DNA from: Escherichia virus TH41 | DNA length: 64,000 nucleotides | Direction: 5' to 3' (one strand) | Sequence record: MT446412.1 | Shown: one piece after another, positions 1 through 64,000 of the stretch | How positions within the stretch are numbered: the first letter of the stretch is position 1 | How the letters are laid out: each line of letters starts with the position of its first letter | Translations under genes and position numbers: made by a program | Notes under the pieces: model-generated | Databases searched by the model: none | What the model was told of the DNA's origin: nothing | Seen by the model: the letters and a program-made list of their open reading frames with translations, nothing else

Positions 1-55
1 ATCAAAAGCTCTTAAAGCATTGGCCAACAAATTATATCTTGAGGTGCAACCGTGA
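1..55 (+). CDS. 3' end of an upstream CDS truncated by the window edge
   Basis: Frame-2 reading frame open from position 2 to TGA at 53-55; no start codon inside the window. Confidence 0.3.
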   Translation, partial: SKALKALANKLYLEVQP

Positions 56-315
56 GACTTTATGATTTTAATGAAGCGGGGCTTGAACATATCCGCGAAT
101 GTGATGTGGTTGACGACGATAATCAACCGAATACTATTAAGTATTGGTTTGAAGCTATCACTGACCGGGAAACTGGTCAACTTATCAAAGTCTATGTAGT
201 CACCGATTGGGCCGTAGAATTTAGCTTTAATGTAATGGAAGATGATACTCCAGAGACATTAATCCATATGGCTGAATCATGTATCAAGGATGCTTATTAT
301 GATGAAAATGTATAA
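52..315 (+). CDS. hypothetical protein (87 aa, GTG start)
   Basis: ORF with GAGGTG Shine-Dalgarno 7 nt upstream of GTG; sits upstream of gene 46. Confidence 0.45.
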   Translation: MRLYDFNEAGLEHIRECDVVDDDNQPNTIKYWFEAITDRETGQLIKVYVVTDWAVEFSFNVMEDDTPETLIHMAESCIKDAYYDENV

Positions 316-514
316 ACATGATTTTCATATTGGCGATGGCTGGTTCGGTAATGTAGAATGGGACGTGGATGGTTCTTGGTATACCGGAACTATGTATGTC
401 ACTTCTGAATATTCTGAAGGTGTTTCATGGGCCATGGAACTTGACGACGTGTTTGCTTCTTCCGAAGAAATGCTAGAATATGCTGAACAAACAATTCGTG
501 AGAACAATACATGA
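308..514 (+). CDS. hypothetical protein (about 68 aa)
   Basis: ORF 290..514, probable ATG at 308; stop overlaps gene 46 start (translational coupling). Confidence 0.45.
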   Translation: MYKHDFHIGDGWFGNVEWDVDGSWYTGTMYVTSEYSEGVSWAMELDDVFASSEEMLEYAEQTIRENNT

Positions 515-2193
515 AAACGTTTAAGTTAAAGAAAGTAACGTATAAAAATATTATGTCGGTAGGCCAGCAACCTATTACAATCCAACTTGATAAGGTCCAA
601 AAGACCTTAGTCACCGGTAAAAATGGCGCTGGGAAATCTACGTTCCTTGAAGCTGTTACATTTGCTCTGTTTGGTAAGCCTTTTCGTGATGTTAAGAAAG
701 GGCAATTAATTAACTCAAGTAACAAGAAAGACCTTTTGGTCGAACTGTGGATGGAATATGATGGAAAAGAATACTATATCAAACGCGGGCAAAAACCCAA
801 TGTTTTTGAAATCTCTTGTGGCGGTAAACGTCTTGATGAATCTGCCAGCAGTAAAGACTTCCAAGCGGAATTTGAACAGCTCATCGGAATGTCCTATGCA
901 AGCTTCAAACAAATTGTCGTACTCGGCACAGCTGGATATACCCCTTTTATGGGCCTATCCACTCCTGCAAGAAGAAAACTCGTCGAAGACCTTTTAGAGG
1001 TTTCTGTACTGGCCGATATGGATAAGCTGAACAAATCTCTTATCCGCGAAGTCAATAGTCAAATCCAGGTGCTGGATGTGCAGCATGATGGTATTGTTCA
1101 ACAGATTAAAATCTATCAGGACAACGAAGACCGTCAAAGAAAATTATCAGGTGATAATCTGTTGCGGCTGCAAACGATGTATGATGAACTTGCCACAGAA
1201 GCACGTGGAATCAAAACGACTATCGAAGAAGCAACGACAAGACTGACCGAGATAATCTTGGGAGAAGACCCTGAGCATGAACTCACGAAGTTAAAGCAAG
1301 AATCATTCCTGATTAAGTCGAAGATAGACGATTACCGAAAGGTTGTTGGTCTGTACGAGAAAGGTGGTTGTTGTCAGACTTGTGCCAGCCAGTTGCATCC
1401 AGGAGACCCTATTGTCGCCAGGATTGAGTCAAAGATTGAAGAATGTAATGTATCAGCTGATAACCATAAAGCTCGCCAGAACGCTGTTCAGGAGCAATTT
1501 GATGCGTATTCTGCTGCAAGACAAAAACAACGTACAATAGCTCAAGACATTCAAACTAAGAAACAAACCTTAGTTCAGACTGTCGAAAAAGCTAAAAAGG
1601 TTAAAGCATTAATCGAGCAAGCTAAGTCAGAATTCATTGACCATGCGGCAGACATTAAAATGCTTCAAGACCAGCTTGATAAAATAGTCAAACAGAAATC
1701 CGACCTTGTGATGGAAAAATATCAACGTGGTATCCTAACGGATATGTTGAAAGATTCCGGTATCAAAGGTGCGATTATTAAGAAATATATTCCTATCTTT
1801 AATAAGCAGATAAATGCTTACCTTAAAGTTATGGAAGCTGATTATAGTTTTACGTTAGATGAAGAGTTCAACGAAACGATTAAATCTCGTGGACGTGAAG
1901 ACTTCAGCTATGCATCATTTAGCCAGGGTGAAAAAGCTCGTATCGATATTGCATTGCTGTTTACATGGCGTGATATTGCTGCGAAAGTATCTGGTGTTAA
2001 TATTAACACCTTGATTCTGGACGAAGTTTTCGATTCAGCTACTGATGTAGAGGGGGTTAAAGCAATTGCTACCATCCTGAACAAATTGGAAGACACCAAC
2101 ATCTTTATTATCAGTCACCGAGACCATGACCCGGAAGCATACGGGCAACATCTCCAGATGAAAAAAGTTGGTCGATTCACTGTTATGGAATAA
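511..2193 (+). CDS. 46: recombination endonuclease ATPase subunit gp46 (Rad50/SbcC-like)
   Basis: 560 aa, same length as T4 gp46; Walker A GKNGAGKST, long coiled-coil centre, C-terminal LILDEVFDSATD Walker B/D-loop. Confidence 0.93.
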   Translation: MKTFKLKKVTYKNIMSVGQQPITIQLDKVQKTLVTGKNGAGKSTFLEAVTFALFGKPFRDVKKGQLINSSNKKDLLVELWMEYDGKEYYIKRGQKPNVFEISCGGKRLDESASSKDFQAEFEQLIGMSYASFKQIVVLGTAGYTPFMGLSTPARRKLVEDLLEVSVLADMDKLNKSLIREVNSQIQVLDVQHDGIVQQIKIYQDNEDRQRKLSGDNLLRLQTMYDELATEARGIKTTIEEATTRLTEIILGEDPEHELTKLKQESFLIKSKIDDYRKVVGLYEKGGCCQTCASQLHPGDPIVARIESKIEECNVSADNHKARQNAVQEQFDAYSAARQKQRTIAQDIQTKKQTLVQTVEKAKKVKALIEQAKSEFIDHAADIKMLQDQLDKIVKQKSDLVMEKYQRGILTDMLKDSGIKGAIIKKYIPIFNKQINAYLKVMEADYSFTLDEEFNETIKSRGREDFSYASFSQGEKARIDIALLFTWRDIAAKVSGVNINTLILDEVFDSATDVEGVKAIATILNKLEDTNIFIISHRDHDPEAYGQHLQMKKVGRFTVME

Positions 2194-2217
2194 TGCTTTA
2201 AACAAGGATGTTATAAT
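2192..2217 (+). promoter_or_regulatory. candidate MotA-dependent middle promoter
   Basis: aaTGCTTtA MotA-box-like motif, 11-nt spacer, TATAAT; coordinates +/-2. Confidence 0.4.
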
Positions 2218-2227
2218 AGAGGCTATT

Positions 2228-2419
2228 ATGGCTGACTTCTTAACCGGGCAGCATTTACTGGCTGTCCCTGAAATTAAACGGTATGTGTTAGTTAATACCT
2301 TTTCGAAAGATGAACACCTTGTTACTGAACGTGACTTACAAAACGCTTTCGGTGAAGAATATGTTAAAATAATCGCGAACAGACACAAAGCCTGGTTCGC
2401 ATATGAATACTTTGATTAA
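2228..2419 (+). CDS. hypothetical protein (63 aa; T4 45.2 position)
   Basis: ORF 2168..2419 with ATG at 2228; small ORF between 46 and 45 as in T4. Confidence 0.5.
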   Translation: MADFLTGQHLLAVPEIKRYVLVNTFSKDEHLVTERDLQNAFGEEYVKIIANRHKAWFAYEYFD

Positions 2420-2443
2420 TTGATAATGAATAGAGAGAATATT

Positions 2444-2851
2444 ATGAACAACGTAACTGCTAAAGATATCCAAGTTAAAACCATCCGCACCGACGCCAAC
2501 CCACATAACCAAAACCGCATCCGCAAATCCTGGGTCCTGGCATGTGATGAAGCATCTGCTACCCGTCTGCAGTCTCTGCCGCAAGAAATTAAATTCATGC
2601 TGTACGGTGTGATTGATACTGATGTATCTGATAAGTGGATTGAACTGATGCGTAATCACTACAACGATTCACTGGCTGCTGGTGCTAAACTGGTTATCGA
2701 CCGTGACGGTTCCGAACGTCTTGAAGATGATTATTGTGTTAACTCTGACGACCATCTGGTGCAAGCTGGTTCTATTATTGCTGCGCAACTTCCAGAGTAT
2801 ATTGAATCTCTTCCGGAAGCTATCCGCAAACAAATGGCAGTTGTTGCTTAA
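2444..2851 (+). CDS. hypothetical protein, RpbA-like by position (135 aa)
   Basis: ORF 2420..2851, ATG at 2444; directly upstream of gene 45 where T4 has rpbA; sequence identity not verified. Confidence 0.4.
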   Translation: MNNVTAKDIQVKTIRTDANPHNQNRIRKSWVLACDEASATRLQSLPQEIKFMLYGVIDTDVSDKWIELMRNHYNDSLAAGAKLVIDRDGSERLEDDYCVNSDDHLVQAGSIIAAQLPEYIESLPEAIRKQMAVVA

Positions 2852-2878
2852 TTTTTGATTTGAATAAAAGGTAATTAA

Positions 2879-3574
2879 ATGAAATTCTCTAAAGACACTA
2901 TCGCAGTTCTGAAAAACTTCACCTCCATTTACTCTGGCATTATGCTTAAGCCGGGTAATACCATCCTGACTCGTTCTGTAACCGGAGCGTCATATGGTGA
3001 ATCTGAAATCAATGATACAATCGACTTTGAAGCTGCAATTTATGACCTGAACGGCTTCTTAAGTATCCTGGGTCTGGTAACTGACCAAGCTGAAGTATCT
3101 CTGGCTGAAGATGCATCGAATATCATTATCAAAGACCAACGTTCAACGATTCACTGGCCTGCAGCTGACCCGAGCACTATCGTGTTCCCTGCTAAGAAGA
3201 TTCCTTTCCCGGTAGCTAAGGTTATCTTCGACCTGAAAGGTAGTGACCTGCAGCAGCTTCTGCGTGTGGCTGGTGGGTTGTCTCTGGATACTTTTGCAAT
3301 CACCAACAAAGACGGTAAGATTGTTATCCATGGTTATAACCAGCTCGAAGATAAAGAATTAGCACGCCCATTGTATTCCCTGGTGTGTGGCGATTACGAA
3401 GGCGATGCAGCGTTTAAATTTATCATTAACAAACTGAACATGAAAATGATTCCGGCTGATTACCGTGTTATGCTTTGGGCGAAAGATGATAAATTTGCTA
3501 CGAAGTTTGAAGGCACACAAGCAAGCTATGTGATTGCAATGGAACAAGGCTCTAGCCACGAATTCCAAGATTAA
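2879..3574 (+). CDS. 45: sliding clamp gp45
   Basis: 231 aa; N-terminus MKFSKDTIAVLKNFTSIYSGIMLK and later blocks closely match T4 gp45. Confidence 0.93.
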   Translation: MKFSKDTIAVLKNFTSIYSGIMLKPGNTILTRSVTGASYGESEINDTIDFEAAIYDLNGFLSILGLVTDQAEVSLAEDASNIIIKDQRSTIHWPAADPSTIVFPAKKIPFPVAKVIFDLKGSDLQQLLRVAGGLSLDTFAITNKDGKIVIHGYNQLEDKELARPLYSLVCGDYEGDAAFKFIINKLNMKMIPADYRVMLWAKDDKFATKFEGTQASYVIAMEQGSSHEFQD

Positions 3575-3577
3575 TAA

Positions 3578-3595
3578 ATGGGGCTTCGGCCCCAT
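3578..3595 (+). other. TTCG-tetraloop hairpin without U-tract (intercistronic 45/44)
   Basis: ATGGGGC-TTCG-GCCCCAT inverted repeat just after gene 45 stop. Confidence 0.4.
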
Positions 3596-3632
3596 GGAGT
3601 ACAAAGTAGAAACTAATATGAGGAAAATAATA

Positions 3633-4610
3633 ATGGCAACAGTAATTAACGGTTTGACAGTCAACGAATCCGACTTCATGTGGGAACAAAAATACCGCCC
3701 AGGTACATTATCAGAGTGTATTCTCCCGGCCCATGATAAAGAAACATTAGAGGCGATTGTTAAAAAAGGTTTGATTCCTAACTTGATTCTGGTCAGTAGT
3801 TCCCCTGGTACTGGTAAGACAACAGTTGCAAAAGCTATGTGTGCAGATACGAATTCTGATATGCTGTTTGTTAACGGCTCCGATTGCCGAATTGACTTTG
3901 TGCGTAATGAATTGACTCGCTTTGCATCATCCAAATCAATCGAAGGTCGCCGCAAGGTAATCGTTATCGATGAGTTTGACCGTGCAGGTCTGGCTGAATC
4001 ACAACGGCACCTCCGTAGCTTTATGGAAGCTTATTCGAGTAACTGTTCAATCATTATGACCGCGAACAATATTGATGGCATCATCACTCCGTTGCAGTCT
4101 CGTTGTCGCGTCATTAAGTTCGGTGAAGCAACTCCGGCTGACCAGACTACCATGATGAAAGAGATGATTCATCGTGCAGTTGCGGTATGTAAAAATGAAG
4201 GCGTTGAAATCGAAGACCTGAAAGTTGTTGCTGCTCTGGTTAAGCATAACTTCCCGGACCTGCGTAAGACAATTAACGAGCTTGACCGTTACTCTGCAAA
4301 GGGTGTTATCGATTCTGGTATTCTGAGTATCGTGACAAACAATCGCACGCCAATTGATGATGTGATTGATGCCCTTAAGGACCGTAATTTTAAAGTTCTC
4401 CGTGGTCTGGCTCCTAAGCATGCAAATGATTATTCAAGCTTCATTGCAAAGCTGGCTGATGAAATGTATGGCAAACTGACTGGTGCAAGTATCATCCGCA
4501 TGTATGAGATTGTAGGTGAGAATAATCAGTATCATGGCATTGCGGCCAATACCGAAGTTCACTTGACTTATCTGTTTGCTCAACTGGCTGGGGAAATGAA
4601 ATGGCTGTAA
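3633..4610 (+). CDS. 44: clamp loader large subunit gp44
   Basis: ATG at 3633 after AGGAAAA RBS; P-loop SPGTGKTT; AAA+ clamp-loader blocks near-identical to T4 gp44. Confidence 0.93.
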   Translation: MATVINGLTVNESDFMWEQKYRPGTLSECILPAHDKETLEAIVKKGLIPNLILVSSSPGTGKTTVAKAMCADTNSDMLFVNGSDCRIDFVRNELTRFASSKSIEGRRKVIVIDEFDRAGLAESQRHLRSFMEAYSSNCSIIMTANNIDGIITPLQSRCRVIKFGEATPADQTTMMKEMIHRAVAVCKNEGVEIEDLKVVAALVKHNFPDLRKTINELDRYSAKGVIDSGILSIVTNNRTPIDDVIDALKDRNFKVLRGLAPKHANDYSSFIAKLADEMYGKLTGASIIRMYEIVGENNQYHGIAANTEVHLTYLFAQLAGEMKWL

Positions 4611-5179
4611 GTCTCTTTGATGATGACGTTCAATTAAACGAACATGAGGTTGCGTGGAAATCACGCGACTTTAACAAAATTCAGGAATTGTCCGATTCAT
4701 ACAAAGAGAAAGCAGAAAATGAATTGTTCGCGATTCTTAACGACATAACCGTTAGCAAAAAACCACGGAACCTGATTCAATCGGAAAACTACAATAAATT
4801 CTGGCTGGATAACGCATTGAGTCAACATGTTGATTGCATCATGCAGGTGAACGTGATGAACTTAATCGGTTCCGGGTTAACAGACCAGCAGCATTATAAT
4901 TATTTGCTGCATGCAGTTCCGCAAGGTAAGCGTTACGGCAAATGGGCGAAGGCTGAACCGGATGTAGTCAACGTCCAGCTTGTGCTCAAGCTTTTAATGA
5001 AATATTATACAATTAATGCAGATGATGCTTTGATGTATATGGAAACATTGAAAGTCAAAGGTAGTCTTAAAGATGTTTTGAAAAAGACAAAAGGTCTGGT
5101 AACGGATGAATTCTTAAAGACCGTTACCAGTAATGTGAAAGAACAAAAAGAAATTAAAAAACAAATATTGGAATGGTAA
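4601..5179 (+). CDS. 62: clamp loader small subunit gp62
   Basis: 192 aa, start overlaps gp44 stop; size and position as T4 gp62. Confidence 0.85.
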   Translation: MAVSLFDDDVQLNEHEVAWKSRDFNKIQELSDSYKEKAENELFAILNDITVSKKPRNLIQSENYNKFWLDNALSQHVDCIMQVNVMNLIGSGLTDQQHYNYLLHAVPQGKRYGKWAKAEPDVVNVQLVLKLLMKYYTINADDALMYMETLKVKGSLKDVLKKTKGLVTDEFLKTVTSNVKEQKEIKKQILEW

Positions 5180-5180
5180 A

Positions 5181-5549
5181 ATGATTGAAATTACATTAAA
5201 GCAACCTGAAGACTTCCTGAAAGTTAAAGAAACTCTGACCCGTATGGGCATCGCAAATAATAAAGACCGTGTGCTGTACCAGAGCTGCCACATCCTCCAA
5301 AAGCAAGGTCGTTATTATATTGTTCACTTCAAAGAAATGCTGCGCATGGATGGTCGTCAGGTTGATATTGACGGTGAAGACTATCAGCGCCGTGATTCCA
5401 TCGCCCAACTGCTTGAAGACTGGGGCTTAATCGCTATCAAAGAAGAAGAGCATAATGAATTGTTCGCAGTAACAAATAACTTCCGTGTTATTTCATTCAA
5501 ACAAAAAGACGACTGGAAGCTCGTAGCCAAATATACAATTGGTAATTGA
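5181..5549 (+). CDS. regA: translational repressor RegA
   Basis: 122 aa; MIEITLK..VLYQSCHILQK..FRVISFKQK..KYTIGN matches T4 RegA. Confidence 0.93.
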   Translation: MIEITLKQPEDFLKVKETLTRMGIANNKDRVLYQSCHILQKQGRYYIVHFKEMLRMDGRQVDIDGEDYQRRDSIAQLLEDWGLIAIKEEEHNELFAVTNNFRVISFKQKDDWKLVAKYTIGN

Positions 5550-5550
5550 T

Positions 5551-5766
5551 ATGAAGCATGAAATTGAAACATGTGAACGCCTTAAAGAAGTATATGGACT
5601 TTCCCCAACTCAAACTATTTTTGACCTTTCCGAAGAACTTCAAATAGAATTTCAAAAGGAACTCAATAAATTATTGCATCCTGGACAGAGAGTCTTCCAG
5701 GCTATGGTTAGAACTAAAGATGAAAATGGTAATCCGACCATCGAACGTCGTACAATAGAAATTTAA
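5551..5766 (+). CDS. hypothetical protein (71 aa)
   Basis: ORF 5539..5766 with ATG at 5551 directly after regA stop. Confidence 0.5.
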   Translation: MKHEIETCERLKEVYGLSPTQTIFDLSEELQIEFQKELNKLLHPGQRVFQAMVRTKDENGNPTIERRTIEI

Positions 5767-5771
5767 AGCAA

Positions 5772-5790
5772 AGGGACTTCGGTCCCTTTT
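5772..5790 (+). terminator. intrinsic terminator (TTCG tetraloop)
   Basis: GGGAC-TTCG-GTCCC followed by TTTT; a TATAAT follows at about 5795. Confidence 0.7.
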
Positions 5791-5851
5791 GTAGTATAAT
5801 AGCGTCAAGTCATAAAACAAAAGTCAATCACTCGACTATAAAGGAAATCAA

Positions 5852-8566
5852 ATGCAAGAATTTTATTTAACTATCGAACAAATCGGTGACAACCTACTCG
5901 AACGATATATTGACAAGAATGGTCATGAACGTGTTCGTGAAATCCCTTATGCTCCATGCTTGTTTATGCACGCCCGCGAAGACCAAGCTGCAAAGTATAC
6001 AGACATCTATAATAAAGGTTGTGTGAAAAAAGAATTCGATTCCATGCGTGATGCATCCCAGTGGATGAAGCGAATGAATGACATGGGTCTCGAAGCTATG
6101 GGTATGGACGACTTTAAACTCGCATACTTGTCCGACCGTTACCCACACGAAATCAAATATGATTCAAGTAAAATCCGTGTTGCTAACTTCGATATCGAGG
6201 TGACATCTCCTGATGGGTTCCCTGAACCGTCTGAAGCACGTCACCCTATTGACGCCCTGACGCACTATGATTCGGTAGACGATAAATTCTATGTCTTTGA
6301 CCTTTTGGGCTCACCATACGCCACTGTGGAGCAATGGTCTATTGATATTGCTGCTAAGCTGCAGGAAGACGGTGGTGATGAAGTCCCGGAAGAAATCCTG
6401 GAAAAAATTGTTTATATGGCTTTCGATTCAGAAGAAGAAATGCTCCAGCAGTATTTGGTATTCTGGAACGAGAAAACTCCGGTTATGTTAACTGGTTGGA
6501 ACATCGAGAAGTTTGATATTCCATATATCTACAACCGCCTTAAAAATGTATTTGGTGAAGCTACAGCAAAACGTCTGAGCCCACATCGTCGTACAAAAGT
6601 TAAGGTCATTAACAACGGCTTTGGCGAAGAACAAGAAATCATTCAGATTCTGGGTATCTCTGTTCTGGATTATCTGGACCTGTATAAAAAGTTCAGCTTC
6701 ACAAACCAACCGTCTTATTCGTTGGATTATGTTGCGGAATCTGAACTGGGTGTTGGTAAACTCCCGTATGATGGCCCGATTTCTAAACTGCGCGAATCAA
6801 ATCACCAGCGGTATATTTCTTATAACATCATCGACGTTTATCGTGTTGTGCAGATTGACCGTAAGCGACAGTTTATTAACCTGAGTCAGTCAATGGGTTA
6901 TTACGCAAAAATGCAGATTCAGTCTGTATTCAGCCCAATCAAAACTTGGGATGCGATTATCTTTAACAGCTTGAAGACTCAAAACAAAGTTATTCCGGAA
7001 ACCAAATCGCATGTTCGCCAATCGTTCCCTGGTGCATTTGTTAAGGAACCTATTCCGAACGCATACAAATATGTAATGAGCTGTGACTTAACATCTCTGT
7101 ATCCGAGCATCATCCGACAGATTAACATCAGTCCAGAAACGATTGCCGGGTCATTTGCGCCAGCCCAGATGTATGAATACATCGCAGGAACTGCTGACCG
7201 TCCATCTGATACATTTAGTTGTGCTCCAAATGGTATGATGTATTTTAAAGATGTTGCGGGTATTATTCCGACAGAAGTCACCAAGGTGTTTAATCAGCGT
7301 AAAGAGCACAAAGGCTATATGCTTGCGGCTCAACGTAATGGTGAACTGATTAAGGAAGCTCTGCGTAATCCAGGAACTGGCACAACCGAACCAGAAGTTG
7401 ATTATCGTCATGACTTTGATGACAATATGAAAACGGCCCTGCATGGTCTGAATCAAACAGTCCTAAATGGTATGCTGTACAAAGCGCAGATGGAAGAAGT
7501 TGCAGGCATGACCGCACAGATTAACCGTAAACTGCTTATCAACAGTTGTTATGGCGCTCTGGGTAATATCTGGTTCCGTTACTTTGACCTGCGAAATGCA
7601 ACCGCGATTACATCTTTCGGACAACTTGCACTGCAGTGGATTGAGCGTAAAGTTAACGAATACTTCGATAGTGTTTGTGGTACAAGCGGTGAAACTTATG
7701 TGTTCTATGGCGATACTGACTCCATTTATATCCAGTGCGATAACCTGATTAAAAAGGTTGGTGGCGAATCTAAATTCCGCGATACAAACCACCTGGTTGA
7801 CTTCATGGACAAGTTTGCGAAAGACCGTCTGGAACCGGCAATCGATAAAGCTTTCCGTGAGCTGGCTGAATACATGAACAACAAACAGCACCTTATGTTT
7901 ATGGACCGTGAGGCGATTGCATGTCCTCCGCTGGGTTCGAAGGGTGTGGGTGGATTCTGGACGGCGAAGAAGCGTTATGCGTTGAACGTGTACGATATGG
8001 AAGGCACACGTTATGCTGTTCCAAAATTGAAAATCATGGGTCTGGAAACTCAAAAGTCGAGTACTCCAAAGGCATGTCAGAAAGCTCTGAAAGAATGCAT
8101 CCGCCGTATGCTGCAAGAAGGTGAAGAATCTCTGCAGACATACTTCAAGGAATTCAATAAGGAATTTAATGAGCTTAACTACATGACCATCGCAGGGGTA
8201 TCATCGGTTAACAACATCCAGAAATATAATGAAGGTGGTTTCCCTGGATTTAAGTGCCCGGCTCATATCAAAGGTGTGCTTGCATATATGCGTGCAACTA
8301 AAGGTCTGAAGACTGTTCCGCAAATCATGGAAGGGGAAAAGGTGTATGTACTTCCTCTTAAAGTCGGCAACCCATTTGGTGAAACCGTGATTGCATGGCC
8401 ATCAGGGATTGAACTCCCGATTGAAATTCGTGACCAAGTCTTGCAGTGGATGGACTACAACACACTGTTCCAGAAGACTTTTGTCAAACCGTTAACAGGT
8501 TTCTCTGAAGCTGCAAAGGTTGATTACGAAAAGAAAGCAACTCTTTTTGATATGTTTGACTTTTAA
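5852..8566 (+). CDS. 43: DNA polymerase gp43 (family B)
   Basis: 904 aa; exonuclease and polymerase motifs (FDIE, YGDTDS); C-terminal clamp-binding tail TLFDMFDF. Confidence 0.95.
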   Translation: MQEFYLTIEQIGDNLLERYIDKNGHERVREIPYAPCLFMHAREDQAAKYTDIYNKGCVKKEFDSMRDASQWMKRMNDMGLEAMGMDDFKLAYLSDRYPHEIKYDSSKIRVANFDIEVTSPDGFPEPSEARHPIDALTHYDSVDDKFYVFDLLGSPYATVEQWSIDIAAKLQEDGGDEVPEEILEKIVYMAFDSEEEMLQQYLVFWNEKTPVMLTGWNIEKFDIPYIYNRLKNVFGEATAKRLSPHRRTKVKVINNGFGEEQEIIQILGISVLDYLDLYKKFSFTNQPSYSLDYVAESELGVGKLPYDGPISKLRESNHQRYISYNIIDVYRVVQIDRKRQFINLSQSMGYYAKMQIQSVFSPIKTWDAIIFNSLKTQNKVIPETKSHVRQSFPGAFVKEPIPNAYKYVMSCDLTSLYPSIIRQINISPETIAGSFAPAQMYEYIAGTADRPSDTFSCAPNGMMYFKDVAGIIPTEVTKVFNQRKEHKGYMLAAQRNGELIKEALRNPGTGTTEPEVDYRHDFDDNMKTALHGLNQTVLNGMLYKAQMEEVAGMTAQINRKLLINSCYGALGNIWFRYFDLRNATAITSFGQLALQWIERKVNEYFDSVCGTSGETYVFYGDTDSIYIQCDNLIKKVGGESKFRDTNHLVDFMDKFAKDRLEPAIDKAFRELAEYMNNKQHLMFMDREAIACPPLGSKGVGGFWTAKKRYALNVYDMEGTRYAVPKLKIMGLETQKSSTPKACQKALKECIRRMLQEGEESLQTYFKEFNKEFNELNYMTIAGVSSVNNIQKYNEGGFPGFKCPAHIKGVLAYMRATKGLKTVPQIMEGEKVYVLPLKVGNPFGETVIAWPSGIELPIEIRDQVLQWMDYNTLFQKTFVKPLTGFSEAAKVDYEKKATLFDMFDF

Positions 8567-8568
8567 GT

Positions 8569-8598
8569 GTTTACAACGGCAATGGATTGCCGTATGAT
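8569..8598 (+). promoter_or_regulatory. early promoter (cassette type) with spacer hairpin
   Basis: GTTTACA -35, 8-bp inverted repeat ACGGCAAT/ATTGCCGT in the spacer, TATGAT -10; leader CATCAACTGATGA before the imm ATG. Confidence 0.55.
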
Positions 8599-8635
8599 TA
8601 CCCCATCAACTGATGAATAACTTGAGGATATTAAA

Positions 8636-8878
8636 ATGGAAACATTAATTGCGGGTACTGTTGTTCTTGGTGCAGGTTCTTTCTTCCTGGCTGCACTGGC
8701 ATATTTTCTGCCGTGGATTATCGCGCTACTGCGTGGAACCAAAAGTAATTGCGGAATCTTCTTTGTTAACCTCCTGTTAGGTTGGACAATGGTCGGATGG
8801 TTTATTGCATTTATCTGGGCACTCGTTGCTGAACGTAAATCAAACGCACAAGTAATTATCATCAAGGAATCAAAATGA
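8636..8878 (+). CDS. imm: superinfection immunity membrane protein Imm-like
   Basis: 80 aa, two TM helices, YFLPWIIALLRG...LLGWT.VGWFIAFIWAL; T4 imm position downstream of 43. Confidence 0.55.
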   Translation: METLIAGTVVLGAGSFFLAALAYFLPWIIALLRGTKSNCGIFFVNLLLGWTMVGWFIAFIWALVAERKSNAQVIIIKESK

Positions 8879-9018
8879 AGATAATTACAATTATTGTATT
8901 GATTGCATTTTTTAGTATGTCAATCTATTGGGCAATAATGACTCCACATATGATTCCAACTTTAATTTTGGGTTGGGTATTTTTGGGGCTCCAAGCCCGC
9001 TATGAATGTTTTAATTAG
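8875..9018 (+). CDS. small hydrophobic protein (47 aa)
   Basis: ATGA overlap with imm stop; MKIITIIVLIAFF... single TM; below the ORF-track size cutoff. Confidence 0.3.
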   Translation: MKIITIIVLIAFFSMSIYWAIMTPHMIPTLILGWVFLGLQARYECFN

Positions 9019-9026
9019 GAAGCAAA

Positions 9027-9530
9027 ATGAAAAAGTTAGCTATCGCAGCTGTTATGCTGCTATCTGGTTGTGCTTACCAGGGTGATGTTGTTAATGCCAA
9101 CGAGATTGGTAAAGCGCGAATTGCTGCAGACCGTCAGGTGCATAATGGTTCCTTTGATTTCAAAGGTGGTACTGGACTTATCTACAAACGCGACAACAAT
9201 CAATGTGGAAACAACTGCGCGAAATATGCTCAACAAGAAATTGAGTACAAACGCGAGCAAGCTGCGAAGCATGACGAAATCATTGCCAAGCTGGAAGCAG
9301 AAACCAAGCGACAAAATGACCTGGACACTGTTAACCAGATTTCACAGGTCTGCATGTCATACATCAATATGCAGATAAACATCATGCGCGCAGAAGCTTA
9401 TCAGGCAGCGGAGATGGGTTCTCCAAAAGCTAATGAGTACCGCGATATGTATCAGCGTTCTGCTCAAAACCGTCTGAGCTATATTAATAAATGTGTAGCT
9501 AAAGAGAAAGCACGCCAAGGTATTAACTGA
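9027..9530 (+). CDS. putative lipoprotein (167 aa)
   Basis: Signal peptide with lipobox LLSGC; coiled-coil-rich; occupies the slot between imm and uvsX. Confidence 0.6.
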   Translation: MKKLAIAAVMLLSGCAYQGDVVNANEIGKARIAADRQVHNGSFDFKGGTGLIYKRDNNQCGNNCAKYAQQEIEYKREQAAKHDEIIAKLEAETKRQNDLDTVNQISQVCMSYINMQINIMRAEAYQAAEMGSPKANEYRDMYQRSAQNRLSYINKCVAKEKARQGIN

Positions 9531-9637
9531 TGTTATTATTACTTCTGATTGTTGTAACAGTAATTGGTTTGCTGCTATTAGAAAAGCGTAATAAGCATTT
9601 GGCTGAAGAAAACTGGAAATGTGGTAACGTTTACTGA
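9530..9637 (+). CDS. tiny membrane peptide (35 aa)
   Basis: ATG overlaps lipoprotein stop; MLLLLLIVVTVIGLLLL...; speculative. Confidence 0.25.
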   Translation: MLLLLLIVVTVIGLLLLEKRNKHLAEENWKCGNVY

Positions 9638-9721
9638 GTTAATTGCTCTAAAAATACAGTGATATAATTATCCTATCTTAAACCTGTGAGAAAAATATAA
9701 TGGTGCCTATGGAAAAAATGA

Positions 9722-10900
9722 ATGTCTATTGCAGATTTGAAATCCCGTTTGATTAAAGCTTCTACATCCAAAATGACTGCGACTCTTACCAAGTCCAAGT
9801 TCTTTAATGATAAAGATGTAGTTCGTACAAAAATCCCGATGCTGAACATTGCAATCAGCGGTGCACTAGATGGTGGTATGCAGTCAGGTTTGACTATTTT
9901 TGCTGGTCCGTCAAAACACTTTAAATCCAATATGGGTTTAACGATGGTCTCTGCATATATGAACAAATACCCCGATGCAATCTGTTTGTTCTATGATTCA
10001 GAATTTGGTATCACAGAAGCATATCTTCGTGCAATGAAAGTTGACCCGGAACGTGTTATCCATACACCAATCCAGTCGGTTGAACAATTGAAAGTTGATA
10101 TGGTTAACCAGCTTGAAGCAATTGAGCGTGGTGAAAAAGTCATTATCTTTATTGACTCAATCGGTAACATGGCGTCGAAAAAAGAAACAGAAGATGCGAT
10201 GAACGAAAAAGTTGTTGGCGATATGACTCGTGCTAAATCCCTGAAATCTCTGTTCCGTATTGTTACCCCATATTTTAGTATCAAGGATATTCCTTGTGTC
10301 GCGGTTAACCATACAATTGAGACGATTGAGATGTACAGCAAAACCGTTATGACCGGTGGCACAGGTGTTATGTATTCCGCAGACACCGTATTCATTATCG
10401 GCAAACGCCAGATTAAAGAAACTGGTAAAGAACTTGAAGGCTTCCAATTTGTTCTGAACGCCGAAAAATCTCGTATGGTCAAAGAGAAAAGTAAATTCTT
10501 CATTGATGTAAAATTCGATGGGGGTATTGACCCGTATTCTGGCCTGCTTGATATGGCAATGGAAATCGGATTTGTGGTGAAACCAAAAGTTGGTTGGTAT
10601 AACCGTGAATATCTTGATGTTGAGACCGGCGAAATGGTCCGCGAAGAAAAATCATGGCGCGCAAAAGATACTAACTGCACCGAATTCTGGGGTCCGCTGT
10701 TCAAGCACGAACCTTTCCGTGATGCAATTAAACGCCATTACCAACTGGGTGCAATCGATAGCAATGCTGTTGTTGATGCTGAAGTTGATGCGCTTATTGC
10801 CTCCAAGGTTGAAAAATACTCTGCTCCTGAAGGTAAGACAAAACCGTCCGCTGCAGATATCGAAAACGATTTAGATATGATGGAAGACCTTGATGAATGA
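9722..10900 (+). CDS. uvsX: RecA-like recombinase UvsX
   Basis: 392 aa; Walker A GPSKHFKS; near-collinear match to T4 UvsX. Confidence 0.95.
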   Translation: MSIADLKSRLIKASTSKMTATLTKSKFFNDKDVVRTKIPMLNIAISGALDGGMQSGLTIFAGPSKHFKSNMGLTMVSAYMNKYPDAICLFYDSEFGITEAYLRAMKVDPERVIHTPIQSVEQLKVDMVNQLEAIERGEKVIIFIDSIGNMASKKETEDAMNEKVVGDMTRAKSLKSLFRIVTPYFSIKDIPCVAVNHTIETIEMYSKTVMTGGTGVMYSADTVFIIGKRQIKETGKELEGFQFVLNAEKSRMVKEKSKFFIDVKFDGGIDPYSGLLDMAMEIGFVVKPKVGWYNREYLDVETGEMVREEKSWRAKDTNCTEFWGPLFKHEPFRDAIKRHYQLGAIDSNAVVDAEVDALIASKVEKYSAPEGKTKPSAADIENDLDMMEDLDE

Positions 10901-11234
10901 TATCGATTTATCTGATTTAGATAATTTCGAGAAAGATGCGGAGGGAGCTAAGGCTCCTTCTGTACCTTACTACGAAAAAAGTTTGGAGATTATCCGGCAA
11001 TCCATGGGAACCGTACGACAGGAAATTCTGTTATCACTCCCTGATGGGTCCAGTCACATTGTGTACGTAACCGGAATTAAAATTGAACCATCTGGAAAAG
11101 TTTCAGTTGATTTCGGCACCCCTTCTGAAGACCGCAAAGCGGAGCTTGCAGTGCATGTAGAAAAGTGTGTTACAATGCAAATACAAGATGAAATTGATAA
11201 GATTAAAATGAAAAAGAGGTGGTGGAAGTGGTAG
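10890..11234 (+). CDS. gp40-like protein (114 aa)
   Basis: Size and position between uvsX and 41 as T4 gene 40; sequence not independently recognised. Confidence 0.45.
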   Translation: MMNDIDLSDLDNFEKDAEGAKAPSVPYYEKSLEIIRQSMGTVRQEILLSLPDGSSHIVYVTGIKIEPSGKVSVDFGTPSEDRKAELAVHVEKCVTMQIQDEIDKIKMKKRWWKW

Positions 11235-12658
11235 AAACTATTTTATCCCAGCTACTCTTTAACAAGGAATATTTTGTTAAAGTCTGGCCATATCTGAATA
11301 ACACATATTTTGAAAAGGGTCCAGCAAAGACCCTTTTTAATACGATTAACGAACACGTAAAAGAATATCAAGCGGTACCAACTAAGACTGCACTTGATAT
11401 CGCGCTCGACAGTTCTGACCTTTCTGAAGTCGAATATGAAGGCACAAAGAAACTCTTAGGAGTCCTGGCCGATACTCCAGAAGACCAGGAATGGTTGGTT
11501 AAAGAAACCGAGAAGTATGTACAGAAGTCTGCGATGTTCAATGCCACATCCAGGATTATCGAAATCCAGAGCAATGCCGAACTTCCGAAAGATAAACGTG
11601 ATAAACGAATCCCGGATATTGGTGCTATCCCTGACATCATGCGCGATGCATTGTCTATCTGTTTTGACTCTGCTCTGGGCCATGACTGGTTAAACGATTA
11701 CGAAGCTCGATTCCAGACTTATCTGAACAAATCGAAGAAGGTTCCGTTCCGTATTAACATCCTGAATAAAATCACGAAGGGCGGGGTTGAGTACGGTACA
11801 GAGAACGTTTTACTGGCCGGGACGAACGTCGGCAAATCCCTTGGACTTTGTTCGCTGGCGGCTGACTATCTTCAGACTGGTCATAATGTGCTTTATATAA
11901 GCATGGAAATGGCTGAAGAAGTATGTGCCAAACGTATTGATGCCAACTTGCTGGATGTGTCTCTGGATGATATTGATGAAGGTCATGTGTCATGGGCGGA
12001 ATACAAAAGTAAGATGGAAAAATGGCGTGCAGCCGGGACCCTTGGGACTCTGAAGATAAAACAATATCCAACTGGCGGTGCTCATGCGGATACCTTCCGT
12101 GCATTGCTGAATGAATACAAACTGAAGCAAGGGTTTGTGCCGGATGTGATTATTGTTGACTACCTGGCAATCTGTGCAAGCTCAAGACTGAAAACGTTTA
12201 CCGAAAACAGTTACGGCCTGATTAAGATGGTTGCAGAAGAACTTCGTGGTCTGGCGGTCGAGAAAAATGTGGTCCTGTGGACTGCAGCGCAGACAACCAG
12301 GGGTGCGAACGTTGCAGCTGAGATTGATATGGCTGACATCGCTGAATCTTTTGGTATTGCTCACACGGCCGACTTTATGTTGGGTGTTGTTGAGACCGAA
12401 GAATTCGCTCAAATGGGACTACAGTTAATCAAACAGCTTAAGTCTCGTTACGGCGATAAGAACTACTATAATAAATTCAAGATGGGTGTTAAGAAAGGTA
12501 ATCAGCGCTGGTACGAGGTTGATGATGATTCAGCTCCTAAACAAGGCCCTACGGTTAAAGAAGCCACTGGTGAGATGAATCGCCAGGCTGAAATGAATAG
12601 ACAAACCAGGGTCAACAGGAGCGACCTGGACGACCTTGCTGCTCAAATGAAATTCTAA
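11219..12658 (+). CDS. 41: replicative DNA helicase gp41 (DnaB family)
   Basis: Walker A GTNVGKS, DnaB-like blocks matching T4 gp41; start probably GTG at 11228 (M-V-E-T-I-L) overlapping gp40 stop. Confidence 0.93.
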   Translation: MVEVVETILSQLLFNKEYFVKVWPYLNNTYFEKGPAKTLFNTINEHVKEYQAVPTKTALDIALDSSDLSEVEYEGTKKLLGVLADTPEDQEWLVKETEKYVQKSAMFNATSRIIEIQSNAELPKDKRDKRIPDIGAIPDIMRDALSICFDSALGHDWLNDYEARFQTYLNKSKKVPFRINILNKITKGGVEYGTENVLLAGTNVGKSLGLCSLAADYLQTGHNVLYISMEMAEEVCAKRIDANLLDVSLDDIDEGHVSWAEYKSKMEKWRAAGTLGTLKIKQYPTGGAHADTFRALLNEYKLKQGFVPDVIIVDYLAICASSRLKTFTENSYGLIKMVAEELRGLAVEKNVVLWTAAQTTRGANVAAEIDMADIAESFGIAHTADFMLGVVETEEFAQMGLQLIKQLKSRYGDKNYYNKFKMGVKKGNQRWYEVDDDSAPKQGPTVKEATGEMNRQAEMNRQTRVNRSDLDDLAAQMKF

Positions 12659-12677
12659 AGACCTTCGGGTCTTTTTC
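12658..12677 (+). terminator. intrinsic terminator (TTCG tetraloop)
   Basis: AGACC-TTCG-GGTCT followed by TTTTT right after gene 41 stop. Confidence 0.65.
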
Positions 12678-12685
12678 ATTTAGAG

Positions 12686-12715
12686 GTTTACAACACCATA
12701 AAAAGGGTGTACTAT
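12686..12715 (+). promoter_or_regulatory. early promoter cassette
   Basis: GTTTACA, spacer hairpin ACACC..GGTGT, TACTAT; leader CATCAACTACTGATGAGG. Confidence 0.5.
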
Positions 12716-12746
12716 TATCCCATCAACTACTGATGAGGATAATAAA

Positions 12747-12995
12747 ATGTTATTAGTTAATGTGCAGTACCAGTTCAAATCTGAAGAAGCTCTCCAAAAG
12801 TATGCTGATATTTGTGAGCATAATAAAAGAACAGCTGCCATTGTTGGTCTGAAGCCTTTTAAAATTTTGGATTGCTCCTTGAACAGAGCAAGACGCTGGT
12901 GTAGTGTTGCCTGTCATGCTTCAGTTGAAGGGAATGATTATTTTTTCATTACTTTCAATGCACAAGATTTTCATTTAATTAATGAATTAAAATAG
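12747..12995 (+). CDS. hypothetical protein (82 aa)
   Basis: ORF with RBS, preceded by cassette promoter and leader. Confidence 0.55.
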   Translation: MLLVNVQYQFKSEEALQKYADICEHNKRTAAIVGLKPFKILDCSLNRARRWCSVACHASVEGNDYFFITFNAQDFHLINELK

Positions 12996-13024
12996 TGTAC
13001 AAGCCCCTTGTCTTAGGACATAAT
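12995..13024 (+). promoter_or_regulatory. early promoter cassette
   Basis: GTGTACA, 17 nt, CATAAT; leader CCATACTGAGTT. Confidence 0.6.
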
Positions 13025-13073
13025 GATTCCATACTGAGTTACACAATAAACCAACTGTTAAAAGGAAAACCAT

Positions 13074-13376
13074 ATGTTTAATCAAACCGATATGAACCGT
13101 TACTATTTTGGTCAGTTCGCTCGCCGTGATGAAAACTGTGCTGCTCTTATCGCATCAGGCATTCAAACTGGTAAATTAATAAAGCTCAAAAGCGATGTTC
13201 AACCTTCATCTGTTCGCAGCTCTCTTCGTGAGTATCTGCTTGCAGGCGGGGCAGTATATGTTATCGCTGAACCTTTTGTTAACGTGTGCGACGATTACAC
13301 AATTAGTGTGACTGTTATGCACCCAACTACTGGGAAAATTCGTTGTCTGACTATGCACAACTATGAGTTGGCGTAA
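13074..13376 (+). CDS. hypothetical protein (100 aa)
   Basis: ORF following the cassette promoter. Confidence 0.55.
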   Translation: MFNQTDMNRYYFGQFARRDENCAALIASGIQTGKLIKLKSDVQPSSVRSSLREYLLAGGAVYVIAEPFVNVCDDYTISVTVMHPTTGKIRCLTMHNYELA

Positions 13377-13383
13377 GTGAATA

Positions 13384-13406
13384 AAGGGGCTTACAGCCCC
13401 TTTTTC
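13384..13406 (+). terminator. intrinsic terminator fused to a -10/leader
   Basis: GGGGCT-TAC-AGCCCC followed by TTTTT, then TATAAT and leader CTATCAACTACTGGAG. Confidence 0.65.
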
Positions 13407-13444
13407 TTATGTTATAATGACTCTATCAACTACTGGAGAATAAA

Positions 13445-13762
13445 ATGAAAACCATTGATTGCAAGGCAGAATACAAAGTTTATTATCATGGGTCAAGTTC
13501 TAATGCTGGAATCCAAAATATGCTTTGTCCTCCTGATGCAACTGGTGTTCTGTCAGAAGTTGGGCGTAAGAAAAATTTAGGGCGTGTGTTTTTTACTGAA
13601 GATATTGGTTTGGCGCGTATCTATGCAGGAAGAGCAGCTCGCTCATATGGAGGAGAACCCCGTCTTTATCGTGTGATTGCACCTGTTGACGTGGTTTGTT
13701 TAAATGATACTAAAGGCGCAACAGTTTATCACGCTGACTGGGCCTTCTGTGAGGAAATCTAA
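13445..13762 (+). CDS. hypothetical protein with PARP/diphtheria-toxin-like H-G-S motif (105 aa)
   Basis: YYHGSSSNAGIQNM then GRVFFTEDIGLARIYAG pattern; see findings. Confidence 0.55.
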   Translation: MKTIDCKAEYKVYYHGSSSNAGIQNMLCPPDATGVLSEVGRKKNLGRVFFTEDIGLARIYAGRAARSYGGEPRLYRVIAPVDVVCLNDTKGATVYHADWAFCEEI

Positions 13763-13966
13763 ATGTATAAATTAGAGAACGTAGTATTTATTGGTTGGTT
13801 TGAAAATGGTAATATGTTTACCAAAGAAACCGCGCTGGATGTCAGTGACAAAAATATGATTGAATGGGTTACAGTGCAGTATGCGGAAGTGAATAATGCG
13901 CTGGTTAAAGCCTTTGTTAATGACAATAAAGTTTTTGAATATGATGCCCGCATTGAGGAAATCTAA
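13763..13966 (+). CDS. hypothetical protein (67 aa)
   Basis: ORF abutting the previous stop; shares NALVKAFVND block with the next ORF. Confidence 0.5.
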   Translation: MYKLENVVFIGWFENGNMFTKETALDVSDKNMIEWVTVQYAEVNNALVKAFVNDNKVFEYDARIEEI

Positions 13967-14308
13967 ATGACTTTTAATCCAGAAGACCGCGTAAAAGTAA
14001 CAATCAAAGTGAGTGCCGTTGGCGTTCCATCTTTTGAGCGCTCAAGTATGTTCCATCCCGCAGGTATTCACTGGTATGTTCAGAAGACTGCTGATAACTA
14101 TAATGCGCTTGTTGAAGCTTTTGTTGATGGCGAGCTAATCCATAAAGTAGACATGCGTAAGGGCACTGCATTGCGTAATCTTATCTTGACCGTTGAAGCT
14201 CAACTGGTAAATGAAGAAATCTGCCTTACTGATATTGAAGCAGCTCTTCATATTGCACGTGCTGAATATTACAAATTGACTGGTTTTTCAGTTGAAGGTG
14301 AAAAATAA
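13967..14308 (+). CDS. hypothetical protein (113 aa)
   Basis: ORF; NALVEAFVDG block paralogous to the previous ORF. Confidence 0.55.
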   Translation: MTFNPEDRVKVTIKVSAVGVPSFERSSMFHPAGIHWYVQKTADNYNALVEAFVDGELIHKVDMRKGTALRNLILTVEAQLVNEEICLTDIEAALHIARAEYYKLTGFSVEGEK

Positions 14309-14338
14309 GTGTACATCAAAGGGGTAATGCAGTATATT
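14309..14338 (+). promoter_or_regulatory. early promoter cassette
   Basis: GTGTACA, 17 nt, TATATT; leader CTATCAACTACTGAGGAG. Confidence 0.6.
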
Positions 14339-14366
14339 ATCCCTATCAACTACTGAGGAGATTGAA

Positions 14367-14660
14367 ATGAAAAAGTTATTAATCGCAGCAATTCTTACCG
14401 TAGCATCATGTGGTACAGCCCCAGTTACTGCTGGGCTTGATAAAGACCTTTGTGAGTGGTCCATGACTGCGGACCAGACTGATGTTGAACACCAGATTTA
14501 TGCTGACATCATGAACATTACTAAACGTGACCACCCAGATATGGTTAAAGAAGTATCTGACCAACTGGCTTCTGGTGACGTTATGCAGTATAACTATGTT
14601 CTGTATTGCGATGCTTCATTTGACAACAGCAAGATTGTTCAATGGGTTACAGGTGAATAA
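14367..14660 (+). CDS. putative lipoprotein (97 aa)
   Basis: Signal peptide with lipobox TVASC. Confidence 0.55.
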   Translation: MKKLLIAAILTVASCGTAPVTAGLDKDLCEWSMTADQTDVEHQIYADIMNITKRDHPDMVKEVSDQLASGDVMQYNYVLYCDASFDNSKIVQWVTGE

Positions 14661-14661
14661 A

Positions 14662-15102
14662 ATGATTAACAGAAATTTAGTTATCAAAAAACTTCGTTGT
14701 AAAAATCAAAATGCACAAGCATACAGGATGTTTTGGAGCGACGAACCCATTCAATACCTGGGTTATTTTCTTGTTGATAGTGATAATAGAATTACGTTTG
14801 CTCATAAACTTCTTAACAAAGAATTAAACCATTGGCAAGAACTTATTGCGGTCAAGTCTAAATTATTTTCGCGCAATACAATGCACCAATTGGTTTATTT
14901 TTTCGCTGACGGTATTCCTGACAAGGTTGAGTTTGATGGGTTTGAATTTAAAGACATCACCCCTGATAATGAATTGAATGACAGTATTGTTAATATGGGT
15001 ATCCCGGGTAAGTACATCAAAAACAGTCTTTTGAAACTTCTGGAAACCCCTGTATATTCAGTTGACGACCAGATTTTTAATGCCTTCATGAAGCGAGATT
15101 AG
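14662..15102 (+). CDS. hypothetical protein (146 aa) with C-terminal DDQIFNAFMKRD tail
   Basis: ATG at 14662 (track ORF 14527 is a GTG-extended version overlapping the lipoprotein); tail shared with next ORF. Confidence 0.55.
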   Translation: MINRNLVIKKLRCKNQNAQAYRMFWSDEPIQYLGYFLVDSDNRITFAHKLLNKELNHWQELIAVKSKLFSRNTMHQLVYFFADGIPDKVEFDGFEFKDITPDNELNDSIVNMGIPGKYIKNSLLKLLETPVYSVDDQIFNAFMKRD

Positions 15103-15103
15103 T

Positions 15104-15463
15104 ATGAGTTATTATAATTTTCTGAATTTTGAACTGGCGAGCAATAATGATGGTAATGCTCATTATGAATTTCGTGAGCCACGGTTTAATCAAGCGATTG
15201 GTTATATTATCGTCAAAGATGATGTTATCATAAAGGCTCGCTCATTTATGGTAATGAATGGACCTTATGAAGATACTCGCGGCTATCCATTTGATAAAAA
15301 GAATGTGCGCGATTGTGCAGCATGGATAACCGGAAACCCCGAAATTGGGGTCATGATATCTACTGAAGCGAATGACATTCTGGAAGGGGTTTGGGCCAAA
15401 GCTCAAGAATCGTCTATTGCTATTGACGACCAGATTTTTAATGCCTTCATGAAACGAGGTTAA
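15104..15463 (+). CDS. hypothetical protein (119 aa) with C-terminal DDQIFNAFMKRG tail
   Basis: ORF; last about 36 nt nearly identical to the 3' end of the preceding gene. Confidence 0.55.
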   Translation: MSYYNFLNFELASNNDGNAHYEFREPRFNQAIGYIIVKDDVIIKARSFMVMNGPYEDTRGYPFDKKNVRDCAAWITGNPEIGVMISTEANDILEGVWAKAQESSIAIDDQIFNAFMKRG

Positions 15464-15464
15464 T

Positions 15465-15686
15465 ATGTTTGTTTTAACTCAATTTTCTAAAGCAACATAT
15501 AGCTACTCTTGTCAATGGGAAGTCTTCATTGATACACCGTCTCCCAAGTATGGAGTTTTCGGACGAGTAACTACACAAGCTTATGTTGCGCGACCAACCA
15601 AACGTCAGATTCGTAAGCTTAAAAAGGCGCATCGCCAACTGATTAAAAGAAGGGAACAATATGAGTGCAATGTGTACGGGCTCTAA
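15465..15686 (+). CDS. hypothetical protein (73 aa, basic C-terminus)
   Basis: ORF starting 2 nt after the previous stop. Confidence 0.45.
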   Translation: MFVLTQFSKATYSYSCQWEVFIDTPSPKYGVFGRVTTQAYVARPTKRQIRKLKKAHRQLIKRREQYECNVYGL

Positions 15687-15852
15687 GATTTCCGTATTCG
15701 AGATTTTTGAAGAATATGAAATCGTGTCGCAAGACCAAGAAGCAATCCATGTTATCGCTGATGATGGTGTTACCTGGATTATTCCGTTGTATCATGAAGA
15801 CACTTATGAAGTGACTGATGCAAATGGTGATAAAGCTGTCTTCGTTGTATAA
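15661..15852 (+). CDS. hypothetical acidic protein (63 aa)
   Basis: ORF overlapping the previous ORF end. Confidence 0.45.
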   Translation: MSAMCTGSKISVFEIFEEYEIVSQDQEAIHVIADDGVTWIIPLYHEDTYEVTDANGDKAVFVV

Positions 15853-15855
15853 ATA
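15848..15855 (+). promoter_or_regulatory. late-promoter-like TATAAATA box
   Basis: Exact TATAAATA 17 nt upstream of a small ORF ATG; overlaps the preceding stop codon. Confidence 0.4.
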
Positions 15856-15871
15856 GCGGAAAGGGGGTGTT

Positions 15872-16039
15872 ATGAAAACATTCAAAGATTTTATCAACGA
15901 AAATATGGTTGCCGGTGATGCAGGTGGAAATCCAACTAATATCGCAACAGGTACCACTTCCGGGGCAGTTGTCAATAAAGGCCCTGAACAAATCCCATCA
16001 AAAAAGCGTAAGAACAAAGACGATAAACCTACAGTATAA
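15872..16039 (+). CDS. small hypothetical protein (55 aa)
   Basis: ATG after GGGGGTG RBS; MKTFKDFINEN...KKRKNKDDKPTV; below the ORF-track size cutoff. Confidence 0.35.
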   Translation: MKTFKDFINENMVAGDAGGNPTNIATGTTSGAVVNKGPEQIPSKKRKNKDDKPTV

Positions 16040-16071
16040 TGGTCCTCCGGGGCCATTGAAATGAGGAAACT

Positions 16072-17100
16072 ATGTCATATATTGATAAAGAATTTGCGGT
16101 TAGAGCTTTATCGTATCAACCACGTTATAGAGAAGTCACCGGGAGCACATTTAAAGCAAACTGTCGTTGCAAGGTTTGTGGGGACTCCCAGAAAGATTCA
16201 CACAAGGCTCGATTCTGGGCGTATACTAATCCGGCTGATGGCGCGGTTTACGTGAAATGTTTTAACTGTGACTACTCCACGCATATAAGCAAATACATAA
16301 AAGAGTTTGAGCCGGATTTACACTGGGAATATATGGTTGAGAAGTATAAGGAGAATGCCTTTGGCAGACAACGTAATGAAGTTGCCGAAACTCCGAAAGA
16401 ACCAGAAAAAACTCCGGTTATCGAAGAGCTTGCTTTTTGTGAAAGACTCGATACTTTACCAGAAGCGCATCCTATAATTAAGTATGTAAAAAGTCGGTGT
16501 ATTCCTAGCAATGTTTGGAACCGGTTATGGTTTACAAACAAATGGCCTGCATTAGTTAACTCCGTTAATCCTGGGACGTATAAGAATGAAACGAATGAAC
16601 CACGCTTGGTTATTCCTATCTTCAACGGCAAAAAAGAAATCGAATCTTTCCAAGGACGAGCTCTTCGCAAAGATGCACCACAAAAATATATCACAATCAA
16701 AGCTCACCCAGAAGCTTCCAAAGTCTATGGTGTAGACAAGATTGATGAGCGCAAGCGCGTGTGGGTAATGGAAGGTCCGATTGATAGTTTGTTTATCCCT
16801 AACAGCATTGCGATAACTGGTGGAACATTGTCATTGGAAGCCGTTCCTTATCCAGAAACCAGAGTATGGGTAATGGACAACGAACCAAGACATCCGGATA
16901 CGATTAAACGTATGAAGAAGCTCGTTGAAGCTGGCGAAGCTGTTATGTTCTGGGACAATGCACCATGGCATACGAAAGACATAAATGAGATGGTTAAATC
17001 AGAAGGAGCAACCCCTGAACAAATCGAATCATATATGGCTGATAACGTTGCCCAAGGATTGATGGCGAGAATGCGACTTTCGAAGTACGCAAAAGTTTAG
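16072..17100 (+). CDS. 61: DNA primase gp61
   Basis: 342 aa as in T4; N-terminal zinc ribbon CRCKVCGDS...CFNCDYS plus TOPRIM-like core. Confidence 0.93.
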   Translation: MSYIDKEFAVRALSYQPRYREVTGSTFKANCRCKVCGDSQKDSHKARFWAYTNPADGAVYVKCFNCDYSTHISKYIKEFEPDLHWEYMVEKYKENAFGRQRNEVAETPKEPEKTPVIEELAFCERLDTLPEAHPIIKYVKSRCIPSNVWNRLWFTNKWPALVNSVNPGTYKNETNEPRLVIPIFNGKKEIESFQGRALRKDAPQKYITIKAHPEASKVYGVDKIDERKRVWVMEGPIDSLFIPNSIAITGGTLSLEAVPYPETRVWVMDNEPRHPDTIKRMKKLVEAGEAVMFWDNAPWHTKDINEMVKSEGATPEQIESYMADNVAQGLMARMRLSKYAKV

Positions 17101-17297
17101 GAAGGGATTCCGGTAAAGTAACCAATAATAGAATGGATATGTTCCATTGTGACCTGAGGTAAGTGCACCCCTTGTGTTGCGGCGATGGGTACAACCAGTA
17201 AGTTCCACAGGAAAACATCAAGAGCTAAAAAGCCCATGATGAGCTTCTTGTCTTTCTTACTGGTTAATTTCCAAATCTGATAGAATAATGTTCCCAT
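17097..17297 (-). CDS. small membrane protein (66 aa), paralog A
   Basis: Antisense ORF convergent on gene 61; GGTGG RBS; TM segment FLWNLLVVPIAATQGVHLP. Confidence 0.5.
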   Translation of the reverse strand: MGTLFYQIWKLTSKKDKKLIMGFLALDVFLWNLLVVPIAATQGVHLPQVTMEHIHSIIGYFTGIPS

Positions 17298-17305
17298 AGT
17301 TCCAC

Positions 17306-17503
17306 CTATATAAGGCCGATTAATGCCAGTGAAACATCTACAACTGATTCGAGCGCGACGACTGGTAATATAACACCATGTGCCAATGCAATAGGGGCAA
17401 CAATGAAATTCCAGAGTAGAACTAAACAGAGTACCGAAAGGACCAGAATCGTTCGCTTACGACTGCCTTTGATGGCTTGAATTAGACTAGATAGTTTTAG
17501 CAT
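17306..17503 (-). CDS. small membrane protein (65 aa), paralog B
   Basis: Strong AAGGAGGA RBS 7 nt upstream; TM segment LLWNFIVAPIALAHGVILP paralogous to the neighbour. Confidence 0.5.
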   Translation of the reverse strand: MLKLSSLIQAIKGSRKRTILVLSVLCLVLLWNFIVAPIALAHGVILPVVALESVVDVSLALIGLI

Positions 17504-17523
17504 ACATCCTCCTTTCTTGTATT

Positions 17524-17549
17524 TATGCTTTAAACCAATACGATATAAT
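17524..17549 (+). promoter_or_regulatory. candidate MotA-dependent middle promoter for gene 56
   Basis: taTGCTTtA, 11-nt spacer, TATAAT. Confidence 0.45.
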
Positions 17550-17587
17550 TAACATACAAACAACATGAATTGATAAGGAAAAATATA

Positions 17588-18106
17588 ATGGCACATTTTA
17601 ACGAATGTTCTCAACTGATTGCTGGTGTTGATAAAGCTCAAGGCGCTTATGATAATGCAATTTTTGAAGGCACTGACCCACTGCAAATTATGCTTGATAT
17701 GCAGAAATCGTTGCAGGTTCGTCTGGCTAAAGAAAAACCAGAATATAACGAACATCCTGATAACCTGGCGACTGCTGGTGAAGTTGTTACCTGGCTCCGC
17801 AACCAGAAAGATTATATTGATGATGAATTCCGTGAACTGATTACTGCATTAGGTGGCATGTCCAATGGCGAGAAAGCTGCCTCGGCCGTATGGAAGCCTT
17901 GGAAAGCACAACATGGCGAAATGCAGCAAACCCTAATTAATGATTTATCTCCTGAAGACCAGCTCGAAATTAAATTTGAGATGATTGATATCCTGCACTT
18001 TGTTCTGAATATGTTCCATGGCCTTGGACTGACTGCAGAAGAAATCTTTAAATTGTATTACCTGAAAAATGCTGAGAACTTTGCTCGTCAAGACCGAGGT
18101 TATTAA
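17588..18106 (+). CDS. 56: dCTP pyrophosphatase gp56 (MazG-like)
   Basis: ATG at 17588; MAHFNEC N-terminus and later blocks match T4 gp56. Confidence 0.85.
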   Translation: MAHFNECSQLIAGVDKAQGAYDNAIFEGTDPLQIMLDMQKSLQVRLAKEKPEYNEHPDNLATAGEVVTWLRNQKDYIDDEFRELITALGGMSNGEKAASAVWKPWKAQHGEMQQTLINDLSPEDQLEIKFEMIDILHFVLNMFHGLGLTAEEIFKLYYLKNAENFARQDRGY

Positions 18107-18387
18107 TGGCTCGTTTAAATAAACGTCAGCTTAAGAAAGCTCGCAAGAAATATATTAACGATATAATTGAAAATGTTAATACCGAAATCTTCGTAGAACT
18201 CTTATCTAATCAACTAAAACATTTATCTAAACATGAAATTGATATGAATACTGAAAATGCTAAAAATGTAATTGAAACTCATAATGCTTTTGCTAATGCA
18301 ACAGCAGAATGGATGGCGAATCCTACTGCTGAAAATCTAGCTAAAATGACTGAAGCCAATAAAGCAGTTCAAGCCATCAAATTGTAA
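18106..18387 (+). CDS. hypothetical protein (93 aa)
   Basis: ORF overlapping gp56 stop. Confidence 0.5.
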   Translation: MARLNKRQLKKARKKYINDIIENVNTEIFVELLSNQLKHLSKHEIDMNTENAKNVIETHNAFANATAEWMANPTAENLAKMTEANKAVQAIKL

Positions 18388-18389
18388 GT

Positions 18390-18397
18390 TATAAATA
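18390..18397 (+). promoter_or_regulatory. late promoter TATAAATA upstream of soc
   Basis: Exact TATAAATA about 30 nt upstream of the soc ATG. Confidence 0.5.
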
Positions 18398-18428
18398 CAC
18401 CTGTAATTAAACAACAAAGGAGTTAATT

Positions 18429-18662
18429 ATGGGTGGTTTCGTTAATATCAAAACCTTTACGCATCCAGCTGGTGAAGGTAAAGAAGTTAAAGGTGTTGAA
18501 GTATCTGTTCCGTTTGAAATCTATTCAAATGAGCACCGTATTGCCAATGCTCATTATCAGACTTTTCCTTCCGAAAAGGCCGCTTATGTCACCGTAGCGT
18601 CTAGTGCAGCTGATTGGCGAACTAAGAACGCGGCGATGTTTACGCCTACCCCAGTAGTTTAA
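18429..18662 (+). CDS. soc: small outer capsid protein Soc
   Basis: 77 aa; GFVNIKTF...HYQTFPSEKAAY blocks match T4 Soc; late promoter upstream. Confidence 0.7.
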   Translation: MGGFVNIKTFTHPAGEGKEVKGVEVSVPFEIYSNEHRIANAHYQTFPSEKAAYVTVASSAADWRTKNAAMFTPTPVV

Positions 18663-18665
18663 TTA

Positions 18666-18690
18666 TAGGGAACCTTCGGGTTCCCTTTTT
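18666..18690 (+). terminator. intrinsic terminator (TTCG tetraloop)
   Basis: GGGAACC-TTCG-GGTTCCC followed by TTTTT. Confidence 0.7.
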
Positions 18691-18738
18691 GCTTTTAATA
18701 GAAGCGGTATAATTATTTCAATTACAGAGGAGAATACT

Positions 18739-18936
18739 ATGTTAAACCGTTGGATTAAACCAAATAAAACTTTAGATGAAGTTATTGCCCATGATGTCCA
18801 TTTTAAGTATGGTCTGGGTGTGTTTGATGAGGTTGTCGTACATTCATTCATGATGCACGATGATGATTCTTTAGAATTCAATATTGAAATCCGTTGTGAT
18901 GATGGTAAAGTTGAATTTAAACGAGGTTTTCTATGA
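18739..18936 (+). CDS. hypothetical protein (65 aa)
   Basis: ORF with AGGAGA RBS. Confidence 0.45.
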   Translation: MLNRWIKPNKTLDEVIAHDVHFKYGLGVFDEVVVHSFMMHDDDSLEFNIEIRCDDGKVEFKRGFL

Positions 18937-19274
18937 TTAGTTGGCTCAAGAATTTATTCAAGACCAAACCGAATGAAGGTGTGGTTCCCGTTAGCCTACC
19001 GGATGTTAAGCTAAGAGAATATGTTTACATGGGCGATGGCATGATGGAAGAAGTGGTCAAATCAAAATCAAAAGACCTATATTCTACAATGTCAGAAGAA
19101 GACTTACAAAAACGTTTAACTCGACTGCAAGAACAAAGAGCTCAAGCCCAAAGCAGTATCGATACTACTTCGATTGTGGTTACCGCTGCTGCAGTTAGTT
19201 CGTGGACTGGTGATTCGTCTTATTCCTCCTATGATTCAGGAAGCTGCGATTCGTCTTCCAGCTCGTGTGATTAA
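18933..19274 (+). CDS. hypothetical protein (113 aa) with Ser/Cys-rich C-terminal tail
   Basis: ORF; C-terminus SSWTGDSSYSSYDSGSCDSSSSSCD. Confidence 0.5.
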   Translation: MISWLKNLFKTKPNEGVVPVSLPDVKLREYVYMGDGMMEEVVKSKSKDLYSTMSEEDLQKRLTRLQEQRAQAQSSIDTTSIVVTAAAVSSWTGDSSYSSYDSGSCDSSSSSCD

Positions 19275-19469
19275 ATGAGAATTACAAGTTGGCTTAAAGA
19301 TTGGTTGGTTACTCCAGGGATTGATGATTCCTGGGTGGCCAGAGCCGAGGAAGAAATGCAGCGCGAAGCTGAAGAATGGGCTGCTACAGGGCTTAAAGCT
19401 ATGCAGGAAAAGAAGACCGAACGAGCTGCGCTTAAACTGATGCGTGATATCTACGGAGATAAATCATGA
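19275..19469 (+). CDS. hypothetical protein (64 aa)
   Basis: ORF immediately downstream. Confidence 0.45.
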
Positions 19470-19611
19470 CACAAGAAGAAGCTGAACGCCGGGCAAAAGA
19501 AGCACTGGATTTGCTTTTGAAAATTGGCAGTAAAATGATGGAAGAAAATGAAAAGTACATCAAGGAAAATAAAGTTCCTGATGGTCCATTAGTTGGTAAG
19601 AGGAAAACATT

Positions 19612-20100
19612 ATGAAAGTATATGAATTAGAATTCTATGTCCGTGATTCTGCTGGGCAAACACGACCTTACGATGCAACAGCCTGTCTTATCTTTGCATA
19701 TAATGGCATGGATTCGGTTACTGAGTTGGAAACAAAATTAATGAACCTGACGATGCCAGAAAACGTTATGCTGAAGGTATTTCATAGAAAAAACGTTAAT
19801 GTGGCTGAAGGGTGTCCGTTTACTGTTTCCGAAGCTCTGCATATCAAAGGCTATCGTCACCCGGACCCATATGCAGAAGGTACTGCGGATATTTTCTATA
19901 AAGATAGAGATAAAATGGCCACTGAACGTCTCCAAGGTCGCACATATCTGATTTCCACTACCGACGACCTTGCTGAAGTTGAACGTCAGATTTGGAAGCA
20001 CTTTGATATCGGCTTGCGCTTTACTTTAACAGAAGAAGCTATTCAAGATACTAAAATGCGTGCTCGTATGTATGGTTACGGTCCTATCGGTGGCTACTAA
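19612..20100 (+). CDS. hypothetical protein (162 aa; T4 mrh position)
   Basis: Size and position between soc and the ADP-ribosyltransferase genes as T4 mrh; sequence not independently recognised. Confidence 0.5.
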
Positions 20101-20275
20101 TGGATTTATTTGAACTTTTTGAAGAGCCTAAAGCTCCTACGGAAGCCCGTGTGGACCTAGTTGACGAACTTGATGCGATTATACAGAAGCATGGTTTTAG
20201 TCTCCCAATGGAAGTTCTACGCGACCTGGCCTCATATTACGACGACCCACCTCCATGGGCACCATGGGTGAAACG

Positions 20276-20509
20276 ATGAACTGGTTAACAAATATCCCCA
20301 CATCGGCGCTGGATATCGACCGTAAACACGCTCATAAGGAAATTGAGCAACAAAAAATTAATCGCTTACAAAGGATTAAGACTGAATCCAAGACAATTAA
20401 AGCCGAACGCCCGACAGAATCGAAAAGTTCTTACTCATCATATCAATCTCCGATTGGCATGGCCGCAGACATTGCAGTCTTTGGCGTCCCACTTGGAGTA
20501 TTTAAGTAG
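20276..20509 (+). CDS. hypothetical protein (77 aa)
   Basis: ORF 20255..20509 with ATG at 20276. Confidence 0.45.
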   Translation: MNWLTNIPTSALDIDRKHAHKEIEQQKINRLQRIKTESKTIKAERPTESKSSYSSYQSPIGMAADIAVFGVPLGVFK

Positions 20510-20565
20510 TTTACTTACTCCCCTCCTAATGACATAATGGTCTTTCTTACAACAGAGAGGCCATT

Positions 20566-21126
20566 ATGAACATCATCAAATCTGATACCGAACCCAACCA
20601 GTTAAAATTTAATGAAATGGAGATAGCTTCATTATTTGAATGCCGCGCATCAAAGGTTGATAAGACCTTACATTCAAACATCAACTCAATCATCAAGTCA
20701 AGGTTGTCTATACCTGATACAGTCTTGTATCGTGGGGTAACCCAGCAAGAGATTGATTTGTTAGATGAAGCAAAAGAATCAATGCAACCTTTTGAATTTG
20801 GAAGGATAACCTCCTTTACAGAAGACTATGGTATTGCCAGGGATTTTGCTGCAATGGAATATGTGTCAAGGACTATCATCAGATTGAATCATACAAAAGC
20901 TTTTTGTTATCATGATGCGATGCGCAAAATCGCGCTTGACGTTCCACTGGAATTCTTCAATACAGCCTCTGGTTCCGAACAGGCAGCAACGTTAAGGCGT
21001 GAAGAATACATGGACATGATTGATTCTGAGCTTGAATGGTTTGTTCCAGTTGACCAGAAATTCGTGATAGTTGATGCTGGATTTGTTGATGATTATTATG
21101 TTCTTGACTGTGTACAAGAGCAATAA
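20566..21126 (+). CDS. mono-ADP-ribosyltransferase, ModA/ModB family (first copy)
   Basis: R-S-E motif set: LYRG, TSFT, ELEWFVP; 186 aa; T4 modB position. Confidence 0.6.
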   Translation: MNIIKSDTEPNQLKFNEMEIASLFECRASKVDKTLHSNINSIIKSRLSIPDTVLYRGVTQQEIDLLDEAKESMQPFEFGRITSFTEDYGIARDFAAMEYVSRTIIRLNHTKAFCYHDAMRKIALDVPLEFFNTASGSEQAATLRREEYMDMIDSELEWFVPVDQKFVIVDAGFVDDYYVLDCVQEQ

Positions 21127-21170
21127 GACACGTTAAGATGTTCCTATCAACTACTGATGAGGATAATAAA

Positions 21171-21785
21171 ATGCTGTACACTGATGACGTTTTGAATGGA
21201 ATTATTGACATTGCCGCTTCTAGTGAGTCTTTTCGTAACCAATGTCAAGCGGAGATTGATGCTCTTTATACAGATAATGAACAATCAGTACTCTGGCAGT
21301 GTATGGAAAATAAACCCGACCTGATTCAAGAAGACTTAACCAGGATTATCCGCAACAATCTGAATACTGCACCACCTGCGGCATTGTTCCGTGGTATATC
21401 AAAGAAAACTATGGAATACCTGGAAGATTTCAGATATGTTGGTGCAACGATTGAGTTCAATCGTGTGATGAGTTTTTCCAGGGACTGGCAGGTTGCAAGA
21501 AATTTCGCATCATACAGTTTCTATGGCACAAGGAATATTTTCTGCATAAACAATGCACCATATGCGTATAACTATCAGGAAGCAATCTTTAAAATGATTT
21601 GTGGCGCTCCTCCTGAAGAGTTCAATGGTGCATATCCAGAAGCAACCAGGAAGTCAAACTTACACCTGGTTAATGATGAGGATGAGTTTATGTTTCCCGC
21701 TGGGACTACGCTTCGCGTAGACTTGATTGAGACACACCCATTGAATAACCTTTATACTGTTTGGCATTTGACTGTTTTGAACTAA
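21171..21785 (+). CDS. mono-ADP-ribosyltransferase, ModA/ModB family (second copy)
   Basis: LFRG, SFSRD, DEDEFMFP; ATG at 21171 after leader CTATCAACTACTGATGAGG; 204 aa. Confidence 0.6.
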   Translation: MLYTDDVLNGIIDIAASSESFRNQCQAEIDALYTDNEQSVLWQCMENKPDLIQEDLTRIIRNNLNTAPPAALFRGISKKTMEYLEDFRYVGATIEFNRVMSFSRDWQVARNFASYSFYGTRNIFCINNAPYAYNYQEAIFKMICGAPPEEFNGAYPEATRKSNLHLVNDEDEFMFPAGTTLRVDLIETHPLNNLYTVWHLTVLN

Positions 21786-21844
21786 CTAAAGACCTTAGAA
21801 CCATTATACACAGTAAAAATAAAAGCGTTAAAGGCGAAAAAGTA

Positions 21845-21873
21845 GTGTACACACCCAATGGATGGTGTATAAT
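21845..21873 (+). promoter_or_regulatory. early promoter cassette
   Basis: GTGTACA, 16 nt, TATAAT inside ATGGAT..ATCCAT inverted repeat; leader CCATACTGAGTT. Confidence 0.6.
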
Positions 21874-21920
21874 GAATCCATACTGAGTTGCCAAATCGTC
21901 CGTAAGATGAGAAAAATATC

Positions 21921-22667
21921 ATGACTTTATCAAAAACCAAAACGTTGAAAGTTAAACGTCGTCTGGAACACACTCAAGCTTCCGCTAAACGCCGCGGTAA
22001 AGACTTTAACCTGGATTTTGATTATCTGGTTAATATTCTTGACCAAAAAGTTTGTGCTTATTCTGGTGAGACATTTAATAACTCTATTGAAGGTGAGAAG
22101 TTATCATTAGAGCGTTTTAACAATGATATTGGTTATATCAAGGGTAATGTTATTCCTGTTAAAAAGAAATACAATACCATGCGTTCTGATTGGTCCTTGG
22201 ATGAGCTTAAACAACGTCGCGATGATGTTGCTGTAAAAATTGCTCGCCCCTCTGCCAAGAAGATTGAAAAGTTAAATCTGACTTCAGAGAAATGGGAACA
22301 GATTAAAAAGTCATATACTCATATCAAGAACATCCAGCACAAACGTGATAATCGCGTTAAGCATTATGCTCAAATGAGTAAATCAGAGCAGTCCAAAGAA
22401 AACCAATTAAAAATGGTTGCTCTGAAGGCTCGCATTGATGGTTCCCGTGTTGCGGAAGGACATGAGCTTACTAAATTGAATGTCCTGCTCAAAGGTAATG
22501 ACTGGAAAGTTACCAAGAAATTAACTGATGCTGAAACGCTTTTTGATTGCTATGATAAAATCATTCAAGGTCTTGAGCGTTTTGAGAAGATTGGTTTTAT
22601 TGGTAAATTAAAACTGAAACGTGGTCTGCCTTTGAACGCGTCAATTTTTAAACTGATTAGAGGTTAA
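21921..22667 (+). CDS. hypothetical lysine-rich protein (248 aa; T4 srd position)
   Basis: Position downstream of the ART genes and upstream of dda; size close to T4 Srd. Confidence 0.4.
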   Translation: MTLSKTKTLKVKRRLEHTQASAKRRGKDFNLDFDYLVNILDQKVCAYSGETFNNSIEGEKLSLERFNNDIGYIKGNVIPVKKKYNTMRSDWSLDELKQRRDDVAVKIARPSAKKIEKLNLTSEKWEQIKKSYTHIKNIQHKRDNRVKHYAQMSKSEQSKENQLKMVALKARIDGSRVAEGHELTKLNVLLKGNDWKVTKKLTDAETLFDCYDKIIQGLERFEKIGFIGKLKLKRGLPLNASIFKLIRG

Positions 22668-22671
22668 TGTG

Positions 22672-22968
22672 ATGTACTACGCATATGTGCTGGTTCACAA
22701 AGATAAAGATGGTTTTGAACGCCCATTGGAGTATGATGGAAAGGTTACCTTATACACCACAAAACCGGGCGCAGAGTATGAACTTGCCAACTATTTATAT
22801 ACTACAAACCGCTATTTACGCATGGGACGTATTGAAACACGGTATACTCCCAGAAAATGGTGGTTTGATAAGCGGGAAACAAAAACTGTTTTTCCTACTG
22901 AAGAACACGCACGAGAATTGAAATTAGTTTTAGATACTTTATATGTTAAGCGAGTAAAATTGGCATGA
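22672..22968 (+). CDS. hypothetical protein (about 98 aa; T4 dda.1 position)
   Basis: ORF 22669..22968; ATG at 22672. Confidence 0.5.
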   Translation: MYYAYVLVHKDKDGFERPLEYDGKVTLYTTKPGAEYELANYLYTTNRYLRMGRIETRYTPRKWWFDKRETKTVFPTEEHARELKLVLDTLYVKRVKLA

Positions 22969-24293
22969 TTAAATTTGAAGACTTGAACACAGGACAAAAA
23001 GAAGCTTTTGATTATATCACTGAAGCTATTCAGCGACGTTCAGGGGAATGTATCACTCTGAATGGTCCAGCTGGTACAGGTAAGACCACTCTGACAAAAT
23101 TTGTCATTGACCATCTAGTGCGTAATGGAGTTATGGGAATTGTGCTTGCTGCGCCAACTCACCAGGCGAAAAAAGTTTTATCTAAATTGTCTGGTCAAAC
23201 CGCGAATACAATCCATAGTATCCTGAAGATTAACCCGACCACATATGAAGACCAAAACGTTTTTGAACAACGCGAAATGCCTGACATGTCAAAATGCAAT
23301 GTTCTGGTTTGTGATGAAGCAAGTATGTATGACGGGTCTCTGTTTAAGATTATTCTTAACTCTGTTCCTGAATGGTGTACTATTCTTGGGATTGGTGATA
23401 TGCACCAGCTGCAGCCAGTTGACCCAGGAAGCACACAACAAAAGATAAGCCCATTCTTTACGCATCCTAAGTTCAAACAGATTCATCTGACTGAGGTCAT
23501 GCGAAGCAATGCTCCTATCATTGAAGTGGCGACAGAAATTCGTAATGGTGGTTGGTTCCGTGACTGTATGTATGATGGTCATGGTGTACAGGGTTTCACC
23601 TCACAAACCGCTTTAAAGGATTTCATGATAAACTATTTCAGTATTGTAAAAGATGCTGATATGTTGATGGAAAACAGGATGTATGCGTACACGAATAAAT
23701 CAGTTGAAAAACTGAACAATATTATTCGTCGCAAGCTCTATGAAACGGATAAAGCATTTTTACCGTATGAAGTCCTGGTTATGCAAGAGCCACACATGAA
23801 AGAGCTGGAATTTGAAGGCAAGAAATTCAGCGAAACCATTTTTAATAATGGTCAGTTGGTTCGCATCAAGGATTGCAAATACACTTCCACCATTCTCCGT
23901 TGTAAAGGCGAATCGCACCAGTTAGTGATTAATTACTGGGACCTGGAAGTTGAGTCAATTGATGAAGATGAAGAATATCAGGTTGACCGCATTAAAGTTT
24001 TACCAGAAGACCAGCAACCAAAATTCCAGGCATATCTGGCTAAAGTTGCTGACACATACAAACAGATGAAAGCCGCTGGTAAACGTCCGGAGTGGAAAGA
24101 CTTCTGGAAAGCTCGCCGGACCTTCTTGAAAGTTCGTGCTCTTCCGGTCAGTACAATTCACAAGGCCCAGGGCGTTTCAGTGGACAAAGCATTCATCTAT
24201 ACTCCATGCATCCATATGGCCGAAGCTTCATTAGCGAGCCAGTTGGCTTATGTAGGAATCACACGAGCGAGGTACGACGCATATTATGTATAA
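22965..24293 (+). CDS. dda: DNA helicase Dda (SF1)
   Basis: 442 aa; Walker A GPAGTGKTT, Walker B VLVCDEASM; size of T4 Dda. Confidence 0.9.
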   Translation: MIKFEDLNTGQKEAFDYITEAIQRRSGECITLNGPAGTGKTTLTKFVIDHLVRNGVMGIVLAAPTHQAKKVLSKLSGQTANTIHSILKINPTTYEDQNVFEQREMPDMSKCNVLVCDEASMYDGSLFKIILNSVPEWCTILGIGDMHQLQPVDPGSTQQKISPFFTHPKFKQIHLTEVMRSNAPIIEVATEIRNGGWFRDCMYDGHGVQGFTSQTALKDFMINYFSIVKDADMLMENRMYAYTNKSVEKLNNIIRRKLYETDKAFLPYEVLVMQEPHMKELEFEGKKFSETIFNNGQLVRIKDCKYTSTILRCKGESHQLVINYWDLEVESIDEDEEYQVDRIKVLPEDQQPKFQAYLAKVADTYKQMKAAGKRPEWKDFWKARRTFLKVRALPVSTIHKAQGVSVDKAFIYTPCIHMAEASLASQLAYVGITRARYDAYYV

Positions 24294-24531
24294 AGTACAT
24301 AAAGAAGATTTAGATACTCTTATCTATGGTATTCAGGACGCGGTTGAATTTTTCGAAGATAATCCGACTATCGTCGTGCAGGGTAATTACGTTTTACTGG
24401 AACTGAATCTTATTCGGAAACGTATGGCCGCGATTGAATATTTTAACAATGAAGAGCCAGGGATTTTTATCTCCGACTATGTTGCTGGTGAAATTCAGAA
24501 ATTAAAAGAGATGTGCGATGGTTGCTGGTGA
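24286..24531 (+). CDS. hypothetical protein (81 aa)
   Basis: ORF whose 3' end lies in the tandem 40-bp duplication. Confidence 0.5.
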   Translation: MYKVHKEDLDTLIYGIQDAVEFFEDNPTIVVQGNYVLLELNLIRKRMAAIEYFNNEEPGIFISDYVAGEIQKLKEMCDGCW

Positions 24532-24560
24532 AATTCAAAAATTAAAAGAGATGTGCGATG
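24481..24560 (+). repeat. perfect tandem duplication, 2 x 40 bp with 1 mismatch
   Basis: GTTGCTGGTGAAATTCA(G/A)AAATTAAAAGAGATGTGCGATG repeated head-to-tail; second copy ends in the dexA start codon. Confidence 0.9.
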
Positions 24561-25241
24561 ATTGATGCTATTATTGACTTTGAAACTCTGGGAAACGGCT
24601 CGAAGGGAGCCGTTATTGACCTGGCTCTGATTACATTCGAATCTGACCCTGCTATTGTGGAATCATTCGAAACCCTGGTTAATCGCGGCAAACGTATCAA
24701 GTTTAGCCTTGAATACCAAAAAGGTAAGCGTCTGTTCGATACAACAACCATGAGTTGGTGGAAAAAGCAATCAGCAGAAGCCCGTGTTAACTTGGCTCCT
24801 TCTGCGCAAGATGTTGATACTCTGACCGGTATCCAACAGGCAATTGATTATCTGAATGGTAATGGAATTAACAAATACGAAAGCCTTATGTGGTGTCGTG
24901 GAATGTCTTTTGACTTCCCGTTGTTTGTTGACCTTATCCGTGACCTACAGCGCAATGAGGGTATTCCCGAGCGTGAATTGAATACATATGGCCTGGAGCC
25001 GGTTGTATTCTGGAACCAGCGAGATATCAGGACAGCAATCGAAGCCCTATCACTCGTCCGTAAGATGTGTGAAACTCCATTACCAAAGGGGGCTTTAGAT
25101 GGATTTGTGGCGCATGATTCGGTGCATGACTGCGCGAAAGATATTTTGATGCTTAAGTATGCCCAGCGCTATGCTCTTGGTTTGGATGAAGTTCCTTCCG
25201 AAGAAGATGCAGACCCGTTATCTTTACCGAAAAAACGATAA
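24558..25241 (+). CDS. dexA: exonuclease A DexA
   Basis: 227 aa as in T4; DEDDh-like N-terminus IIDFETLG. Confidence 0.8.
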   Translation: MIDAIIDFETLGNGSKGAVIDLALITFESDPAIVESFETLVNRGKRIKFSLEYQKGKRLFDTTTMSWWKKQSAEARVNLAPSAQDVDTLTGIQQAIDYLNGNGINKYESLMWCRGMSFDFPLFVDLIRDLQRNEGIPERELNTYGLEPVVFWNQRDIRTAIEALSLVRKMCETPLPKGALDGFVAHDSVHDCAKDILMLKYAQRYALGLDEVPSEEDADPLSLPKKR

Positions 25242-25247
25242 AAAGTA

Positions 25248-25277
25248 GTGTACAAGGCCAATGGAAAGAGACATAAT
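25248..25277 (+). promoter_or_regulatory. early promoter cassette
   Basis: GTGTACA, 17 nt, CATAAT; stem-loop CTCATCA-actac-TGATGAG in leader. Confidence 0.6.
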
Positions 25278-25308
25278 CATCTCATCAACTACTGATGAGG
25301 ATAACAAA

Positions 25309-25566
25309 ATGATTACTTCTTTTGAAATTGGCCAACAATATGAAATGTCTGCTTTTCAAGCTGCTGAAGCAGGTCTGACTGAAGCGTTTGAATGTGCATT
25401 TACAAATATTCGTGGTAAAATCTTTACTGTCAATAAAATTGCGGTATATGATAAAGAAACAGACATGAACAAAGGCATCTACTTGAACGTGTCAAACGCA
25501 AAAGGCCGTCGTGAAATTATGGTTGTACAACCTAACCAACTGGCGATGTTCAATAAGGTTACATAA
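25309..25566 (+). CDS. hypothetical protein (85 aa)
   Basis: ATG at 25309 right after the leader. Confidence 0.5.
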   Translation: MITSFEIGQQYEMSAFQAAEAGLTEAFECAFTNIRGKIFTVNKIAVYDKETDMNKGIYLNVSNAKGRREIMVVQPNQLAMFNKVT

Positions 25567-26321
25567 TGAAACCAGAATTTATTGACTTTGATGTTGTAAG
25601 CATGTATGTTCGCCCAATTAAACCATTAAAACTTGAGAAACAAAATATGACTATTGAAATTAACAAAACTTATCAACTGATTGAACCTATTATTCAAAAC
25701 GCAGCTATGGTTTCTGGGTATAATACTCTGACTGATGCTTTAGGCGAAGGTGAATTTATTGTTGAAACTTTTGTAAAAAGTAACTGGTTTGATAAAGCAT
25801 ATATTTTGCATGCACGTCGCCTTGATACAAATGAAGTAGAAAAAATTATGGTTTATGAAGCTGAGATTGAACTCTTCAAAGAAGTTGAAGAAACTCCCAT
25901 CAAAGTTGGTAAAACCTATCAGCTTATTGAAGATGCCAGTCAGTTTGGAAAGACTGTTGCAATGCATGCCGGGTGGCGGGTACTGAAAGGTATTTTTGGA
26001 TTTGCTCCATTTACCGTTAAAACAGTTAAGTACCACAATCACCAAAGCATCTTTGAATTTACTGCGGTCAATGAATCAGGTGACAATCTTGAAGCTATCC
26101 TTTATCCGCGTGAATCTGTACTGCTGGAAGAAGTTAGCGAGCTTGGCGACCCTATTGACTTGCTATGTAAACCAGTTCAAATCAAACGCCCATTTAACAG
26201 TTCCATTTGTGGTTGGGTAACAGACCAGTGGATTGAAGATGGTGTTGAACTCCTGAACGTTGTTCATTGTGGTAGTTTTACTGTTGTACCACGTTCCATG
26301 GTTGTTGAAATTTTTAATTAA
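25566..26321 (+). CDS. hypothetical protein (251 aa) with internal repeat
   Basis: Internal duplication (INKTYQLIEP / VGKTYQLIED) and C-terminal domain shared with the ORF at 26398. Confidence 0.55.
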   Translation: MKPEFIDFDVVSMYVRPIKPLKLEKQNMTIEINKTYQLIEPIIQNAAMVSGYNTLTDALGEGEFIVETFVKSNWFDKAYILHARRLDTNEVEKIMVYEAEIELFKEVEETPIKVGKTYQLIEDASQFGKTVAMHAGWRVLKGIFGFAPFTVKTVKYHNHQSIFEFTAVNESGDNLEAILYPRESVLLEEVSELGDPIDLLCKPVQIKRPFNSSICGWVTDQWIEDGVELLNVVHCGSFTVVPRSMVVEIFN

Positions 26322-26325
26322 ATTT

Positions 26326-26355
26326 GTGTACAAACTCGTGGGGCCAGAGTATAAT
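26326..26355 (+). promoter_or_regulatory. early promoter cassette
   Basis: GTGTACA, 17 nt, TATAAT flanked by GGGGCCA..TGGTCCC imperfect inverted repeat. Confidence 0.6.
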
Positions 26356-26397
26356 GGTCCCACTGGAGAATAAACTTATTAATCAAGAGAGAAAATT

Positions 26398-26889
26398 ATG
26401 AAAGTTGAAGCTGGTGATATTGTACGCGTTTCTAAAGAATCTCGTTCTAAAGCTGCTGGTCGTTTTGTTGAGGTTGTGGGTCTTCGCACTAATTTAGTAG
26501 GTGGAATTAAAGAAGTTAAAGTGCGTATTATTCCTAAAAATGGCCAGACTGAAACTCAATTGGCTTATGTACATCCTAAATTCCTGGAATCAACTGAATT
26601 TACTGGATATATCGCTCCTGTGGTTGAAGAAGTTGAAACCATTGACCAGTCTCATGTTGGGGTTGATTTTAAATGGAAATTAGGTAAAGGTGTCTTTTTC
26701 GTTTCACCTAAACCGTTTGAATACAATTGCAAGTATGGTCCGACTTATGAAACCACTAGCATGTCTGGTTATATCACAGACCAGTGGGTTGAAGAAGGGG
26801 TTAAACTGTATAATATTGTGTTCCTTGGAACCTTTAAGGTTGTTCCTGAAAGTTTTATCGTTGAGTATGCTGATATTCATTTTGCCTAA
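26398..26889 (+). CDS. hypothetical protein (163 aa), paralog of the C-terminal domain of 25566..26321
   Basis: Shared block ITDQWVEEGVKLYNIVFLGTFKVVPESFIVE. Confidence 0.55.
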   Translation: MKVEAGDIVRVSKESRSKAAGRFVEVVGLRTNLVGGIKEVKVRIIPKNGQTETQLAYVHPKFLESTEFTGYIAPVVEEVETIDQSHVGVDFKWKLGKGVFFVSPKPFEYNCKYGPTYETTSMSGYITDQWVEEGVKLYNIVFLGTFKVVPESFIVEYADIHFA

Positions 26890-26939
26890 ATTATAAAATA
26901 ATGATAGGGTAATTTTGCCCTATCAATGAGGAGAATATT

Positions 26940-27170
26940 ATGTTTAATGAAGATTGCGTGACCACTTCCCTGACCGCTGAAGAGTTCTGGGAAACCGCTG
27001 AAAGTGATAAAGTGATTGTTAAGAAAAACATCAATGAATTTCTTTGCACCACTGATATCATTTATGTGTATGCGTATGAAGGCGCGGAATTACCTAGCTA
27101 TGCACTGTTCCGTGAAGAATCAGAAGATGGCACAGATTTTTGGAAGGAGACTTATCATGTTGAAATTTGA
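26940..27170 (+). CDS. hypothetical protein (76 aa)
   Basis: ORF with GAGGAGA RBS. Confidence 0.5.
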   Translation: MFNEDCVTTSLTAEEFWETAESDKVIVKKNINEFLCTTDIIYVYAYEGAELPSYALFREESEDGTDFWKETYHVEI

Positions 27171-27531
27171 AACTGATAAATGGTATTATTTTAAAGATAA
27201 TGTTGCTGAAAGCAGATTTCGTTTGTTATGCTCTGATAATGATAATATAGCTGATGCTATAATCAATGGTGAAGGATTTAGACCAGTCGGAATTGAAGGT
27301 GGTGATGTATATCGGATAGAATTTTCGACCGGTGGAATAGAGAGAATATTCATAAAGGAAGATGAGCGTCGTTTCTTTGAAGAAGAAAAAGATGACGATA
27401 CTGAAGACGAATGCGAAGACGCTGATGAAGCATTTGAACCAAGCGAATTCCCTTTGACTAAAATCACCATTTCTAATAACTCTGAAGCCTGGACCGTTTA
27501 CCAGATGTTGAAAGCACACTTTAAGGAATAA
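27157..27531 (+). CDS. hypothetical acidic protein (124 aa)
   Basis: ORF 27016..27531 with ATG at 27157; acidic C-terminal half. Confidence 0.5.
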   Translation: MLKFETDKWYYFKDNVAESRFRLLCSDNDNIADAIINGEGFRPVGIEGGDVYRIEFSTGGIERIFIKEDERRFFEEEKDDDTEDECEDADEAFEPSEFPLTKITISNNSEAWTVYQMLKAHFKE

Positions 27532-27532
27532 C

Positions 27533-27709
27533 ATGCCACTTTATGATTACAAATGCCAATCCAATGACTGCGCGAAAGAATACGAAAAAATCAAGAAAAT
27601 CTCTGAAAGAGATAATGATGTTTGCCCTGATTGCCATCGGCTGGCTGTTCGGTTAGTCTCGGCTCCTAAACATGTTAATGGCGGTTTTTACGACCTGCTG
27701 ACTAAGTGA
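27533..27709 (+). CDS. small zinc-ribbon protein (58 aa)
   Basis: MPLYDYKCQSNDC...CPDCH; two Cys pairs in FmdB-like arrangement; below the ORF-track cutoff. Confidence 0.4.
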   Translation: MPLYDYKCQSNDCAKEYEKIKKISERDNDVCPDCHRLAVRLVSAPKHVNGGFYDLLTK

Positions 27710-27715
27710 GGAATT

Positions 27716-27976
27716 ATGAAATACATTAATCGTTCTATTGCAGCACTGGTACTGGCGGTTTCATTGGCTGGTTGTACTGATGCAGATAATGCCATTCGTG
27801 TATTAGATGCAAACGGCTATGAGCAAATCCAAATCACCGGATATAATTGGTTCTCTTGCGGTAAAGATGATTTTCAACACACAGGTTTTACAGCCGTGGG
27901 CCCAACTGGTAAGAAAGTTGAAGGAACCGTTTGTTCTGGATTGCTGTTTAAGAATTCAACCATCCGATTCGAATGA
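27716..27976 (+). CDS. putative lipoprotein (86 aa)
   Basis: Signal peptide with lipobox LAGC. Confidence 0.55.
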   Translation: MKYINRSIAALVLAVSLAGCTDADNAIRVLDANGYEQIQITGYNWFSCGKDDFQHTGFTAVGPTGKKVEGTVCSGLLFKNSTIRFE

Positions 27977-27983
27977 GGATATT

Positions 27984-28382
27984 ATGTTTAAAATTGGAAA
28001 GAGTTATTGCATTAAAGATTTAGATGGCTTCCTTAAACATGTCGGTATGCCTGGTAGCATTTTGAACCAACAAGGAACCTCTATCATTGATTTGGTTACT
28101 ACCAAAGAGTTTTCAGTCACTAAGATGGAAGCAAATGTTGTTACGGAATTTAGTACTATAGATGGAACTGGATTTTCTTTCCATAGTCGTAATGGAACCG
28201 GTCTTATTTTTGGTGATGAATTTAAATATTTTGAAGAAGTCCCGGAATGTGATTCTGAAATAACCGAACAGGAATCAAAAGAGGATATCGTTGTTACCGG
28301 CGGCGATGTTATTATTACGGTTAAAACTGAAGCCGGCCGTCTACAAGCTATTAAAATGTTAGAGCAGCTTCGATTCAAATAA
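27984..28382 (+). CDS. hypothetical protein (132 aa)
   Basis: ORF 27807..28382 with ATG at 27984 after GAGGA RBS. Confidence 0.5.
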   Translation: MFKIGKSYCIKDLDGFLKHVGMPGSILNQQGTSIIDLVTTKEFSVTKMEANVVTEFSTIDGTGFSFHSRNGTGLIFGDEFKYFEEVPECDSEITEQESKEDIVVTGGDVIITVKTEAGRLQAIKMLEQLRFK

Positions 28383-28383
28383 A

Positions 28384-28401
28384 AGGCCTTCGGGCCTTTT
28401 T
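28384..28401 (+). terminator. intrinsic terminator (TTCG tetraloop)
   Basis: AGGCC-TTCG-GGCCT followed by TTTTT. Confidence 0.65.
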
Positions 28402-28425
28402 GCTTTAAAATATGTGACTTATAAT
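28399..28425 (+). promoter_or_regulatory. candidate MotA-dependent middle promoter for gene 39
   Basis: ttTGCTTtA, 12-nt spacer, TATAAT. Confidence 0.45.
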
Positions 28426-28447
28426 ACCTCCATACACAAGAGGAAAG

Positions 28448-30280
28448 ATGATGATTAATAATGAAATTAAAGTACTCTCGGACGTCGAGCATATCAAAAA
28501 ACGTTCCGGGATGTATATTGGTTCCAGTTCAAATGAAGCGCATGAGCGATTCTTGTTTGGTGAATATAAGTCTGTAAGCTATGTTCCTGGTATTGTAAAA
28601 CTGATTGATGAAATTATCGATAACTCTGTTGATGAAGCAATTCGCACCAGTTTTAAATTTGCCAATAAAATTGATGTTCAAATTAAAGATAATCAGATTT
28701 CGGTTTCTGATAATGGTCGTGGTATTCCTCAAGCAATGGTTACAGACCAAAACGGTGAACAAATCCCTGGCCCTGTTGCAGCATGGACTATTCCAAAAGC
28801 CGGTGGCAACTTCGGTGATGATGCTGAACGTAAAACTGGCGGGATGAATGGTGTCGGGTCTTCTCTGACCAATATTTTCTCTGTATTGTTCACCGGGATT
28901 ACCTCTGATGGAGCAAACGAAATTACTGTTAACTGCTCCAACGGTATGGAAAACAAAGGTTGGTCCACCAAGAAATCTAAGGGCAAAGGTACAACTGTTA
29001 TATTTGTTCCAGATTTTAGTCACTTTGAAGAAAATAGTCTGTCCCAGATTTATCTGGATATTACATTGGACCGTTTACAGACTCTCGCGGTTGTTTATCC
29101 GGATATTCAGTTCACCTTTAATGGTAAAAAGGTTGATGGTAATTTCAAGAAGTTCTCCAAGCAATTCGGAACCGAAGTTGTTATCCAGGAAACTGATACA
29201 GTATCAATGGCTTTTACGACCAGCCCGGATGGTTTCCGTCAGTTGACTTATGTCAACAACATTCATACAAAGAATGGCGGACACCACGTTGAATGTGTTA
29301 TGGATGATATCTGTGAACACCTTCAGCCTGCGATTAAGCGCAAATATAAAGGCATCGAGGTGACCAAGGCACGAGTTAAAGAATGCCTCACCATGCTTAT
29401 GTTCATCCGCGATATGAGCAACATGCGATTTGATTCCCAGACCAAGGAGCGATTGACTTCTCCGGCTGGTGAAATTCGAAATCACATTAAGATTGATGCT
29501 AAGAAAATCGCACAAGCTATTCTGAAAAATGAACCGCTGATTATGCCGATTGTTGAAGCTGCATTGGCTCGTAAATTGGCTGCAGAGAAAGCAGCAGAGA
29601 CCAAGGCGAATAAGAAAGCTTCGAAGGCCAAGGTGCAGAAACACATCAAGGCAAACGAATGGGGCAATGATAAGCTGGAAACGACTCTATTCCTGACCGA
29701 AGGGGATTCTGCAACTGGTCCATTTATCAAGGTTCGCGACCGTGAATTGCAAGGTGCTTATCCATTACGTGGTAAGTTTAAAAACACATGGGGTCTGAAA
29801 GCTGTTGAAGTTATGAAGAACGCTGAAGCCTTTGATGTGTGTGCAATTACTGGGTTAACGATTGGACAACCGGCCGAGAATATGAATTACCGAAACATTG
29901 CTATCATGACAGATGCGGATGTGGATGGTGTCGGTAGTATCTATCCATCGTTATTGGCGTTTTTCAGTAACTGGCCAGAGTTGTTCCATGAAGGACGAAT
30001 TCGCTTTGTGAAAACACCTGTTATTATTGCACAGCTCAAAGATAAACAAGAATGGTTCTATTCTCTTCCTGACTATGAAGAAGCTAAGGATAAACTTCCG
30101 AAGCACACCATCCGATATATCAAGGGGCTTGGTTCTCTGGAAGATTCCGAGTACAAACGCGTATTGCTCGAACCGGTATTCGAAGTTGTTCAATTGCCCG
30201 ACAACTGGAAAGAACTGTTCGAAATGCTATTCGGTAAAGATTCCCAGCAGCGTAAAGACTGGATGAATGCGACGCTATAA
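28448..30280 (+). CDS. 39: DNA topoisomerase II large subunit gp39 (GyrB-like), uninterrupted
   Basis: 610 aa; GHKL ATPase and TOPRIM blocks collinear with T-even gp39; no separate gene 60. Confidence 0.93.
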   Translation: MMINNEIKVLSDVEHIKKRSGMYIGSSSNEAHERFLFGEYKSVSYVPGIVKLIDEIIDNSVDEAIRTSFKFANKIDVQIKDNQISVSDNGRGIPQAMVTDQNGEQIPGPVAAWTIPKAGGNFGDDAERKTGGMNGVGSSLTNIFSVLFTGITSDGANEITVNCSNGMENKGWSTKKSKGKGTTVIFVPDFSHFEENSLSQIYLDITLDRLQTLAVVYPDIQFTFNGKKVDGNFKKFSKQFGTEVVIQETDTVSMAFTTSPDGFRQLTYVNNIHTKNGGHHVECVMDDICEHLQPAIKRKYKGIEVTKARVKECLTMLMFIRDMSNMRFDSQTKERLTSPAGEIRNHIKIDAKKIAQAILKNEPLIMPIVEAALARKLAAEKAAETKANKKASKAKVQKHIKANEWGNDKLETTLFLTEGDSATGPFIKVRDRELQGAYPLRGKFKNTWGLKAVEVMKNAEAFDVCAITGLTIGQPAENMNYRNIAIMTDADVDGVGSIYPSLLAFFSNWPELFHEGRIRFVKTPVIIAQLKDKQEWFYSLPDYEEAKDKLPKHTIRYIKGLGSLEDSEYKRVLLEPVFEVVQLPDNWKELFEMLFGKDSQQRKDWMNATL

Positions 30281-30283
30281 ATA
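30276..30283 (+). promoter_or_regulatory. late-promoter-like TATAAATA box
   Basis: Exact TATAAATA overlapping the gp39 stop, about 40 nt upstream of a small ORF. Confidence 0.35.
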
Positions 30284-30286
30284 GAT

Positions 30287-30306
30287 ACGGGAGAATATTC
30301 TCCCGT
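30287..30306. other. perfect 20-nt palindrome
   Basis: ACGGGAGAATATTCTCCCGT is fully self-complementary. Confidence 0.5.
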
Positions 30307-30322
30307 CTTATAGGAGAAGTCC

Positions 30323-30475
30323 ATGAAAAAGTGGTGGGTTACGTTGTCAAATGGCGAATACGGTTATCTGTGGGCCGATACTAAACCCCTGTTTGCATCC
30401 TTTGTCACCATTATGTGCGAGACCTGGGATGGTGAATACTATACCGCGTATGGGCAAGTCTATAAAGTTGAGTAG
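30323..30475 (+). CDS. small hypothetical protein (50 aa)
   Basis: ATG after GGAGAAG RBS; MKKWWVTLSNGEYGYLW...; followed by terminator. Confidence 0.35.
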   Translation: MKKWWVTLSNGEYGYLWADTKPLFASFVTIMCETWDGEYYTAYGQVYKVE

Positions 30476-30478
30476 CCA

Positions 30479-30501
30479 AAAGGACCTTCGGGTCCTTTTT
30501 T
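30479..30501 (+). terminator. intrinsic terminator (TTCG tetraloop)
   Basis: AGGACC-TTCG-GGTCCT followed by TTTTTT. Confidence 0.7.
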
Positions 30502-30551
30502 ATTATGTACAAGCCATAAAAATTGCGTTAAGATGTCCTTGAGGTGAAAAT

Positions 30552-30836
30552 ATGATTATGTCTGACGGAAGTTTAGTTAATCTACAGAATGTTGCTCGTT
30601 GTATTATGGAAGCAGGCCTGAGGAAGGTGCAGGAGCTCCCAGATAGCGACAGGAAGCGAAGTTACTTGTTGGCTGTAAGAGCATCAGCCATGAGCATTAA
30701 GGCTGGCCAGAAGGTTCCTGAGGAGCGAATTGAAGCACTCCTTGCATTGATATACCATGGCCAAGAACATAAAGCTACCATGCGTAGTATGAGAAAAATA
30801 TTACAGGAGATTGGAAATGACGAACTTCAAAGTTAA
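30552..30836 (+). CDS. hypothetical protein (94 aa)
   Basis: ORF with GAGGTGA RBS. Confidence 0.5.
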   Translation: MIMSDGSLVNLQNVARCIMEAGLRKVQELPDSDRKRSYLLAVRASAMSIKAGQKVPEERIEALLALIYHGQEHKATMRSMRKILQEIGNDELQS

Positions 30837-31020
30837 TATGGAACTGTTTGATAAGGCTATCCATAAAGAGTACCGTGTTATCCAACGATTTTTTGATATA
30901 AGAGAAGCTGAAGAGTTTAAAGAACGCTTCAAAGAAATCCGTATTAAAATAGCTTCAGACACCGCAACAAAGGATGAACTTCTTGAAGTTGCAGAATTAA
31001 TCAAACGTAACATAAAGTGA
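30817..31020 (+). CDS. hypothetical protein (67 aa; T4 rIIA.1 position)
   Basis: ORF 30811..31020; ATG at 30817 after GGAGA. Confidence 0.45.
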   Translation: MTNFKVNMELFDKAIHKEYRVIQRFFDIREAEEFKERFKEIRIKIASDTATKDELLEVAELIKRNIK

Positions 31021-31027
31021 GAAAAAC

Positions 31028-33262
31028 ATGATTTTAGAAACTGAAAAGGAAACAATCCTTGGTAATGGTGCCAAGGCATCAGCATTCACAATCCAGGCAT
31101 CTCCAAAGGTGTTTAAGATTCTGACCAGCGACCTTTATACAAACAAGGTGCGTGCGGTTGTTCGTGAGCTGATTACCAATATGATTGATGCTCATATGCT
31201 CAATGGTTGTCAGGATAAATTCATTGTGCAAGCTCCTGGTGAACTGGACCCACGTTTTGTATGCCGTGACTTTGGTCCGGGTATGAGTGATTTCCAGATT
31301 CGTGGTGATGAAAATACCCCAGGTCTGTATAACAGTTTCTTTGCATCATCCAAGGCTGAATCCAACGATTTTATTGGCGGCTTTGGTCTGGGCTCTAAAT
31401 CTCCGTTCAGTTATACAGAGACGTTTAGCCTGATTTCATATCACGATGGTCAAGTTAATGGTTATGTCGCTTATATGGACGGCGATGGCCCACAGATTAA
31501 ACCAACCTTTAGCGAACCAATGAAACCTGGTGACCGCACGGGGATTGAAGTTGTTGTCCCGGTTGATAGTAATGATTTTGGTAAGTTCCGCTACGAGATT
31601 GCATATATCATGCGTCCATTTGCTGGACTGGCTGAAGTGCAAGGCGTAAGCGAAATTGAATACTTCCCGGAATTTGATGATTATTATGCTCCAGAGCGTA
31701 TTAATTATAGCAGCCCAGAACGTTATGGTCTTTATGCAATTTACGGTGGAATTGTTTATCCAATTGCCGACGGTTATACAAAGAAAACCTGGATGACTGC
31801 CAAAAACGATGTTGTCTTTATTAAGTTCCCGATGGGTTCGTTGGATATTGCACCTTCTCGCGAAGCATTATCACTGGATAAACGTACGGTCGCAAATATC
31901 GTTGAACGTATTGAATCCCTTGATAAGAAAGTCATGGAAGATGATTGTAAGAAATGGCAGGAATCAGAATGTATCCGCCACACGTATCGCGAATTACAGA
32001 GTCTGAGTTATGAAGCTCGTAATTTTCTGAAAGCTCGTAATGCTGAAACGAAATTTACGAAATCGCAATTGACCTTTAACCAGATGTATGAAATGTTCGA
32101 GCTGGACAAAGACCTTATTAATGCCGGGGTTGTCTATGATATCTATAGCACTACCCGTCTGAAACGTCTGCGTAACTCAAGCTCGAACACGAATACTGCA
32201 AGTCTGACGAGCATGTTTGGTATTCAGAATAATACCTTGAACATTGTTATTGACGATGCTAAAGGGCGAATTGCGATGATTCGTGGTATCAGTTCAATGC
32301 TATATGACACCAGCGCGAAAGCCAAAAAGCTCAAAGCATCTGGTAAAGTCCCGACTGTACAAGGTAGTAGTCTATTGTTCGTTGACCCAACCAGCGAAAT
32401 TCAAACACGTCTGATGGTTCAACTTCAAGAACGATTTAAAGGCGATACAGTTAATATCTATCGTACGTCTGAACTGACCGCCCTTGTAAAAGACTGGATT
32501 CCGGTTGCTGACCCGAAAGCGCGCGTTAAGTCAAAGACTCCATCATTGATTCGTTGGACTAAAACTAATGGCAAATGGCAGTCTGTTGAAGAATTTACAT
32601 GTGCAGCTGATGCAGAGGAAATCGATGGTTATGCTGTATTCATTAACCGCAGTAGCATTTCCCCGTTGAATCAAGAATATGGCACCACGACCTTCGGGAC
32701 CCAGACATTGTGTAAACTGGCAAACCTGTTGGAAATCAATGAATTCTGTGTTATTCGTCCACAGCTTCAGAAAAAGATTACCAAGCTGGCGCAGTGTGAT
32801 TGTCTGATTGAAGCTGCAGTCAATCGTTATGTGGAATTGATTGATGCGGTTGATGCGGACCAGTACATTGCCGCTTCAAGCCGTTCGCGTTATTATATTC
32901 CTATCCTGTCTGAATATGCAGAACTGAATTTTATGTTCAAGTATTTTTATGCAAAAGATGTTCAGAAAGATGTGAATACTGACTATGCCGAATTAATGCA
33001 GTTCAATAAGTTCTTTGCTTATAACGCATATAACAGTGGAACAGTTGATAAGACCATGCAGGAAACTCTGGTCCTTTGTAATAAGATTTATGACGACCTG
33101 ACCAAAAACGCTTCGGTAACAAGCGATAAAATGGTTTTTGAATTTGAAAAGAATCACCCGATTGTTTCACACTTTTTATATAACCGTAACGCCATGTCAA
33201 CTGAACAAGTACAGAACGTTGCTCAAATCATGAAGGCCGTGGAAGCGGCCAATAAGGAATAA
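31028..33262 (+). CDS. rIIA: rIIA protein
   Basis: 744 aa; N-terminal GHKL-ATPase-like region; size and position as T4 rIIA. Confidence 0.9.
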   Translation: MILETEKETILGNGAKASAFTIQASPKVFKILTSDLYTNKVRAVVRELITNMIDAHMLNGCQDKFIVQAPGELDPRFVCRDFGPGMSDFQIRGDENTPGLYNSFFASSKAESNDFIGGFGLGSKSPFSYTETFSLISYHDGQVNGYVAYMDGDGPQIKPTFSEPMKPGDRTGIEVVVPVDSNDFGKFRYEIAYIMRPFAGLAEVQGVSEIEYFPEFDDYYAPERINYSSPERYGLYAIYGGIVYPIADGYTKKTWMTAKNDVVFIKFPMGSLDIAPSREALSLDKRTVANIVERIESLDKKVMEDDCKKWQESECIRHTYRELQSLSYEARNFLKARNAETKFTKSQLTFNQMYEMFELDKDLINAGVVYDIYSTTRLKRLRNSSSNTNTASLTSMFGIQNNTLNIVIDDAKGRIAMIRGISSMLYDTSAKAKKLKASGKVPTVQGSSLLFVDPTSEIQTRLMVQLQERFKGDTVNIYRTSELTALVKDWIPVADPKARVKSKTPSLIRWTKTNGKWQSVEEFTCAADAEEIDGYAVFINRSSISPLNQEYGTTTFGTQTLCKLANLLEINEFCVIRPQLQKKITKLAQCDCLIEAAVNRYVELIDAVDADQYIAASSRSRYYIPILSEYAELNFMFKYFYAKDVQKDVNTDYAELMQFNKFFAYNAYNSGTVDKTMQETLVLCNKIYDDLTKNASVTSDKMVFEFEKNHPIVSHFLYNRNAMSTEQVQNVAQIMKAVEAANKE

Positions 33263-33263
33263 T

Positions 33264-34238
33264 ATGTTTAATATCAAATGTATGTCTAAAGCCGAACAAG
33301 CTGATGTGGTCCAGATGTATTCAACGGGCAATTATACCCAGCCTGAATTGGCAGAATATTTTGCTGTGTCCGTTGACACCATTCGTCGCGTTTTGAAAAA
33401 TGATAAAGAATCAAAATTAGCTAAAACCATTTCTGCATCACTGAAAGCCGCTGTCGGGGTGGCGATTAATGCTCCGGTGACAGTAACGGTTGAAGTCCCG
33501 GTTGTTGAAGATACAATCGGCGGTAGCCGTCCAGAAATCGTATGGAACGCCTCAAGCAAATTCGTTTCCATCACTGAAGGTCGTACAGTCTGGAACGCAA
33601 CAAAAGACCATAAACACTTTGATGATATTATTCAGGCACTCAAAGAATCTCGTTTTGATGATGCTATCGAGTTTATCTCAATCAAAGCTGCAGTACAAAA
33701 ATATGTGAAAGGTGATGTGCGTATTGAAGGTGGTAGTTTGTTCTATCAGGGAATTGAACTGCGCTCTGGCCTGGTTACTCGTATCATTGATTCAATGCAA
33801 AATGGCGAAGACTTTGAATTCTATCTACCGTTCCTTGAGAATCTCCTTGAGAACCCGAGTGAGAAAGCCGTACAGCGTTTGTTTGACTTCCTGGTTGCGA
33901 ACGATATCGAAATCACCGAAGACGGCCATTTCATCGCATGGAAAATGGTTCGTGCAACTTACAAAGATTGTCACTCAAACACATTCGACAACAGCCCTGG
34001 TCAATATGTTAAAATGCCGCGCTCTCGTGTGAATGATAATGACGAACAGACCTGTTCAACCGGGTTGCATGTTTGCTCTAAAGGCTATATCGGAAGTGGT
34101 TTTGGTCATGGTGATGGACGCATCGTATCCTGTAAAGTTCACCCGCGTGATGTTGTAAGTATCCCGGTTGATTATAACGATTCCAAAATGCGGGTCTGTG
34201 GTTACCTGGTTCTTGATGATGTAACTGAACAATTCTAA
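33264..34238 (+). CDS. rIIB: rIIB protein
   Basis: 324 aa starting 1 nt after rIIA stop; size and position as T4 rIIB. Confidence 0.85.
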   Translation: MFNIKCMSKAEQADVVQMYSTGNYTQPELAEYFAVSVDTIRRVLKNDKESKLAKTISASLKAAVGVAINAPVTVTVEVPVVEDTIGGSRPEIVWNASSKFVSITEGRTVWNATKDHKHFDDIIQALKESRFDDAIEFISIKAAVQKYVKGDVRIEGGSLFYQGIELRSGLVTRIIDSMQNGEDFEFYLPFLENLLENPSEKAVQRLFDFLVANDIEITEDGHFIAWKMVRATYKDCHSNTFDNSPGQYVKMPRSRVNDNDEQTCSTGLHVCSKGYIGSGFGHGDGRIVSCKVHPRDVVSIPVDYNDSKMRVCGYLVLDDVTEQF

Positions 34239-34244
34239 ATTAAT

Positions 34245-34260
34245 CGGGGCTTCGGCCCCT
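34245..34260 (+). other. TTCG-tetraloop hairpin without U-tract
   Basis: GGGGC-TTCG-GCCCC after rIIB stop. Confidence 0.4.
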
Positions 34261-34271
34261 AATGAGGCTTT

Positions 34272-34469
34272 ATGTTAGGTTTCCAAGCACGTGTAGTTGA
34301 AGAACATGACCAGCTGGTTTTGAAAATCAATGCTCTTGAAGAATTTATTAAGGGCGGTGTTTTTGAAACTCTCGATGCTCGTCAACAAGGTCTTTTGATT
34401 GCCCAGTTAGATGCGATGGGCGCATATGCTCATATTCTGGCAACTCGTATCTCTTATTTTGGTGAATAA
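34272..34469 (+). CDS. hypothetical protein (65 aa)
   Basis: ORF. Confidence 0.5.
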   Translation: MLGFQARVVEEHDQLVLKINALEEFIKGGVFETLDARQQGLLIAQLDAMGAYAHILATRISYFGE

Positions 34470-34472
34470 ATT

Positions 34473-34793
34473 ATGATTAACTATATGAACGTTGGCGATG
34501 AATCTATTAATGAAATTCGGTTGCATGGTAATCATGTTGCGGATATTGTTTATTGTGTTGATTGTCATTATGCTTCTACAAAGTCAACTGGCCGGTTATA
34601 TGCGAGAGACATCATTCTTGCAACGAAAGAAGAACTTCGTAGTCTGGACCATTCTACTCTAGCCGAAAGTGCCAGAATTTATTATGGCGTCGTTCATGTA
34701 GACAAAGTTTATATTGGCAGTGATTATCAAGAGCAAGCTGAGCAAAATTCTTTGGATATTGTCGAAAAATCCGATATGTATTTTAAAGGATGA
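34473..34793 (+). CDS. hypothetical protein (106 aa)
   Basis: ORF. Confidence 0.5.
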   Translation: MINYMNVGDESINEIRLHGNHVADIVYCVDCHYASTKSTGRLYARDIILATKEELRSLDHSTLAESARIYYGVVHVDKVYIGSDYQEQAEQNSLDIVEKSDMYFKG

Positions 34794-34797
34794 GCTG

Positions 34798-35391
34798 ATG
34801 ATTCAGAAGAGTAAAACATGGGAGCATCTGAAAAAGATGCCCTCCTTTCTTTATACAAAGGAAGACTTAACCCCCGAATCCCTGCAAAAGATTGTAGATA
34901 CAGCCAGGTATTCATTGCGTAAAGACCCGGGTCAGGACCGTGAGCAAGTCATGCAAAGATGTATGGTGGCTACAATGGCTGAACAAGCTATTGCTAAATG
35001 GACTTCAGGTTTTTTATGTGGCGGTGATGAAGATTACGATAATCCTTATTCCTTTGCATTTGATGTAGTTTCGAAGGAAGGGGTAAGAATCGAAGTCAAG
35101 ACTCATCAGTCTGGTTCCAAATGGATATCCGTACATACTGGTCACCAGGGTGATTATCCACATGGTTACGGGGTTAATCTTGGCCCTTTTATGCAGCACA
35201 AGCTTGCTGACCTTATGATTATGTTTAATGTAAAAGAGACTCTCAAAGGTTATAGATTTAAACCAAAATTCCTTGCTGGGCCTGGTGCTTTCGTTCCTGA
35301 GTCTGGTCTTGTGCAGAAATCACAAGGGGATGGCTGGTACCTCCGTTCTTGTTCAGAAGAAAAATTTCCCTATCACCGGTTTACAAGCTGA
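34798..35391 (+). CDS. hypothetical protein with PD-(D/E)xK-like nuclease motif (about 197 aa)
   Basis: ORF 34714..35391 with ATG at 34798; FAFDVV...IEVKT resembles D...E-x-K; in the region where T4 has denB. Confidence 0.5.
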   Translation: MIQKSKTWEHLKKMPSFLYTKEDLTPESLQKIVDTARYSLRKDPGQDREQVMQRCMVATMAEQAIAKWTSGFLCGGDEDYDNPYSFAFDVVSKEGVRIEVKTHQSGSKWISVHTGHQGDYPHGYGVNLGPFMQHKLADLMIMFNVKETLKGYRFKPKFLAGPGAFVPESGLVQKSQGDGWYLRSCSEEKFPYHRFTS

Positions 35392-35403
35392 ACCAACTGT
35401 GTA

Positions 35404-35437
35404 ATAATGTCCTCATACCAACAAATGAGGACATTAT
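35404..35437 (+). promoter_or_regulatory. 13-bp stem-loop sequestering the RBS of the downstream ORF
   Basis: TAATGTCCTCAT-accaacaa-ATGAGGACATTA perfect stem; GAGGA Shine-Dalgarno lies in the 3' arm, ATG at 35439. Confidence 0.6.
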
Positions 35438-35438
35438 C

Positions 35439-35714
35439 ATGGAACACGTTACTACTCACAACATCAAACAAATTCTTATCCAAGCACTCAAAAACAACAA
35501 CATCAATTTTCCAACCCATGAAATTTTTGATGTAGCATTCAACGAAGTCCAGGGTCAAGTTGCATATTATGACGTTATCGTTTATCTTTCAGAATTTGAA
35601 GTCTACCACCTGACTGAAATTGCTTTCTATCTCTATCGTGGGACTGCAGATTTTACTGGGGTCGTGAATGCAGTTGGCGCATATAAAGAAGTTAAAGAAC
35701 AAATGCACAATTAA
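35439..35714 (+). CDS. hypothetical protein (91 aa)
   Basis: ORF 35349..35714 with ATG at 35439. Confidence 0.5.
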   Translation: MEHVTTHNIKQILIQALKNNNINFPTHEIFDVAFNEVQGQVAYYDVIVYLSEFEVYHLTEIAFYLYRGTADFTGVVNAVGAYKEVKEQMHN

Positions 35715-35724
35715 TTAAAAAGTA

Positions 35725-35754
35725 GTGTACATCAGTATGGAGTCTATGTATAAT
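35725..35754 (+). promoter_or_regulatory. early promoter cassette
   Basis: GTGTACA, 17 nt, TATAAT; leader CCATACTGAGTT. Confidence 0.6.
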
Positions 35755-35788
35755 GATTCCATACTGAGTTACCAAACTGGAGAATAAA

Positions 35789-35944
35789 ATGAAACCTGCT
35801 CAATATGCAATGACTTTATACCTTGAAGTTAATGGCGATATTACTGAATTTTTTAAATTAATGCAACAGCGCGGAAAAAGTTTTGCAGTTACTGAGCGTC
35901 AATTTTACGCTTGCCGTAAAAATACATACAATCGTTATGCGTGA
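35789..35944 (+). CDS. small hypothetical protein (51 aa)
   Basis: ATG after GGAGAA RBS directly after the cassette leader. Confidence 0.35.
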   Translation: MKPAQYAMTLYLEVNGDITEFFKLMQQRGKSFAVTERQFYACRKNTYNRYA

Positions 35945-35954
35945 GGAAAACAGA

Positions 35955-36221
35955 ATGGATATTAAATTATACTACGCCAAACACAAAGTTACAGGTATGG
36001 TTGTTGCTGCTATGTATGATGCGTCAGGTGATGGTGATGATATTACTACAGAATTGTCTCTTTCTGAATGTAAATTTCTTCGCCCGCTAGTTGCCTCAAA
36101 GCGTGATTTAAAAAAGCTTATTGATGGAAAACTGGATAATGTTGATGGCATAGATATTCTTTATGACCTTCGCACCGCATTGCACAGGGGTCTGATTGAA
36201 ATAAAAGAGGTGATATTTTGA
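35955..36221 (+). CDS. hypothetical protein (88 aa)
   Basis: ORF 35883..36221 with ATG at 35955. Confidence 0.5.
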   Translation: MDIKLYYAKHKVTGMVVAAMYDASGDGDDITTELSLSECKFLRPLVASKRDLKKLIDGKLDNVDGIDILYDLRTALHRGLIEIKEVIF

Positions 36222-36311
36222 GCAGCAAAACCTGGTGTCTTATCTGGATGTTGTGTATCCCAGTAATTTGCGTTTGTTTTAGTTTATTATTAATGAAACT
36301 TGCATAAAAGA

Positions 36312-36340
36312 GTGTACATCTCCGGTGGTTGTAGTATAAT
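36312..36340 (+). promoter_or_regulatory. early promoter cassette
   Basis: GTGTACA, 16 nt, TATAAT; leader CTATCAACTACTGGAG. Confidence 0.55.
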
Positions 36341-36360
36341 GAACCTATCAACTACTGGAG

Positions 36361-36483
36361 ATGATTATGAAAAAGTTACTTAAAGCCATTTGGAACATGT
36401 TTGTACTGTTTGTTGTCCTGAGCATTTTCCCAATTGTTTTTATGATTGACCATGTACGCGTTTACTTTAACTATTTCTTTTGA
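36361..36483 (+). CDS. small membrane peptide (40 aa)
   Basis: ATG after the leader; MIMKKLLKAIWNMFVLFVVLSIFPIVF. Confidence 0.3.
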   Translation: MIMKKLLKAIWNMFVLFVVLSIFPIVFMIDHVRVYFNYFF

Positions 36484-36493
36484 GGATAATATT

Positions 36494-36700
36494 ATGAATT
36501 ACAATTCACAATTTCAGAAATCTAATCGTCGCTTTGACTTTATGTTCAAGTTTATTGTGGCAATGATTATCCTGATTTTCATTGGTGCCATTGCAATGAT
36601 TGGTTTCCAGCTCTGGATTGCTGCTGAAGTGTTCACACAAATCCAGGATAATGGTTTGAAGTCTGTTGTTGATGTAATTTGGAATGGTGCTAAGCAATGA
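36494..36700 (+). CDS. small membrane protein (68 aa)
   Basis: ORF 36446..36700 with ATG at 36494 after GAGGA. Confidence 0.45.
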   Translation: MNYNSQFQKSNRRFDFMFKFIVAMIILIFIGAIAMIGFQLWIAAEVFTQIQDNGLKSVVDVIWNGAKQ

Positions 36701-36942
36701 AACTTTTTAAAGACATTGCAGTTGGTGAAAAATTTGTCCTGGGTAATGGTCAACAACTGATTCGCATTTCGCCTTTAATGGATAACAGTGAGCGCCCTGT
36801 GCGTACTGAAAACTGTTTGGATTATCCTTTTTATCAGAAACGTTTTGCAATTGAAAATAATACTGAGTGCTTCACAGTTGATGAACTGATGGAATCATCA
36901 GAAGAAGTTGACTTGTGGGATGGCGCGGTAGATGTAGAATAG
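36697..36942 (+). CDS. hypothetical protein (81 aa)
   Basis: ORF overlapping the previous stop. Confidence 0.5.
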   Translation: MKLFKDIAVGEKFVLGNGQQLIRISPLMDNSERPVRTENCLDYPFYQKRFAIENNTECFTVDELMESSEEVDLWDGAVDVE

Positions 36943-36971
36943 TGTACAAACTCATGGGAGCAGAGTATAAT
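36942..36971 (+). promoter_or_regulatory. early promoter cassette
   Basis: GTGTACA, 17 nt, TATAAT. Confidence 0.6.
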
Positions 36972-37009
36972 GTTCCCGTGGATAATAAAATTTAATTGAG
37001 GAAAATATT

Positions 37010-37354
37010 ATGTCTAAAGTATTTTTTGGTAATCGCAACATTATGTTCTTTAAACAGATTAGCATATCAGAAGCATTTGATTTAAGTTATTCAGGTGGTA
37101 CAAAAGCTGTTAACCTTAAAAATTTGATGTCTGCAGAATTTGCATTCTATCAGGACCCTGAAACTGGTTTCTATAAATTTATTAAGTTCCGCATGACTAT
37201 GGACCGCGATTATCGCGATGTTTATTATACAAGTTATGAAAGTGTTGTGAATGCAATTCGTGAAGCTTATGGGTTGGATTCGTTGTCTCTTGACCGTCTG
37301 TATAATGCAAGCCTTTACACCAGTGGATTTATTTTAGAACAACTACAAAAATAG
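37010..37354 (+). CDS. hypothetical protein (114 aa)
   Basis: ORF after the cassette. Confidence 0.55.
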   Translation: MSKVFFGNRNIMFFKQISISEAFDLSYSGGTKAVNLKNLMSAEFAFYQDPETGFYKFIKFRMTMDRDYRDVYYTSYESVVNAIREAYGLDSLSLDRLYNASLYTSGFILEQLQK

Positions 37355-37383
37355 TGTACAAACTCTTGGGGTCAGAGTATAAT
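37354..37383 (+). promoter_or_regulatory. early promoter cassette with -10 inside a perfect hairpin
   Basis: GTGTACA, 17 nt, TATAAT; GGGGTCA-gagtataa-TGACCCC 7-bp inverted repeat (37368-37389). Confidence 0.6.
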
Positions 37384-37427
37384 GACCCCACTGGAGCACA
37401 AAACTTTAACTTACTGAGGAAATTAAT

Positions 37428-37877
37428 ATGACTACTTACATGACCCGTCGTGACGTACTGAATGCTGGTGCTACCACTGTTGCTTATATCCATAATGGTA
37501 ATTATGTTGCCGGTCGCCCAACTAAAGAAGCTATCGCTCAACCAGGTTTTTATTTCGTGGTTAAAGGTGAAGGCGAATCACGTATTGTTGCTGCACGTTT
37601 TTATGTTGGTAACCAACGTTCACAACAAGGGTTTGACACTGTATTAAGTCACATCCGCAAACAACGTTCACAATTGTCTCGCACAATGGCGAACAATGGT
37701 GTTATCTATGAAGTCCTGTTTGTTCCAGTTTCTAAAATGAAACCCCTGACAACTGGTTATGGTAAAGGTCAAATTGCGATGGCGTTCACTCGCTCACATA
37801 GTTCTGATTGCCAGACCCTTTCAGAAATGAATCGCATGCTTGCTGATAACTTTAAATTCATTCTGCAGAGCTATTAA
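37428..37877 (+). CDS. Ndd-like protein (149 aa)
   Basis: Size and position (between rIIB and 52) as T4 nucleoid-disruption protein Ndd; recalled similarity, not verified. Confidence 0.5.
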
Positions 37878-37878
37878 T

Positions 37879-38052
37879 ATGAGACATTTCTTTACAATGG
37901 GTTACCTATTTGTTTTAGCCCTATTTGTTATTACAGGAGCCTTTATAGCCTTTGGTGCTCCATTTAATGATAAAGTTGCTGTTACTATGTGCTTTAGTGG
38001 TGGGTATATCTGTTTTGAACGCTTATGCAAAATGTGTGGTATATATGAGTAA
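37879..38052 (+). CDS. small membrane protein (57 aa)
   Basis: ORF 37840..38052 with ATG at 37879. Confidence 0.4.
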
Positions 38053-38132
38053 TTTCCATAACGAACATGTGATGCAATGGCATCGTCATAATCTGAAATT
38101 AACCGGCGTCTTCGGACGTCCTTGAGGAAAAT

Positions 38133-38288
38133 ATGAATAAATTTGTTCATGGTGTAGCTTTTTTCTGCTGGTCATTTTTATTTGTTGGAACATTAATAAC
38201 TGGTGAAACTTCAGTATTTCTGCAGTCAACAGCTCAAGGTGTATTAGCAGTTTTATCACTATTTAAATTATTGGATAAAAATGATTAA
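38133..38288 (+). CDS. small membrane protein (51 aa; T4 ac position)
   Basis: ATG after GAGGAAA RBS; MNKFVHGVAFFCWSFLFVGTL... Confidence 0.4.
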   Translation: MNKFVHGVAFFCWSFLFVGTLITGETSVFLQSTAQGVLAVLSLFKLLDKND

Positions 38289-38421
38289 GAAAATCCTGGG
38301 CTACTCGTTAGCCCTTGCTGCCTTATTGGTGGCGCTGTATTATGGAGTTGTATTTGCATTAGTGCAGGTTGTGCTTTTTATTTCTGATGCTATAATGGCA
38401 GTACATTCGTTAATCTGGTAA
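38281..38421 (+). CDS. small membrane peptide (46 aa)
   Basis: Overlaps the previous stop; MIKKILGYSLALAALLVALYYGVVFALV. Confidence 0.3.
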   Translation: MIKKILGYSLALAALLVALYYGVVFALVQVVLFISDAIMAVHSLIW

Positions 38422-38429
38422 GGTGATAT

Positions 38430-39809
38430 ATGTCTGACGTTTTAAGTATGATGTCCAAACAGTTCAGTGATTCTATGGGGACCCTTAACCCACGCAGTCT
38501 AAAAGACATTATTGACGTGGAAGCATTGTCATATGCTATCTACACTGTGGAAGGTCGTGCCATTCCAAACATGATTGATGGTTTTAAACCAGTTCACAGA
38601 TTTGTTATGGCGAGAGCATTAGACCTGGCTCGTGGTGATAAGAATAAATTCCATAAGGTTGCATCCATTGCAGGTGGCGTAGCTGATTATGGTTATCACC
38701 ATGGCGAAGCATCAGCGGAAGAAGCAACTTCTGGTTTGGTCGCAACATATAAAAATGAATATCCTATGTTTGATGGGCAAGGTAACTTTGGTTCCAGAAT
38801 GGTTCCAGAAGCATCATCAGCTCGTTATGTATTCGCAAGGGTTTCAAAGAACTTTTACAACTTGTTTAAGGATACAGAATATGCTCCGGTCCATCCTGAT
38901 GAAGAACATAAGCCTCCTGCTTTTTATCTTCCTGTTATTCCTACTGTATTACTTAACGCCACTTCTGGGATTGCTGTTGGCTTCGCTACTGATATCCTTC
39001 CTCATTCGTTCCAGGACGTCAAGGAAGCTGTTAAAGCTATCGTGGAAGGTCGTGAGCCGGTTGCTCCGAAAGTAAAATATCCAGAATTCCGTGGTAAAGT
39101 TGTTGAGCTGGAAGAGCCTGGTAAGTATGAACTTCACGGCACATACAAAATGACCTCAAGGACTCAAATGGAAATTACTGAAATCCCGGTCCAATGGAAC
39201 CTGGAAAAATATACAAGTAAAATCCTGGACCCACTGGAAGAGAAAGGTTTTATCACCTGGAAAGATAACTGCGGCGAGCATGGTTTTGGGTTTAAGATTA
39301 AATTCCGCAAAGAATACAAGTTGGATGGCACTGAAGAAGAGAATCATGAGAAAATCATGAAAGACTTTGGTCTGATTGAGAAACTCTCCCAGAACTTAAC
39401 TGTGCTTAATCACAAAGGCAAATTAGCTGAATACACCAACACGCTTGACCTGATTCGCGATTTCGTTGATGTCCGTAAGACCTATGTTCAAGTGCGAATT
39501 GACAGTAAGATTAAAGAAACTGAAGCGGCATTTAAACTGGCCCGGGCAAAAGTCTTCTTTATTAAAGAAGTGATTGATGGTAAGGTTGTTATCCAGGGGA
39601 AACCTCGTAAGAAGTTGATTGAGGAACTCCAGGCGAGTGAAATATATGGCGATTATGCAGAGAAGTTAGTGGCGATGAACATCTACCATATGACCTCTGA
39701 TGAAGCCAAGAAGCTTGCAGACGAAGCAAAGGCTAAGAAAGCTGAGCATGAGTACTGGAAGACAACTGATGTTAAAACTGAATACCTTAATGATTTGGAG
39801 GCTCTATGA
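38430..39809 (+). CDS. 52: DNA topoisomerase II medium subunit gp52 (GyrA-like)
   Basis: 459 aa; breakage-reunion domain blocks; size and position as T4 gp52. Confidence 0.93.
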   Translation: MSDVLSMMSKQFSDSMGTLNPRSLKDIIDVEALSYAIYTVEGRAIPNMIDGFKPVHRFVMARALDLARGDKNKFHKVASIAGGVADYGYHHGEASAEEATSGLVATYKNEYPMFDGQGNFGSRMVPEASSARYVFARVSKNFYNLFKDTEYAPVHPDEEHKPPAFYLPVIPTVLLNATSGIAVGFATDILPHSFQDVKEAVKAIVEGREPVAPKVKYPEFRGKVVELEEPGKYELHGTYKMTSRTQMEITEIPVQWNLEKYTSKILDPLEEKGFITWKDNCGEHGFGFKIKFRKEYKLDGTEEENHEKIMKDFGLIEKLSQNLTVLNHKGKLAEYTNTLDLIRDFVDVRKTYVQVRIDSKIKETEAAFKLARAKVFFIKEVIDGKVVIQGKPRKKLIEELQASEIYGDYAEKLVAMNIYHMTSDEAKKLADEAKAKKAEHEYWKTTDVKTEYLNDLEAL

Positions 39810-39901
39810 GTTTTGGAGTTGAGTTTGCATTGCTTTGTATTTTTGCGGCAATCGCAGGTGTGATTGTTGGTATGTTTATTGGCAATAAGATAGATAAAGA
39901 C

Positions 39902-39926
39902 TAGGACCCTTCGGGGTCCTTTTTAT
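39902..39926 (+). terminator. intrinsic terminator (TTCG tetraloop)
   Basis: AGGACCC-TTCG-GGGTCCT followed by TTTTT. Confidence 0.7.
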
Positions 39927-39938
39927 TTTAAAAAAGTA

Positions 39939-39968
39939 GTGTACAAGTCCCTTGACCTGATGCATAAT
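39939..39968 (+). promoter_or_regulatory. early promoter cassette
   Basis: GTGTACA, 17 nt, CATAAT; leader CCATACTGAGTT. Confidence 0.6.
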
Positions 39969-40017
39969 GATTCCATACTGAGTTACACAATGAATCACAA
40001 AAACTTTGGAGAATAAA

Positions 40018-40233
40018 ATGTTTACTGCACAACAGAATGAAGGTCAAGAATACATTAACGCTAAATTCAAATCTAATAAAGAAGCTTGCTATTACTACTT
40101 TGACATGTTCAAACTGGCAAACTCTAAAGAAGAACGTAAACAAGCGATTGATGTGATTGTTTCTACTTCCCATATGAAACGTACTGTGGTACAATCATAT
40201 GCATCAAATTATATGAAATCTATTAAGGGATAA
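40018..40233 (+). CDS. hypothetical protein (71 aa)
   Basis: ORF 40006..40233 with ATG at 40018. Confidence 0.5.
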   Translation: MFTAQQNEGQEYINAKFKSNKEACYYYFDMFKLANSKEERKQAIDVIVSTSHMKRTVVQSYASNYMKSIKG

Positions 40234-40235
40234 TT

Positions 40236-40844
40236 GTGAACAAGTTAAATTATATCGTTAAATGCTCCCAGAATGCTCTACATGAGACTGATGTTAATGC
40301 TCTGGTGTTTGTATACAAAAACAACTTCGTGCGTCCTGAGGTTGTTTTAGGCCAGCAGAACACGTCAATTGATAGCGTGCAGACATTGTTGAATAACAAC
40401 TATGTTGAAGCTTCTGGTGATGGTTTGATGGTTACAGAAAAAGGTGTTGACCTTATTCTGGATGCAGCTGAACTTTGGGCAAATGAAAATAATCCTGACC
40501 TTCTGGAAGTGAAGAAGACAAGAACAAAACGCGGTGTGACTGATGAAATGGAAGCGACTGCAGAATATATCAAAGAGCAATTGTTGTCTATTGGTATTGA
40601 CTTTAAGAGCATTTCAGAAGACCGCAGCAATCTGATTGTGAAGTTCAAGCGTGTCAAGACATTAAAACAGATTGATGTTCGTCGTGATGGTCAGATTCGC
40701 GTGCATGCGTATAATACTGAACAAAAGATAGTAAAACAGTTTACAGACGTGGGATTTAGCGTTAAAGTAGGTGGATTGAATACCTACATTGACAATCATA
40801 TGTCAACTGAAAACATTCAACATGTTATTAACATCTTAAAGTGA
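40236..40844 (+). CDS. motA: middle-transcription activator MotA
   Basis: 202 aa, GTG start; ASGDGLMVTEKGVDLI and C-terminal QFTDVGFSVKVGG blocks resemble T4 MotA. Confidence 0.75.
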   Translation: MNKLNYIVKCSQNALHETDVNALVFVYKNNFVRPEVVLGQQNTSIDSVQTLLNNNYVEASGDGLMVTEKGVDLILDAAELWANENNPDLLEVKKTRTKRGVTDEMEATAEYIKEQLLSIGIDFKSISEDRSNLIVKFKRVKTLKQIDVRRDGQIRVHAYNTEQKIVKQFTDVGFSVKVGGLNTYIDNHMSTENIQHVINILK

Positions 40845-40851
40845 GGAAATT

Positions 40852-41184
40852 ATGAATAAGCTGAATATTGTTAATGAATTGCGTGCTTGTGTAGAACCCA
40901 CTCAAGAGGGTTGGGATGTTTGGTATCATGGCGCTTACCTTGGGACTATTGTCAAGGTCAAAGCTGGTCAGTATCTTATCCATCGCCAGGATGATGCAGT
41001 AGCTCCATTTGGTGCTCGCAAGAACTTCATGGCGGCGATTGGTGCCTTTGTTCCAGCAGCATATGAAGTCTATAAAGCTGACTATAAAGAATACCTGGAA
41101 TCACAACCAGTTATTCGCTCAATTGGTGTTAATAAAGCTCAACAGAAAAGTCTGTGGCAACGTGTTAAAGGTTGGTTCAAATGA
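40852..41184 (+). CDS. hypothetical protein (110 aa)
   Basis: ORF. Confidence 0.5.
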   Translation: MNKLNIVNELRACVEPTQEGWDVWYHGAYLGTIVKVKAGQYLIHRQDDAVAPFGARKNFMAAIGAFVPAAYEVYKADYKEYLESQPVIRSIGVNKAQQKSLWQRVKGWFK

Positions 41185-41519
41185 TTCCTATGGAACTAAA
41201 TTGGGATGGCGAAGGTCATTCCCTTAAATTGATTGAAGAACAACGTAACGCTTGGGATGAGCGCTGTGCCCTGGTGAATGGTATTAAGAAAACTTATCAA
41301 CTTAACCTCCAGATTGATAATGTTACTCTTGAATTTGGTATGCAGCTATTGCGATTTCTTGAGCTTATTTTTACGGAAAAAGTGAATATAACTTCGTATG
41401 GCGAAGGCAAAACAGTTGATATTAAATTATCATCCTATTATAAAGGTGATTTAATTGAAACCGCCGCTAAAATTCAAGAATTCGCTAAAGATAACGGTTA
41501 TAAGGTGATTTTCAAATGA
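41172..41519 (+). CDS. hypothetical protein (115 aa)
   Basis: ORF. Confidence 0.5.
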
Positions 41520-42127
41520 ATCCATTAAAAGGTAAAGCGTTATCCTTTAAAGACCGTATGGCCTTGTTAGATAAAGCTCTTTCTCGGGAGACTCCTGAAA
41601 GTCTCGCTGCTAAATTACATGCATACGGTGATTACACCGAATATAATGAAGAAGGTAATTGTGAAATGAATCCGTTTATCACTCGTTTAGAAATGTTACC
41701 AGCACCAGAATCGCGTGAAACCCCCAAAAGCCTCGCTGAAAAATTTAAAGCACATGGATACACATGCGATGAAAAAGATATTCTGGAAGAAGTCCCAGAA
41801 ATCTGTTGGCAGATTGCACATTGGAATAACAATGAAAAATATCAGCGACGGATTGTATGTGCCGCCAACCGATTTAAGTTAAAAGATGGTGGGACTCTGG
41901 TTATTCCTGGTGCCAGACATTATTCCAAGGATATGGCAGAAGTGCTTGACCAAGTAAGTGATAAACTTGTGTCAGACCATGTTTGTGGTGTTAATCAAGG
42001 ATTCATTGACCAGTACAGCAATTACTGGACCCGCGAAGAAGCAATGATTATTGCGACTTATGCAAATCAAGTGCGTATTGAACGTGGCGGTAGTGAAAAA
42101 GAACTTTATTCAGAGGACCTTTATTAA
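41516..42127 (+). CDS. hypothetical protein (203 aa) with internal tandem repeat
   Basis: [16 protein letters not shown] / [16 protein letters not shown] repeated N-terminally. Confidence 0.5.
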
Positions 42128-42405
42128 TGAACCTTAAACAACTCCAGATTGATGCAATCGAAACCCATATCAATCATATCAAACGTCTGAACACTATGAT
42201 GGAAGACAACTGGGGAACTTATGTTAACCAGCCGGCTTGGGATGCTTTAGACCATGAATATATAAAGGATATTAGTGATAACACGTATAGAGTTAGAGAA
42301 GGTCTGAAACCCTTCCTACGTGATATGTATATTGCAACTAATAAAGAAATTATCAGTTCTCTTGAATATCAATTAAGGAAATTGCATGAACAATCTGGTA
42401 GCTAA
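42127..42405 (+). CDS. hypothetical protein (92 aa)
   Basis: ORF. Confidence 0.5.
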   Translation: MNLKQLQIDAIETHINHIKRLNTMMEDNWGTYVNQPAWDALDHEYIKDISDNTYRVREGLKPFLRDMYIATNKEIISSLEYQLRKLHEQSGS

Positions 42406-42717
42406 GCACGATTTCAATAAGGCGTCTGTCCATAAGGACAAGAAGAAAACCAAAATGCAGTCCAAACGTAAGCAGAAGCACAAAGGGAATCATTATGAGC
42501 CATAACTTAGAGAACACCATCACCGGTCAACGTACGCACGAGCAGGCTTGCTTTGAGGAATTCCTTGGAGCTGATTTTAAGTTCCAGGAACCAGTTGAAC
42601 AGATGTATCAGGAATATGTTGTACAGATGGAAAATCATGTGTACAACCCAGAGGAATAATAGTATAATACCCTTACTGAATAATTGAATGTCTTATTGAA
42701 TACTTGAGTAAATTAAA

Positions 42718-42993
42718 ATGACTAAATTTGAAATCGTTTCTGAAATTGTTACTATAACTTCAATTTTGATTAAAACCGACCGGGAAGATATTACGATGAA
42801 GCGCGATGTGTTTATCGCGTTTTTGAATGAGTTGGGATTGAGAAATGAGAATGGGAATGAGTTAAACAATGTATCGTTTAACAAGTTGTTTAAAAGTTTA
42901 TCTGAAGATGAAATTGAACAAATTATTGAACAATTTAACGAAGGATTCGAAGATATACACCGTTATCTTATGATGTATACCTCCGGATTCTAA
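42718..42993 (+). CDS. asiA: anti-sigma-70 factor AsiA
   Basis: 91 aa; ITSILIK..REDI..FIAFLNE..QFNEGFEDIHRYLMMYT matches T4 AsiA. Confidence 0.85.
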   Translation: MTKFEIVSEIVTITSILIKTDREDITMKRDVFIAFLNELGLRNENGNELNNVSFNKLFKSLSEDEIEQIIEQFNEGFEDIHRYLMMYTSGF

Positions 42994-43643
42994 CGTGTAC
43001 GCCCAAGCGTACGACCTGCTTGTCCACACATAGAAGAAAGCCTATCAAAACCAAGGTCGGGTTTTTGCTTATACCAGTACAGTGAGACTGTGCCTGCATA
43101 AACGTTTTCCAAATTAAAGAATGGGCAGCTGAACATATATGTGAAGCTGCTTTTTTTCTTTGTTGGTAAGAATACAGATTCCACACTGGATTCAAAATAA
43201 TTACCATTAACCCCCGCCAAATATTCCGCTGAAGTCTTATCTATTGGAAACCCACCTAAATTTTTTTCGTCGACTGTATCAGGCAATATCCCCTCGTAAC
43301 CCACCATATCCACAAAGTAGTTAAGGTTAGTTGGCCTAAAAGAATATATTGCTGTAAAGTCTGCCCCACTTGACGAGTGGACTATCTGGATTTGCTCGAT
43401 AGCTGCAATTTTAAATCTGTTATCCTGGTCTTGCCTTATCATTTCAGTGTATGAGGCATATGAAGCATCCCTGTACGCATCTAAAAGTGCATCACCTTTA
43501 TACCAGATTACCGCCATTAAAAATAATAGAACAATAACTAGTACCCGGGAAAAAACAACTTTCCCGGTCGCATTATCTTTAAAAATTCTATCAAGAAGTC
43601 CAAAAAGTAGGTCGGGTATTGATATTCCTACTTTTGGTTCCAT
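42990..43643 (-). CDS. t: holin T
   Basis: 217 aa; LLFGLLDRIFKDNATGKV, single TM and large periplasmic domain blocks match T4 holin. Confidence 0.9.
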   Translation of the reverse strand: MEPKVGISIPDLLFGLLDRIFKDNATGKVVFSRVLVIVLLFLMAVIWYKGDALLDAYRDASYASYTEMIRQDQDNRFKIAAIEQIQIVHSSSGADFTAIYSFRPTNLNYFVDMVGYEGILPDTVDEKNLGGFPIDKTSAEYLAGVNGNYFESSVESVFLPTKKKSSFTYMFSCPFFNLENVYAGTVSLYWYKQKPDLGFDRLSSMCGQAGRTLGRTR

Positions 43644-43662
43644 ACTTTTCTCCTTTAAAGAT

Positions 43663-43670
43663 ATTTATAG
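43663..43670 (-). promoter_or_regulatory. late promoter TATAAATA for t
   Basis: TATTTATA on + strand, 20 nt upstream of the t start. Confidence 0.5.
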
Positions 43671-43680
43671 CGCTTATGTA

Positions 43681-44460
43681 CTATAACCATGAGCCGTAAA
43701 TTGTGCCTGTAGCACCCCATGATGGGGAGGAACCGAATACTGCTCTACCAGGAGCACCACCACCCGACCTGGATAAGTTATTACCCCATCCATTGCCACC
43801 AGCGCCTCCAGCATCACCGCCATTGCCACCGCCAAATTGGCTTGCATTACCACCGCCACCTGGACCATCATAACTAGCATTGCCGCCTGGCCAATTAACA
43901 CCACCGCCGCCGAGACCAAATGGTCTGCCGCCACCGCCACCTGCTGTAGCATTTGCAGGCCAACTATTCTGTAATGATGCGGCACCGCCGCCACCACCAC
44001 CGGAGGCTATCACACCATAATTCCAAATGCGAAGTCGTCCACCAATATCATTTTGGATTACGTCACCACCATTAGTGCCCGGGCTTCCATTTACTGTACC
44101 GTTGCCACCTCGGCCCCACATATGAACACCACCATGAATATTCAAAGTAACATATTCGTTAGGGGTATCACCGTACATAAAGAACAACGGAACATCTTTA
44201 GTATATGATACTAAGTTGCCTGTGATATTAAACACTATAGGAGCACCGCCGGCTTCAAAGCAACGGTCTCTAAACCATTGCCCGTTAAAGTTGTGGTCCG
44301 CACCAAGTGTGTGAATAATCTCACGGGACCGACCAGCAAATTGCGACATTGATACCGGTAGTCCCAATCTTAACTGTCCAGCCGCTGCAGACATCCATCG
44401 CTGGCCTGTTTCAGCCACTGCTGATGTTCCAATCCAACCAGGAATTCCTACTACTGCCAT
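43681..44460 (-). CDS. 38: long-tail-fibre tip adhesin gp38 (T2 type, glycine-rich)
   Basis: 259 aa; conserved N-terminus [15 protein letters not shown]...[19 protein letters not shown] and C-terminal polyglycine tracts. Confidence 0.8.
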
Positions 44461-44470
44461 AAAAACCTCC

Positions 44471-44486
44471 AGGGCCCGAAGGCCCT
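44471..44486 (-). other. TTCG-tetraloop hairpin between genes 37 and 38
   Basis: On - strand AGGGCC-TTCG-GGCCCT then GGAGG and TTTTT before the gp38 ATG. Confidence 0.4.
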
Positions 44487-44489
44487 TTC

Positions 44490-47400
44490 TTATAATAATG
44501 ATTTAATTAATGCTTTCAACTCAGCAATTTCAGATTTCAATTCCTTGATTTCGTCAGTATGCTCGTTGATAGTAGCAGTATTTAAACCGATAATACCGTT
44601 ATAGTTTAAACGAAGTAAGCCGGTCTCTTTATCTTCAGTCACAAGTTCAGGCAATACTTCTTGAACTTCCTGAGCAATTAAACCAGCAGACGGTTTAACT
44701 TCATCTGTGACAGAGTTTTTAAGCAGATAAGTATAACCGCCTAAGAGTTTAGATTTCTCTTGGGCATTTTCTATAAGCTTAATTTCTGACTTACAGCGAA
44801 TATCAGAACGGATATAAACGTCGTTAACATCGATGTTGTCACGAACATACATACCGGCGTTAACGTTTAGAAACTTATTTTGCTCGGTCGTAATACCGCC
44901 AGCTTCCCAGAAAAATACACTCTGCGCATTAGCATACGCGCCTAGACTACCATCACCTCTAGTAGCAAGACCTGTATCGTTATCGCCAATAGCAATAGAA
45001 GCATTTGGTAATGAACATGATGTACCAATGCCCATTCGAGACGCAGCATTCAAAGCATTAGGGGCGGTTAAGGTGCCGTCGGCGCCAAAAACGTATATCG
45101 CATTAGGATGGCTTGCATCGCCGCTTTCAGCAGAACCCACACGAATAACAGCAGAACCCCAGGTAGCCGCTCCACCTAATCGAATAATACCGAAGTCTGC
45201 TTTAGTAGAATATCCTTCAGTAGCTAGAGTGCTTTTTCCTTTGATAATTGGCATATAACTATCTTTAGGAACGGATTCACCAAAGTCAACGAAATAAGGA
45301 GCTTCTGTTTGCCATTGGTTTCCGTAACCATGACCTTGAGTATTAACCCATGCTCGACCGTTAACATACATGCGATAATAATTCATTTGCATTGCCAGAC
45401 CAGCACCAGAAAGGTCTACGTTGAATTCACCGTTATTGGTGATATACAGGCCACAGTTAGTAGCATAGCTGTAAAGGCCTATTCCATTATCGCTGCCACC
45501 TTTACCGACATACCAGTTGCCGGTACCATTTACATCAGAACGGATATGTGAACTATTACCTGTAGTTGTTCTTAATACTAAAGCATCACCAGGGGCTTCT
45601 ATTGTCAGCTTGCCTGTCATTGTATCGCCTTCTTTAGCAACACGAGTAGCAATGGCATCGCGAATATTAGTTACATCGCCTGCTGAAGTAAACGTTTTCC
45701 AAATATCGGACCAGATATTACCATTTCGGGCAATAGTAGCTTCACCACCACCAACCTGCACGTTATCGGGGAAGTTAACTGTACCATCGGCATTAAATCT
45801 TGAGGTATGACCTTCGGTCCCGTCTTCTTTAAGATGGTGTAAAACAAAAGTCCCGGAATTAATTTCAGTACCTAAAGACCAAACAGCTTTTCCTTGTAAG
45901 AATTTCTGCTTAACAATAGGATAATATTTACTTACTGCGGCATCATCAATTTCTTGGAAAATAGGAGCTGCTTGTGCATATTGAATATCGTAACCGCCTG
46001 CACCAGCCCCATGACCAACAAATTTAATATAGCCGTTTGCTGCGAACGTATTGTAACTTGATTGTAAATCTGGAATAGTAACTTTACCAGTATCTAAAGC
46101 CATACTAAATGGGCGAAGTGGACCGATATCACCGCCCTGTCCTTCACCAAACGCTGTAGGAATAATATGAAGACTTCCTTCTGAGCGACGGAAAATAGCA
46201 CCGTAATCGTCGTTCCAAATTCTAAGGGCATTAACAGCATTACCTGCAATTTCACCATGTGCGCTGATTGTACCATCAAATGTAGCATTTTTTACTACGG
46301 TCAGGTTTTCATTAACAATCTGGGAGCCATTTAGAACCGATTCGACTTTACCAGCAGTTGTTCGTTGAATATATTGCATCCAGCTAGTAGCATCAGATAT
46401 TTCCATTACGTTTTTGCGAGTACCGTCTACAGTGGTAAAAGTATCGCCCCAAACGCGTATATTCATATTATCGACAGAGCTTTGACCAGACGTATAGCTA
46501 CTAAACAGTAAGGTTGAAGCATTACTGCGGCCGTCGATATTAATTAAACCGCCAATCACATCGATATTACCCGGAGTAACCAACAAACCACCCGTGGTGT
46601 TAATGTTTGTAGTGCCTTTACCACGAAAATAGTGGTGATATGCTCCACCTTGATAATATCCTAAAAGAGTTTGTCCATCACCGAAGGCATTATTATCATG
46701 ATAAGTAACAACGGTACCAAGCGCATAGTTTTCTGTCGGCGGCGTAGTTAAATCGTTACCGTTTACAGAATAACCCATGACCATTTTTCTAAGGCTTACA
46801 GTTGATTCAGGGCTGTAAAGGAAAGTTCTCGTACCATTGTTTACTGCATAGAAATAACCATCTTGGTACCATTTTAACCCGGTGTCATTATCACCAAGAG
46901 CAATAGAACCCTTACCTAAGGCTGAATATGTCATAGGCCCTGATTCCATACCCACTGCAATCGAATGTCCAGCTTGAAAACCACCTGAATAAGCAAAAGA
47001 TAACATATAATCAGTAGGGGTTGAACCAGAATACCAACTGATACCGTTATTTTCACAAATTTCATGGAGCATTGCGGCGGCTGCATCAGTACGCACAACA
47101 CGTAAATTATTTTTATCTGTGTTAGAATTATTATTTGCTAATGAATAGATATCATAATCACCAGCTTTCTTACCATTTGTAATAACTTTATCAGTCAGAA
47201 TTTGTGGGGATGAAATAGATTTCCATGCTGATACTTCAGGTGAAGTAAATTGACCATTGCCTGAAAACGCGTAAGTGCTTTCGCTACCAGCGGCATAATC
47301 TTGCACTCGTATATTAACTACCTGAGTTGTCAAACCCGCATTGTTAGGAGAAAAGATAATACCGCGTTCGCGTGATGCACCATCAAAAAAACGAAGATGC

Positions 47401-47756
47401 GAAGTCGATGCACTCTTAGAAATAAGTTCACCACCTTCAGTCATTATCTGACCCGCGGCAATAATATCGCGAGCTACACGAGCAATGCCGGTTAAATTAA
47501 AATCACCAGTTTGGGTAAAAGTACCATTCAGGGTATAATCACCAGTTTGATTGTAATTACCGTTATGAATAACATTACCATCAATATTACCGCCTTTGGC
47601 AAAACCAAGGTCGATAATGGCGCCGGTGTCATCTTTAGTAAAAAGTAAGCGGTCTTTCAGGTTGATAGCCAGTTCACCTTCAGCAAGAACTGTTGGCGCC
47701 GGACGAACGCCGGCAACCTTACTTCTTTTAAATTGTATTTGTTTTAAAGTAGCCAT
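44490..47756 (-). CDS. 37: long tail fibre distal subunit gp37 with C-terminal intramolecular chaperone domain
   Basis: 1088 aa fibrous ORF between 36 and 38; last about 105 aa [14 protein letters not shown]...coiled coil resemble autoproteolytic chaperone modules. Confidence 0.85.
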
Positions 47757-47764
47757 AATGCCTC

Positions 47765-48412
47765 TTAATAATATCCAAAATCTTGTACGGAGTCTTTAAG
47801 AACGATTTGGTCAAAACGAGGCACATGGGCCGGGTCTGATGCTGGGTTCCTAGAGAAGAAATTAGGTGCTGACAAGTTACCTGTCATTGTTTGCAATGTA
47901 CTATTATTTAGTTCTACCTGTTGCTGGTTAGTTACATTACCAAGACCAACTTGAGCTTTTGACGGAGTATTCCCTGGAGAAAATACACGACCTGTTTCAT
48001 CATAAATTTGTCGAGCTAACGTATCACCCATAACAGTAAGACGTTTTGCTCCTGTCGTAGTATCAGGGTCAAAAATAACAAATGGTGTTCCCGTTTCAGT
48101 CTCAAATCCGAATGGTCCTTTAATACGGAAAGATGCTGTAAATGGTGTTCCGCCTGTTCTTGCTCCTAACTTAATCCCGTAACCATTTGAATCGTTAAAT
48201 GTCAGACCCTGTTCGAAATACACATTTGCTTTATAATTACCACCCAGAGCTTTAGAAACAAAATCGTTATCGACTGCTTGTGGCTTGTTATATTCGGAAT
48301 AAATTTTATAAGTTTTGAAATATAAGTCATTACTGACTGGTGTTAATGGGAAATTACCCTGGTGCCAGAGGACCGAACCTCCGGCTGTTGAGCCTAGTTT
48401 TAAATCTGCCAT
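47765..48412 (-). CDS. 36: long tail fibre subunit gp36
   Basis: 215 aa; position between 35 and 37; late promoter upstream. Confidence 0.75.
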   Translation of the reverse strand: MADLKLGSTAGGSVLWHQGNFPLTPVSNDLYFKTYKIYSEYNKPQAVDNDFVSKALGGNYKANVYFEQGLTFNDSNGYGIKLGARTGGTPFTASFRIKGPFGFETETGTPFVIFDPDTTTGAKRLTVMGDTLARQIYDETGRVFSPGNTPSKAQVGLGNVTNQQQVELNNSTLQTMTGNLSAPNFFSRNPASDPAHVPRFDQIVLKDSVQDFGYY

Positions 48413-48447
48413 TTATAAGTCCTCTTCAACCGGCATATGATATTTTG

Positions 48448-48455
48448 TATTTATA
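48448..48455 (-). promoter_or_regulatory. late promoter TATAAATA for gene 36
   Basis: TATTTATA on + strand about 36 nt upstream of the gp36 start. Confidence 0.45.
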
Positions 48456-48458
48456 ACG

Positions 48459-48480
48459 AAAAAAGGACTCCGAAGAGTCC
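48459..48480 (-). terminator. intrinsic terminator after gene 35
   Basis: On - strand GGACTC-TTCG-GAGTCC followed by TTTTTT; overlaps the gp35 stop. Confidence 0.6.
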
Positions 48481-49610
48481 TATTGTTTTTCTCGTAGTTC
48501 GGCTGCGTATATCTTGCCGGCTCTTGGAGCTTGCGCATCCGGGAATGTTACAATTGTATTGCCTGTATTTGTTGCATCGTTTGCATATGACATCCTTATG
48601 CCGTTGACACCAAATTCAGCCGGTTTGAACGCAGAGTCACCTCTGGTTATCTCACCAATAACAATATTGCGTATTGACCCAGTTCCGGTAGCTACAGTTC
48701 TTGATGTTACTACTGTAAAGCCATCAGCTCCTGGCGGAATCTCGACATATCTTTCGAAACTCGCCCAAGCCCCGGCAGGAATGTTTGCTGCGATATCGAT
48801 GTTTGTATTTGATATCGGCGAAGTGCTGGGGCTTTTAAAGAATCGAACCGAAGTCCTTACGGTCCCCGCAGCTTTCAGTGCAGCGTCAAATGACATCTGA
48901 AACTTCAAGTAAAGCACATCCAAAGGTAAAAGGTTATAGGTGTCCATAGGAGTCACCAGGTCCTCTGTGGGGAACCTTTTAATTGTGGTTGATGTTCCAT
49001 CACCTGTTGATGAATACGTGCTCTCGTCTTCCGTTATGCGTACAGGATAGCCTGTTGCTCCTATATCACTAAAGGTATCATAAATGACTTCAAGCGGAGT
49101 CGAAACATCCTCAACTAACTTCCCGTCATTATACTTAACATGCTCCGAAACAATTACATTCCGGCCGGTTATGTAAAAAGCCGAGTACGATGTATCAACT
49201 TTATCAATCAGCCATTTATCTGGGAATGCTCTTGAACCACATTTACGGAACCAATCAATTAATGGCTGTGATGCGTTTAGTTTCCCTGAAGAAATAAAAG
49301 CAATCAATCTTCCGGCTGGAACAGATTCCACAAAGGTGATTAATGCCTGACTGATTGCATCATGTGTGCTAGTTAATGAATAGTTTTTCGTGTTAACAAT
49401 TTTATTCGTAGTTGTATCAATTTCCAATAGAGTCAGACCATTACCAAAAGTAGTTGGTCCAATTCGTTCATCCTGAAATTTGATATACGATTTCACCGTG
49501 GAAAGAGTACAGCTCCCTGCTATACTCATTTTAAATTTAACGGCATTATTTTCTGATATAACTGGCGTTTGGACGTATCCTTGTCCAAACTCTGCCATAA
49601 ATTTTTCCAT
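48480..49610 (-). CDS. 35: long tail fibre hinge subunit gp35
   Basis: 376 aa; position and size as T4 gp35. Confidence 0.7.
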   Translation of the reverse strand: MEKFMAEFGQGYVQTPVISENNAVKFKMSIAGSCTLSTVKSYIKFQDERIGPTTFGNGLTLLEIDTTTNKIVNTKNYSLTSTHDAISQALITFVESVPAGRLIAFISSGKLNASQPLIDWFRKCGSRAFPDKWLIDKVDTSYSAFYITGRNVIVSEHVKYNDGKLVEDVSTPLEVIYDTFSDIGATGYPVRITEDESTYSSTGDGTSTTIKRFPTEDLVTPMDTYNLLPLDVLYLKFQMSFDAALKAAGTVRTSVRFFKSPSTSPISNTNIDIAANIPAGAWASFERYVEIPPGADGFTVVTSRTVATGTGSIRNIVIGEITRGDSAFKPAEFGVNGIRMSYANDATNTGNTIVTFPDAQAPRAGKIYAAELREKQ

Positions 49611-49618
49611 ATTACCTC

Positions 49619-52600
49619 TTATTCAATCCATTCAAACTTAACGGATTTAGTGGTCGGGTCTGGGATGATACGCACGTTACCGATACGCAACCAATCAAGA
49701 ATGGTTAAGTTCCCCATCGTTGTGTTGTCAGCCGGTAATGCGCCAACATCCTCTGCAGACGGAGGGTTATCCGCGGTATAAACCATTGCGAAAGTCGTCC
49801 ATGCTGATTTATTTTTCTGCCATGTACGAGTATAACGAATAGTACCACCGTTCAATCCAGTTGGATAACAAACCCAATCTTGATAGCACGAATCCAGCGT
49901 ATTACCAAACTGAGTCAATGTACCAGGATATTTAATTTGTTTATCACGAACTGAATAGTCAAACCAGGTTCCGCGCAGTTTCTGTCCGGAGCTACCTAAT
50001 ACTTCATCACCGAGTGTACCATCATCAGTACGATAACGAATAGCGGGCGAGGCAAAAGTTCCGTTTTCAGTTAACCAACCAGAAGCATTCCAAACTTCAT
50101 CAGTTACCCCAGCAGGTTTAGTTTGAACCGTATCAATGTTTACTTGACGTTTTAACTTCATTGTCCAATAACCAGGGAACTGGCTATAAGTCGGTTCATC
50201 ATTGATATCGACAGACCAGAAACCAACAGTATCCGCAGTCGGAGCTTGTGCGATAAGACTTGGTTTCGTACCGAATACACGGACCGGAGCATTCACACGG
50301 AGCACACCAGACATTGTATCACCGGCTTGGTTAACAAAGTTTCTATCTACAATCTCAACAGCGTTTTTCTCGGTCAGGACTTTAAATGCGCCGCCACCAT
50401 TTGCTATGATATTGCCAGCATCAAGAGTTTTAAGCACTAAATTCTGCGAGTTATCACCCAGAGCCAGAGTTGCACCAGAAGCTTCACCCGTTGTGGTTGC
50501 GATAGTACGACCATTTAGAACGTAATTATTTTTGGCTTGAACATCATTTCCGGCGCTAAGGTTGTTCAATACAGCAGCATTACCCGAGGCGGTGTTTAAT
50601 GTCAATACGTTAGTCGTATCGCCAATAGTCATTGTCGTTCCGGTGGAAGGAGCGGTGATTTTCCACTTGTTAGTTCCGTTAACAACATTCACAGTTCCGA
50701 ACGTCGAAGTGCCAGCCGTTACATCAGTAAACACTGCAGTGCTCGTCGATACAACCGGAGCAGATATATTTGTCTGTTTAGTAAGAGTTAACACACCTTC
50801 AACAGTCTGAGCAATATCACGACGAATAAACTGGGTCGAATCAAGGTTATCCAGTTTTTCAGCATTAACAGCCATCGCATTTATCGGTAAGAAGTTTTGC
50901 AATACGCGGTTTAATTCGTAAGGCGAAACTGCATAACCAGATTTTGAATAGCTAACCAGTTTACTTGGGTCCGGAGTATACACACCATTTGCATATGTAA
51001 ATCCTGCACCAGTCGTTGTAGTTGCGGCCGAAGTAGCTGTACCAGAAGATAAACGAACAAATCCACGTAGGGTTTCAGATGCTTCCCAGGTTGTTTCCGT
51101 TTGGGCAATATATTTCAGCGCCGACGGACTGATGGCCAAGACTTTTGATGTGCCTGCTGTTGCTTCTGCGTTTGTCGCGATGCGAACAATACCTTCGGCA
51201 TTTTCAGTGGCTTTTTTCGACATCAATTTAAGCGGAGTAACGATTGTTTTATCGTCAGTGCCGGTATTGACTTCACCCTGAGTTGCTAATCTTGCCGTAC
51301 CACGTTGAGTCTCATTTGCTTCAAGAATATTCAGGCTATAATGGTCCCAGAGCGTCCCTGTTTCTACTAAACCACTTAATGCATTAACAGAAGTGCGAGC
51401 AGTATTATTAAATCTAGTTTTAATTTTTAATGGAGTTGAGATACGAGTATCATCAGTTCCAGTATCAAATTCTGATTGCGTAGCAATCTCGGCTATGCCG
51501 GTTAACGTTTCTGATGCTTTACGGTCATTTAACGTTTTAGGAGTCACAGCTCTGGTATAATCAGTTCCTGCATCTGTTTCCACCTGAGTAGCAATCTCGA
51601 TTAAACCGATACGGGAATCAAGAGCAGTTTTGCGATGCAACATTTCTGGAGTAACGACTGCGTTTGCCCATCCAGATTGAGAAGTACCAGCAATTACTTC
51701 ACTTTCAACCGCAAGAATAACCGCACCTTGTTGGGTGTAAGTAGCTTTATACTGGTCAAGAGCTTTCGGAGAAACAACCAGATTAACCGTATTTTTATTA
51801 TAAACGTTTGTACCATTTAATTCACGCGAAGCAGCAGGAGTTGTACCGGTTGTTGAAACGTAAGTTACAATACCAGATAGCGATTCTGAGCCCTGGCGCG
51901 CTTGCAGTTTCTTCGGAGTGATAATTGTGGTATCATCTACACCTGCATCAGTTTCTTGCTGTGTGGCGAGTTCTGCGAGCCCACGTCTCGTTTCTGTTGC
52001 CGTACGTTCATTGAGTTTTTTCGGAGAAATAATTACATCATCAACAAATGCAAAATCACTGTTCTGATTTACTTGAGCAGTCGTTGCGATTCTGGCAATA
52101 CCTCGTTGGTTCTCTTTAGCAACACGGTTGGCCAAAGTCTGAGGGGTAATTGCAAGTTCTTTCTCTGGGTTATTTTCATGGTCAACGTTTGCCTGAGTCT
52201 GGTTTGCCAGAGCAATAACACCAAGACGTGCGCGCGTGGAATCATTTAATGAGTCAACTCGTTCAACAGTCGGAACGTTTTGAGCAACAACCCAATAACT
52301 TGTTCCAGACACTGTATCTTCTGCATATGATAATTCAATAACCGGAGTATAACTGATGTTGCCATTAAAGGTCAATGAATCAACCAACACCCAAGTTGTA
52401 TCCGGTGGATACTCGGAACGTTTAGGGAATTGTAGCAATTTAATGTCAGATGCAATCTTATCGCCAACAGCAGCTCTTATATTAACAGTCTGCGATTTAC
52501 GGAGATAGTTCAATGCAATTTTAACAATATCACCTTGTAAAACATTAGTTGGTAAATCGATATTAATCGTTGCTGGAGTTGAGTTATCTTCACCAAATAC

Positions 52601-53575
52601 AATGATACTTTCGTTTGGTAAAAGTTTAACGCTGTCACGAATAACGCGCAGACGAGTTTTAAAATCGCCATCCCAAACATACCAGAGTTTTTCGGCAGCA
52701 TTATAAACGAAGAAACCATCACCTGTAGTACGGAATTCCATTTGATGCTGACCAGCTTTACCAAGACTAGAACTGGTGTCAAAGGTTTCAACCATCAGGT
52801 GGAACGTTGGTCCCATGCCATCGATATCAACAGATTTGACAATATCACCCTGGTTTGCATACTTAGGAAGAATGAAAGTAATCGGTGCACCAGTTGTATA
52901 ACGACGCATAATAAAGTCGCCAGCTTGTGCATGGAAACGACCTGTCGATGGTTCTACTCTGATGCCACGTTCTTCGTTGCCAGCTTCCCAAAATTGCCAT
53001 AAGCGGTTTGAAAAGATAAGCATGTTATAAGAGAATGGTTTGGTAATTAAAATTTCCGGATACTGATTACCAAAGCGAACAATCTTTTGGTTACCTGCCC
53101 CTGGTACGTTGCTTGACTGGATTTTAATTTCATTGTAACCAACATTCCCACCGATATCTTTAATAACGATGGTATCACCATCAACCGGGTTTGGAGGCAA
53201 TGTAAATGTGGTAAAGCTTGCAGCAGAGTCGACGGCGATAAATTCGCCCGAGTTAAGCTGACGAGTTGGAGATGCAACAGTTTCCCATTTAGGGTCAGTA
53301 CGAGTTGCTAACCAATACTGAGGGGTAAATTCTCCGGCAGGAGCCGCGATATCACGTTGAGCAACCCAAATACGGTTATCGTTAATAACTACAAAGTTCT
53401 TTTTGTATCCGCGTGTTGCATCATATTGTTGAACTGTGTTTTCTTCTATAAAGAAATCTACGTTAACGCCGTCTGATAAAACTGAGTAATCAGCTTTTGC
53501 GACATTAATGACTTTCTCACCAGCAGCGTCGAGACCGGATGTTGCTCTGAATGCTGGTTTTAAAATATCGGCCAT
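49619..53575 (-). CDS. 34: long tail fibre proximal subunit gp34
   Basis: 1318 aa repetitive fibrous protein; first gene of the fibre operon. Confidence 0.85.
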   Translation of the reverse strand: MADILKPAFRATSGLDAAGEKVINVAKADYSVLSDGVNVDFFIEENTVQQYDATRGYKKNFVVINDNRIWVAQRDIAAPAGEFTPQYWLATRTDPKWETVASPTRQLNSGEFIAVDSAASFTTFTLPPNPVDGDTIVIKDIGGNVGYNEIKIQSSNVPGAGNQKIVRFGNQYPEILITKPFSYNMLIFSNRLWQFWEAGNEERGIRVEPSTGRFHAQAGDFIMRRYTTGAPITFILPKYANQGDIVKSVDIDGMGPTFHLMVETFDTSSSLGKAGQHQMEFRTTGDGFFVYNAAEKLWYVWDGDFKTRLRVIRDSVKLLPNESIIVFGEDNSTPATINIDLPTNVLQGDIVKIALNYLRKSQTVNIRAAVGDKIASDIKLLQFPKRSEYPPDTTWVLVDSLTFNGNISYTPVIELSYAEDTVSGTSYWVVAQNVPTVERVDSLNDSTRARLGVIALANQTQANVDHENNPEKELAITPQTLANRVAKENQRGIARIATTAQVNQNSDFAFVDDVIISPKKLNERTATETRRGLAELATQQETDAGVDDTTIITPKKLQARQGSESLSGIVTYVSTTGTTPAASRELNGTNVYNKNTVNLVVSPKALDQYKATYTQQGAVILAVESEVIAGTSQSGWANAVVTPEMLHRKTALDSRIGLIEIATQVETDAGTDYTRAVTPKTLNDRKASETLTGIAEIATQSEFDTGTDDTRISTPLKIKTRFNNTARTSVNALSGLVETGTLWDHYSLNILEANETQRGTARLATQGEVNTGTDDKTIVTPLKLMSKKATENAEGIVRIATNAEATAGTSKVLAISPSALKYIAQTETTWEASETLRGFVRLSSGTATSAATTTTGAGFTYANGVYTPDPSKLVSYSKSGYAVSPYELNRVLQNFLPINAMAVNAEKLDNLDSTQFIRRDIAQTVEGVLTLTKQTNISAPVVSTSTAVFTDVTAGTSTFGTVNVVNGTNKWKITAPSTGTTMTIGDTTNVLTLNTASGNAAVLNNLSAGNDVQAKNNYVLNGRTIATTTGEASGATLALGDNSQNLVLKTLDAGNIIANGGGAFKVLTEKNAVEIVDRNFVNQAGDTMSGVLRVNAPVRVFGTKPSLIAQAPTADTVGFWSVDINDEPTYSQFPGYWTMKLKRQVNIDTVQTKPAGVTDEVWNASGWLTENGTFASPAIRYRTDDGTLGDEVLGSSGQKLRGTWFDYSVRDKQIKYPGTLTQFGNTLDSCYQDWVCYPTGLNGGTIRYTRTWQKNKSAWTTFAMVYTADNPPSAEDVGALPADNTTMGNLTILDWLRIGNVRIIPDPTTKSVKFEWIE

Positions 53576-53606
53576 GTGCTTTATCCTTATTGATTTGGTA
53601 TATGTG

Positions 53607-53614
53607 TATTTATA
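53607..53614 (-). promoter_or_regulatory. late promoter TATAAATA for gene 34
   Basis: TATTTATA on + strand about 32 nt upstream of the gp34 start. Confidence 0.5.
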
Positions 53615-53641
53615 TTGCTTTAAAAATTTTATGCTAATATA
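53614..53641 (+). promoter_or_regulatory. candidate MotA-dependent middle promoter for rnh
   Basis: atTGCTTtA, 13-nt spacer, TAATAT; divergent from the gene 34 late promoter. Confidence 0.4.
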
Positions 53642-53671
53642 ATCGAGTCAACTAATTGAACAGAGGTTCAT

Positions 53672-54616
53672 ATGAATTTAGATTTTTTACTCCCTGAAGA
53701 AGACCGTCAAAAAGATGGTTTTCAGTTACTCGATTTTAGTCAGCTCATCATGGCTGCAGCCTTCCAGGAATTCGGCAAAGACGCAGGCTTTCCGAAGGTA
53801 ACAACTGCAATGACCAGGCACCTGGTTCTGAACTCTATCCGAAAAAATATTGTGCAGTTCAAGAAGCTCGGTTATAAGATTCCGATTATTTGTGTTGATA
53901 ACTCTAAGAATGGCTATTGGCGTCGGACTAAATCTTATTATTATAAGAAAAACCGTGCGAAAGCTCGTGAAGAGTCTCAATTCGATTGGGAAGGTCTACA
54001 TGCGGCCATGCACATCATCATCGATGAAATGGAAAAACATATGCCTTACATCGTGATGAATATGGATAAAGTCGAGGCTGATGACCATATTGCAGTATTA
54101 ACGAAGTTGCTAACTGGACTCGGACATCCGGTTATGATTGTTTCTTCGGATGGTGACTTTACACAGTTGCATAAATTCCCTGGGGTGAAACAATGGTCCC
54201 CGATGCAGAAAAAATATGTCAAAACTAAATCAGGCGATGCCCTTATGGATTGCGTGACAAAGGTTGTTAAAGGTGACAAAAAAGATAACGTGTCGAGCAT
54301 CAAAGTTCGTGGTGATTTTTATTACACTCACGAAGAAGGTGAACGCACTCCACCGACCCGTGCAGCCGAGCTTGAACAAATTGCGCTCAACTATTACGAC
54401 CATGACGTGCTGAAAACGCTTTTAACAGAAGAGCAATATAATAGATTCTGTGAAAACCAATTGTTGATTGATATGGACTTTATCCCAACGGAAATATCCG
54501 CTTCAATCTTAGAACGATATAATAACTACGTTATCCCAGCCAAAAGTAAAGTTTATCCTTACTTTGTTAAGTCTGGTCTGTCTAAACTAACTGCAAACAT
54601 TGCTGAATTTTATTAA
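53672..54616 (+). CDS. rnh: RNase H (5'-3' exonuclease / flap endonuclease)
   Basis: 314 aa; conserved acidic blocks (IICVDNSKNGYWRR, SSDGDFTQLH) as T4 RNase H. Confidence 0.85.
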   Translation: MNLDFLLPEEDRQKDGFQLLDFSQLIMAAAFQEFGKDAGFPKVTTAMTRHLVLNSIRKNIVQFKKLGYKIPIICVDNSKNGYWRRTKSYYYKKNRAKAREESQFDWEGLHAAMHIIIDEMEKHMPYIVMNMDKVEADDHIAVLTKLLTGLGHPVMIVSSDGDFTQLHKFPGVKQWSPMQKKYVKTKSGDALMDCVTKVVKGDKKDNVSSIKVRGDFYYTHEEGERTPPTRAAELEQIALNYYDHDVLKTLLTEEQYNRFCENQLLIDMDFIPTEISASILERYNNYVIPAKSKVYPYFVKSGLSKLTANIAEFY

Positions 54617-54624
54617 GGTATATT

Positions 54625-54894
54625 ATGAAAGAGAAAAAAGTGAAAGTTGAATTTTGTCCTGATACTCATGGTGCTGAACTGGCCAAGCTGATTAAAGCTG
54701 CTTCCGATACCAAATTAAAAATGGAAGCATATGCAGACGAAATTAAAGACCTTAAAGACAAGGCAAAAACTGAATTAGGTGTTGACGGTAAGATGTTCAA
54801 TACACAGCTCGGCCTGTATCATAAAGGCACTCGTGAGCGTTTTGAAGATGAAAAAACCGAAGCTGTGGAGCTCTATGATGTCCTCTTTAGTTAA
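54625..54894 (+). CDS. dsbA: DsbA-like dsDNA-binding late-transcription protein
   Basis: 89 aa as in T4 DsbA; position between rnh and 33. Confidence 0.6.
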   Translation: MKEKKVKVEFCPDTHGAELAKLIKAASDTKLKMEAYADEIKDLKDKAKTELGVDGKMFNTQLGLYHKGTRERFEDEKTEAVELYDVLFS

Positions 54895-55168
54895 TTTTGA
54901 TACACAGAAAACTGAATCGCCTTCCGGGGCGATTAGTAAGCAGCAAAACGGGCTTGATATTGAAGCCATGGTCGAGACAACTGAAATGTCTTATCTGGAA
55001 GCTGCGACTGCCTGGTTGGAAGAACGTGGAATTCCTGAAGGCAATTTTGCGCGATATATCCCTGCGGGAATCGTCGATAAGATTATGAATGAAGCATATG
55101 ATGATAACTTGCTTCGTCCGAGTATGTCTCGTACACAGAAAACTAATACGCTGGACTTTTTGTTATGA
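54875..55168 (+). CDS. 33: late transcription co-activator gp33
   Basis: ORF 54779..55168 with ATG at 54875 overlapping dsbA end; C-terminal TLDFLL tail; position before 59. Confidence 0.5.
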   Translation: MMSSLVNFDTQKTESPSGAISKQQNGLDIEAMVETTEMSYLEAATAWLEERGIPEGNFARYIPAGIVDKIMNEAYDDNLLRPSMSRTQKTNTLDFLL

Positions 55169-55833
55169 TTACGATTCGCATGCCTCCAAATAACAACCGA
55201 TATATAAATGGTAAATCAGTATACCAACTGTACTTATCCATCAAACAGCATTTTTCGGGTCGTTATGATATTATCAAATATAACTGGACCATGCGAATCT
55301 CCGATAGTGCTTATCAAAAACGTCGCGATAAGTATTTTTTCGAAAAGCTTAGCGATAAGTACACTCTCAAAGAATTAACGTTAATATTCATGTCAAACCT
55401 GGTTGCGAACCAGGATGCATGGATAGGCGATATAAGTGATGCCGATGCTCTGATATTTTATAGAGAATACATTGGTAGACTTAAAAGAATTAGACAAGTA
55501 TACGAAGATGATATAAAGAACATCTATTACTTCAGTAAGAAAGTCGAAGTCAAATCGCTCCAAGAGATTTTCGAGTATAATACTAAAGTGAACACAAGTT
55601 ATATTTTCAAACTTCTCCAATCGAATGTTATCTCATTTGAAACGTTTTGTTTGCTTGATTCATTTTTAGGTATTATAAATAAACATGATGAACAGACTAA
55701 CGACTTGGTTTGGGAAAAGTATTCAACCAAACTAAATGCCTATAAGAAAATCTTAAATATAGATTCTCTTGAAGCTCGTAAATTGTTCATCGAGACCGTT
55801 AAAAACTGTCAAATAACGCTTCAATCACTTTGA
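55165..55833 (+). CDS. 59: helicase loader gp59
   Basis: 222 aa; YNWTMRISDSAYQKRRDKYFFEKLSDKY...LVANQDAWIGDISDADA matches T4 gp59. Confidence 0.9.
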   Translation: MITIRMPPNNNRYINGKSVYQLYLSIKQHFSGRYDIIKYNWTMRISDSAYQKRRDKYFFEKLSDKYTLKELTLIFMSNLVANQDAWIGDISDADALIFYREYIGRLKRIRQVYEDDIKNIYYFSKKVEVKSLQEIFEYNTKVNTSYIFKLLQSNVISFETFCLLDSFLGIINKHDEQTNDLVWEKYSTKLNAYKKILNIDSLEARKLFIETVKNCQITLQSL

Positions 55834-55893
55834 AGTATAATTAATACGTAATCAAAACAACTGCTAAAAATCAAATAATCTAAGGAAAATCAT

Positions 55894-56805
55894 ATGTCTA
55901 TGTTTAAACGTAAAAACCCTGCTGACCTGGCTGCTTCCCTTAACGCTCTGAAAGGTGGTGCTGGTTTCTCTTCTGACGATAAAAAAGAATGGAAACTGAA
56001 AGATACTGATGGTGTCGGCTCTGCGGTTATTCGTTTCCTGCCTTCTAAGAATGAAGAAAATCCATCTCCGTTCATCAAGCTCGTTAACCACGGCTTTAAA
56101 AACGCGGGTCAATGGTATATTGAAAACTGTACTTCTACTCACGGTGATTATGAAAACTGTCCTGTGTGTGCGTACATGAATAAGAATGACCTGTACAATA
56201 CAAACGAATCCGAATATCGTAAACTGAAGCGTAATACTTCTTACTGGGCTAACATCCTGGTCATTAAAGACCCTGCTGTTCCGTCTAATGAAGGTCAAGT
56301 ATTCAAATACCGCTTCGGCAAGAAAATCATGGACAAAATCAACCAGATGGTTGAAGTCGATGTTGACATGGGTGAAACTGCTATCGATGTAACTTGTCCG
56401 TTTGAAGGTGCGAACTTCGTACTGAAATCTAAAATGGTTTCCGGTTATAAAAACTACGATGATTCCAAATTCATGAACCAGTCTGAAATCGCTGGTATCA
56501 ATGATGAAGCATTCCAGAAAAAACTTTGGGACGAAATGTCTGACCTGAATGAATTGCTGGTATTTAAATCTCTTGAAGAGAATCAGAAGAAATTCTCTAA
56601 AGTAATGGGTACGGCTGCTCTCGGTGGTGCTGCTTCTAAAGCTGCTGCGCAAGCCGATAAACTGGGCGCTGACCTGGACGATTTTGATAAAGATATGGAA
56701 GACTTCACTTCCAGCAAACCTGCTAAGTCTGAACGCACTGCGACTGCTCCAAGCACTCCAGAGCCTTCTGATGATGGTCTTGACGACCTTCTGGCTGGCC
56801 TTTAA
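55894..56805 (+). CDS. 32: ssDNA-binding protein gp32
   Basis: 303 aa; zinc site [10 protein letters not shown]; acidic C-terminal tail; collinear with T4 gp32 (start may be the second ATG at 55900). Confidence 0.95.
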
Positions 56806-56809
56806 TATA

Positions 56810-56834
56810 AGGGGACCTTCGGGTCCCTTTTTTA
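56810..56834 (+). terminator. intrinsic terminator (TTCG tetraloop)
   Basis: GGGACC-TTCG-GGTCCC followed by TTTTTT. Confidence 0.7.
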
Positions 56835-56847
56835 TTTTCAAAAAGTA

Positions 56848-56877
56848 GTGTACAAGTCCCTTGAGCTAAGGCATAAT
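56848..56877 (+). promoter_or_regulatory. early promoter cassette
   Basis: GTGTACA, 17 nt, CATAAT; leader CATCAACTACTGA. Confidence 0.6.
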
Positions 56878-56915
56878 GATTCCATCAACTACTGATAACA
56901 ACTGAGGAAATAAAA

Positions 56916-57278
56916 ATGGAAATCGGCAAAAAATATGAGTTCAATCCACATCGTATTAAATCTTTCATTGATATTAGTTCATCGAATGCTAGTATGGTTG
57001 ACATCATCCAAGAAAATGGCGGTTGGTTTGAAGTTAAATCAATATCAAGTGCAGACGGCTATGATTATGTAACCGAAATCATTTGTGCTAATGGTGCAAT
57101 CTATAATGATGATGGCATGGGTGATGATTATTTTGAACTTAGTGAAGAAGAGTTTTATTGCTTCCGTGAATACTCTAGTTATACAAAAACACCTTCAGGG
57201 GCGGTTTCTATTAATTGTGTTGTAGATGTTAATAACGTCGACCAAATCATTGAACTTCTACAAAAAGCTTTCAAATAG
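56916..57278 (+). CDS. hypothetical acidic protein (120 aa)
   Basis: ORF; paralogous to 57628..57996. Confidence 0.55.
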   Translation: MEIGKKYEFNPHRIKSFIDISSSNASMVDIIQENGGWFEVKSISSADGYDYVTEIICANGAIYNDDGMGDDYFELSEEEFYCFREYSSYTKTPSGAVSINCVVDVNNVDQIIELLQKAFK

Positions 57279-57280
57279 CA

Positions 57281-57310
57281 GTTTACAACGGGTCTATGAT
57301 TATGTTATTA
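57281..57310 (+). promoter_or_regulatory. early promoter cassette
   Basis: GTTTACA; GGTCTAT..ATAGACC inverted repeat around an AT-rich -10; leader CTATCAACTACATGAGG. Confidence 0.5.
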
Positions 57311-57340
57311 TAGACCTATCAACTACATGAGGAAAATAAA

Positions 57341-57568
57341 ATGGCTAAGGTTAATATTGATATCGTTGATTTTGAATACACTTACGAAGTTATTCGTAAT
57401 CGGTATCCTTCTTTGTGTATGACTTACATTAAAGATACTGAAGTCTTTGGTATTCAAATTGAAGTCCAAGGTCCTCTTGAAGATATTACCCGCTTTATGC
57501 AAAATGAATATTGTGACGGTATGTACCCAGAAGACGCTGAATTTTATATGGGTTTGATTCAAGCTTAG
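57341..57568 (+). CDS. hypothetical protein (75 aa)
   Basis: ORF. Confidence 0.5.
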
Positions 57569-57602
57569 TATACAAACCAACTGGAACATGATAATATGTT
57601 CC
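57568..57602 (+). promoter_or_regulatory. early promoter cassette with -10 in hairpin loop
   Basis: GTATACA; GGAACAT-gataat-ATGTTCC perfect inverted repeat (57583-57602). Confidence 0.5.
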
Positions 57603-57627
57603 CTCAATTGAATATGAGGAAATTAAA

Positions 57628-57996
57628 ATGATGGAAACTGGTAAATTTTACGTATTAGACCCTGCTGCCAAAAAACAATTCATCGCTGGTAGTCCTGATG
57701 ACAATTCGCGTATGATTAAGTTGATGGAACAACATGGTAGTTCCTTCAAAGTCCTGGACATGTGCTTTATTGATGGCGATTATTTTGTTGAAAAAGTTGA
57801 AATGAAAGATGGCACCATCCTGGATAGTATGGATGGTGCTGATGAGTACTTTGAACTCGCTGAATGGGAATTCCGTCACTTCATAGAAGTAGATGGTGAT
57901 GCTCCTGATGTTGATACCCAAACCATTCATGTGCAAGTCAATCACAAAAATGCAGCAGAAGTCATTGCACTGATTAAAGCAACTTTTGGGGTCTAA
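57628..57996 (+). CDS. hypothetical acidic protein (122 aa)
   Basis: ORF; paralogous to 56916..57278. Confidence 0.55.
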   Translation: MMETGKFYVLDPAAKKQFIAGSPDDNSRMIKLMEQHGSSFKVLDMCFIDGDYFVEKVEMKDGTILDSMDGADEYFELAEWEFRHFIEVDGDAPDVDTQTIHVQVNHKNAAEVIALIKATFGV

Positions 57997-58252
57997 CATG
58001 ACTAAAGATGATTTCCTGGATGCAGTAGAAAAAGCAAGCGAACAGTTTGAAGTAATGGGTGTACGAGTTCATAAAGACAGAAATTATGGTCTGGATGTTC
58101 AAACATACTCATTATGGCTTGTTGGTGAGCACAGTCTTGCAACCAATCTGGTGATGGGTATGGATGTTCATCCTTTATTAGTTAAGTTCAGAAGTATGGA
58201 AAAAGCCACCAAGGAAATGATTAAACTTGGCAAATGGCTTGATAAAATTTAA
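57986..58252 (+). CDS. hypothetical protein (88 aa)
   Basis: ORF. Confidence 0.5.
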   Translation: MGSNMTKDDFLDAVEKASEQFEVMGVRVHKDRNYGLDVQTYSLWLVGEHSLATNLVMGMDVHPLLVKFRSMEKATKEMIKLGKWLDKI

Positions 58253-58258
58253 AAAGTA

Positions 58259-58288
58259 GTGTACAACCAAATGGGGCTATGACATAAT
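58259..58288 (+). promoter_or_regulatory. early promoter cassette
   Basis: GTGTACA, 17 nt, CATAAT; leader CCATACTGAGTT. Confidence 0.6.
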
Positions 58289-58329
58289 GGTCCCATACTG
58301 AGTTAACAACTAAAACCCTGGAGAATAAA

Positions 58330-58569
58330 ATGAAATTACAACGTGAGAGCATCAAAGATTCAGAAGTTAAAGGCAAATGGTACTTCACAATCCAGGGTAA
58401 CAATCCAGAAGCTCTGGAAAAAGCTGAAGAAACTTTATGCGCGATGGGTTGGAAAGATGAGTGCGATGGTTGCCCTCTTTATGAAGATGGTAGCTCATCT
58501 GGTTTCTGGATTCACCACTCTGACGTTGACCAATTTAAAGCTGACTGGAAAGTTGCTAAGAAAGCGTGA
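58330..58569 (+). CDS. hypothetical protein (79 aa)
   Basis: ORF after the cassette. Confidence 0.5.
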   Translation: MKLQRESIKDSEVKGKWYFTIQGNNPEALEKAEETLCAMGWKDECDGCPLYEDGSSSGFWIHHSDVDQFKADWKVAKKA

Positions 58570-58579
58570 GGAAAATATA

Positions 58580-60355
<1,776 letters not shown>

Positions 60356-60356
<1 letters not shown>

Positions 60357-60553
60357 TGAATATTCGTATAGTAAACAATAGATACGGCACCAATGAGGTG
60401 CTGTTTGAAAAAATGAACATAAGTCTCGATGAACTGCCTAAAGAGAAAACAACGATTTTTGTCCAGGGTAAAGAACTTTATGTTATGCGTGTTATTAAAT
60501 CGTATGAATATGATGATTTCAATCGGTCTATCTGGTTTATTGTCGAGGTATAA
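60356..60553 (+). CDS. hypothetical protein (65 aa)
   Basis: ORF overlapping td stop. Confidence 0.45.
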
Positions 60554-60614
60554 TGAAAATTCAAATTGCCGGTATTTTATTTCTGGCCGTAATGGTCGGG
60601 CTTAACTTCCTACT

Positions 60615-60914
60615 ATGAAAGCCTGTCGGGTTGTTAACAAATATCAATCCGACTTTGATGTGAATATTCAACGGGGTACCATGTGGGGAAATCCATATAA
60701 AGATGGTACCCGAGAAGAAAACATAAAGAACTTTAAAGAATATTTCATAGCAAAGATTAAATCGGGTGAAATCAAAAGAGAACATCTTGAAACTCTCCGC
60801 GGAATGCGATTAGCCTGCACATGCAAACCGAAGTCATGTCATGGCGACGTTATCGCTCTGGTCGTTAACAAACTTTTCAAAGACACCTTTTCGCTCGAGG
60901 ATTTGGGTACATAA
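60615..60914 (+). CDS. hypothetical Cys-containing protein (99 aa)
   Basis: ORF; GNPYKDG and CTCKPKSCHGD motifs. Confidence 0.5.
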   Translation: MKACRVVNKYQSDFDVNIQRGTMWGNPYKDGTREENIKNFKEYFIAKIKSGEIKREHLETLRGMRLACTCKPKSCHGDVIALVVNKLFKDTFSLEDLGT

Positions 60915-60973
60915 ATACGATTCCGCTTCAGGGCACTGTGATATAATTATTTAAAATTTAATGAGAGGAAATT

Positions 60974-61219
60974 ATGAATTTACGATTTAAACGCCAGTCA
61001 GGCGAAGTCATTTTTGAAATGCCACAATTTACCGAACAGGATTTACCTGCACCAAATTCTTATATCACTATTGACGGAATCAAATTTCTGGCCAAACGAC
61101 ATGAACGTGTCTACTGTCATGATTCAGCCGGTGATGTCCAGTCATATTTTGACATCACTGTCCAGTCAGAAGAAGAATATAATGATGAAATGACTTCGGA
61201 ACTACCAGAGACAATTTAA
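60974..61219 (+). CDS. hypothetical protein (81 aa)
   Basis: ORF with GAGAGGAAA RBS. Confidence 0.5.
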   Translation: MNLRFKRQSGEVIFEMPQFTEQDLPAPNSYITIDGIKFLAKRHERVYCHDSAGDVQSYFDITVQSEEEYNDEMTSELPETI

Positions 61220-61252
61220 GGTTCCCAACCCTTTTGAACTATAGAGGAAAAC

Positions 61253-63508
61253 ATGCAAGTACAAAAAAGTAGTGGTGTATCCCAAGATTTTGATGGCCAG
61301 AAAATTATTAAAGTTCTTTCTTGGTCATGTGAAGGAACCAATATCGACCCATACGAATTATACGAAACAATCAAACCACATCTGCGCGATGGCATGACTA
61401 CTCGCGATATTCAGACGGTTATCATCAAAGTGTCTGCTGGGCTTATCTCGGTTGAAGAACCAGATTACCAATATGTTGCAGCCAAAGCTACGATGTTTGC
61501 TCTGCGTAAAGATGTTTACGGACAATTTGAGCCGCGTTCTTTTATTGACCAGATTTCTTATTGTGTTAATGAAGGCAAATACGACCCGGAGCTGTTGTCA
61601 AGCTACTCCGCCGAAGAGATTACTTATCTGGAATCTCGTATCAAACACGAACGTGATTTTGACTTGACTTATGCAGGCGCGATGCAGCTTAAAGAAAAAT
61701 ACCTGGTTAAAGATAAAACCACTGGGAAAATCTACGAGACTCCGCAATTCGCTATCATGGCTATCGGCATGGCACTGCACCAGGATGAACCAACGGACCG
61801 CCTGAAGCACGTTTGCCGTTTTTATGATGCAGTATCCACCCGACAGGTTTCGTTGCCCACACCTATCATGGCGGGCGCCAGAACACCTACCAGGCAGTTC
61901 AGTTCATGTGTGGTTATCGAAGCGGCTGACTCCCTGAAGTCAATTAATAAGACTGCTAATTCAATCATCGAATATATCAGTAAGCGTGCAGGTATCGGTA
62001 TCAACGTTGGCATGATTCGTGCTGAAGGTTCGAAAATCGGTATGGGCGAAGTCAAGCATACTGGTGTTATTCCGTTCTGGAAACATTTCCAAACGGCTGT
62101 TAAATCATGTTCACAAGGTGGAATCCGTGGCGGCGCTGCTACTGCTTATTATCCTATTTGGCATTTGGAAGTTGAAAATTTACTCGTTCTGAAGAACAAC
62201 AAGGGCGTTGAAGAAAACCGCATCAGACATATGGACTATGGTGTCCAGCTGAATAACCTGATGATGGAACGACTGGCTAAGAATGATTACATCACTCTGT
62301 TTAGTCCACACGAAGCTGGCGGTGAATTGTATTATTCATATTTTGATAACCCGGATAAATTCCGCGAGTTATATGAAGCCTTAGAAAAAGACCCGACAGT
62401 TCGCAAGAAACGTATCAAAGCAAAAGATGTATTTGAATTATTCATGACCGAACGTTCCGGTACGGCCAGGGTTTATCCGCAGTTCGTCGATAACGTGAAT
62501 GACTACACTCCGTTCATCCGTGACAAGGCTCCGATTCGTCAATCAAACCTTTGCTGCGAAATTGCAATCCCGACTACTGATGTGAACAGCGAAGACGCTG
62601 AAATCGGATTGTGCACATTGTCCGCATTTGTTCTGGATAGTTTTGACTGGCAGGACCAAGATAAGATTAATGAACTGGCCGAAGTTCAAGTTCGGGCTCT
62701 TGACAACCTGTTGGACTATCAGGGTTATCCGGTTAAAGAAGCTCTGAAAGCCAAAAAACGCCGCAACCTGGGTGTTGGGGTTACTAACTATGCTGCATGG
62801 TTGGCAAGCAATTTCGCTTCCTACGCTGATGCAAACGATTTAACGCATGAACTGTTTGAGAGATTACAATATGGCCTTATCCGTGCATCAATCAAGCTCG
62901 CCAAAGAAAAAGGACCTTGCGAATATTATTCAGACACTCGTTGGGCTCGAGGCGAATTACCTATCGACTGGTACAATAAAAAGATTGACCAAATCGCAGC
63001 TCCAAACTACGTTTGTGACTGGGCGCAGTTGCGGGAAGACCTGGTTGAACATGGCATCCGTAATAGCACATTATCAGCACTTATGCCTTGTGAGTCATCT
63101 TCCCAAGTTTCTAACAGTACAAACGGTATCGAACCTCCGCGTGGACCAGTCTCTATTAAAGAGTCAAAAGAGGGTTCCTTTAATCAAGTCGTGCCCAATA
63201 TTGAGCACAATAAAGGATTGTACGATTACGCATGGGTGCTAGCTAAGCAAGGTAACAAACCTTATCTGACACAAGTCGCGATTATGCTGAAATGGGTATG
63301 TCAATCAGCTTCAGCGAATACATATTATGACCCGCAGAATTATCCGAAAGGAAAAGTTCCGATGTCTGTTATGCTTGACGACCTGATGTACTTCTGGTAT
63401 TTTGGTGGAAAAAACCTTTATTATCATAACACTCGAGATGGTTCCGGAACAGACGATTACGAAATCGAAGCTCCTAAAGCAGAAGACTGCTCCGCCTGTA
63501 AACTTTGA
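61253..63508 (+). CDS. nrdA: ribonucleotide reductase large subunit NrdA (class Ia)
   Basis: 751 aa; ATP-cone N-terminus, active-site NLCCEI, C-terminal CSAC. Confidence 0.93.
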   Translation: MQVQKSSGVSQDFDGQKIIKVLSWSCEGTNIDPYELYETIKPHLRDGMTTRDIQTVIIKVSAGLISVEEPDYQYVAAKATMFALRKDVYGQFEPRSFIDQISYCVNEGKYDPELLSSYSAEEITYLESRIKHERDFDLTYAGAMQLKEKYLVKDKTTGKIYETPQFAIMAIGMALHQDEPTDRLKHVCRFYDAVSTRQVSLPTPIMAGARTPTRQFSSCVVIEAADSLKSINKTANSIIEYISKRAGIGINVGMIRAEGSKIGMGEVKHTGVIPFWKHFQTAVKSCSQGGIRGGAATAYYPIWHLEVENLLVLKNNKGVEENRIRHMDYGVQLNNLMMERLAKNDYITLFSPHEAGGELYYSYFDNPDKFRELYEALEKDPTVRKKRIKAKDVFELFMTERSGTARVYPQFVDNVNDYTPFIRDKAPIRQSNLCCEIAIPTTDVNSEDAEIGLCTLSAFVLDSFDWQDQDKINELAEVQVRALDNLLDYQGYPVKEALKAKKRRNLGVGVTNYAAWLASNFASYADANDLTHELFERLQYGLIRASIKLAKEKGPCEYYSDTRWARGELPIDWYNKKIDQIAAPNYVCDWAQLREDLVEHGIRNSTLSALMPCESSSQVSNSTNGIEPPRGPVSIKESKEGSFNQVVPNIEHNKGLYDYAWVLAKQGNKPYLTQVAIMLKWVCQSASANTYYDPQNYPKGKVPMSVMLDDLMYFWYFGGKNLYYHNTRDGSGTDDYEIEAPKAEDCSACKL

Positions 63509-63546
63509 TATAATTATGCTCATGGATGAGCTATTGAGGAAATAAA

Positions 63547-64000
63547 ATGAGTACAGTTTTTAATACCACTCCAGTGGATGTTTTAGCCGAGCCGATGTTC
63601 TTCGGTTCTGGATTGGGGATTGCACGTTATGATATCCAGCGCCATAAAGTTTTCGAAGAATTAACAGAAAAGCAATTATCATTCTTCTGGCGACCTGAGG
63701 AAGTCAACCTGATGATGGATGGAGCTCAATTTAATAAGCTTCCTGAACATCAACAAAATATTTTTACCAACAACCTGAAATACCAATCACTTCTGGATAG
63801 TATCCAGGGTCGTGCTCCAGCTGCAGCATTAGCCGCATTAGTTTCTGACCCGAGTCTTGATACATGGATTCAGACCTGGACATTCAGCGAGACAATTCAC
63901 TCTCGTTCTTATACGCACATCATGCGAAATCTCTATACGGACCCGGCGAAGGTATTCGACGAAATCCTGTTAGATGATGCAATCATGAAGCGCGCAGAAT
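63547..64000 (+). CDS. nrdB: ribonucleotide reductase small subunit NrdB (5' part, runs off window)
   Basis: ATG at 63547 after GAGGAAA; frame open to window end; di-iron ligand block (FSETIHSRSYTH). Confidence 0.85.
   Translation, partial: MSTVFNTTPVDVLAEPMFFGSGLGIARYDIQRHKVFEELTEKQLSFFWRPEEVNLMMDGAQFNKLPEHQQNIFTNNLKYQSLLDSIQGRAPAAALAALVSDPSLDTWIQTWTFSETIHSRSYTHIMRNLYTDPAKVFDEILLDDAIMKRAE

What the first reader, a model, noticed from the sequence alone, without database searches (positions are those of the whole stretch)
8879..9721. The imm-uvsX slot holds a lipoprotein instead of dCMP hydroxymethylase and beta-glucosyltransferase
In T4, gene 42 and beta-gt lie between imm and uvsX. Here that interval encodes a 167-aa lipoprotein plus two tiny membrane ORFs, and no gene 42 homolog occurs anywhere in the window, while dCTPase gp56 and td are present. 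The phage may therefore use unmodified or differently modified cytosine, with the lipoprotein being lineage-specific envelope cargo.
Basis: partly seen in the sequence, partly recalled or inferred. Interest (0 to 1): 0.45.

Follow-up and report, generated by a model that had tools for sequence, protein, structure and literature searches.

The report
T4-like phage with repurposed thymidylate synthase
This T4-like phage has lost the usual cytosine-modifying genes beside uvsX, and its only thymidylate-synthase gene carries the single active-site change known to make such enzymes methylate dCMP, so its DNA probably contains 5-methylcytosine, which would answer a published open question about this genus.

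Summary
The window is a Gaprivervirus (about 99% identical to Escherichia phage UPEC01). Between imm and uvsX lie only a 47-aa membrane ORF, a 167-aa lipoprotein and a 35-aa membrane ORF. No gene 42 or glycosyltransferase homolog occurs in the window or in the UPEC01 record.

The lipoprotein is not a replacement and not lineage-specific. It belongs to phrog_1754, as do a T4-type lipoprotein beside imm and JS98 orf43, which sits in the same place upstream of a 4.6-kb cytosine-modification cluster. That cluster is simply absent here.

Unmodified cytosine is unlikely. dCTPase, DenB, DenA, Alc and dNMP kinase are intact, and published restriction data say VR7 DNA has modified, unglycosylated cytosines.

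The new point is that the "td" gene (window 59496-60356) is the only thymidylate-synthase homolog. It matches T4-type Td at 11 of 12 active-site residues and differs at Asn177, which is Asp, the substitution known to give a dCMP methylase. All four Gaprivervirus-type clusters carry Asp; 115 other T4-like Td proteins carry Asn. Acinetobacter phages 133 and ZZ1 independently carry Asp; RB49 keeps Asn.

Predicted base: 5-methylcytosine, untested. Lipoprotein function remains unknown.

The parts
5852..8566 (+). gene 43 DNA polymerase, left border of the slot
   Evidence: 904-aa ORF. Annotated as DNA polymerase in UPEC01, VR7 and JS98.
8636..8878 (+). imm, superinfection immunity membrane protein
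   Evidence: PF14373 at 1e-17. phrog_1039 at 1.9e-30. 51% identical to HY01 Imm.
8875..9018 (+). 47-aa small membrane ORF, annotated gp42.1-like in VR7; its start overlaps the imm stop (ATGA)
   Evidence: phrog_3610 at 7.6e-27. Homologs in JS98 orf44 (56%), Serratia phage CHI14 (57%) and an unannotated ORF between imm and gene 42 of T4-type HY01 (53%). Maximum Kyte-Doolittle 19-residue hydropathy 2.43.
9027..9530 (+). 167-aa predicted lipoprotein of family phrog_1754; function unknown
   Evidence: Lipobox LLSGC with Cys15 invariant. phrog_1754 at 4.7e-47. Homologs at 48-52% in Dhakavirus and about 30% in Karamvirus, Winklervirus, Erwinia and Edwardsiella phages. AF2 model mean pLDDT 66 with a confident C-terminal helical hairpin. 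No Foldseek PDB match below E = 1.
9530..9637 (+). 35-aa single-pass membrane micro-ORF, variable between Gaprivervirus isolates
   Evidence: Its start overlaps the lipoprotein stop. No PHROG match. VR7 carries a different 42-aa hydrophobic ORF at the same place, and SP18-type genomes lack about 100 nt here.
9638..9721 (+). conserved uvsX upstream region, the right junction of the missing cluster
   Evidence: Identical in VR7 and UPEC01. Window 9658-9900 aligns at 78% with JS98 DNA just upstream of and into uvsX. Contains TGATATAAT.
9722..10900 (+). uvsX recombinase, right border of the slot
   Evidence: PF21134 at 3.6e-39 and PF00154.
17588..18106 (+). gene 56 dCTPase/dUTPase, which removes dCTP from the pool
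   Evidence: 88% identical to JS98 gp56 over its full length. Pfam dUTPase_2. ORF coordinates.
34798..35391 (+). denB, endonuclease IV, dC-specific in T4
   Evidence: 48% identical to JS98 DenB over 156 aa. ORF coordinates.
58918..59499 (+). frd dihydrofolate reductase; its stop overlaps the td start
   Evidence: PF00186 at 2.5e-21. ORF coordinates.
59496..60356 (+). td homolog with Asp at the Asn177 position (Asp187, codon 60054-60056): predicted dCMP methyltransferase and the only thymidylate-synthase-family gene in the genome
   Evidence: PF00303 at 4.6e-91. Best solved structure is T4 thymidylate synthase 1TIS at 5.7e-128. Motif PFDIGSY against PFNIASY in the others. 11 of 12 active-site residues identical to T4-type Td. 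Only thymidylate-synthase-family hit in the six-frame search.

Best explanation
The imm-uvsX interval of this Gaprivervirus is a conserved early envelope module: Imm, a 47-aa membrane peptide, a phrog_1754 lipoprotein and a variable micro-ORF. The cytosine-modification cluster that relatives keep in this interval is absent (T4: gene 42 plus beta-gt; JS98 and RB69: a 5-hydroxy-dCMP synthase plus arabinosylation genes). The phage nevertheless keeps the machinery that excludes ordinary cytosine: gp56 dCTPase, DenB, DenA, Alc and gp1 dNMP kinase.

I propose that the missing step is supplied by the gene annotated td. This is a T4-type thymidylate synthase whose pyrimidine-specificity residue Asn177 (E. 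coli numbering) has become Asp. The residues that give a methyl rather than a hydroxymethyl or hydroxyl product, Leu143 and Asp169, are unchanged.

Proposed pathway: dCTP or dCDP is converted to dCMP by gp56. dCMP is converted to 5-methyl-dCMP by Td-Asp177 using CH2-THF, with Frd recycling the dihydrofolate. 5-methyl-dCMP is phosphorylated by gp1 and then by host NDK to 5-methyl-dCTP, which enters the DNA. The DNA would then carry 5-methylcytosine with no sugar. dTMP would come from host ThyA, from salvage, from residual dUMP activity of Td, or from deamination of 5-methyl-dCMP by Cd.

Shown here: the gene content, the single thymidylate-synthase homolog, the Asp substitution and how it is distributed among phages. 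Inferred: the enzyme's activity, the identity of the base, the source of dTMP and the role of the lipoprotein.

For the lipoprotein, my best guess at about 35% is superinfection exclusion or receptor masking acting with Imm. The basis is only its envelope location, translational coupling and conserved adjacency to imm.
For: Slot anatomy. DNA homology to JS98 runs through the end of gene 43, imm, the small ORF and the 5' part of the lipoprotein gene (68%). It resumes about 64 nt upstream of uvsX (78%). JS98 has 4.57 kb (orf42-orf38) where the window has 330 nt. None of those five JS98 proteins, nor T4-type gp42 or the HY01 glucosyltransferase, has a homolog in UPEC01 or the window.

Dependency genes. 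gp56 is 88% identical to the JS98 protein, DenA 77%, Cd 66%, DenB 48%, Alc 48% (PF17527 matched full length) and gp1 47% (PF21448 matched full length).

No alternative enzyme. Compared with JS98, every Gaprivervirus-specific ORF is under 200 aa except nrdD, nrdG and a homing endonuclease. The ten largest ORFs of unknown function show no methyltransferase or modifying domain.

The td gene. It is the sole thymidylate-synthase-family ORF. PMC13326640 lists 12 residues within 6 A of dUMP C5; 11 are identical to T4-type Td and only Asn177 differs, being Asp. The C-terminus is thymidylate-synthase-like.

Literature. N177D switches the enzyme to dCMP and yields 5-methyl-dCMP. Leu143 separates methyl from hydroxymethyl products. 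D169N marks 5-hydroxy-dCMP synthases (PMC13326640 and PMC8670742).

Comparative pattern. Asp occurs in the window and in all four Gaprivervirus-type clusters (86-99% identity), and in VR20, VR25 and VR26. Asn occurs in 115 of 115 other close T4-like Td proteins. The two other lineages that PMC8056088 lists as lacking known base-modifying enzymes while keeping DenB, Alc and dCTPase are Acinetobacter phages 133 and ZZ1. Both also have Asp with Leu143 and Asp169 retained. They form a separate clade, which implies at least two independent switches. RB49 has no alc or denB in the 50-kb stretch read here, and a paper states that Krischvirus DNA contains cytosine and no hmC (PMC6563267); it keeps Asn.

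Experiment. VR7 DNA 'has modified cytosines' and is unglycosylated. The assay used Dcm-sensitive and CpG-methylation-sensitive enzymes with and without T4 BGT, and the authors worded the VR7 result differently from the 'hydroxymethylated' T4147 control (PMC6326788 text and Suppl. Fig. S4).
Against: No enzyme assay or nucleoside analysis exists; the identity of the base is inferred from residue signatures.

I could not see the VR7 gels. 'Modified cytosines' would also fit hmC.

From memory, engineered N177D/N229D enzymes are catalytically weak.

The phage would have no dedicated thymidylate synthase.

Fully 5mC-substituted DNA should be a substrate for McrBC, McrA and Mrr, yet one Gaprivervirus record (vB_EcoM_RZ) lists an E. 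coli K-12 host. I did not identify an Arn-type inhibitor.

The UPEC01 record is labelled 'partial genome'. The absence of gp42 from phages 133 and ZZ1 rests on PMC8056088 plus a partial look at phage 133.

Confidence: 0.65

Rival explanations
1. The phage uses ordinary, unmodified cytosine, as RB49-type phages do. The retained dCTPase, DenB and Alc homologs would then have drifted to other roles.
For: No gp42 and no glycosyltransferase are present. Krischvirus shows that T4-like phages can live with C-DNA (PMC6563267).
Against: RB49 shows no alc or denB in the stretch read and keeps Asn177, whereas this genome keeps both intact together with gp56 and gp1. Restriction analysis of VR7 reports modified cytosines. 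PMC12115623 argues that this gene set is incompatible with replicating C-DNA.
Confidence: 0.05
2. Cytosine is modified by an unrecognised enzyme outside the thymidylate-synthase family, either pre- or post-replicatively. This is the 'unknown protein' proposed in the literature. The Asp177 in Td would then be incidental or would give only dual specificity.
For: PMC8056088 and PMC12115623 propose an unknown enzyme or base. Many ORFs in the genome have no assigned function.
Against: Compared with JS98 there is no Gaprivervirus-specific ORF large enough to be an enzyme, apart from nrdD/G and a homing endonuclease. No methyltransferase or modification domain appears in the largest unknown ORFs. This view does not explain why Asp177 recurs independently in exactly the three gp42-less, alc-positive, denB-positive lineages and in none of 115 gp42-bearing relatives.
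Confidence: 0.15
3. Td-Asp177 acts on dCMP but makes a product other than 5-methyl-dCMP, for example 5-hydroxymethyl-dCMP, giving unglycosylated hmC DNA like a T4 gt-minus mutant.
For: 'Modified, unglycosylated cytosines' would fit hmC. Asp177 is shared with gp42.
Against: Leu143 is retained, whereas hydroxymethylases have Asp or Glu there. Asp169 is retained, whereas 5-hydroxy-dCMP synthases have Asn. The thymidylate-synthase C-terminus and the coupled frd gene are retained, consistent with reductive methylation. The VR7 authors called T4147 'hydroxymethylated' but VR7 only 'modified', although they used T4 BGT.
Confidence: 0.1
4. The lipoprotein and the micro-ORFs are lineage-specific cargo that displaced gene 42.
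For: A word-based protein search found only seven close clusters.
Against: tblastn and PHROG searches show that the family (phrog_1754) is present in Tequatrovirus-type HY01, Dhakavirus, Winklervirus and Karamvirus, always beside gene 43 or imm. In JS98 it coexists with the modification cluster.
Confidence: 0.03

Closest known systems
Engineered thymidylate synthase N177D (E. coli) / N229D (L. casei), described as a 'deoxycytidylate methylase'
   Same: The same single substitution at the pyrimidine-specificity residue in an otherwise complete thymidylate-synthase active site (11 of 12 residues identical to T4 Td). It is reported to switch preference to dCMP and to give 5-methyl-dCMP.
   Different: This is a natural enzyme fixed across a phage genus. 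It carries about 37 further clade-specific substitutions, for example A179G and A182G. Its activity has not been measured.
Xanthomonas phage XP12-type 5-methylcytosine DNA (dCMP methyltransferase plus 5-methyl-dCMP kinase); this comparison rests on my own knowledge and on reference 42 of PMC13326640
   Same: Pre-replicative replacement of dC by 5-methyl-dC through a thymidylate-synthase-family enzyme with Asp at position 177, followed by a phage monophosphate kinase. About 22 other viral thymidylate-synthase homologs in IMG/VR carry the same Leu143/Asp169/Asp177 signature.
   Different: Those enzymes are only 34-47% identical to this one. This enzyme branches inside the T4-like Td radiation at 64-70% identity to T4, JS98 and other T4-like Td proteins. 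It sits in a T4-type genome with gp56, gp1, alc, denB and denA.
T4 gene 42 dCMP hydroxymethylase with alpha- and beta-glucosyltransferases
   Same: The same overall logic and the same accessory genes: a dCTPase, a dNMP kinase, and nucleases and Alc directed against C-DNA. In T4 the slot between imm and uvsX holds gene 42.
   Different: No gp42 homolog and no glycosyltransferase. gp42 has Asp at position 143 and lacks the thymidylate-synthase C-terminus.
RB69/JS98-type 5-hydroxy-dCMP synthase plus arabinosylation cluster (PMC13326640)
   Same: It occupies exactly this slot in the sister genus Dhakavirus, directly downstream of the homologous lipoprotein.
   Different: The whole 4.6-kb cluster is absent here. 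JS98 orf39 has the D169N signature, whereas Td here keeps Asp169.
RB49 / Krischvirus (C-DNA T4-like phages)
   Same: Also lacks gene 42 and glucosyltransferases.
   Different: No alc or denB is annotated in the RB49 stretch read, and its Td keeps Asn177. A paper states that Krischvirus DNA contains cytosine and no hmC (PMC6563267).
T5 Llp and Cor-type phage lipoproteins that block receptors (functional analogy only; from my own knowledge)
   Same: An early-expressed, small, envelope-targeted phage lipoprotein, here adjacent to the superinfection-immunity gene imm.
   Different: No sequence or fold similarity was detected. The function is untested.

Membership tests
Thymidylate synthase superfamily (PF00303) | Full-length match to the family profile and fold | tested here: met
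   PF00303 at 4.6e-91, covering profile positions 1-266 of 266. T4 thymidylate synthase 1TIS at 5.7e-128.
Bona fide dUMP-specific thymidylate synthase (Td/ThyA) | Asn at E. coli position 177, which excludes dCMP | tested here: not met
   Asp187 (PFDIGSY), codon 60054-60056. 115 of 115 other close T4-like Td proteins have Asn.
dCMP methyltransferase (5-methyl-dCMP synthase) | Asp at position 177 | tested here: met
   Role of this residue: PMC13326640 and PMC8670742.
dCMP methyltransferase (5-methyl-dCMP synthase) | Bulky hydrophobic residue at position 143 (excludes water, giving a methyl product), plus catalytic Cys146 and Asp169 | tested here: met
   Leu143, Cys146 and Asp169 are retained.
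dCMP methyltransferase (5-methyl-dCMP synthase) | Demonstrated methylation of dCMP and 5mC in virion DNA | not testable with these tools
   The only indirect support is the report of 'modified cytosines', unglycosylated, in VR7 DNA (PMC6326788).
dCMP hydroxymethylase (T4 gp42) | A gp42 homolog, with Asp or Glu at position 143 | tested here: not met
   No tblastn or HMM hit. Td has Leu143.
5-hydroxy-dCMP synthase (RB69 gp48 / JS98 orf39 type) | D169N signature, or a homolog of orf39 | tested here: not met
   No orf39 homolog. Td keeps Asp169.
DNA glycosyltransferases of T-even and RB69-type phages | A homolog of the HY01 beta-glucosyl-HMC-alpha-glucosyltransferase or of JS98 orf42 or orf38 | tested here: not met
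   No hit below E = 0.06. T4 alpha-gt and T4 beta-gt themselves were not available as queries.
Imm superinfection immunity protein (PF14373) | Profile match | tested here: met
   1e-17. phrog_1039.
Bacterial-type lipoprotein | Signal peptide ending in a lipobox [LVI][ASTVI][GAS]C | tested here: met
   MKKLAIAAVMLLSG-C15. Positions 1-9 and 11-22, including the lipobox Leu12-Ser13-Gly14-Cys15, are invariant in all 8 aligned family members. Ala at +2 suggests outer-membrane sorting; that step is inference.
phrog_1754 (T4-like phage lipoprotein family, function unknown) | Profile match shared with the T4-type, JS98 and CHI14 proteins | tested here: met
   4.7e-47 here; 5e-44 for HY01_0042; 9e-52 for JS98 orf43; 6e-35 for CHI14.

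The most novel reading that the evidence does not exclude
Gaprivervirus, and independently Acinetobacter phages 133 and ZZ1, have rewired T4-type pyrimidine metabolism. A single Asn-to-Asp change turned the phage thymidylate synthase into the enzyme that makes the genome's cytosine substitute, 5-methyl-dC. This allowed loss of the whole gene 42 and glycosylation cluster. dTMP is then obtained downstream of the same methylase, through deamination of 5-methyl-dCMP by Cd. These would be the first T4-like phages with fully 5mC-substituted DNA.
Probability: 0.4. Interest if true: 0.8.

Novelty: new variant of a known kind. Interest (0 to 1): 0.65.

Why it matters
Two papers (2021 and 2025) flag Gaprivervirus as a puzzle. 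It has the T4 machinery that destroys cytosine-containing DNA, but no known enzyme to make a substitute base. For that reason the 2025 paper declines to give a phage-therapy recommendation for the genus.

The Asp177 Td gives a specific prediction that is cheap to test: 5-methylcytosine made by a repurposed thymidylate synthase. The prediction also covers two Acinetobacter phage lineages.

If it holds, it shows how a one-residue change in a housekeeping enzyme can replace a multi-gene hypermodification cluster. It predicts the sensitivity of these phages to defences: BREX, Type IV enzymes such as McrBC, and 5mC-sensitive Type II enzymes. It matters for sequencing, cloning and therapeutic use of a common group of coliphages. 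It also corrects the routine annotation of this gene as 'thymidylate synthase'.

Tried and rejected
1. Lipoprotein function. The Pfam hits (FerB 0.013; DUF553 0.018) are below the family cut-offs and were rejected. The AF2 model was only partly confident, and Foldseek against the PDB gave nothing below E = 1. No function could be assigned.

2. The word-based homolog search suggested that the lipoprotein is restricted to a narrow clade. tblastn and PHROGs overturned this.

3. A hunt for a Gaprivervirus-specific modifying enzyme, by comparing every UPEC01 ORF with the JS98 genome, found only small ORFs, nrdD/G and a homing endonuclease. Pfam on ten large unknown ORFs found no methyltransferase.

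4. I looked for a remnant of the deleted cluster in the 35-aa ORF and found none.

5. One literature search was badly posed and was swamped by m5C RNA papers. The repeat search found no paper linking Gaprivervirus to 5-methylcytosine.

6. The T4 endonuclease IV paper says nothing about 5-methyl-dC substrates.

7. The Arch Virol papers describing VR7 are not held in the library.

8. The promoter and terminator scan of the slot gave no more hits than expected by chance.
Full report
**Identity of the window**

The interval and its flanks are 99.9% identical to Escherichia phage UPEC01 (MW233709). They are 93-99% identical to SP18, VR7, VR20, VR26 and other members of the genus Gaprivervirus (Tevenvirinae). 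Window position 1 corresponds to UPEC01 28618 and position 64000 to 92722.

**The observation**

The ORF listing, Pfam and PHROGs give the following order:
- gp43, 5852-8566.
- Imm, 8636-8878 (PF14373, 1e-17).
- A 47-aa hydrophobic ORF, 8875-9018, whose start overlaps the imm stop (phrog_3610, 7.6e-27).
- A 167-aa ORF, 9027-9530, with the lipobox MKKLAIAAVMLLSG|C.
- A 35-aa hydrophobic ORF, 9530-9637, whose start overlaps the lipoprotein stop.
- UvsX, 9722-10900.

T4-type phage HY01 has dCMP hydroxymethylase and a glucosyltransferase between imm and uvsX. Neither protein has a tblastn hit in the window or in UPEC01. Nor do any of the five proteins that JS98 encodes in the slot. An HMM built from gp42 and JS98 orf39 finds nothing in any six-frame ORF (best E 0.75).

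**What the slot really is**

The lipoprotein is not a substitute for gene 42.
- tblastn finds homologs in 138 phage records. Dhakavirus proteins are 48-52% identical. Karamvirus, Winklervirus, Erwinia and Edwardsiella phage proteins are about 30% identical.
- In JS98 the order is 43 - imm - orf44 - orf43 (the lipoprotein homolog) - orf42 - orf41 - orf40 - orf39 - orf38 - uvsX.
- orf39 is a thymidylate-synthase homolog of the RB69 gp48 type. PMC13326640 shows that this type is a 5-hydroxy-dCMP synthase belonging to a cytosine-arabinosylation cluster that extends to the Dhakaviruses.
- At the DNA level, window 8560-9327 aligns with JS98 at 68% and window 9658-9900 at 78%. Between these blocks JS98 has 4.57 kb and the window has 330 nt.
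- The lipoprotein matches phrog_1754 (4.7e-47). So do a 126-aa lipoprotein of T4-type HY01 encoded between gene 43 and imm (5e-44), JS98 orf43 and the CHI14 protein.
- The 47-aa ORF also has homologs in JS98, in CHI14 and in an unannotated ORF between imm and gene 42 of HY01.
- Only the 35-aa ORF is variable. VR7 has a different 42-aa hydrophobic ORF at that position.

The slot is therefore a conserved, translationally coupled envelope module next to imm, from which the modification cluster is missing.

The lipoprotein's function is unknown. The AF2 model is confident only for a C-terminal helical hairpin, and Foldseek finds nothing. A role in superinfection exclusion alongside Imm is a guess based on context.

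**Is cytosine unmodified?**

This is unlikely. The genome keeps the following, measured against JS98:
- gp56 dCTPase, 88% identical.
- DenA, 77%.
- Cd, 66%.
- DenB, 48%.
- Full-length Alc, 48% (PF17527).
- gp1 dNMP kinase, 47% (PF21448).

The literature has already noted this paradox. [quoted passage not shown] There is also experimental evidence. Gordeeva et al. (PMC6326788) report that VR7 has modified cytosines in unglycosylated DNA. They used EcoRII, SalI, MboI and Csp6I with and without T4 BGT. They call the T4147 control 'hydroxymethylated' but VR7 only 'modified'.

**Search for the missing enzyme**

I compared every UPEC01 ORF with the complete JS98 genome. The only Gaprivervirus-specific ORFs are small ones, nrdD/nrdG and a homing endonuclease. 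The ten largest ORFs of unknown function have no methyltransferase or modification domain.

The td homolog (window 59496-60356) is 69% identical to JS98 Td and has T4 thymidylate synthase (1TIS) as its best solved relative (5.7e-128). But it reads [10 protein letters not shown] where the others read LGLPFNIASY.

This Asn is E. coli Asn177 (L. casei Asn229). PMC13326640 and PMC8670742 summarise that N177D switches preference from dUMP to dCMP and gives 5-methyl-dCMP. They also summarise that Leu143 correlates with methyl versus hydroxymethyl products, and that D169N marks 5-hydroxy-dCMP synthases.

PMC13326640 lists 12 residues within 6 A of dUMP C5. The window protein is identical to T4-type Td at 11 of them, including Leu143, Cys146 and Asp169, and differs only at position 177. 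gp42 and orf39 differ at several of these positions. A thymidylate-synthase-family HMM finds no second family member in the window or in UPEC01.

**Comparative tests**

- Among the 120 closest proteins in a 5.8-billion-protein database, all four Gaprivervirus-type clusters (86-99% identity) have Asp, and 115 of 115 other T4-like Td proteins have Asn.
- One further Asp-type protein, P0077 (67% identity), comes from an uncultured T4-like contig and shares many of the clade-specific residues.
- A pattern scan of IMG/VR recovered VR20, VR25 and VR26. It also recovered about 22 unrelated viral thymidylate-synthase homologs (34-47% identity) with the same Leu143/Asp169/Asp177 signature. This is the natural dCMP-methylase type.
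- The strongest test concerns the two other lineages that PMC8056088 lists as lacking base-modifying enzymes while keeping DenB, Alc and dCTPase: Acinetobacter phages 133 and ZZ1. Both also have Asp (GKPFDIASY and GMPFDIASY), with Leu143 and Asp169 retained.
- The two Acinetobacter proteins form a separate clade that is 51-52% identical to the Gaprivervirus protein. The Gaprivervirus protein is closer (69%) to JS98 Td, an Asn-type enterobacterial-phage protein. The switch therefore happened at least twice.
- The negative control RB49 shows no gene 42, alc or denB in the stretch read, and PMC6563267 states that Krischvirus DNA contains cytosine and no hmC. It keeps Asn.

**Mechanism proposed**

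1. gp56 hydrolyses dCTP and dCDP to dCMP.
2. Td-Asp177 methylates dCMP using CH2-THF. The frd gene is immediately upstream, with its stop overlapping the td start, and would recycle the dihydrofolate.
3. gp1 and host NDK convert the product to 5-methyl-dCTP, and gp43 incorporates it into DNA.
4. Alc, DenB and DenA act on host C-DNA.
5. No sugar is added.

dTMP would come from host ThyA, from salvage (tk is present), from residual dUMP activity of Td, or from Cd acting on 5-methyl-dCMP.

The gene content, the residue pattern and its distribution are shown here. The enzyme activity, the identity of the base and the dTMP route are inferred.

**Weaknesses**

- There is no biochemistry.
- I could not see the VR7 gels.
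- From memory, engineered N177D enzymes are weak.
- 5mC DNA should be a target for McrBC, McrA and Mrr, yet one Gaprivervirus record (vB_EcoM_RZ) lists an E. coli K-12 host.
- UPEC01 is deposited as a 'partial genome'.

**Novelty**

The absence of gene 42 in this genus is already published. The lipoprotein is an ordinary conserved T4-like gene of unknown function.

The link between Td Asn177Asp and the missing cytosine modification was not found in any paper of the searchable library. The same holds for its independent recurrence in the other 'orphan' T4-like lineages. The link is a new variant of a known kind: XP12-type 5mC DNA, and the engineered dCMP methylase.

It turns an explicitly stated open question into a one-experiment test. 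I set interest at 0.65 and confidence in the 5mC/Td mechanism at 0.65.

Noticed in passing
L042:28517-29464 (-) and L043:18347-19279 (-): The Td proteins of Acinetobacter phages 133 and ZZ1 also carry Asp at the Asn177 position, with Leu143 and Asp169 retained. These are the other two T4-like lineages reported to lack any known cytosine-modifying enzyme while keeping alc, denB and dCTPase. They form a clade separate from the Gaprivervirus Td.
   Followed up: partly
L014:3953-4831 (protein P0077): An uncultured T4-like contig (Logan SRR24146912, 5.4 kb, with an frd.2 - frd - td context) encodes a Td that is 67% identical to the window's, also with Asp177, and shares many Gaprivervirus-specific residues. 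Its closest GenBank relatives are Gaprivervirus Td proteins at only 67.5%, so it represents an unsampled sister lineage.
   Followed up: partly
loci L015, L017-L019, L021-L024, L026-L030, L032-L035, L037-L041 (IMG/VR): About 22 viral contigs of 5-57 kb encode thymidylate-synthase homologs (34-47% identical to the window's Td) with the complete thymidylate-synthase catalytic set plus Asp177, Leu143 and Asp169. They are candidate natural dCMP methyltransferases in other phage groups. L016 and L025 are chance matches to the pattern.
   Followed up: partly
L003:45089-45322 (UPEC01 95089-95322; outside the window): A 77-aa ORF immediately upstream of the full-length alc gene matches the N-terminal third of the Alc family (PF17527, 7e-11). 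It looks like a partial tandem duplication of alc.
   Followed up: no
L007:3505-3745 (VR7): VR7 has an unannotated 42-aa hydrophobic ORF (MIGMLLISLWLLSAFGIGFMYWWDKRQTRKIVERAINRGFNR) where the window has its 35-aa ORF. SP18-type genomes are about 100 nt shorter here. This is a small hypervariable membrane-peptide locus between the lipoprotein gene and uvsX.
   Followed up: partly
L002:3271-3420 (HY01, T4-type): An unannotated 49-aa ORF between imm and gene 42 is homologous to the window's 47-aa ORF, with a conserved C-terminal KYEC(I/F)N. This small membrane protein is therefore conserved across Tequatrovirus, Dhakavirus, Gaprivervirus and Winklervirus.
   Followed up: partly
window 40848-47142: Identity to UPEC01 drops from 97-99% to 84-91%, with unaligned gaps around 44619-45612 and 46251-47141. 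By position in UPEC01 this covers the region from motA to the distal tail-fibre genes, so the window is a mosaic relative to its closest sequenced relative.
   Followed up: no
L001:20515-22799 (UPEC01; outside the window): The anaerobic ribonucleotide reductase genes nrdD and nrdG are present in Gaprivervirus but give no tblastn hit in the JS98 genome.
   Followed up: no
window 59496-60356, alignment: Besides Asn177Asp, the Gaprivervirus Td clade has about 37 positions fixed to residues that never occur in 115 other T4-like Td proteins. Examples are A179G and A182G next to the specificity residue, and W52Y and C55V. This is consistent with adaptation after the switch.
   Followed up: partly

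Follow-up and report, generated by a model that had tools for sequence, protein, structure and literature searches.

What fills the 3413 bp between the helicase gene 41 and the primase gene 61 of Escherichia virus TH41, and is it a newly acquired island or a form of something already known? The stretch of DNA that we analysed (the window) comprises 64,000 nucleotides of sequence record MT446412.1; it comes from a T4-like coliphage that belongs to the genus Gaprivervirus and shares 98.8% identity with UPEC01. A sequence-only reading had described the interval (12659-16071) as a variable insert within a conserved operon, carrying about 13 small genes of host-takeover or anti-defence cargo with no recognisable protein. 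We conclude, at a probability of roughly 0.85, that Gaprivervirus carries here its own allele of the hyperplastic region found between genes 41 and 61 in all T-even phages, which in T4 has been described as an anti-toxin-antitoxin island.

A packed interval with a counterpart in T4

The helicase on the left flank is labelled gp41 in the UPEC01, phage 212 and JS98 records and is 65% identical to T4 gp41. By the ORF list, the gap between gp41 and gp61 is packed with small plus-strand ORFs (Table 1). Its length is as first described; the gene count is not, since we find 11 small ORFs with homologs, and the intergenic gaps, at 19-88 nt, are too short for any others. Six of these genes can be recognised after all, namely those for Dmd, Spackle, a TifA-family protein, gp61.1 and two proteins bearing the C-terminal tail of AdfA.

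The premise that gene 61 closely follows gene 41 in T4 also proved wrong, as the T4 order is 41-dmd-61.4-sp-61.2-61.1-61, with five genes in a gap of 1648 bp (61.4 is tifA, 61.3 is sp and 61.2 is adfA). The T4 gap encodes Dmd (anti-RnlA/LsoA), TifA (anti-ToxN), AdfA (anti-DarT) and Spackle, and has been called an "anti-TA island" (Srikant et al. 2022, PMC9391042); this term and the names tifA and adfA come from PMC9391042 and PMC11257639. In both phages the interval has the same flanking genes, position and strand; gp61.1 is encoded immediately before gene 61, early promoters precede dmd and sp, and Dmd, Spackle, a TifA-family gene and proteins ending in the AdfA tail are all present. The window's interval, however, has roughly double the length and 11 genes rather than five; after dmd, O5 takes the place of tifA, with the TifA-family gene four genes further on; instead of full-length AdfA (208 aa) there are two shorter proteins with its tail (146 and 119 aa); O1, O2, O3 and O10 are extra; and a late-promoter motif absent from T4 precedes 61.1. 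The JS98 (Dhakavirus) interval, orf34-dmd-61.4-sp-orf30-orf29-orf28-61.1, shares eight of the 11 window genes, collinear and with amino-acid identities of 80-97%, but lacks O1, O2, O5 and O8 and has a second TifA-family gene (61.4) in the O5 slot.

Table 1. Features of the 41-61 interval and its flanks (window coordinates).
Feature	Position	Strand	Description
gp41	11219..12658	+	Replicative helicase, left flank; 479 aa ORF
Stem-loop	12657..12674	+	Terminator-like, PeSL-type cassette part; AAAGACC-TTCG-GGTCTTT then T run, right after gene 41 stop
Promoter before O1	12687..12715	+	T4-early-type, TTTACA-17-TACTAT, then leader ATCAACTACTG
O1	12747..12995	+	82 aa; related to N-terminal half of T4 GoF; phrog_2980, E 4.5e-20
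Site before O2	12996..13024	+	Promoter-like, TGTACA-17-CATAAT; weakest of four matches
O2	13074..13376	+	100 aa; Gaprivervirus-specific ORFan; 21 phage records, all at least 94% identical
Cassette before O3	13383..13418	+	PeSL-type; terminator hairpin 13383-13403 overlapping early promoter 13390-13418
O3	13445..13762	+	105 aa, "HGS" protein; predicted minimal ADP-ribosyltransferase fold, Arr/Tpt1-like clade
O4 (Dmd)	13763..13966	+	Discriminator of mRNA degradation; antitoxin mimic against RnlA/LsoA; Pfam PF17587
O5	13967..14308	+	113 aa; predicted Dmd-fold N-terminal domain (about residues 9-62) and C-terminal helical hairpin
Site before sp	14310..14338	+	Early promoter-like, TGTACA-17-TATATT, with leader ATCAACTACTG
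O6 (Spackle)	14367..14660	+	Periplasmic inhibitor of gp5 tail lysozyme; superinfection exclusion; Pfam PF25676, 147 bits
O7	14662..15102	+	146 aa, JS98 orf30 type; phrog_8539; AdfA C-terminal tail on a body not significantly similar to AdfA
Direct repeat	15062..15106, 15423-15467	+	45 nt, two copies, 93% identity; encodes shared tail
O8	15104..15463	+	119 aa; short AdfA relative, AdfA C-terminal domain and tail
O9	15465..15686	+	73 aa; TifA family (ToxN inhibitory factor), Pfam DUF7279, 72.4 bits (cutoff 24.5)
O10	15661..15852	+	63 aa; JS98 orf28 / RB69 orf033c type; phrog_3249, E 3.4e-33
Late promoter motif	15848..15855	+	T4-type, TATAAATA; 16 nt upstream of O11 start codon
O11 (gp61.1)	15872..16039	+	55 aa; 73% identity to T4 gp61.1; phrog_1823, E 6.6e-32
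gp61	16072..17100	+	Primase, right flank; 342 aa; 61% identity to T4 gp61

Members of known anti-toxin and exclusion families

Family membership is clear for several of the encoded proteins, and their functions are read from characterised T4 and RB69 homologs. O4 scores 74.1 bits against the Pfam Dmd model (cutoff 27) and is 56% identical to T4 Dmd; it would block RnlA/LsoA-type RNase toxins. O9 and T4 TifA score almost alike on the DUF7279 model (72.7 bits for T4), and O9 is 41% identical to T4 gp61.4 (E 2e-12), including the basic core RPTKRQIR; it would thus be expected to block ToxN-type RNases. The presumed lipoprotein of the sequence-only reading is O6, which does have a signal peptide with a lipobox-like VASC and which we identify as Spackle, matching PDB entry 6x6o at E 2e-37 and T4 Sp at 65% identity. 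By analogy with its homologs, it would block the gp5 lysozyme of a superinfecting phage.

Two paralog pairs had been proposed, and both are found. The first is Dmd and O5, whose gene adjoins dmd and which is present in Gaprivervirus only. O5 scores under Pfam Dmd detection, yet its predicted residues 9-62 or so superpose at 1.1 A on Dmd (PDB 5HY3 chain B / 5I8J) over all 57 of its residues, with 26% identity, in a fold that was confident in one of five AF2 models, from an input alignment that contained the window's own Dmd. O5 is predicted to be a Dmd-fold paralog that differs from Dmd by an extra helical hairpin of about 50 aa, and this duplicated fold may target a different RnlA/LsoA-like toxin.

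The second pair, O7 and O8, is alike essentially only in a tail of 13-14 aa, VDDQIFNAFMKRD in O7, which is also present in T4 and RB69 AdfA and is identical in AdfA, O7 and O8. The body of O7 has no significant similarity to AdfA. For O8, the Pfam AdfA model matches the last 19 aa only (23 bits, under the cutoff of 27), residues 110-207 of T4 AdfA match positions 23-118 of the O8 family phrog_4122 at E 1.8e-6, and hhalign comparison of O8 with AdfA after removal of the tail gives E 0.016. Such AdfA-tail proteins would bind DarT-type or other toxins; the target of AdfA is uncertain even in T4, because deletion of adfA has no phenotype (PMC11257639).

O3 and the other additional genes

O3, the HGS-motif protein recognised earlier, has no direct sequence match in Pfam, NCBIfam or PDB and is linked transitively to Pfam Arr-ms. 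Its fold is confidently predicted to be an ADP-ribosyltransferase (ART) of the Arr/Tpt1 type, a clade of small H-Y-[EDQ] ARTs that includes Arr (rifampin ADP-ribosyltransferase, Pfam PF12120), Tpt1/KptA and AcrIF11. Compared with these, members of the O3 family have only 96-106 aa and lack a direct Arr-ms match; O3 has no N-terminal RNA-binding lobe such as that of Tpt1; it carries an invariant loop, SE-GRKKN; and for its catalytic acidic residue there are only candidates. E103 is conserved in the T4-like subfamily only, and E38 is invariant but sits in an unusual loop.

It is conceivable, if distinctly improbable, that O3 is a catalytically dead ART fold acting as a decoy or binder, for example by sequestering NAD+-derived signals or as a mimic or blocker of ART toxins like DarT and CmdT. 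Arr likewise lacks the canonical Glu, and the NAD+-contacting motifs (H-G-[ST] ... F/Y-x-T ... Y) are invariant in 49 diverse O3-family members, polyvalent-protein domains included, as one would expect of an active site.

Conservation of O3 is strong across many phages, and its translation is probably coupled to that of dmd. Its identity is 73-74% where gp41 and gp61 show 54-58%, and conservation at or above that of the replication proteins suggests a conserved substrate and speaks against an arms-race partner. Furthermore, the invariant and basic nature of the SE-GRKKN loop suggests a substrate that bears phosphate. O3 would be an NAD+-binding minimal ART acting catalytically on a conserved host or nucleic-acid target, and a role as stoichiometric inhibitor seems unlikely.

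These features also bear on a broader alternative, that O1, O2, O3, O7, O8 and O10 are host-takeover or RNA-metabolism modulators rather than counter-defence factors. O3 might modify host RNA polymerase, translation factors or RNA ends by ADP-ribosylation, in the manner of Alt/ModA/ModB or Tpt1-type enzymes, and O1, which is 33% identical to T4 GoF over 63 aa (E 1e-7), might have a GoF-like action on transcript stability. The conservation and the loop of O3 favour such roles, as does the co-occurrence of O3-like domains with 2H phosphoesterase, NUDIX and ART-PolyVal domains. On the other hand, the characterised island neighbours in T4 are all anti-toxin or exclusion factors, and AcrIF11 is an example of a small ART that serves as an enzyme of counter-defence (PMC12421852). 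We consider the modulator roles possible but on balance unlikely, and compatible with a counter-defence function.

Among the remaining genes, O1 has homologs in 83 phage records. O2 has no match in Pfam, NCBIfam or PDB, and its dN/dS is 0.13. O10 (dN/dS 0.06-0.12) overlaps O9 by 26 nt and is present in 14 of 40 loci. The most conserved member of the interval is gp61.1, found in 38 of 40 loci; it may be unrelated to defence because it is near-universal and preceded by a late-type promoter.

Promoters, terminators and repeats

The cassette promoters reported earlier are borne out by four consensus matches to sigma-70/T4-early-type promoters, upstream of O1, O2, O3 and sp. The O1 promoter agrees with TTTACW-N17-TAYWAT, the PST/T4 PeSL consensus given in PMC4122927, and the O3 promoter, CTTACA-17-TGnTATAAT, scores best in the region with 10 of 12 matches and an extended -10. 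The leader ATCAACTACTG, which begins at 13425 before O3, follows three of the four and occurs in seven exact copies in the window, where 1.2 are expected. PeSL cassettes are known from the hyperplastic regions of T4-type phages (Arbiol 2010, PMC2839356; Comeau 2014, PMC4122927), and here too a stem-loop and early promoter flank small variable ORFs, at sites where indels among sister phages start or end; the difference is that only two of the four promoters have an adjacent stem-loop. Terminators had been said to bound the island. The two hairpins in Table 1 agree with this, but we detected no terminator beside gene 61.

The late promoter before the last ORF also holds up, as a consensus match; an exact copy of the motif occupies this position in 12 of 28 distinct upstream regions, which come from several genera, and near-matches occur in others. 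From these motifs and T4 precedent, we propose four early units, two of them starting from PeSL-type cassettes: O1; O2; O3-dmd-O5, probably translationally coupled through TAAATG junctions; and sp-O7-O8-O9-O10. The gene for gp61.1 would come last, downstream of the late-promoter motif.

Variation of the interval among phages

Across 40 loci, the 41-61 interval ranges from 200 bp to 7.3 kb with mosaic content, so the slot is variable as first suggested, without being an insert into a tight junction. Conserved synteny across relatives, or homologs with housekeeping roles, had been named as evidence against an accessory island; synteny is in fact partly conserved (61.1 in 38 loci, Sp in 30 and the TifA family in 25), and several proteins have known relatives. 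Gene content varies even between sister phages: the O1 cassette (12682-13013) is missing from VR20, VR25 and VR26, and VR26 and JS98 lack exactly 15107-15422, an O8 indel that is bounded by the 45-nt repeat copies within coding sequence and not by PeSL. Relative to VR25, dS is 0.5-2.2 within the island and 0.24-0.27 in the flanks. Some breakpoints coincide with promoter/stem-loop cassettes and short direct repeats, and an exact 16-nt repeat, TGAGGAAATCTAAATG, flanks dmd at 13750 and 13954. Recombination at promoter cassettes and at short direct repeats, such as the 45-nt repeat encoding the AdfA tail, would drive the turnover of gene content.

Could foreign accessory genes nevertheless have entered an otherwise tight 41-61 operon in this lineage? 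The doubled length relative to T4, the genus-specific O2 and O5, and the O1 indel would fit such an event, which we judge very unlikely. Insertion is refuted for the island as a whole by the content of the T4 gap, with its five genes, and stands only for the individual cassettes of O1, O2 and O5. The T4 interval contains relatives of six of the 11 genes (Dmd, Sp, the TifA-family protein and 61.1 as clear homologs, O7 and O8 as AdfA-related, the kinship of O7 being confined to the tail); 61.1, Sp and TifA are syntenic in most loci; and GC content is not distinct from that of the flanks (0.34-0.42 against 0.40-0.46). That some or all ORFs are chance reading frames or non-functional remnants, as their shortness (55-146 aa) and the very narrow distribution of O2 and O5 might hint, has a negligible probability given dN/dS values of 0.04-0.38 across O2-O11, tight packing with coupled stop/start junctions and profile matches to phage families, which together indicate real genes.

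Implications

The idea of anti-defence or host-takeover cargo was right in spirit, as the T4 slot encodes anti-toxin factors, but the island is not novel. It is an ancestral feature of the T-even phages, with partly conserved synteny; its type is already known, and the copy in the window is an expanded, probably functional member with a few additional genes. These extras most likely broaden the same anti-toxin repertoire. The predicted mini-ART O3, the most notable of the extras, and the predicted Dmd paralog O5 are worthwhile candidates for such functions.

Gene content of the interval between genes 41 and 61

The interval between the helicase gene 41 and the primase gene 61 of Escherichia virus TH41 (12659-16071) is real and is filled with small plus-strand ORFs, which lie on the same strand as gp41 and gp61 and downstream of uvsX-40-41, in the gene order of T4. 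Across its whole length, the surrounding region (11000-17200) matches Escherichia phage UPEC01 (Straboviridae, Tevenvirinae, Gaprivervirus) at 98.8% identity; identity is 93-97% with Gaprivervirus VR20 and VR26 and with the close relatives TH44, PSD2001 and phage 212, and about 78-79% with the JS98 group. Eleven ORFs, here called O1 to O11, have homologs elsewhere; the sequence-only reading had counted 13 genes, but the intergenic gaps of 19-88 nt leave no space for two more. Purifying selection is evident in ten of the ORFs (O2-O11, dN/dS 0.04-0.38 against relatives), and O1 is comparable only at saturating divergence. Rfam and tRNA scans found nothing in the island, and NCBIfam gave nothing meaningful for any island ORF, its sole listed match, to O10, being at noise level (14.7 bits against a cutoff of 540).

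The same reading had assumed that gene 61 closely follows gene 41 in T4, which is not the case: in the T4 reference record the two are separated by 1648 bp and five genes, namely dmd (61.5), 61.4, sp (61.3), 61.2 and 61.1, and in JS98 by eight genes. In the literature 61.4 has become tifA (ToxN toxin inhibitor) and 61.2 has become adfA (anti-DarT factor A), and the neutralising of toxin-antitoxin (TA) toxins (RnlA/LsoA, ToxN, DarT) is established for the T4 and RB69 alleles only (PMC9391042, PMC11257639). From this set, dmd, a tifA-family gene, sp and 61.1 are all present in TH41. Its island is thus a new, enlarged member of a type already described as the anti-TA island, and the finding therefore opens no new category. 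The original observation of an accessory island is partly confirmed, and its interpretation as anti-defence cargo partly supported.

Features of the gene 41-61 region, with the number of compared loci (out of 40) that carry each family
Feature	Coordinates	Strand	Length (aa)	Assignment or remark	Loci
uvsX	9722-10900	+			
gene 40	10890-11234	+			
gene 41 (helicase)	11219-12658	+		left flank of island	
terminator-like hairpin	12657-12674			after gene 41 stop codon	
O1	12747-12995	+	82	related to N-terminal half of T4 GoF	4
O2	13074-13376	+	100	genus-specific ORFan	6
terminator-like hairpin	13383-13403			after O2	
O3	13445-13762	+	105	mini ADP-ribosyltransferase fold (predicted)	17
O4	13763-13966	+	67	Dmd	17 (Dmd family)
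O5	13967-14308	+	113	Dmd-fold paralog (predicted) + helical hairpin	
O6	14367-14660	+	97	Spackle	30 (Sp)
O7	14662-15102	+	146	AdfA tail, body of unknown type	12
O8	15104-15463	+	119	probable short AdfA relative	11 (AdfA/O8)
O9	15465-15686	+	73	TifA family	25 (32 copies)
O10	15661-15852	+	63	unknown	14
O11	15872-16039	+	55	gp61.1	38
gene 61 (primase)	16072-17100	+		right flank of island	

The ORF taken earlier for a lipoprotein, O6, does carry an N-terminal signal peptide (MKKLLIAAILTVASCG) and is identified as Spackle by Pfam (PF25676, 147 bits against a cutoff of 27, positions 1-96 of 96) and by PDB entry 6x6o (E 2e-37). O9 falls in Pfam DUF7279 with 72.4 bits (cutoff 24.5; T4 TifA scores 72.7 on the same model) and shares 41% identity and the basic core RPTKRQIR with T4 TifA, and it is therefore a TifA-family protein. 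Besides its O9-type copy, VR25 (locus L007) has a further TifA-family gene of 98 aa at 5942-6238, placed between O5 and sp, and two TifA paralogs per island also occur in JS98.

O1 is a relative of T4 GoF and corresponds to its N-terminal half; identity is 33% over 63 aa (E 1e-7), and phrog_2980 matches at E 4.5e-20. O1 occurs in 83 phage records and, in L036, the single Tequatrovirus locus checked, likewise falls between genes 41 and 61; the record positions of the other Tequatrovirus matches are consistent, by position only, with the same location. O2 is confined to Gaprivervirus (21 records, at least 94% identity), and O10 matches JS98 orf28; PDB searches gave nothing for either. O11 is gp61.1, 73% identical to the T4 protein. 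Given its near universality and a late-type motif upstream, gp61.1 may be functionally linked with gene 61 or with late functions and be unrelated to defence. This motif, TATAAATA, lies 16 nt upstream of O11; matches of its type number 8 in the window against 4.5 expected, so that a single one is not significant alone; among 28 distinct sequences upstream of 61.1, drawn from several genera, 12 have the exact motif at the same position.

In the closest public record, that of UPEC01 (MW233709, our locus L001, features 5446-8035), a number of product names have no support from any search here: O3 appears as "clamp loaded subunit DNA polymerase", Spackle as "periplasmic rIV", the TifA-like gene as "nucleotidyltransferase" and gp61.1 as "major capsid domain-containing protein", and the downstream modA.x genes are named "molybdenum ABC transporter". 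Directly past gene 61, where T4 has dam, two minus-strand ORFs (17097-17297, 66 aa; 17306-17503, 65 aa) encode paralogous small membrane proteins with hydrophobic cores LLVVPIAATQGVHLPQV and FIVAPIALAHGVILPVV, and the UPEC01 name "DNA packaging ATPase" for one of them looks wrong. Between imm and uvsX, where the T4 map has beta-gt, gene 42 and segA, a plus-strand 167-aa ORF (9027-9530) begins with a lipoprotein-type signal (MKKLAIAAVMLLSGC); this region may be another variable slot.

Cassette turnover and regulatory signals

Among 40 loci with syntenic genes 41 and 61 (IMG/VR contigs, reference phages and the window), the 41-61 gap ranges from 200 bp to 7.3 kb, and the Gaprivervirus alleles (2.7-3.4 kb) belong to the longest ones. 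Turnover proceeds at the level of cassettes. The O1 cassette (12682-13013) is absent from VR20, VR25 and VR26, with the left edge of the indel directly past the first stem-loop and the right edge within the next promoter. Similarly, the body of O8 (15107-15422) is absent from VR26 and JS98, exactly between two 45-nt repeats that encode the C-terminal tails of O7 and O8. Against VR25, dS is 0.24-0.27 for genes 41 and 61, compared with 0.54 for O3, 0.70 for O7, 0.98 for sp, 1.8 for dmd and 2.2 for O5, and this excess over the flanks indicates that island alleles have been exchanged by recombination.

The terminators and cassette promoters of the sequence-only reading hold for the two hairpins and for four T4-early-type promoter matches, upstream of O1, O2, O3 and sp; a search for a terminator at the gene 61 end of the island found none. 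Promoter-like sites in the region number 22, against 11.9 ± 3.1 in shuffles. The first promoter fits TTTACW-N17-TAYWAT, the consensus for T4-type promoter/stem-loop (PeSL) cassettes (PMC4122927), and the arrangement characteristic of such cassettes, a stem-loop followed by or overlapping an early promoter with variable ORFs on its flanks, occurs at 12657-12715 and 13383-13418. A leader, ATCAACTACTG, follows three of the four promoters; the window contains 7 exact copies of it (1.2 expected). Four of these copies lie outside the island on the plus strand (21146, 25284, 36347 and 56884) and probably indicate further early-promoter cassettes in variable parts of the genome.

Dmd and a predicted Dmd-fold paralog

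O4 is Dmd (PF17587, 74.1 bits against a cutoff of 27), with 56% identity to the T4 protein. The ORF that follows it, O5, has no Pfam match at E < 0.1 and therefore cannot be assigned to PF17587 by sequence. Its predicted structure has the Dmd fold, and Dmd ranked first for it in three independent searches (phrog, E 3.3e-4; the top PDB match; local BLAST); at the DNA level, O5 and dmd share a 30-nt stretch of 87% identity. In the model (pLDDT 73.8), a domain of strand-strand-helix-strand-strand order precedes two helices; the model was built from an alignment of only three sequences, including the window's own Dmd, and only one of five models was confident. Homologs of O5 form one close cluster among 5.8 billion proteins, too few for a deep alignment. 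Together with a variant in VR25 (62-63% identity), the single cluster marks O5 as a genus-level invention; phage 212 also has a homolog. From the modelled fold we infer that O5 may be aimed at a different RnlA/LsoA-like toxin, and a tandem Dmd paralog bearing a helical hairpin looks like natural diversification of an antitoxin mimic.

Two exact copies of a 16-nt direct repeat, TGAGGAAATCTAAATG, frame dmd precisely (13750-13765 and 13954-13969). Each contains the codons for the C-terminal EEI of the preceding gene together with a ribosome-binding site and the start codon of the following one. The 3' end of O3, GAGGAAATCTAAATG, provides dmd with its ribosome-binding site and start codon, and an identical 16-nt junction links dmd to O5. 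By analogy, the repeat could promote the gain, loss or amplification of dmd through microhomology; amplifications of dmd-tifA in T4 are on record (PMC9391042). In VR26 (locus L006), positions 6035-6601 stand in place of window 13775-14299: dmd-O5 has given way to an ORF of 188 aa that encodes a signal peptide and has no Pfam match, and VR26 therefore appears to be without any Dmd.

A C-terminal tail shared with AdfA

O7 and O8 both end in (V/I)DDQIFNAFMKR(D/G), the tail of T4 and RB69 AdfA. Neither reaches the 27 bits of the full-length AdfA model (PF23813, 211 positions): O8 scores 23 bits over positions 193-211 only, its last 19 residues, and O7 has no match, against 447 bits for T4 gp61.2. 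Beyond the tail, residues 110-207 of T4 AdfA match positions 23-118 of the O8-family phrog_4122 (E 1.8e-6), and with the tail removed the O8 body is collinear with AdfA residues 93-188 (hhalign E 0.016), so that we regard O8 as a probable short relative of the AdfA C-terminal domain. Smith-Waterman shuffle z-scores against the AdfA body were 1.4-2.7 for O8 types, and the tail-less O7 body gave no significant match to AdfA (hhalign E 0.63; z 2.2). Origin of AdfA as a fusion of O8-like and O7-like domains, or their origin by its splitting, was also considered; with the tail removed, the O7 comparison and a weak internal repeat within AdfA (hhalign E 0.024; z 3.6) lead us not to claim it. In AdfA, a histidine (RB69 residue 164) enables DarT1 binding (PMC11257639). 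Its T4 equivalent, H165, pairs with Asp70 of O8 in the hhalign alignment, and the same target should therefore not be assumed for O8.

The tail-coding DNA differs at synonymous sites between phages (window against RB69 primer sequence), which indicates that the tail peptide itself is under selection; the two copies within the window are 93% identical over 45 nt. One tail is thus common to three otherwise divergent protein types and its DNA bounds a gene indel, which suggests how new specificities are swapped in.

O8 homologs form 8 close clusters, too few for a deep alignment. A resemblance between O8 residues 59-104 and the cell-wall-binding CW_7 repeats found in a Cpl-7-like lysozyme (PDB 5i8l) is probably spurious, a chance helical motif, its summed E of 1.7e-6 arising from three copies of one weak match of about 20-45 aa, each with E of about 2. 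For O7, PDB searches returned only noise. We used its 146-aa form, which starts at 14662 directly past the sp stop codon and fits the JS98 annotation; the frame is open upstream through 14527-14661, overlapping the end of sp, and UPEC01 annotates a 168-aa protein starting inside sp.

A predicted mini ADP-ribosyltransferase upstream of dmd

Homologs of O3, the ORF noted earlier for its HGS motif, form 115 clusters at 52-98% identity, and their named sources are all phages (including those of Escherichia, Serratia, Pantoea, Acinetobacter and Vibrio) except for one metagenome bin labelled Selenomonadaceae. The protein is at least as conserved as the neighbouring replication genes, with 73-74% identity where gp41 and gp61 have 54-58%, and H15-G16, E38, R41, N44, F49, T51, D53, Y60, A61 and R63 are invariant in the alignment. 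Its AlphaFold2 model is confident (pLDDT 86.5, pTM 0.78) and has the fold of an ADP-ribosyltransferase (ART); among viral models, Foldseek matched it to a 94-aa phage protein named rifampin ADP-ribosyl transferase (TM 0.72-0.79). One GenBank record already names an O3 homolog "ADP-ribosyl transferase".

Direct sequence matches to O3 were absent from Pfam, NCBIfam and PDB, the last tried with both the single sequence and a profile. Against Arr-ms (PF12120, gathering score 25 bits), O3 itself has no match, and 2 of 36 family members reach only E 0.084. The link is instead transitive: an exhaustive profile search recovered 243 representative proteins (about 240 relatives at 50% clustering), and the same stretches of the O3-related proteins P0137, P0154, P0168, P0132 and P0148 that match the O3 profile (E 1e-24 to 1e-29) exceed the Arr-ms threshold, with 26.9-31.5 bits. 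In such relatives the domain is often C-terminal or inside giant proteins, accompanied by ART-PolyVal, NUDIX, a 2H/Acb1-like phosphoesterase fused to a portal protein, GNAT with Toprim, CHAP or DUF7178, a context known from phage "polyvalent" conflict proteins.

Across 49 diverse members, H-G-[ST], E38, R41-K-K-N, F49, T51, Y60 and G91 are invariant or nearly so. We take H-G-S and aromatic-x-T-x-D...Y to be the NAD+-contacting part of the ART fold (cf. diphtheria toxin, PARP1). With respect to the H...Y...acidic triad, H15 and Y60 are invariant and position 50 is mostly F or Y, and no acidic residue is conserved at a canonical position; E38 is invariant, but in a loop. E103, considered as the catalytic glutamate, was rejected because among the 49 members it is conserved only in the T4-like subfamily. 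Structure and conservation together suggest that O3 may bind NAD+ and act catalytically on a conserved target.

An O3-family gene also occurs at 5001-5297 in Vibrio phage henriette 12B8 (HQ316582, our locus L083), whose 107-kb genome is unrelated to the T4 type and encodes a single-subunit RNA polymerase; the O3-family gene lies among small early ORFs and adjoins an Imm_superinfect gene. The gene therefore moves horizontally between phage types.

Discussion

By analogy with work on T4 and RB69, the island genes would be expressed early, and their products would inhibit RnlA/LsoA, ToxN and DarT-type toxins as well as the gp5 lysozyme. For the uncharacterised genes, the main alternative is a role in host takeover or RNA metabolism, which is compatible with counter-defence. 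A more far-reaching joint reading, to which we give a probability of only about 0.3, sees in O3 and its roughly 240 relatives an uncharacterised family of active mini-ARTs (96-106 aa) whose genes, in many T4-like phages, share a transcript with dmd and are coupled to it in translation. On this reading the enzymes would serve in counter-defence or in modification of RNA or DNA ends, and O5 and the shared-tail proteins would provide new specificities against toxins without a matched phage inhibitor.

In a literature search of incomplete coverage, no characterisation of the O3 family, the O5 paralog or the tail-bounded indel came up; absence of the O3 family from T4 may explain why that family has gone unstudied. 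The value of our analysis lies in a map, on which Dmd, Spackle, a TifA-type gene and gp61.1 stand as the retained genes of the Gaprivervirus allele and every remaining island ORF receives a concrete, testable identity. Of particular interest for counter-defence is the placement of a very small, very conserved, predicted Arr/Tpt1-like ART directly upstream of dmd in many T4-like phages. If the joint reading is true, O3 would be the first enzyme in the anti-TA island and would represent a new class of ART in T-even phages, beside Alt, ModA and ModB.

Follow-up and report, generated by a model that had tools for sequence, protein, structure and literature searches.

What does the 105-residue protein encoded between helicase gene 41 and dmd do for a T4-like coliphage? 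The window (the whole stretch analysed, 64,000 nt of sequence record MT446412.1 from Escherichia virus TH41) is 99.6% identical to phage UPEC01. The original prediction had read this product, from motif spacing, as similar to a PARP/diphtheria-toxin-like ADP-ribosyltransferase (ART) and possibly a minimal NAD- or ADP-ribose-binding module. The open reading frame was present as described, with an ATG start, a TAA stop and a product of 105 aa (11.6 kDa); the 'Clamp loader subunit' label that it bears in the UPEC01 record found no support. The gene, its signals and its downstream neighbour are as follows (window positions).

13383..13403, plus strand: G+C-rich stem-loop followed by a T run; nine pairs, five of them G-C, loop of 3 (terminator scan)
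13390..13418, plus strand: candidate sigma-70-type early promoter; CTTACA, 17-nt spacer, TATAAT, with TG at 13410-13411 (extended -10)
13435..13438, plus strand: Shine-Dalgarno sequence GGAG, 6 nt 5' of the ATG, read from the sequence
13445..13762, plus strand: coding sequence of the predicted 105-aa minimal Arr/Tpt1-like ADP-ribosyltransferase-fold protein (phrog_2110), assigned on profile, homologue and model evidence
13763..13966, plus strand: dmd (antitoxin against RnlA/LsoA), Pfam Dmd E 1.1e-20

We take the reading frame to be a real gene, judging from the GGAG element, the upstream promoter-like site, the full-length match to PHROG phrog_2110 (E 1e-58), the occurrence of the gene in 609 phage records (tblastn) and the 19 residues that never vary among 35 aligned sequences with 52-87% identity to the query. 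The stem-loop is predicted to terminate the upstream unit and to supply the stem-loop half of a PeSL-like composite of promoter and terminator, and its A3G4...C4T3 form agrees with the PeSL description (PMC4122927). The promoter-like site matched the consensus at 10 of 12 positions with the TG and was joint-best between 12600 and 14800 in a promoter scan; it may well function as an early promoter. In T4, an early promoter upstream of dmd drives transcription of the dmd-tifA operon (PMC9391042), and the ART gene here is placed between that T4-type promoter position and dmd, whose product is 57% identical to T4 Dmd. Since the ART stop and the dmd start abut (TAAATG), the two genes are probably co-transcribed. 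We infer early expression: the ART gene would head the dmd operon and be transcribed from the early promoter immediately after infection. In the terms of PMC9391042 the surrounding region is an 'anti-TA island', which the ART gene shares with dmd and with TifA-like and AdfA-like reading frames.

An AlphaFold (AF2) model of the protein had a pLDDT of 87 and contained the split beta-sheet ART core, which bore out the fold call. The structure match ranked third in BFVD (E 1.7e-8) was a phage protein labelled 'Rifampin ADP-ribosyl transferase'. Homology to Arr was reached via a broader family profile (A2) or intermediate sequences only: the single sequence had no match in Pfam, NCBIfam, PDB sequences or PADLOC, and the close-homologue profile (A1) had none in the PDB. 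With A2, Arr and ARR-2 were the sole PDB matches (E 8e-4 to 1e-3). Relatives found by the family profile at E 1e-25 or better exceeded the gathering score of the Pfam Arr-ms model (26.9, 27.5 and 29.4 versus 25), and stand-alone homologues 45-54% identical to the protein carry a precomputed PF12120 match. Model and sequence together thus indicate a stripped-down ADP-ribosyltransferase fold. The PARP/diphtheria-toxin assignment holds as to the ART fold but not as to kinship, the nearest relatives being Arr and Tpt1/KptA rather than PARP or diphtheria toxin. The description as a minimal module, shorter than canonical enzymes, was apt: the protein consists of just the NAD-binding ART core, and it is short because it lacks the C-terminal antibiotic-binding helix of Arr and the N-terminal RNA lobe of Tpt1.

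We then mapped the conserved elements, using a family alignment of 212 members, of which 109 are close homologues and 103 distant.

13481..13495, plus strand: strand 1, Y13-Y14-H15-G16-S17, the NAD-binding motif H-G-[ST], with H15 equivalent to Arr H19
13553..13579, plus strand: conserved basic loop between strands 1 and 2, S37-E38-V-G40-R41-K42-K43-N44-L45; corresponds to the Arr F39-E40-A-G42-R43 loop
13586..13603, plus strand: strand 2 and the following residues, V48-F49-F50-T51-E52-D53; F49 stands where Tyr (Arr Y49) or His (KptA) defines the class
13622..13624, plus strand: Y60, second aromatic of [YF]-x10-Y, inside helix 54-68 of the model
13715..13726, plus strand: G91-A92-T93-V94, start of strand 5 (strand 94-97 in the model); T93 stands at the canonical catalytic [EDQ] position

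Both sequences on which the original prediction was built, YYHGSSSNAGIQNM (residues 13-26) and GRVFFTEDIGLARIYAG (residues 46-62), were confirmed, and the stated separation of about 30 residues is correct (31 from H15 to G46). The motifs on their own would be weak evidence. For a loose pattern, HG[ST]-x25-45-[YF]-x10-Y, residue shuffling of six-frame stretches predicts 0.26 occurrences per window, and one was observed, at this gene; a stricter pattern was found in none of 200 shuffles. A chance motif is ruled out by the fold and profile evidence. H15 is conserved in 211/212 members and G16 in all 212; H15-G16-S17 can be aligned to the YLHGT of Arr (H19-G-T), and the strand-1 His in H-G-[ST], a feature of the ART superfamily, is therefore present. 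Of the Y-x10-Y element, the spacing and the second Tyr stood (F49-x10-Y60, with Y60 invariant in 212/212), while 210 of the 212 members have Phe, and the other two Tyr, as the first aromatic. The strand-2 Tyr of the H-Y-[EDQ] clade, which stacks on nicotinamide, is thus replaced conservatively by another aromatic. The acid or Gln with which that clade begins strand 5 is absent as well, T93 taking its place, and the H-Y-E triad was not upheld: the residues found are H15, F49 (plus Y60) and T93. H15, G16, F49, T51 and Y60 are essentially invariant across the 212 sequences. In the basic loop, E38 and R41 are kept in 208/212 and 209/212 members, and the pLDDT of S37-L45 is lower, 67-77. The matching Arr loop (F39-R43) is flexible and has been proposed to gate the NAD+ pocket (bioRxiv 10.64898/2026.05.04.722716).

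Could a protein with this residue pattern catalyse ADP-ribose transfer? D53, just after strand 2, is conserved in 109/109 close homologues, where position 93 is T or S in 107/109; KptA has HLSAD at the place of F49-D53. Among the 103 distant members, position 93 is E in 18, D in 5 and N in 4, and it is E in eight of nine giant polyvalent proteins. Across the family the two sites swap reciprocally, D53 going with T/S93 and S/T53 with E93: D plus T/S occurred 65 times, S/T plus E/D 19 times and two acids once (Fisher p = 2.7e-14, uncorrected for phylogeny). Acidity at 93 shared more mutual information with position 53 than with any other position, and exactly one carboxylate, at 53 or 93, is retained in 88% of the distant members. 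The swap occurs in separate lineages (P0175 next to P0164, P0195 next to P0145, for instance) and so appears to have arisen several times independently. The pattern suggests that D53 is a relocated active-site carboxylate that replaces the strand-5 acid, and thus that the protein is a live enzyme. Arr and Tpt1, both nearest active enzymes, likewise do without a strand-5 Glu (for Arr, PMC8492726).

The distribution of the family bears on the same question. The 609 records include 116 from Klebsiella, 68 from Acinetobacter and 62 from Aeromonas phages, and in different phage genera the gene always lies among early host-takeover genes, in the 41-61 gap or beside srd, asiA or NAMPT. Phage polyvalent proteins 1.5-3.9 thousand residues long also contain the domain, together with ART-PolyVal, NUDIX, GNAT, LPD23 and CHAP domains, and it is found fused to a portal protein as well. 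In an unrelated metagenomic phage, Tad2-like and Acb2/Tad1-like genes stand at a distance of 1.5-4 kb from a homologue. For the most distant homologues (P0114 from a jumbo phage, P0115 on a 2-kb contig, P0283 and P0264), the genomic context was uninformative.

These observations allow a second reading to be weighed, in which the ART core has been kept as a ligand pocket and the protein binds NAD+ or ADP-ribose without catalysis. We consider such a binder unlikely, and it is likewise doubtful that it would soak up NAD-derived immune signals (Thoeris cADPR isomers, for example) in the role of sponge or decoy, or act as a sensor or regulator. On the side against catalysis, the canonical strand-5 acid is missing from all T4-like phage members, and NAD-site residues would be preserved equally by binding alone. 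The protein is small and early, as known sponges are, and the homologue near the sponge genes fits as well. A binder would nevertheless make the D53/T93 versus S53/E93 swap, with its single retained carboxylate, hard to explain, and the nearest active enzymes show that a strand-5 Glu is dispensable. Each virion delivers few copies of such polyvalent proteins (PMC5512222), a number that suits an enzyme better than a stoichiometric binder; virion-delivered polyvalent and portal-fused forms are too scarce to work as a sponge.

The position next to dmd raises a different possibility. Iyer, Burroughs, Anantharaman and Aravind (2022, PMC9503650) described 'p0068-like' proteins, predicted ARTs whose genes directly precede that of Dmd in phages of Escherichia, Shigella and Salmonella, as among the commonest viral ART families. 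Compared on that verbal description, the present family is very probably the same one, so that the product of this gene had already been predicted computationally; our literature searches found no experimental study of the family. In the published reading ('p0068-family ART + Dmd', Iyer et al. 2022), the ART is the toxin and Dmd the antitoxin of a phage-borne type II toxin-antitoxin pair. The reported arrangement, the abutting stop and start codons and the placement of the family domain, like a toxin module, at the end of some larger proteins all agree with it, but the pairing is not conserved. A Dmd homologue was found within 4 kb in only 10 of 56 IMG/VR loci, and directly downstream in 10 of the 49 loci with a called downstream reading frame; the downstream genes come from at least 18 unrelated families. 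Upstream, gp41 was found in 13 loci and a function-unknown protein of 250-300 aa (phrog_7439/7204) in 12, the rest being diverse, and no universal partner gene was found on either side in the loci compared. The window itself holds no homologue of the phrog_7439/7204 protein. The taxonomic ranges also disagree: Dmd occurs in 797 phage records, nearly all from Escherichia, Shigella, Yersinia, Salmonella and Citrobacter phages, as against the Klebsiella, Acinetobacter and Aeromonas phages among the ART records. In T4, dmd follows gene 41 directly, with no ART. Moreover, RnlA/LsoA is already a proven host target of Dmd, it is not evident why a strictly lytic phage should have to neutralise a toxin aimed at its host, and close gene spacing is normal in these genomes. 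An obligate ART-Dmd pair fails on co-occurrence, and the published idea is poorly supported; we judge the toxin-antitoxin reading to be very improbable. The dmd gene is a neighbour of the ART gene and no obligate partner.

We regard it as moderately probable that the gene product is a minimal, stand-alone mono-ADP-ribosyltransferase dependent on NAD+, made early for host takeover or counter-defence. Its family is phage-wide and has Arr and the NAD lobe of Tpt1/KptA as relatives. In this minimal enzyme, NAD+ would be bound via H15-G16-S17, F49, T51 and Y60, and the basic loop S37-L45 may help to place NAD+, the acceptor or both. D53 would be the active-site carboxylate, a role that may fall to strand-5 position 93 in other family members. 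A single ADP-ribose would then be moved to a host component (protein, nucleic acid or small molecule), aiding host takeover or disabling a host defence. Phage ARTs provide precedents in the action of T4 Alt on MazF and of AcrIF11 on Cas8f.

A more specific proposal can be made tentatively: the family may comprise widespread counter-defence minimal ARTs, with the carboxylate shifted from strand 5 to just after strand 2 (D53), that switch off a conserved host immune component by ADP-ribosylating it. Expression of the gene, which leads the 'anti-TA island', might then begin within the first seconds of infection. The component in question could conceivably be an NAD-derived signal, a sensor of nucleic acids, or the toxin or RNase of a toxin-antitoxin system, and the E93 form would perhaps do the same job when injected within polyvalent virion proteins. 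Identity within the family is 53-100% across phages of very different hosts, which is unusual for a counter-defence protein directed against one patchy defence system; such conservation would be a better fit to a universal target.

ADP-ribosylation is central to the conflict between phages and bacteria. Bacterial ARTs, DarT and CmdT among them, target the DNA and mRNA of phages, and the phage ARTs Alt, ModA, ModB and AcrIF11 reprogramme or disarm the host. Members of the present family are encoded in at least 609 sequenced phage genomes (with Escherichia, Klebsiella, Acinetobacter, Aeromonas and Vibrio hosts), many of them phage-therapy candidates. If active, it would represent the smallest known ART type and a natural case of a catalytic residue migrating inside a fold, and its target, once found, could expose a new host vulnerability or defence system.

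Compared with Arr (PF12120; PDB 2HW2, 9IAF, 9IBA), the phage protein has 105 residues against 143 and ends about 40 residues short. HMM alignments to Arr stop at Arr residue 82, after which about 20 residues are left in the phage protein and about 60 in Arr. Nothing corresponds to the elements that build the rifamycin cleft of Arr (catalytic D84, the lid residue K91 and the C-terminal helix alpha-2), nor is the C-terminal helix present in the AlphaFold model. By eye, the family motif EPxGxIExLN puts a hydrophobic residue or Asn opposite Arr D83-D84, with no conserved acid. The rifampin-binding sites of Arr comprise residues 87-95 (site 1) and 126-133 in helix alpha-2 (site 2) (PMC8492726), and neither has a counterpart. 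The phage protein also has Phe in place of Arr Y49 and its putative acid at D53, and it belongs to the early genes of lytic phages, whereas Arr is found on bacterial chromosomes or integrons. That the protein is a true Arr orthologue, inactivating rifamycins or a similar small-molecule antibiotic, is therefore extremely unlikely, even though Arr is its sole sequence-level relative in the PDB and a few GenBank records annotate the gene as 'rifampin ADP-ribosyl transferase'. Relatives scored about 25 bits on the NCBIfam rifampin_ARR equivalog (NF033144) against a cut-off of 130, covering model positions 2-70 of 131. With that score, the missing D84 and the missing rifampin sites, three defining features fail and the reading is close to refuted. 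A 'rifampin resistance enzyme' label on phage genomes would wrongly flag therapeutic phages as carriers of antibiotic resistance.

Similarity to the C-terminal NAD lobe of Tpt1/KptA (PDB 9LD3, 7KW9) was marginal. Against E. coli KptA, hhalign aligned KptA residues 98-155 of 184 (E 0.013, probability 3%), an alignment that served solely for reading the motif register. The two-lobe Tpt1/KptA architecture is absent. In Tpt1, the N-terminal RNA-binding lobe holds three residues of the R-H-R-R tetrad; the phage protein lacks this lobe and therefore the tetrad. An enzyme acting in the manner of Tpt1/KptA on nucleic-acid phosphates, by RNA 2'-phosphate removal or ADP-ribose capping of RNA or DNA 5'-phosphate ends, is quite unlikely, given that the NAD lobe alone is present and the RNA lobe missing, the length of 105 aa versus 184, the weak hhalign match and a family profile that matches Arr, not Tpt1, in the PDB. 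A role in RNA repair or in protection from host RNases is accordingly improbable.

T4 Alt, ModA and ModB are likewise ARTs of T4-like phages that act early in infection on host proteins, but they belong to a different clade, R-S-E, and measure about 200-680 aa. The same phage carries two Mod-like genes at about 20605-21704, so the gene at 13445..13762 would be an extra, unrelated ART and, if active, a fourth in the T4-like toolkit. The MazF toxin is cited as an additional substrate of Alt (bioRxiv 10.1101/2025.11.20.689424). AcrIF11, the phage/plasmid anti-CRISPR ART (PDB 6KYF), has a different genomic setting, and no sequence similarity between it and the phage protein was detected. ART-PolyVal (PF18760), an H-Y-D ART, resembles the present family in its occurrence in giant virion-delivered polyvalent proteins; the two are separate domains where they occur together (P0127, P0149), and only 1 of 35 homologues gave a Pfam match to PF18760, a weak one (E 0.25), which points to distinct families. 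In the description by Iyer et al. (2022), the p0068-like proteins are toxin-antitoxin toxins of the H-Y-[EDQ] clade, whereas the phage members described here read H-F-[TS] with D53.

The 105-residue open reading frame at 13445-13762 (+), here called the ART ORF, is present exactly as quoted in the original prediction, together with both quoted motifs, YYHGSSSNAGIQNM at residues 13-26 and GRVFFTEDIGLARIYAG at residues 46-62, except that the element given as Y-x10-Y actually reads F49-x10-Y60. Shuffled six-frame stretches would yield 0.26 matches per window to a loose HG[ST]...[YF]-x10-Y pattern, and the motifs by themselves are barely beyond chance. As a gene, the ORF is plainly genuine and under constraint. 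phrog_2110 covers it end to end (E 1e-58), and 19 residues are invariant in an alignment of 35 sequences that share 52-87% identity with it. Using tblastn, 609 phage records were found to carry it, 215 from Escherichia, 116 from Klebsiella, 68 from Acinetobacter and 62 from Aeromonas, the others including Enterobacter and Vibrio. Its ATG is preceded at 6 nt by a GGAG.

The window belongs to a T4-like (Straboviridae) coliphage. The 2.1 kb around the ART ORF (12600-14700) is 99.6% identical to Escherichia phage UPEC01, the nearest genome, whose copy of the gene (MW233709.1 42061-42375) corresponds to window 13445-13759, and 96-98% identical to TH44, 212, PSD2001, SP18 and VR20. Only 50-84% of this stretch was matched in close relatives, indicating that the interval is plastic. 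It and its surroundings contain the following features.

9728-10897, uvsX
10890-11234, gene 40
11219-12658, gene 41
12747-12995, +, goF-like ORF of 82 aa (phrog_2980 'goF mRNA metabolism modulator', 4.5e-20)
13074-13376, phrog_17014, function unknown
13383-13403, +, G+C-rich stem-loop directly upstream of the ART ORF
13390-13418, +, promoter-like site (CTTACA, 17 nt, TATAAT, extended-10 TG; 10/12 match)
13445-13762, +, ART ORF
13763-13966, dmd, its start codon abutting the stop codon of the ART ORF
13967-14308, +, Dmd-like ORF of 113 aa, directly 3' of dmd
14367-14660, spackle
about 14662-15102 and 15104-15463, +, two ORFs whose C-termini resemble that of AdfA
15465-15686, +, TifA-like ORF of 73 aa
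15872-16039, 61.1
16072-17100, 61

The goF-like ORF, between gene 41 and the ART ORF, also has a weak CGNR zinc-finger match. The candidate promoter at 13390-13418 is the joint-best of the region and is overlapped by the stem-loop, a composite resembling PeSL promoter/terminator cassettes, which in T4-type phages border variable genes and have been proposed to mediate their shuffling (PMC4122927). PeSL-like composites of stem-loop and sigma-70-like promoter lie at 13383-13418 and 12657-12715 (+), flanking the small genes that separate 41 from dmd.

T4 has the order 41-dmd-tifA-sp-adfA-61.1-61, with nothing between gene 41 and dmd, and no counterpart of the ART ORF was found in its 41-61 interval. 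T4 AdfA (gene 61.2) is anti-DarT and TifA (61.4) inhibits ToxN. The two ORFs at 14662-15463 share the C-terminal ...DDQIFNAFMKR[D/G] motif of AdfA (tblastn to AdfA residues 188-208, 6e-4) and resemble a tandem pair of AdfA-related genes that differ in their N-terminal portions; the 15465-15686 ORF is 41% identical to TifA over 49 residues (8e-10). The 113-aa ORF has its own family (phrog_23762), and its residues 30-65 are Dmd-like (PHROG Dmd 3.3e-4; Pfam Dmd 0.19). T4 Dmd also matches its equivalent in phage locus L005 (4.8e-4). The ORF probably encodes a paralogue of Dmd that has diverged and is longer, and it may be a second antitoxin mimic. With dmd, tifA-like and adfA-like genes all present, the window keeps the whole set of the T4 'anti-TA island' (dmd, tifA, adfA), in which an early promoter drives dmd-tifA (PMC9391042). 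Two Mod-like R-S-E ADP-ribosyltransferase genes (about 20605-21075 and 21204-21704, +; 33-36% identity to T4 ModB, 28% to ModA) adjoin srd (21921-22664), so the window carries at least three ART-fold genes.

No match was found when the single ART ORF sequence was searched against Pfam, NCBIfam and PDB sequences. An AlphaFold2 model built from the alignment was confident (pLDDT 87, pTM 0.78), with strands at 13-18, 48-51, 72-81, 84-87, 94-97 and 99-104 and one helix (54-68), and the ranked list given with it ran Tpt1 (8.5), Arr (7.9), AcrIF11 (6.5), diphtheria toxin (6.0), OspC3 (5.7), DarT (5.4) and PARP15 (5.1), with Pertussis-like and RES toxins lower down. When 1.84 billion representative proteins were searched with a profile, 242 relatives were recovered, several of which exceed the Pfam Arr-ms gathering score. 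For A2, a broader profile built from diverse members, the sole PDB matches were Arr and ARR-2 (E 8e-4 to 1e-3). The model, the Arr-ms scores and the A2 match thus reveal an ART core, and the original prediction of an ART was essentially right, with the correction that Arr and Tpt1/KptA are nearer than the PARP and diphtheria toxin folds it had named.

Conservation was counted over 109 close and 103 distant members (n=212): H15 (211/212), G16 (212/212), E38 (208/212), R41 (209/212), F49 (210/212), T51 (209/212) and Y60 (212/212). The proposed H-Y-E class therefore holds for H15 only, because in this alignment the second residue is F49 rather than Tyr and the third, at the canonical catalytic position starting strand 5, is T93 rather than Glu. 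Position 93 is T or S in 107/109 close phage homologues; 18 of the distant members have E there and 5 have D, and in the giant polyvalent proteins it is E in 8/9. Acidity at 93 shares most mutual information with position 53 (0.58 bits; next position 0.31): 65 sequences combine D53 with T/S93, 19 combine S/T53 with E/D93 and one is acidic at both (Fisher p = 2.7e-14, without phylogeny correction). Nearest neighbours have opposite states (P0175, S/E, with P0164, D/S; P0195, S/E, with P0145, D/T), indicating that the swap arose repeatedly, and Fitch parsimony on a neighbour-joining tree gave at least 18 state changes. This pattern suggests one active-site carboxylate, supplied from position 53 or 93. 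D53, invariant among T4-like phages, corresponds to the second S of the S-T-S motif in R-S-E toxins and to the D of HLSAD in KptA, and from general ART architecture we infer that it adjoins strand 5. Arr and Tpt1 are both active though they lack a strand-5 Glu.

The E38-x-G40-R41 of the phage ART corresponds to Arr E40-A-G42-R43 (adjoining Arr F39), a flexible loop proposed to gate the NAD+ pocket (bioRxiv 10.64898/2026.05.04.722716). Alignment is limited to Arr residues 13-82, and the phage protein ends about 40 residues before Arr does, with no counterpart of the catalytic D84, of the rifampin-binding sites 87-95 and 126-133 (PMC8492726), or of the K91 lid and helix alpha-2 (bioRxiv 10.64898/2026.05.04.722716). 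With relatives scoring ~25 bits against a cut-off of 130 for the NCBI rifampin_ARR equivalog, a true Arr is hardly credible. Similarly, only the NAD lobe of KptA (residues 98-155 of 184) aligns, weakly, and the RNA lobe of Tpt1/KptA is absent, which makes Tpt1-like nucleic-acid end chemistry unlikely. Lacking the extra parts of both, the phage ART appears to be a bare NAD-binding ART core. The labels 'rifampin ADP-ribosyl transferase' on a Klebsiella phage homologue and 'clamp loaded subunit DNA polymerase' on the UPEC01 record are unsupported; the former could wrongly mark therapeutic phages as carriers of antibiotic-resistance genes.

Stand-alone family members have 95-145 aa, and the domain also occurs within proteins of 1.5-3.9 thousand residues bearing ART-PolyVal, NUDIX, GNAT, LPD23 or CHAP domains, in a lambda-type portal protein, with a 2H/Acb1-like domain after it, and in DUF7178, PcfJ-like and GNAT-Toprim proteins. 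Among P0148, P0149, P0173 and P0142, the domain is fused between a lambda-type portal and a 2H/Acb1-like phosphoesterase, between ART-PolyVal and NUDIX, after GNAT and Toprim, and after DUF7178; the joining of ART to 2H and NUDIX, enzymes processing ADP-ribose phosphate products, recalls the Tpt1 pathway. These larger proteins are the virion-delivered 'polyvalent' effectors that Iyer et al. described in 2017 (PMC5512222). Such a setting suits enzymes and hardly stoichiometric binders, leaving the NAD/ADP-ribose binder first proposed a doubtful, minority reading.

Iyer et al. 2022 (PMC9503650) reported that phages of Escherichia, Shigella and Salmonella pair a predicted 'p0068-family' ART, very probably the same family judging from its verbal description, with Dmd, and they proposed that the two form a type II toxin-antitoxin system. 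The abutting ART and dmd codons in the window favour a Dmd-neutralised toxin, but a Dmd homologue lies within 4 kb in just 10/56 IMG/VR loci, and the genes found downstream of ART represent at least 18 families without mutual relationship. Dmd, with 797 records, is almost confined to Escherichia, Shigella, Yersinia, Salmonella and Citrobacter phages, most without ART, whereas ART occurs commonly in phages of Klebsiella, Acinetobacter and Aeromonas, hosts from which Dmd records are rare or absent and in whose sampled loci no Dmd was seen near ART. The pairing does not hold up, and such a toxin is quite unlikely. The conserved trait is the type of neighbourhood, early host-takeover genes: ART lies between 41 and 61 in phages of E. 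coli and Acinetobacter, and adjoins srd and rnlB in RB16 and asiA in Aeromonas phage AS-yj. In a 56.7-kb JGI metagenome contig (L072), the homologue P0287 (6001-6294) faces Tad2-like (1780-2031) and Acb2/Tad1-hairpin (4253-4567) genes on the opposite strand, 1.5-4 kb away, so that in this unrelated phage an ART homologue neighbours sponge genes of known anti-Thoeris and anti-CBASS types. A 250-300 aa protein (phrog_7439/7204) precedes ART in RB16-like (Pseudotevenvirus, Klebsiella) and Aeromonas phages (L001 1567-2472, L003 1683-2441 and 10 further loci); it has no Pfam match and no homologue in the window, and may be a lineage-specific partner.

The ART assignment is already known from Iyer et al. 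2022 and a few GenBank labels such as 'putative ADP-ribosyl transferase', and no experimental work on the family was found in the literature. New here are the placement beside Arr and Tpt1, the explicit demonstration that the protein does not qualify as an Arr, the H-F-[TS] triad and its recurrent D53/E93 swap, and the quantitative case against the ART-Dmd toxin-antitoxin model. The gene is a good candidate for counter-defence screens, though specialists are unlikely to be surprised.

We somewhat favour an active transferase in host takeover or counter-defence. The ART ORF would be transcribed early from the candidate promoter, along with dmd; its product would bind NAD+ and, with D53 as acid, transfer one ADP-ribose to a host component, favouring infection. 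The acceptor might, speculatively, be conserved and even non-protein, since the substrates of Arr and Tpt1 are not proteins and are modified at oxygen nucleophiles, the conserved loop has a basic character and the sequence is unusually conserved across phages of distant hosts. Precedents for host-directed transfer are AcrIF11, which acts on Cas8f, and Alt, which acts on RNA polymerase. Alt also acts on MazF (as cited in bioRxiv 10.1101/2025.11.20.689424).
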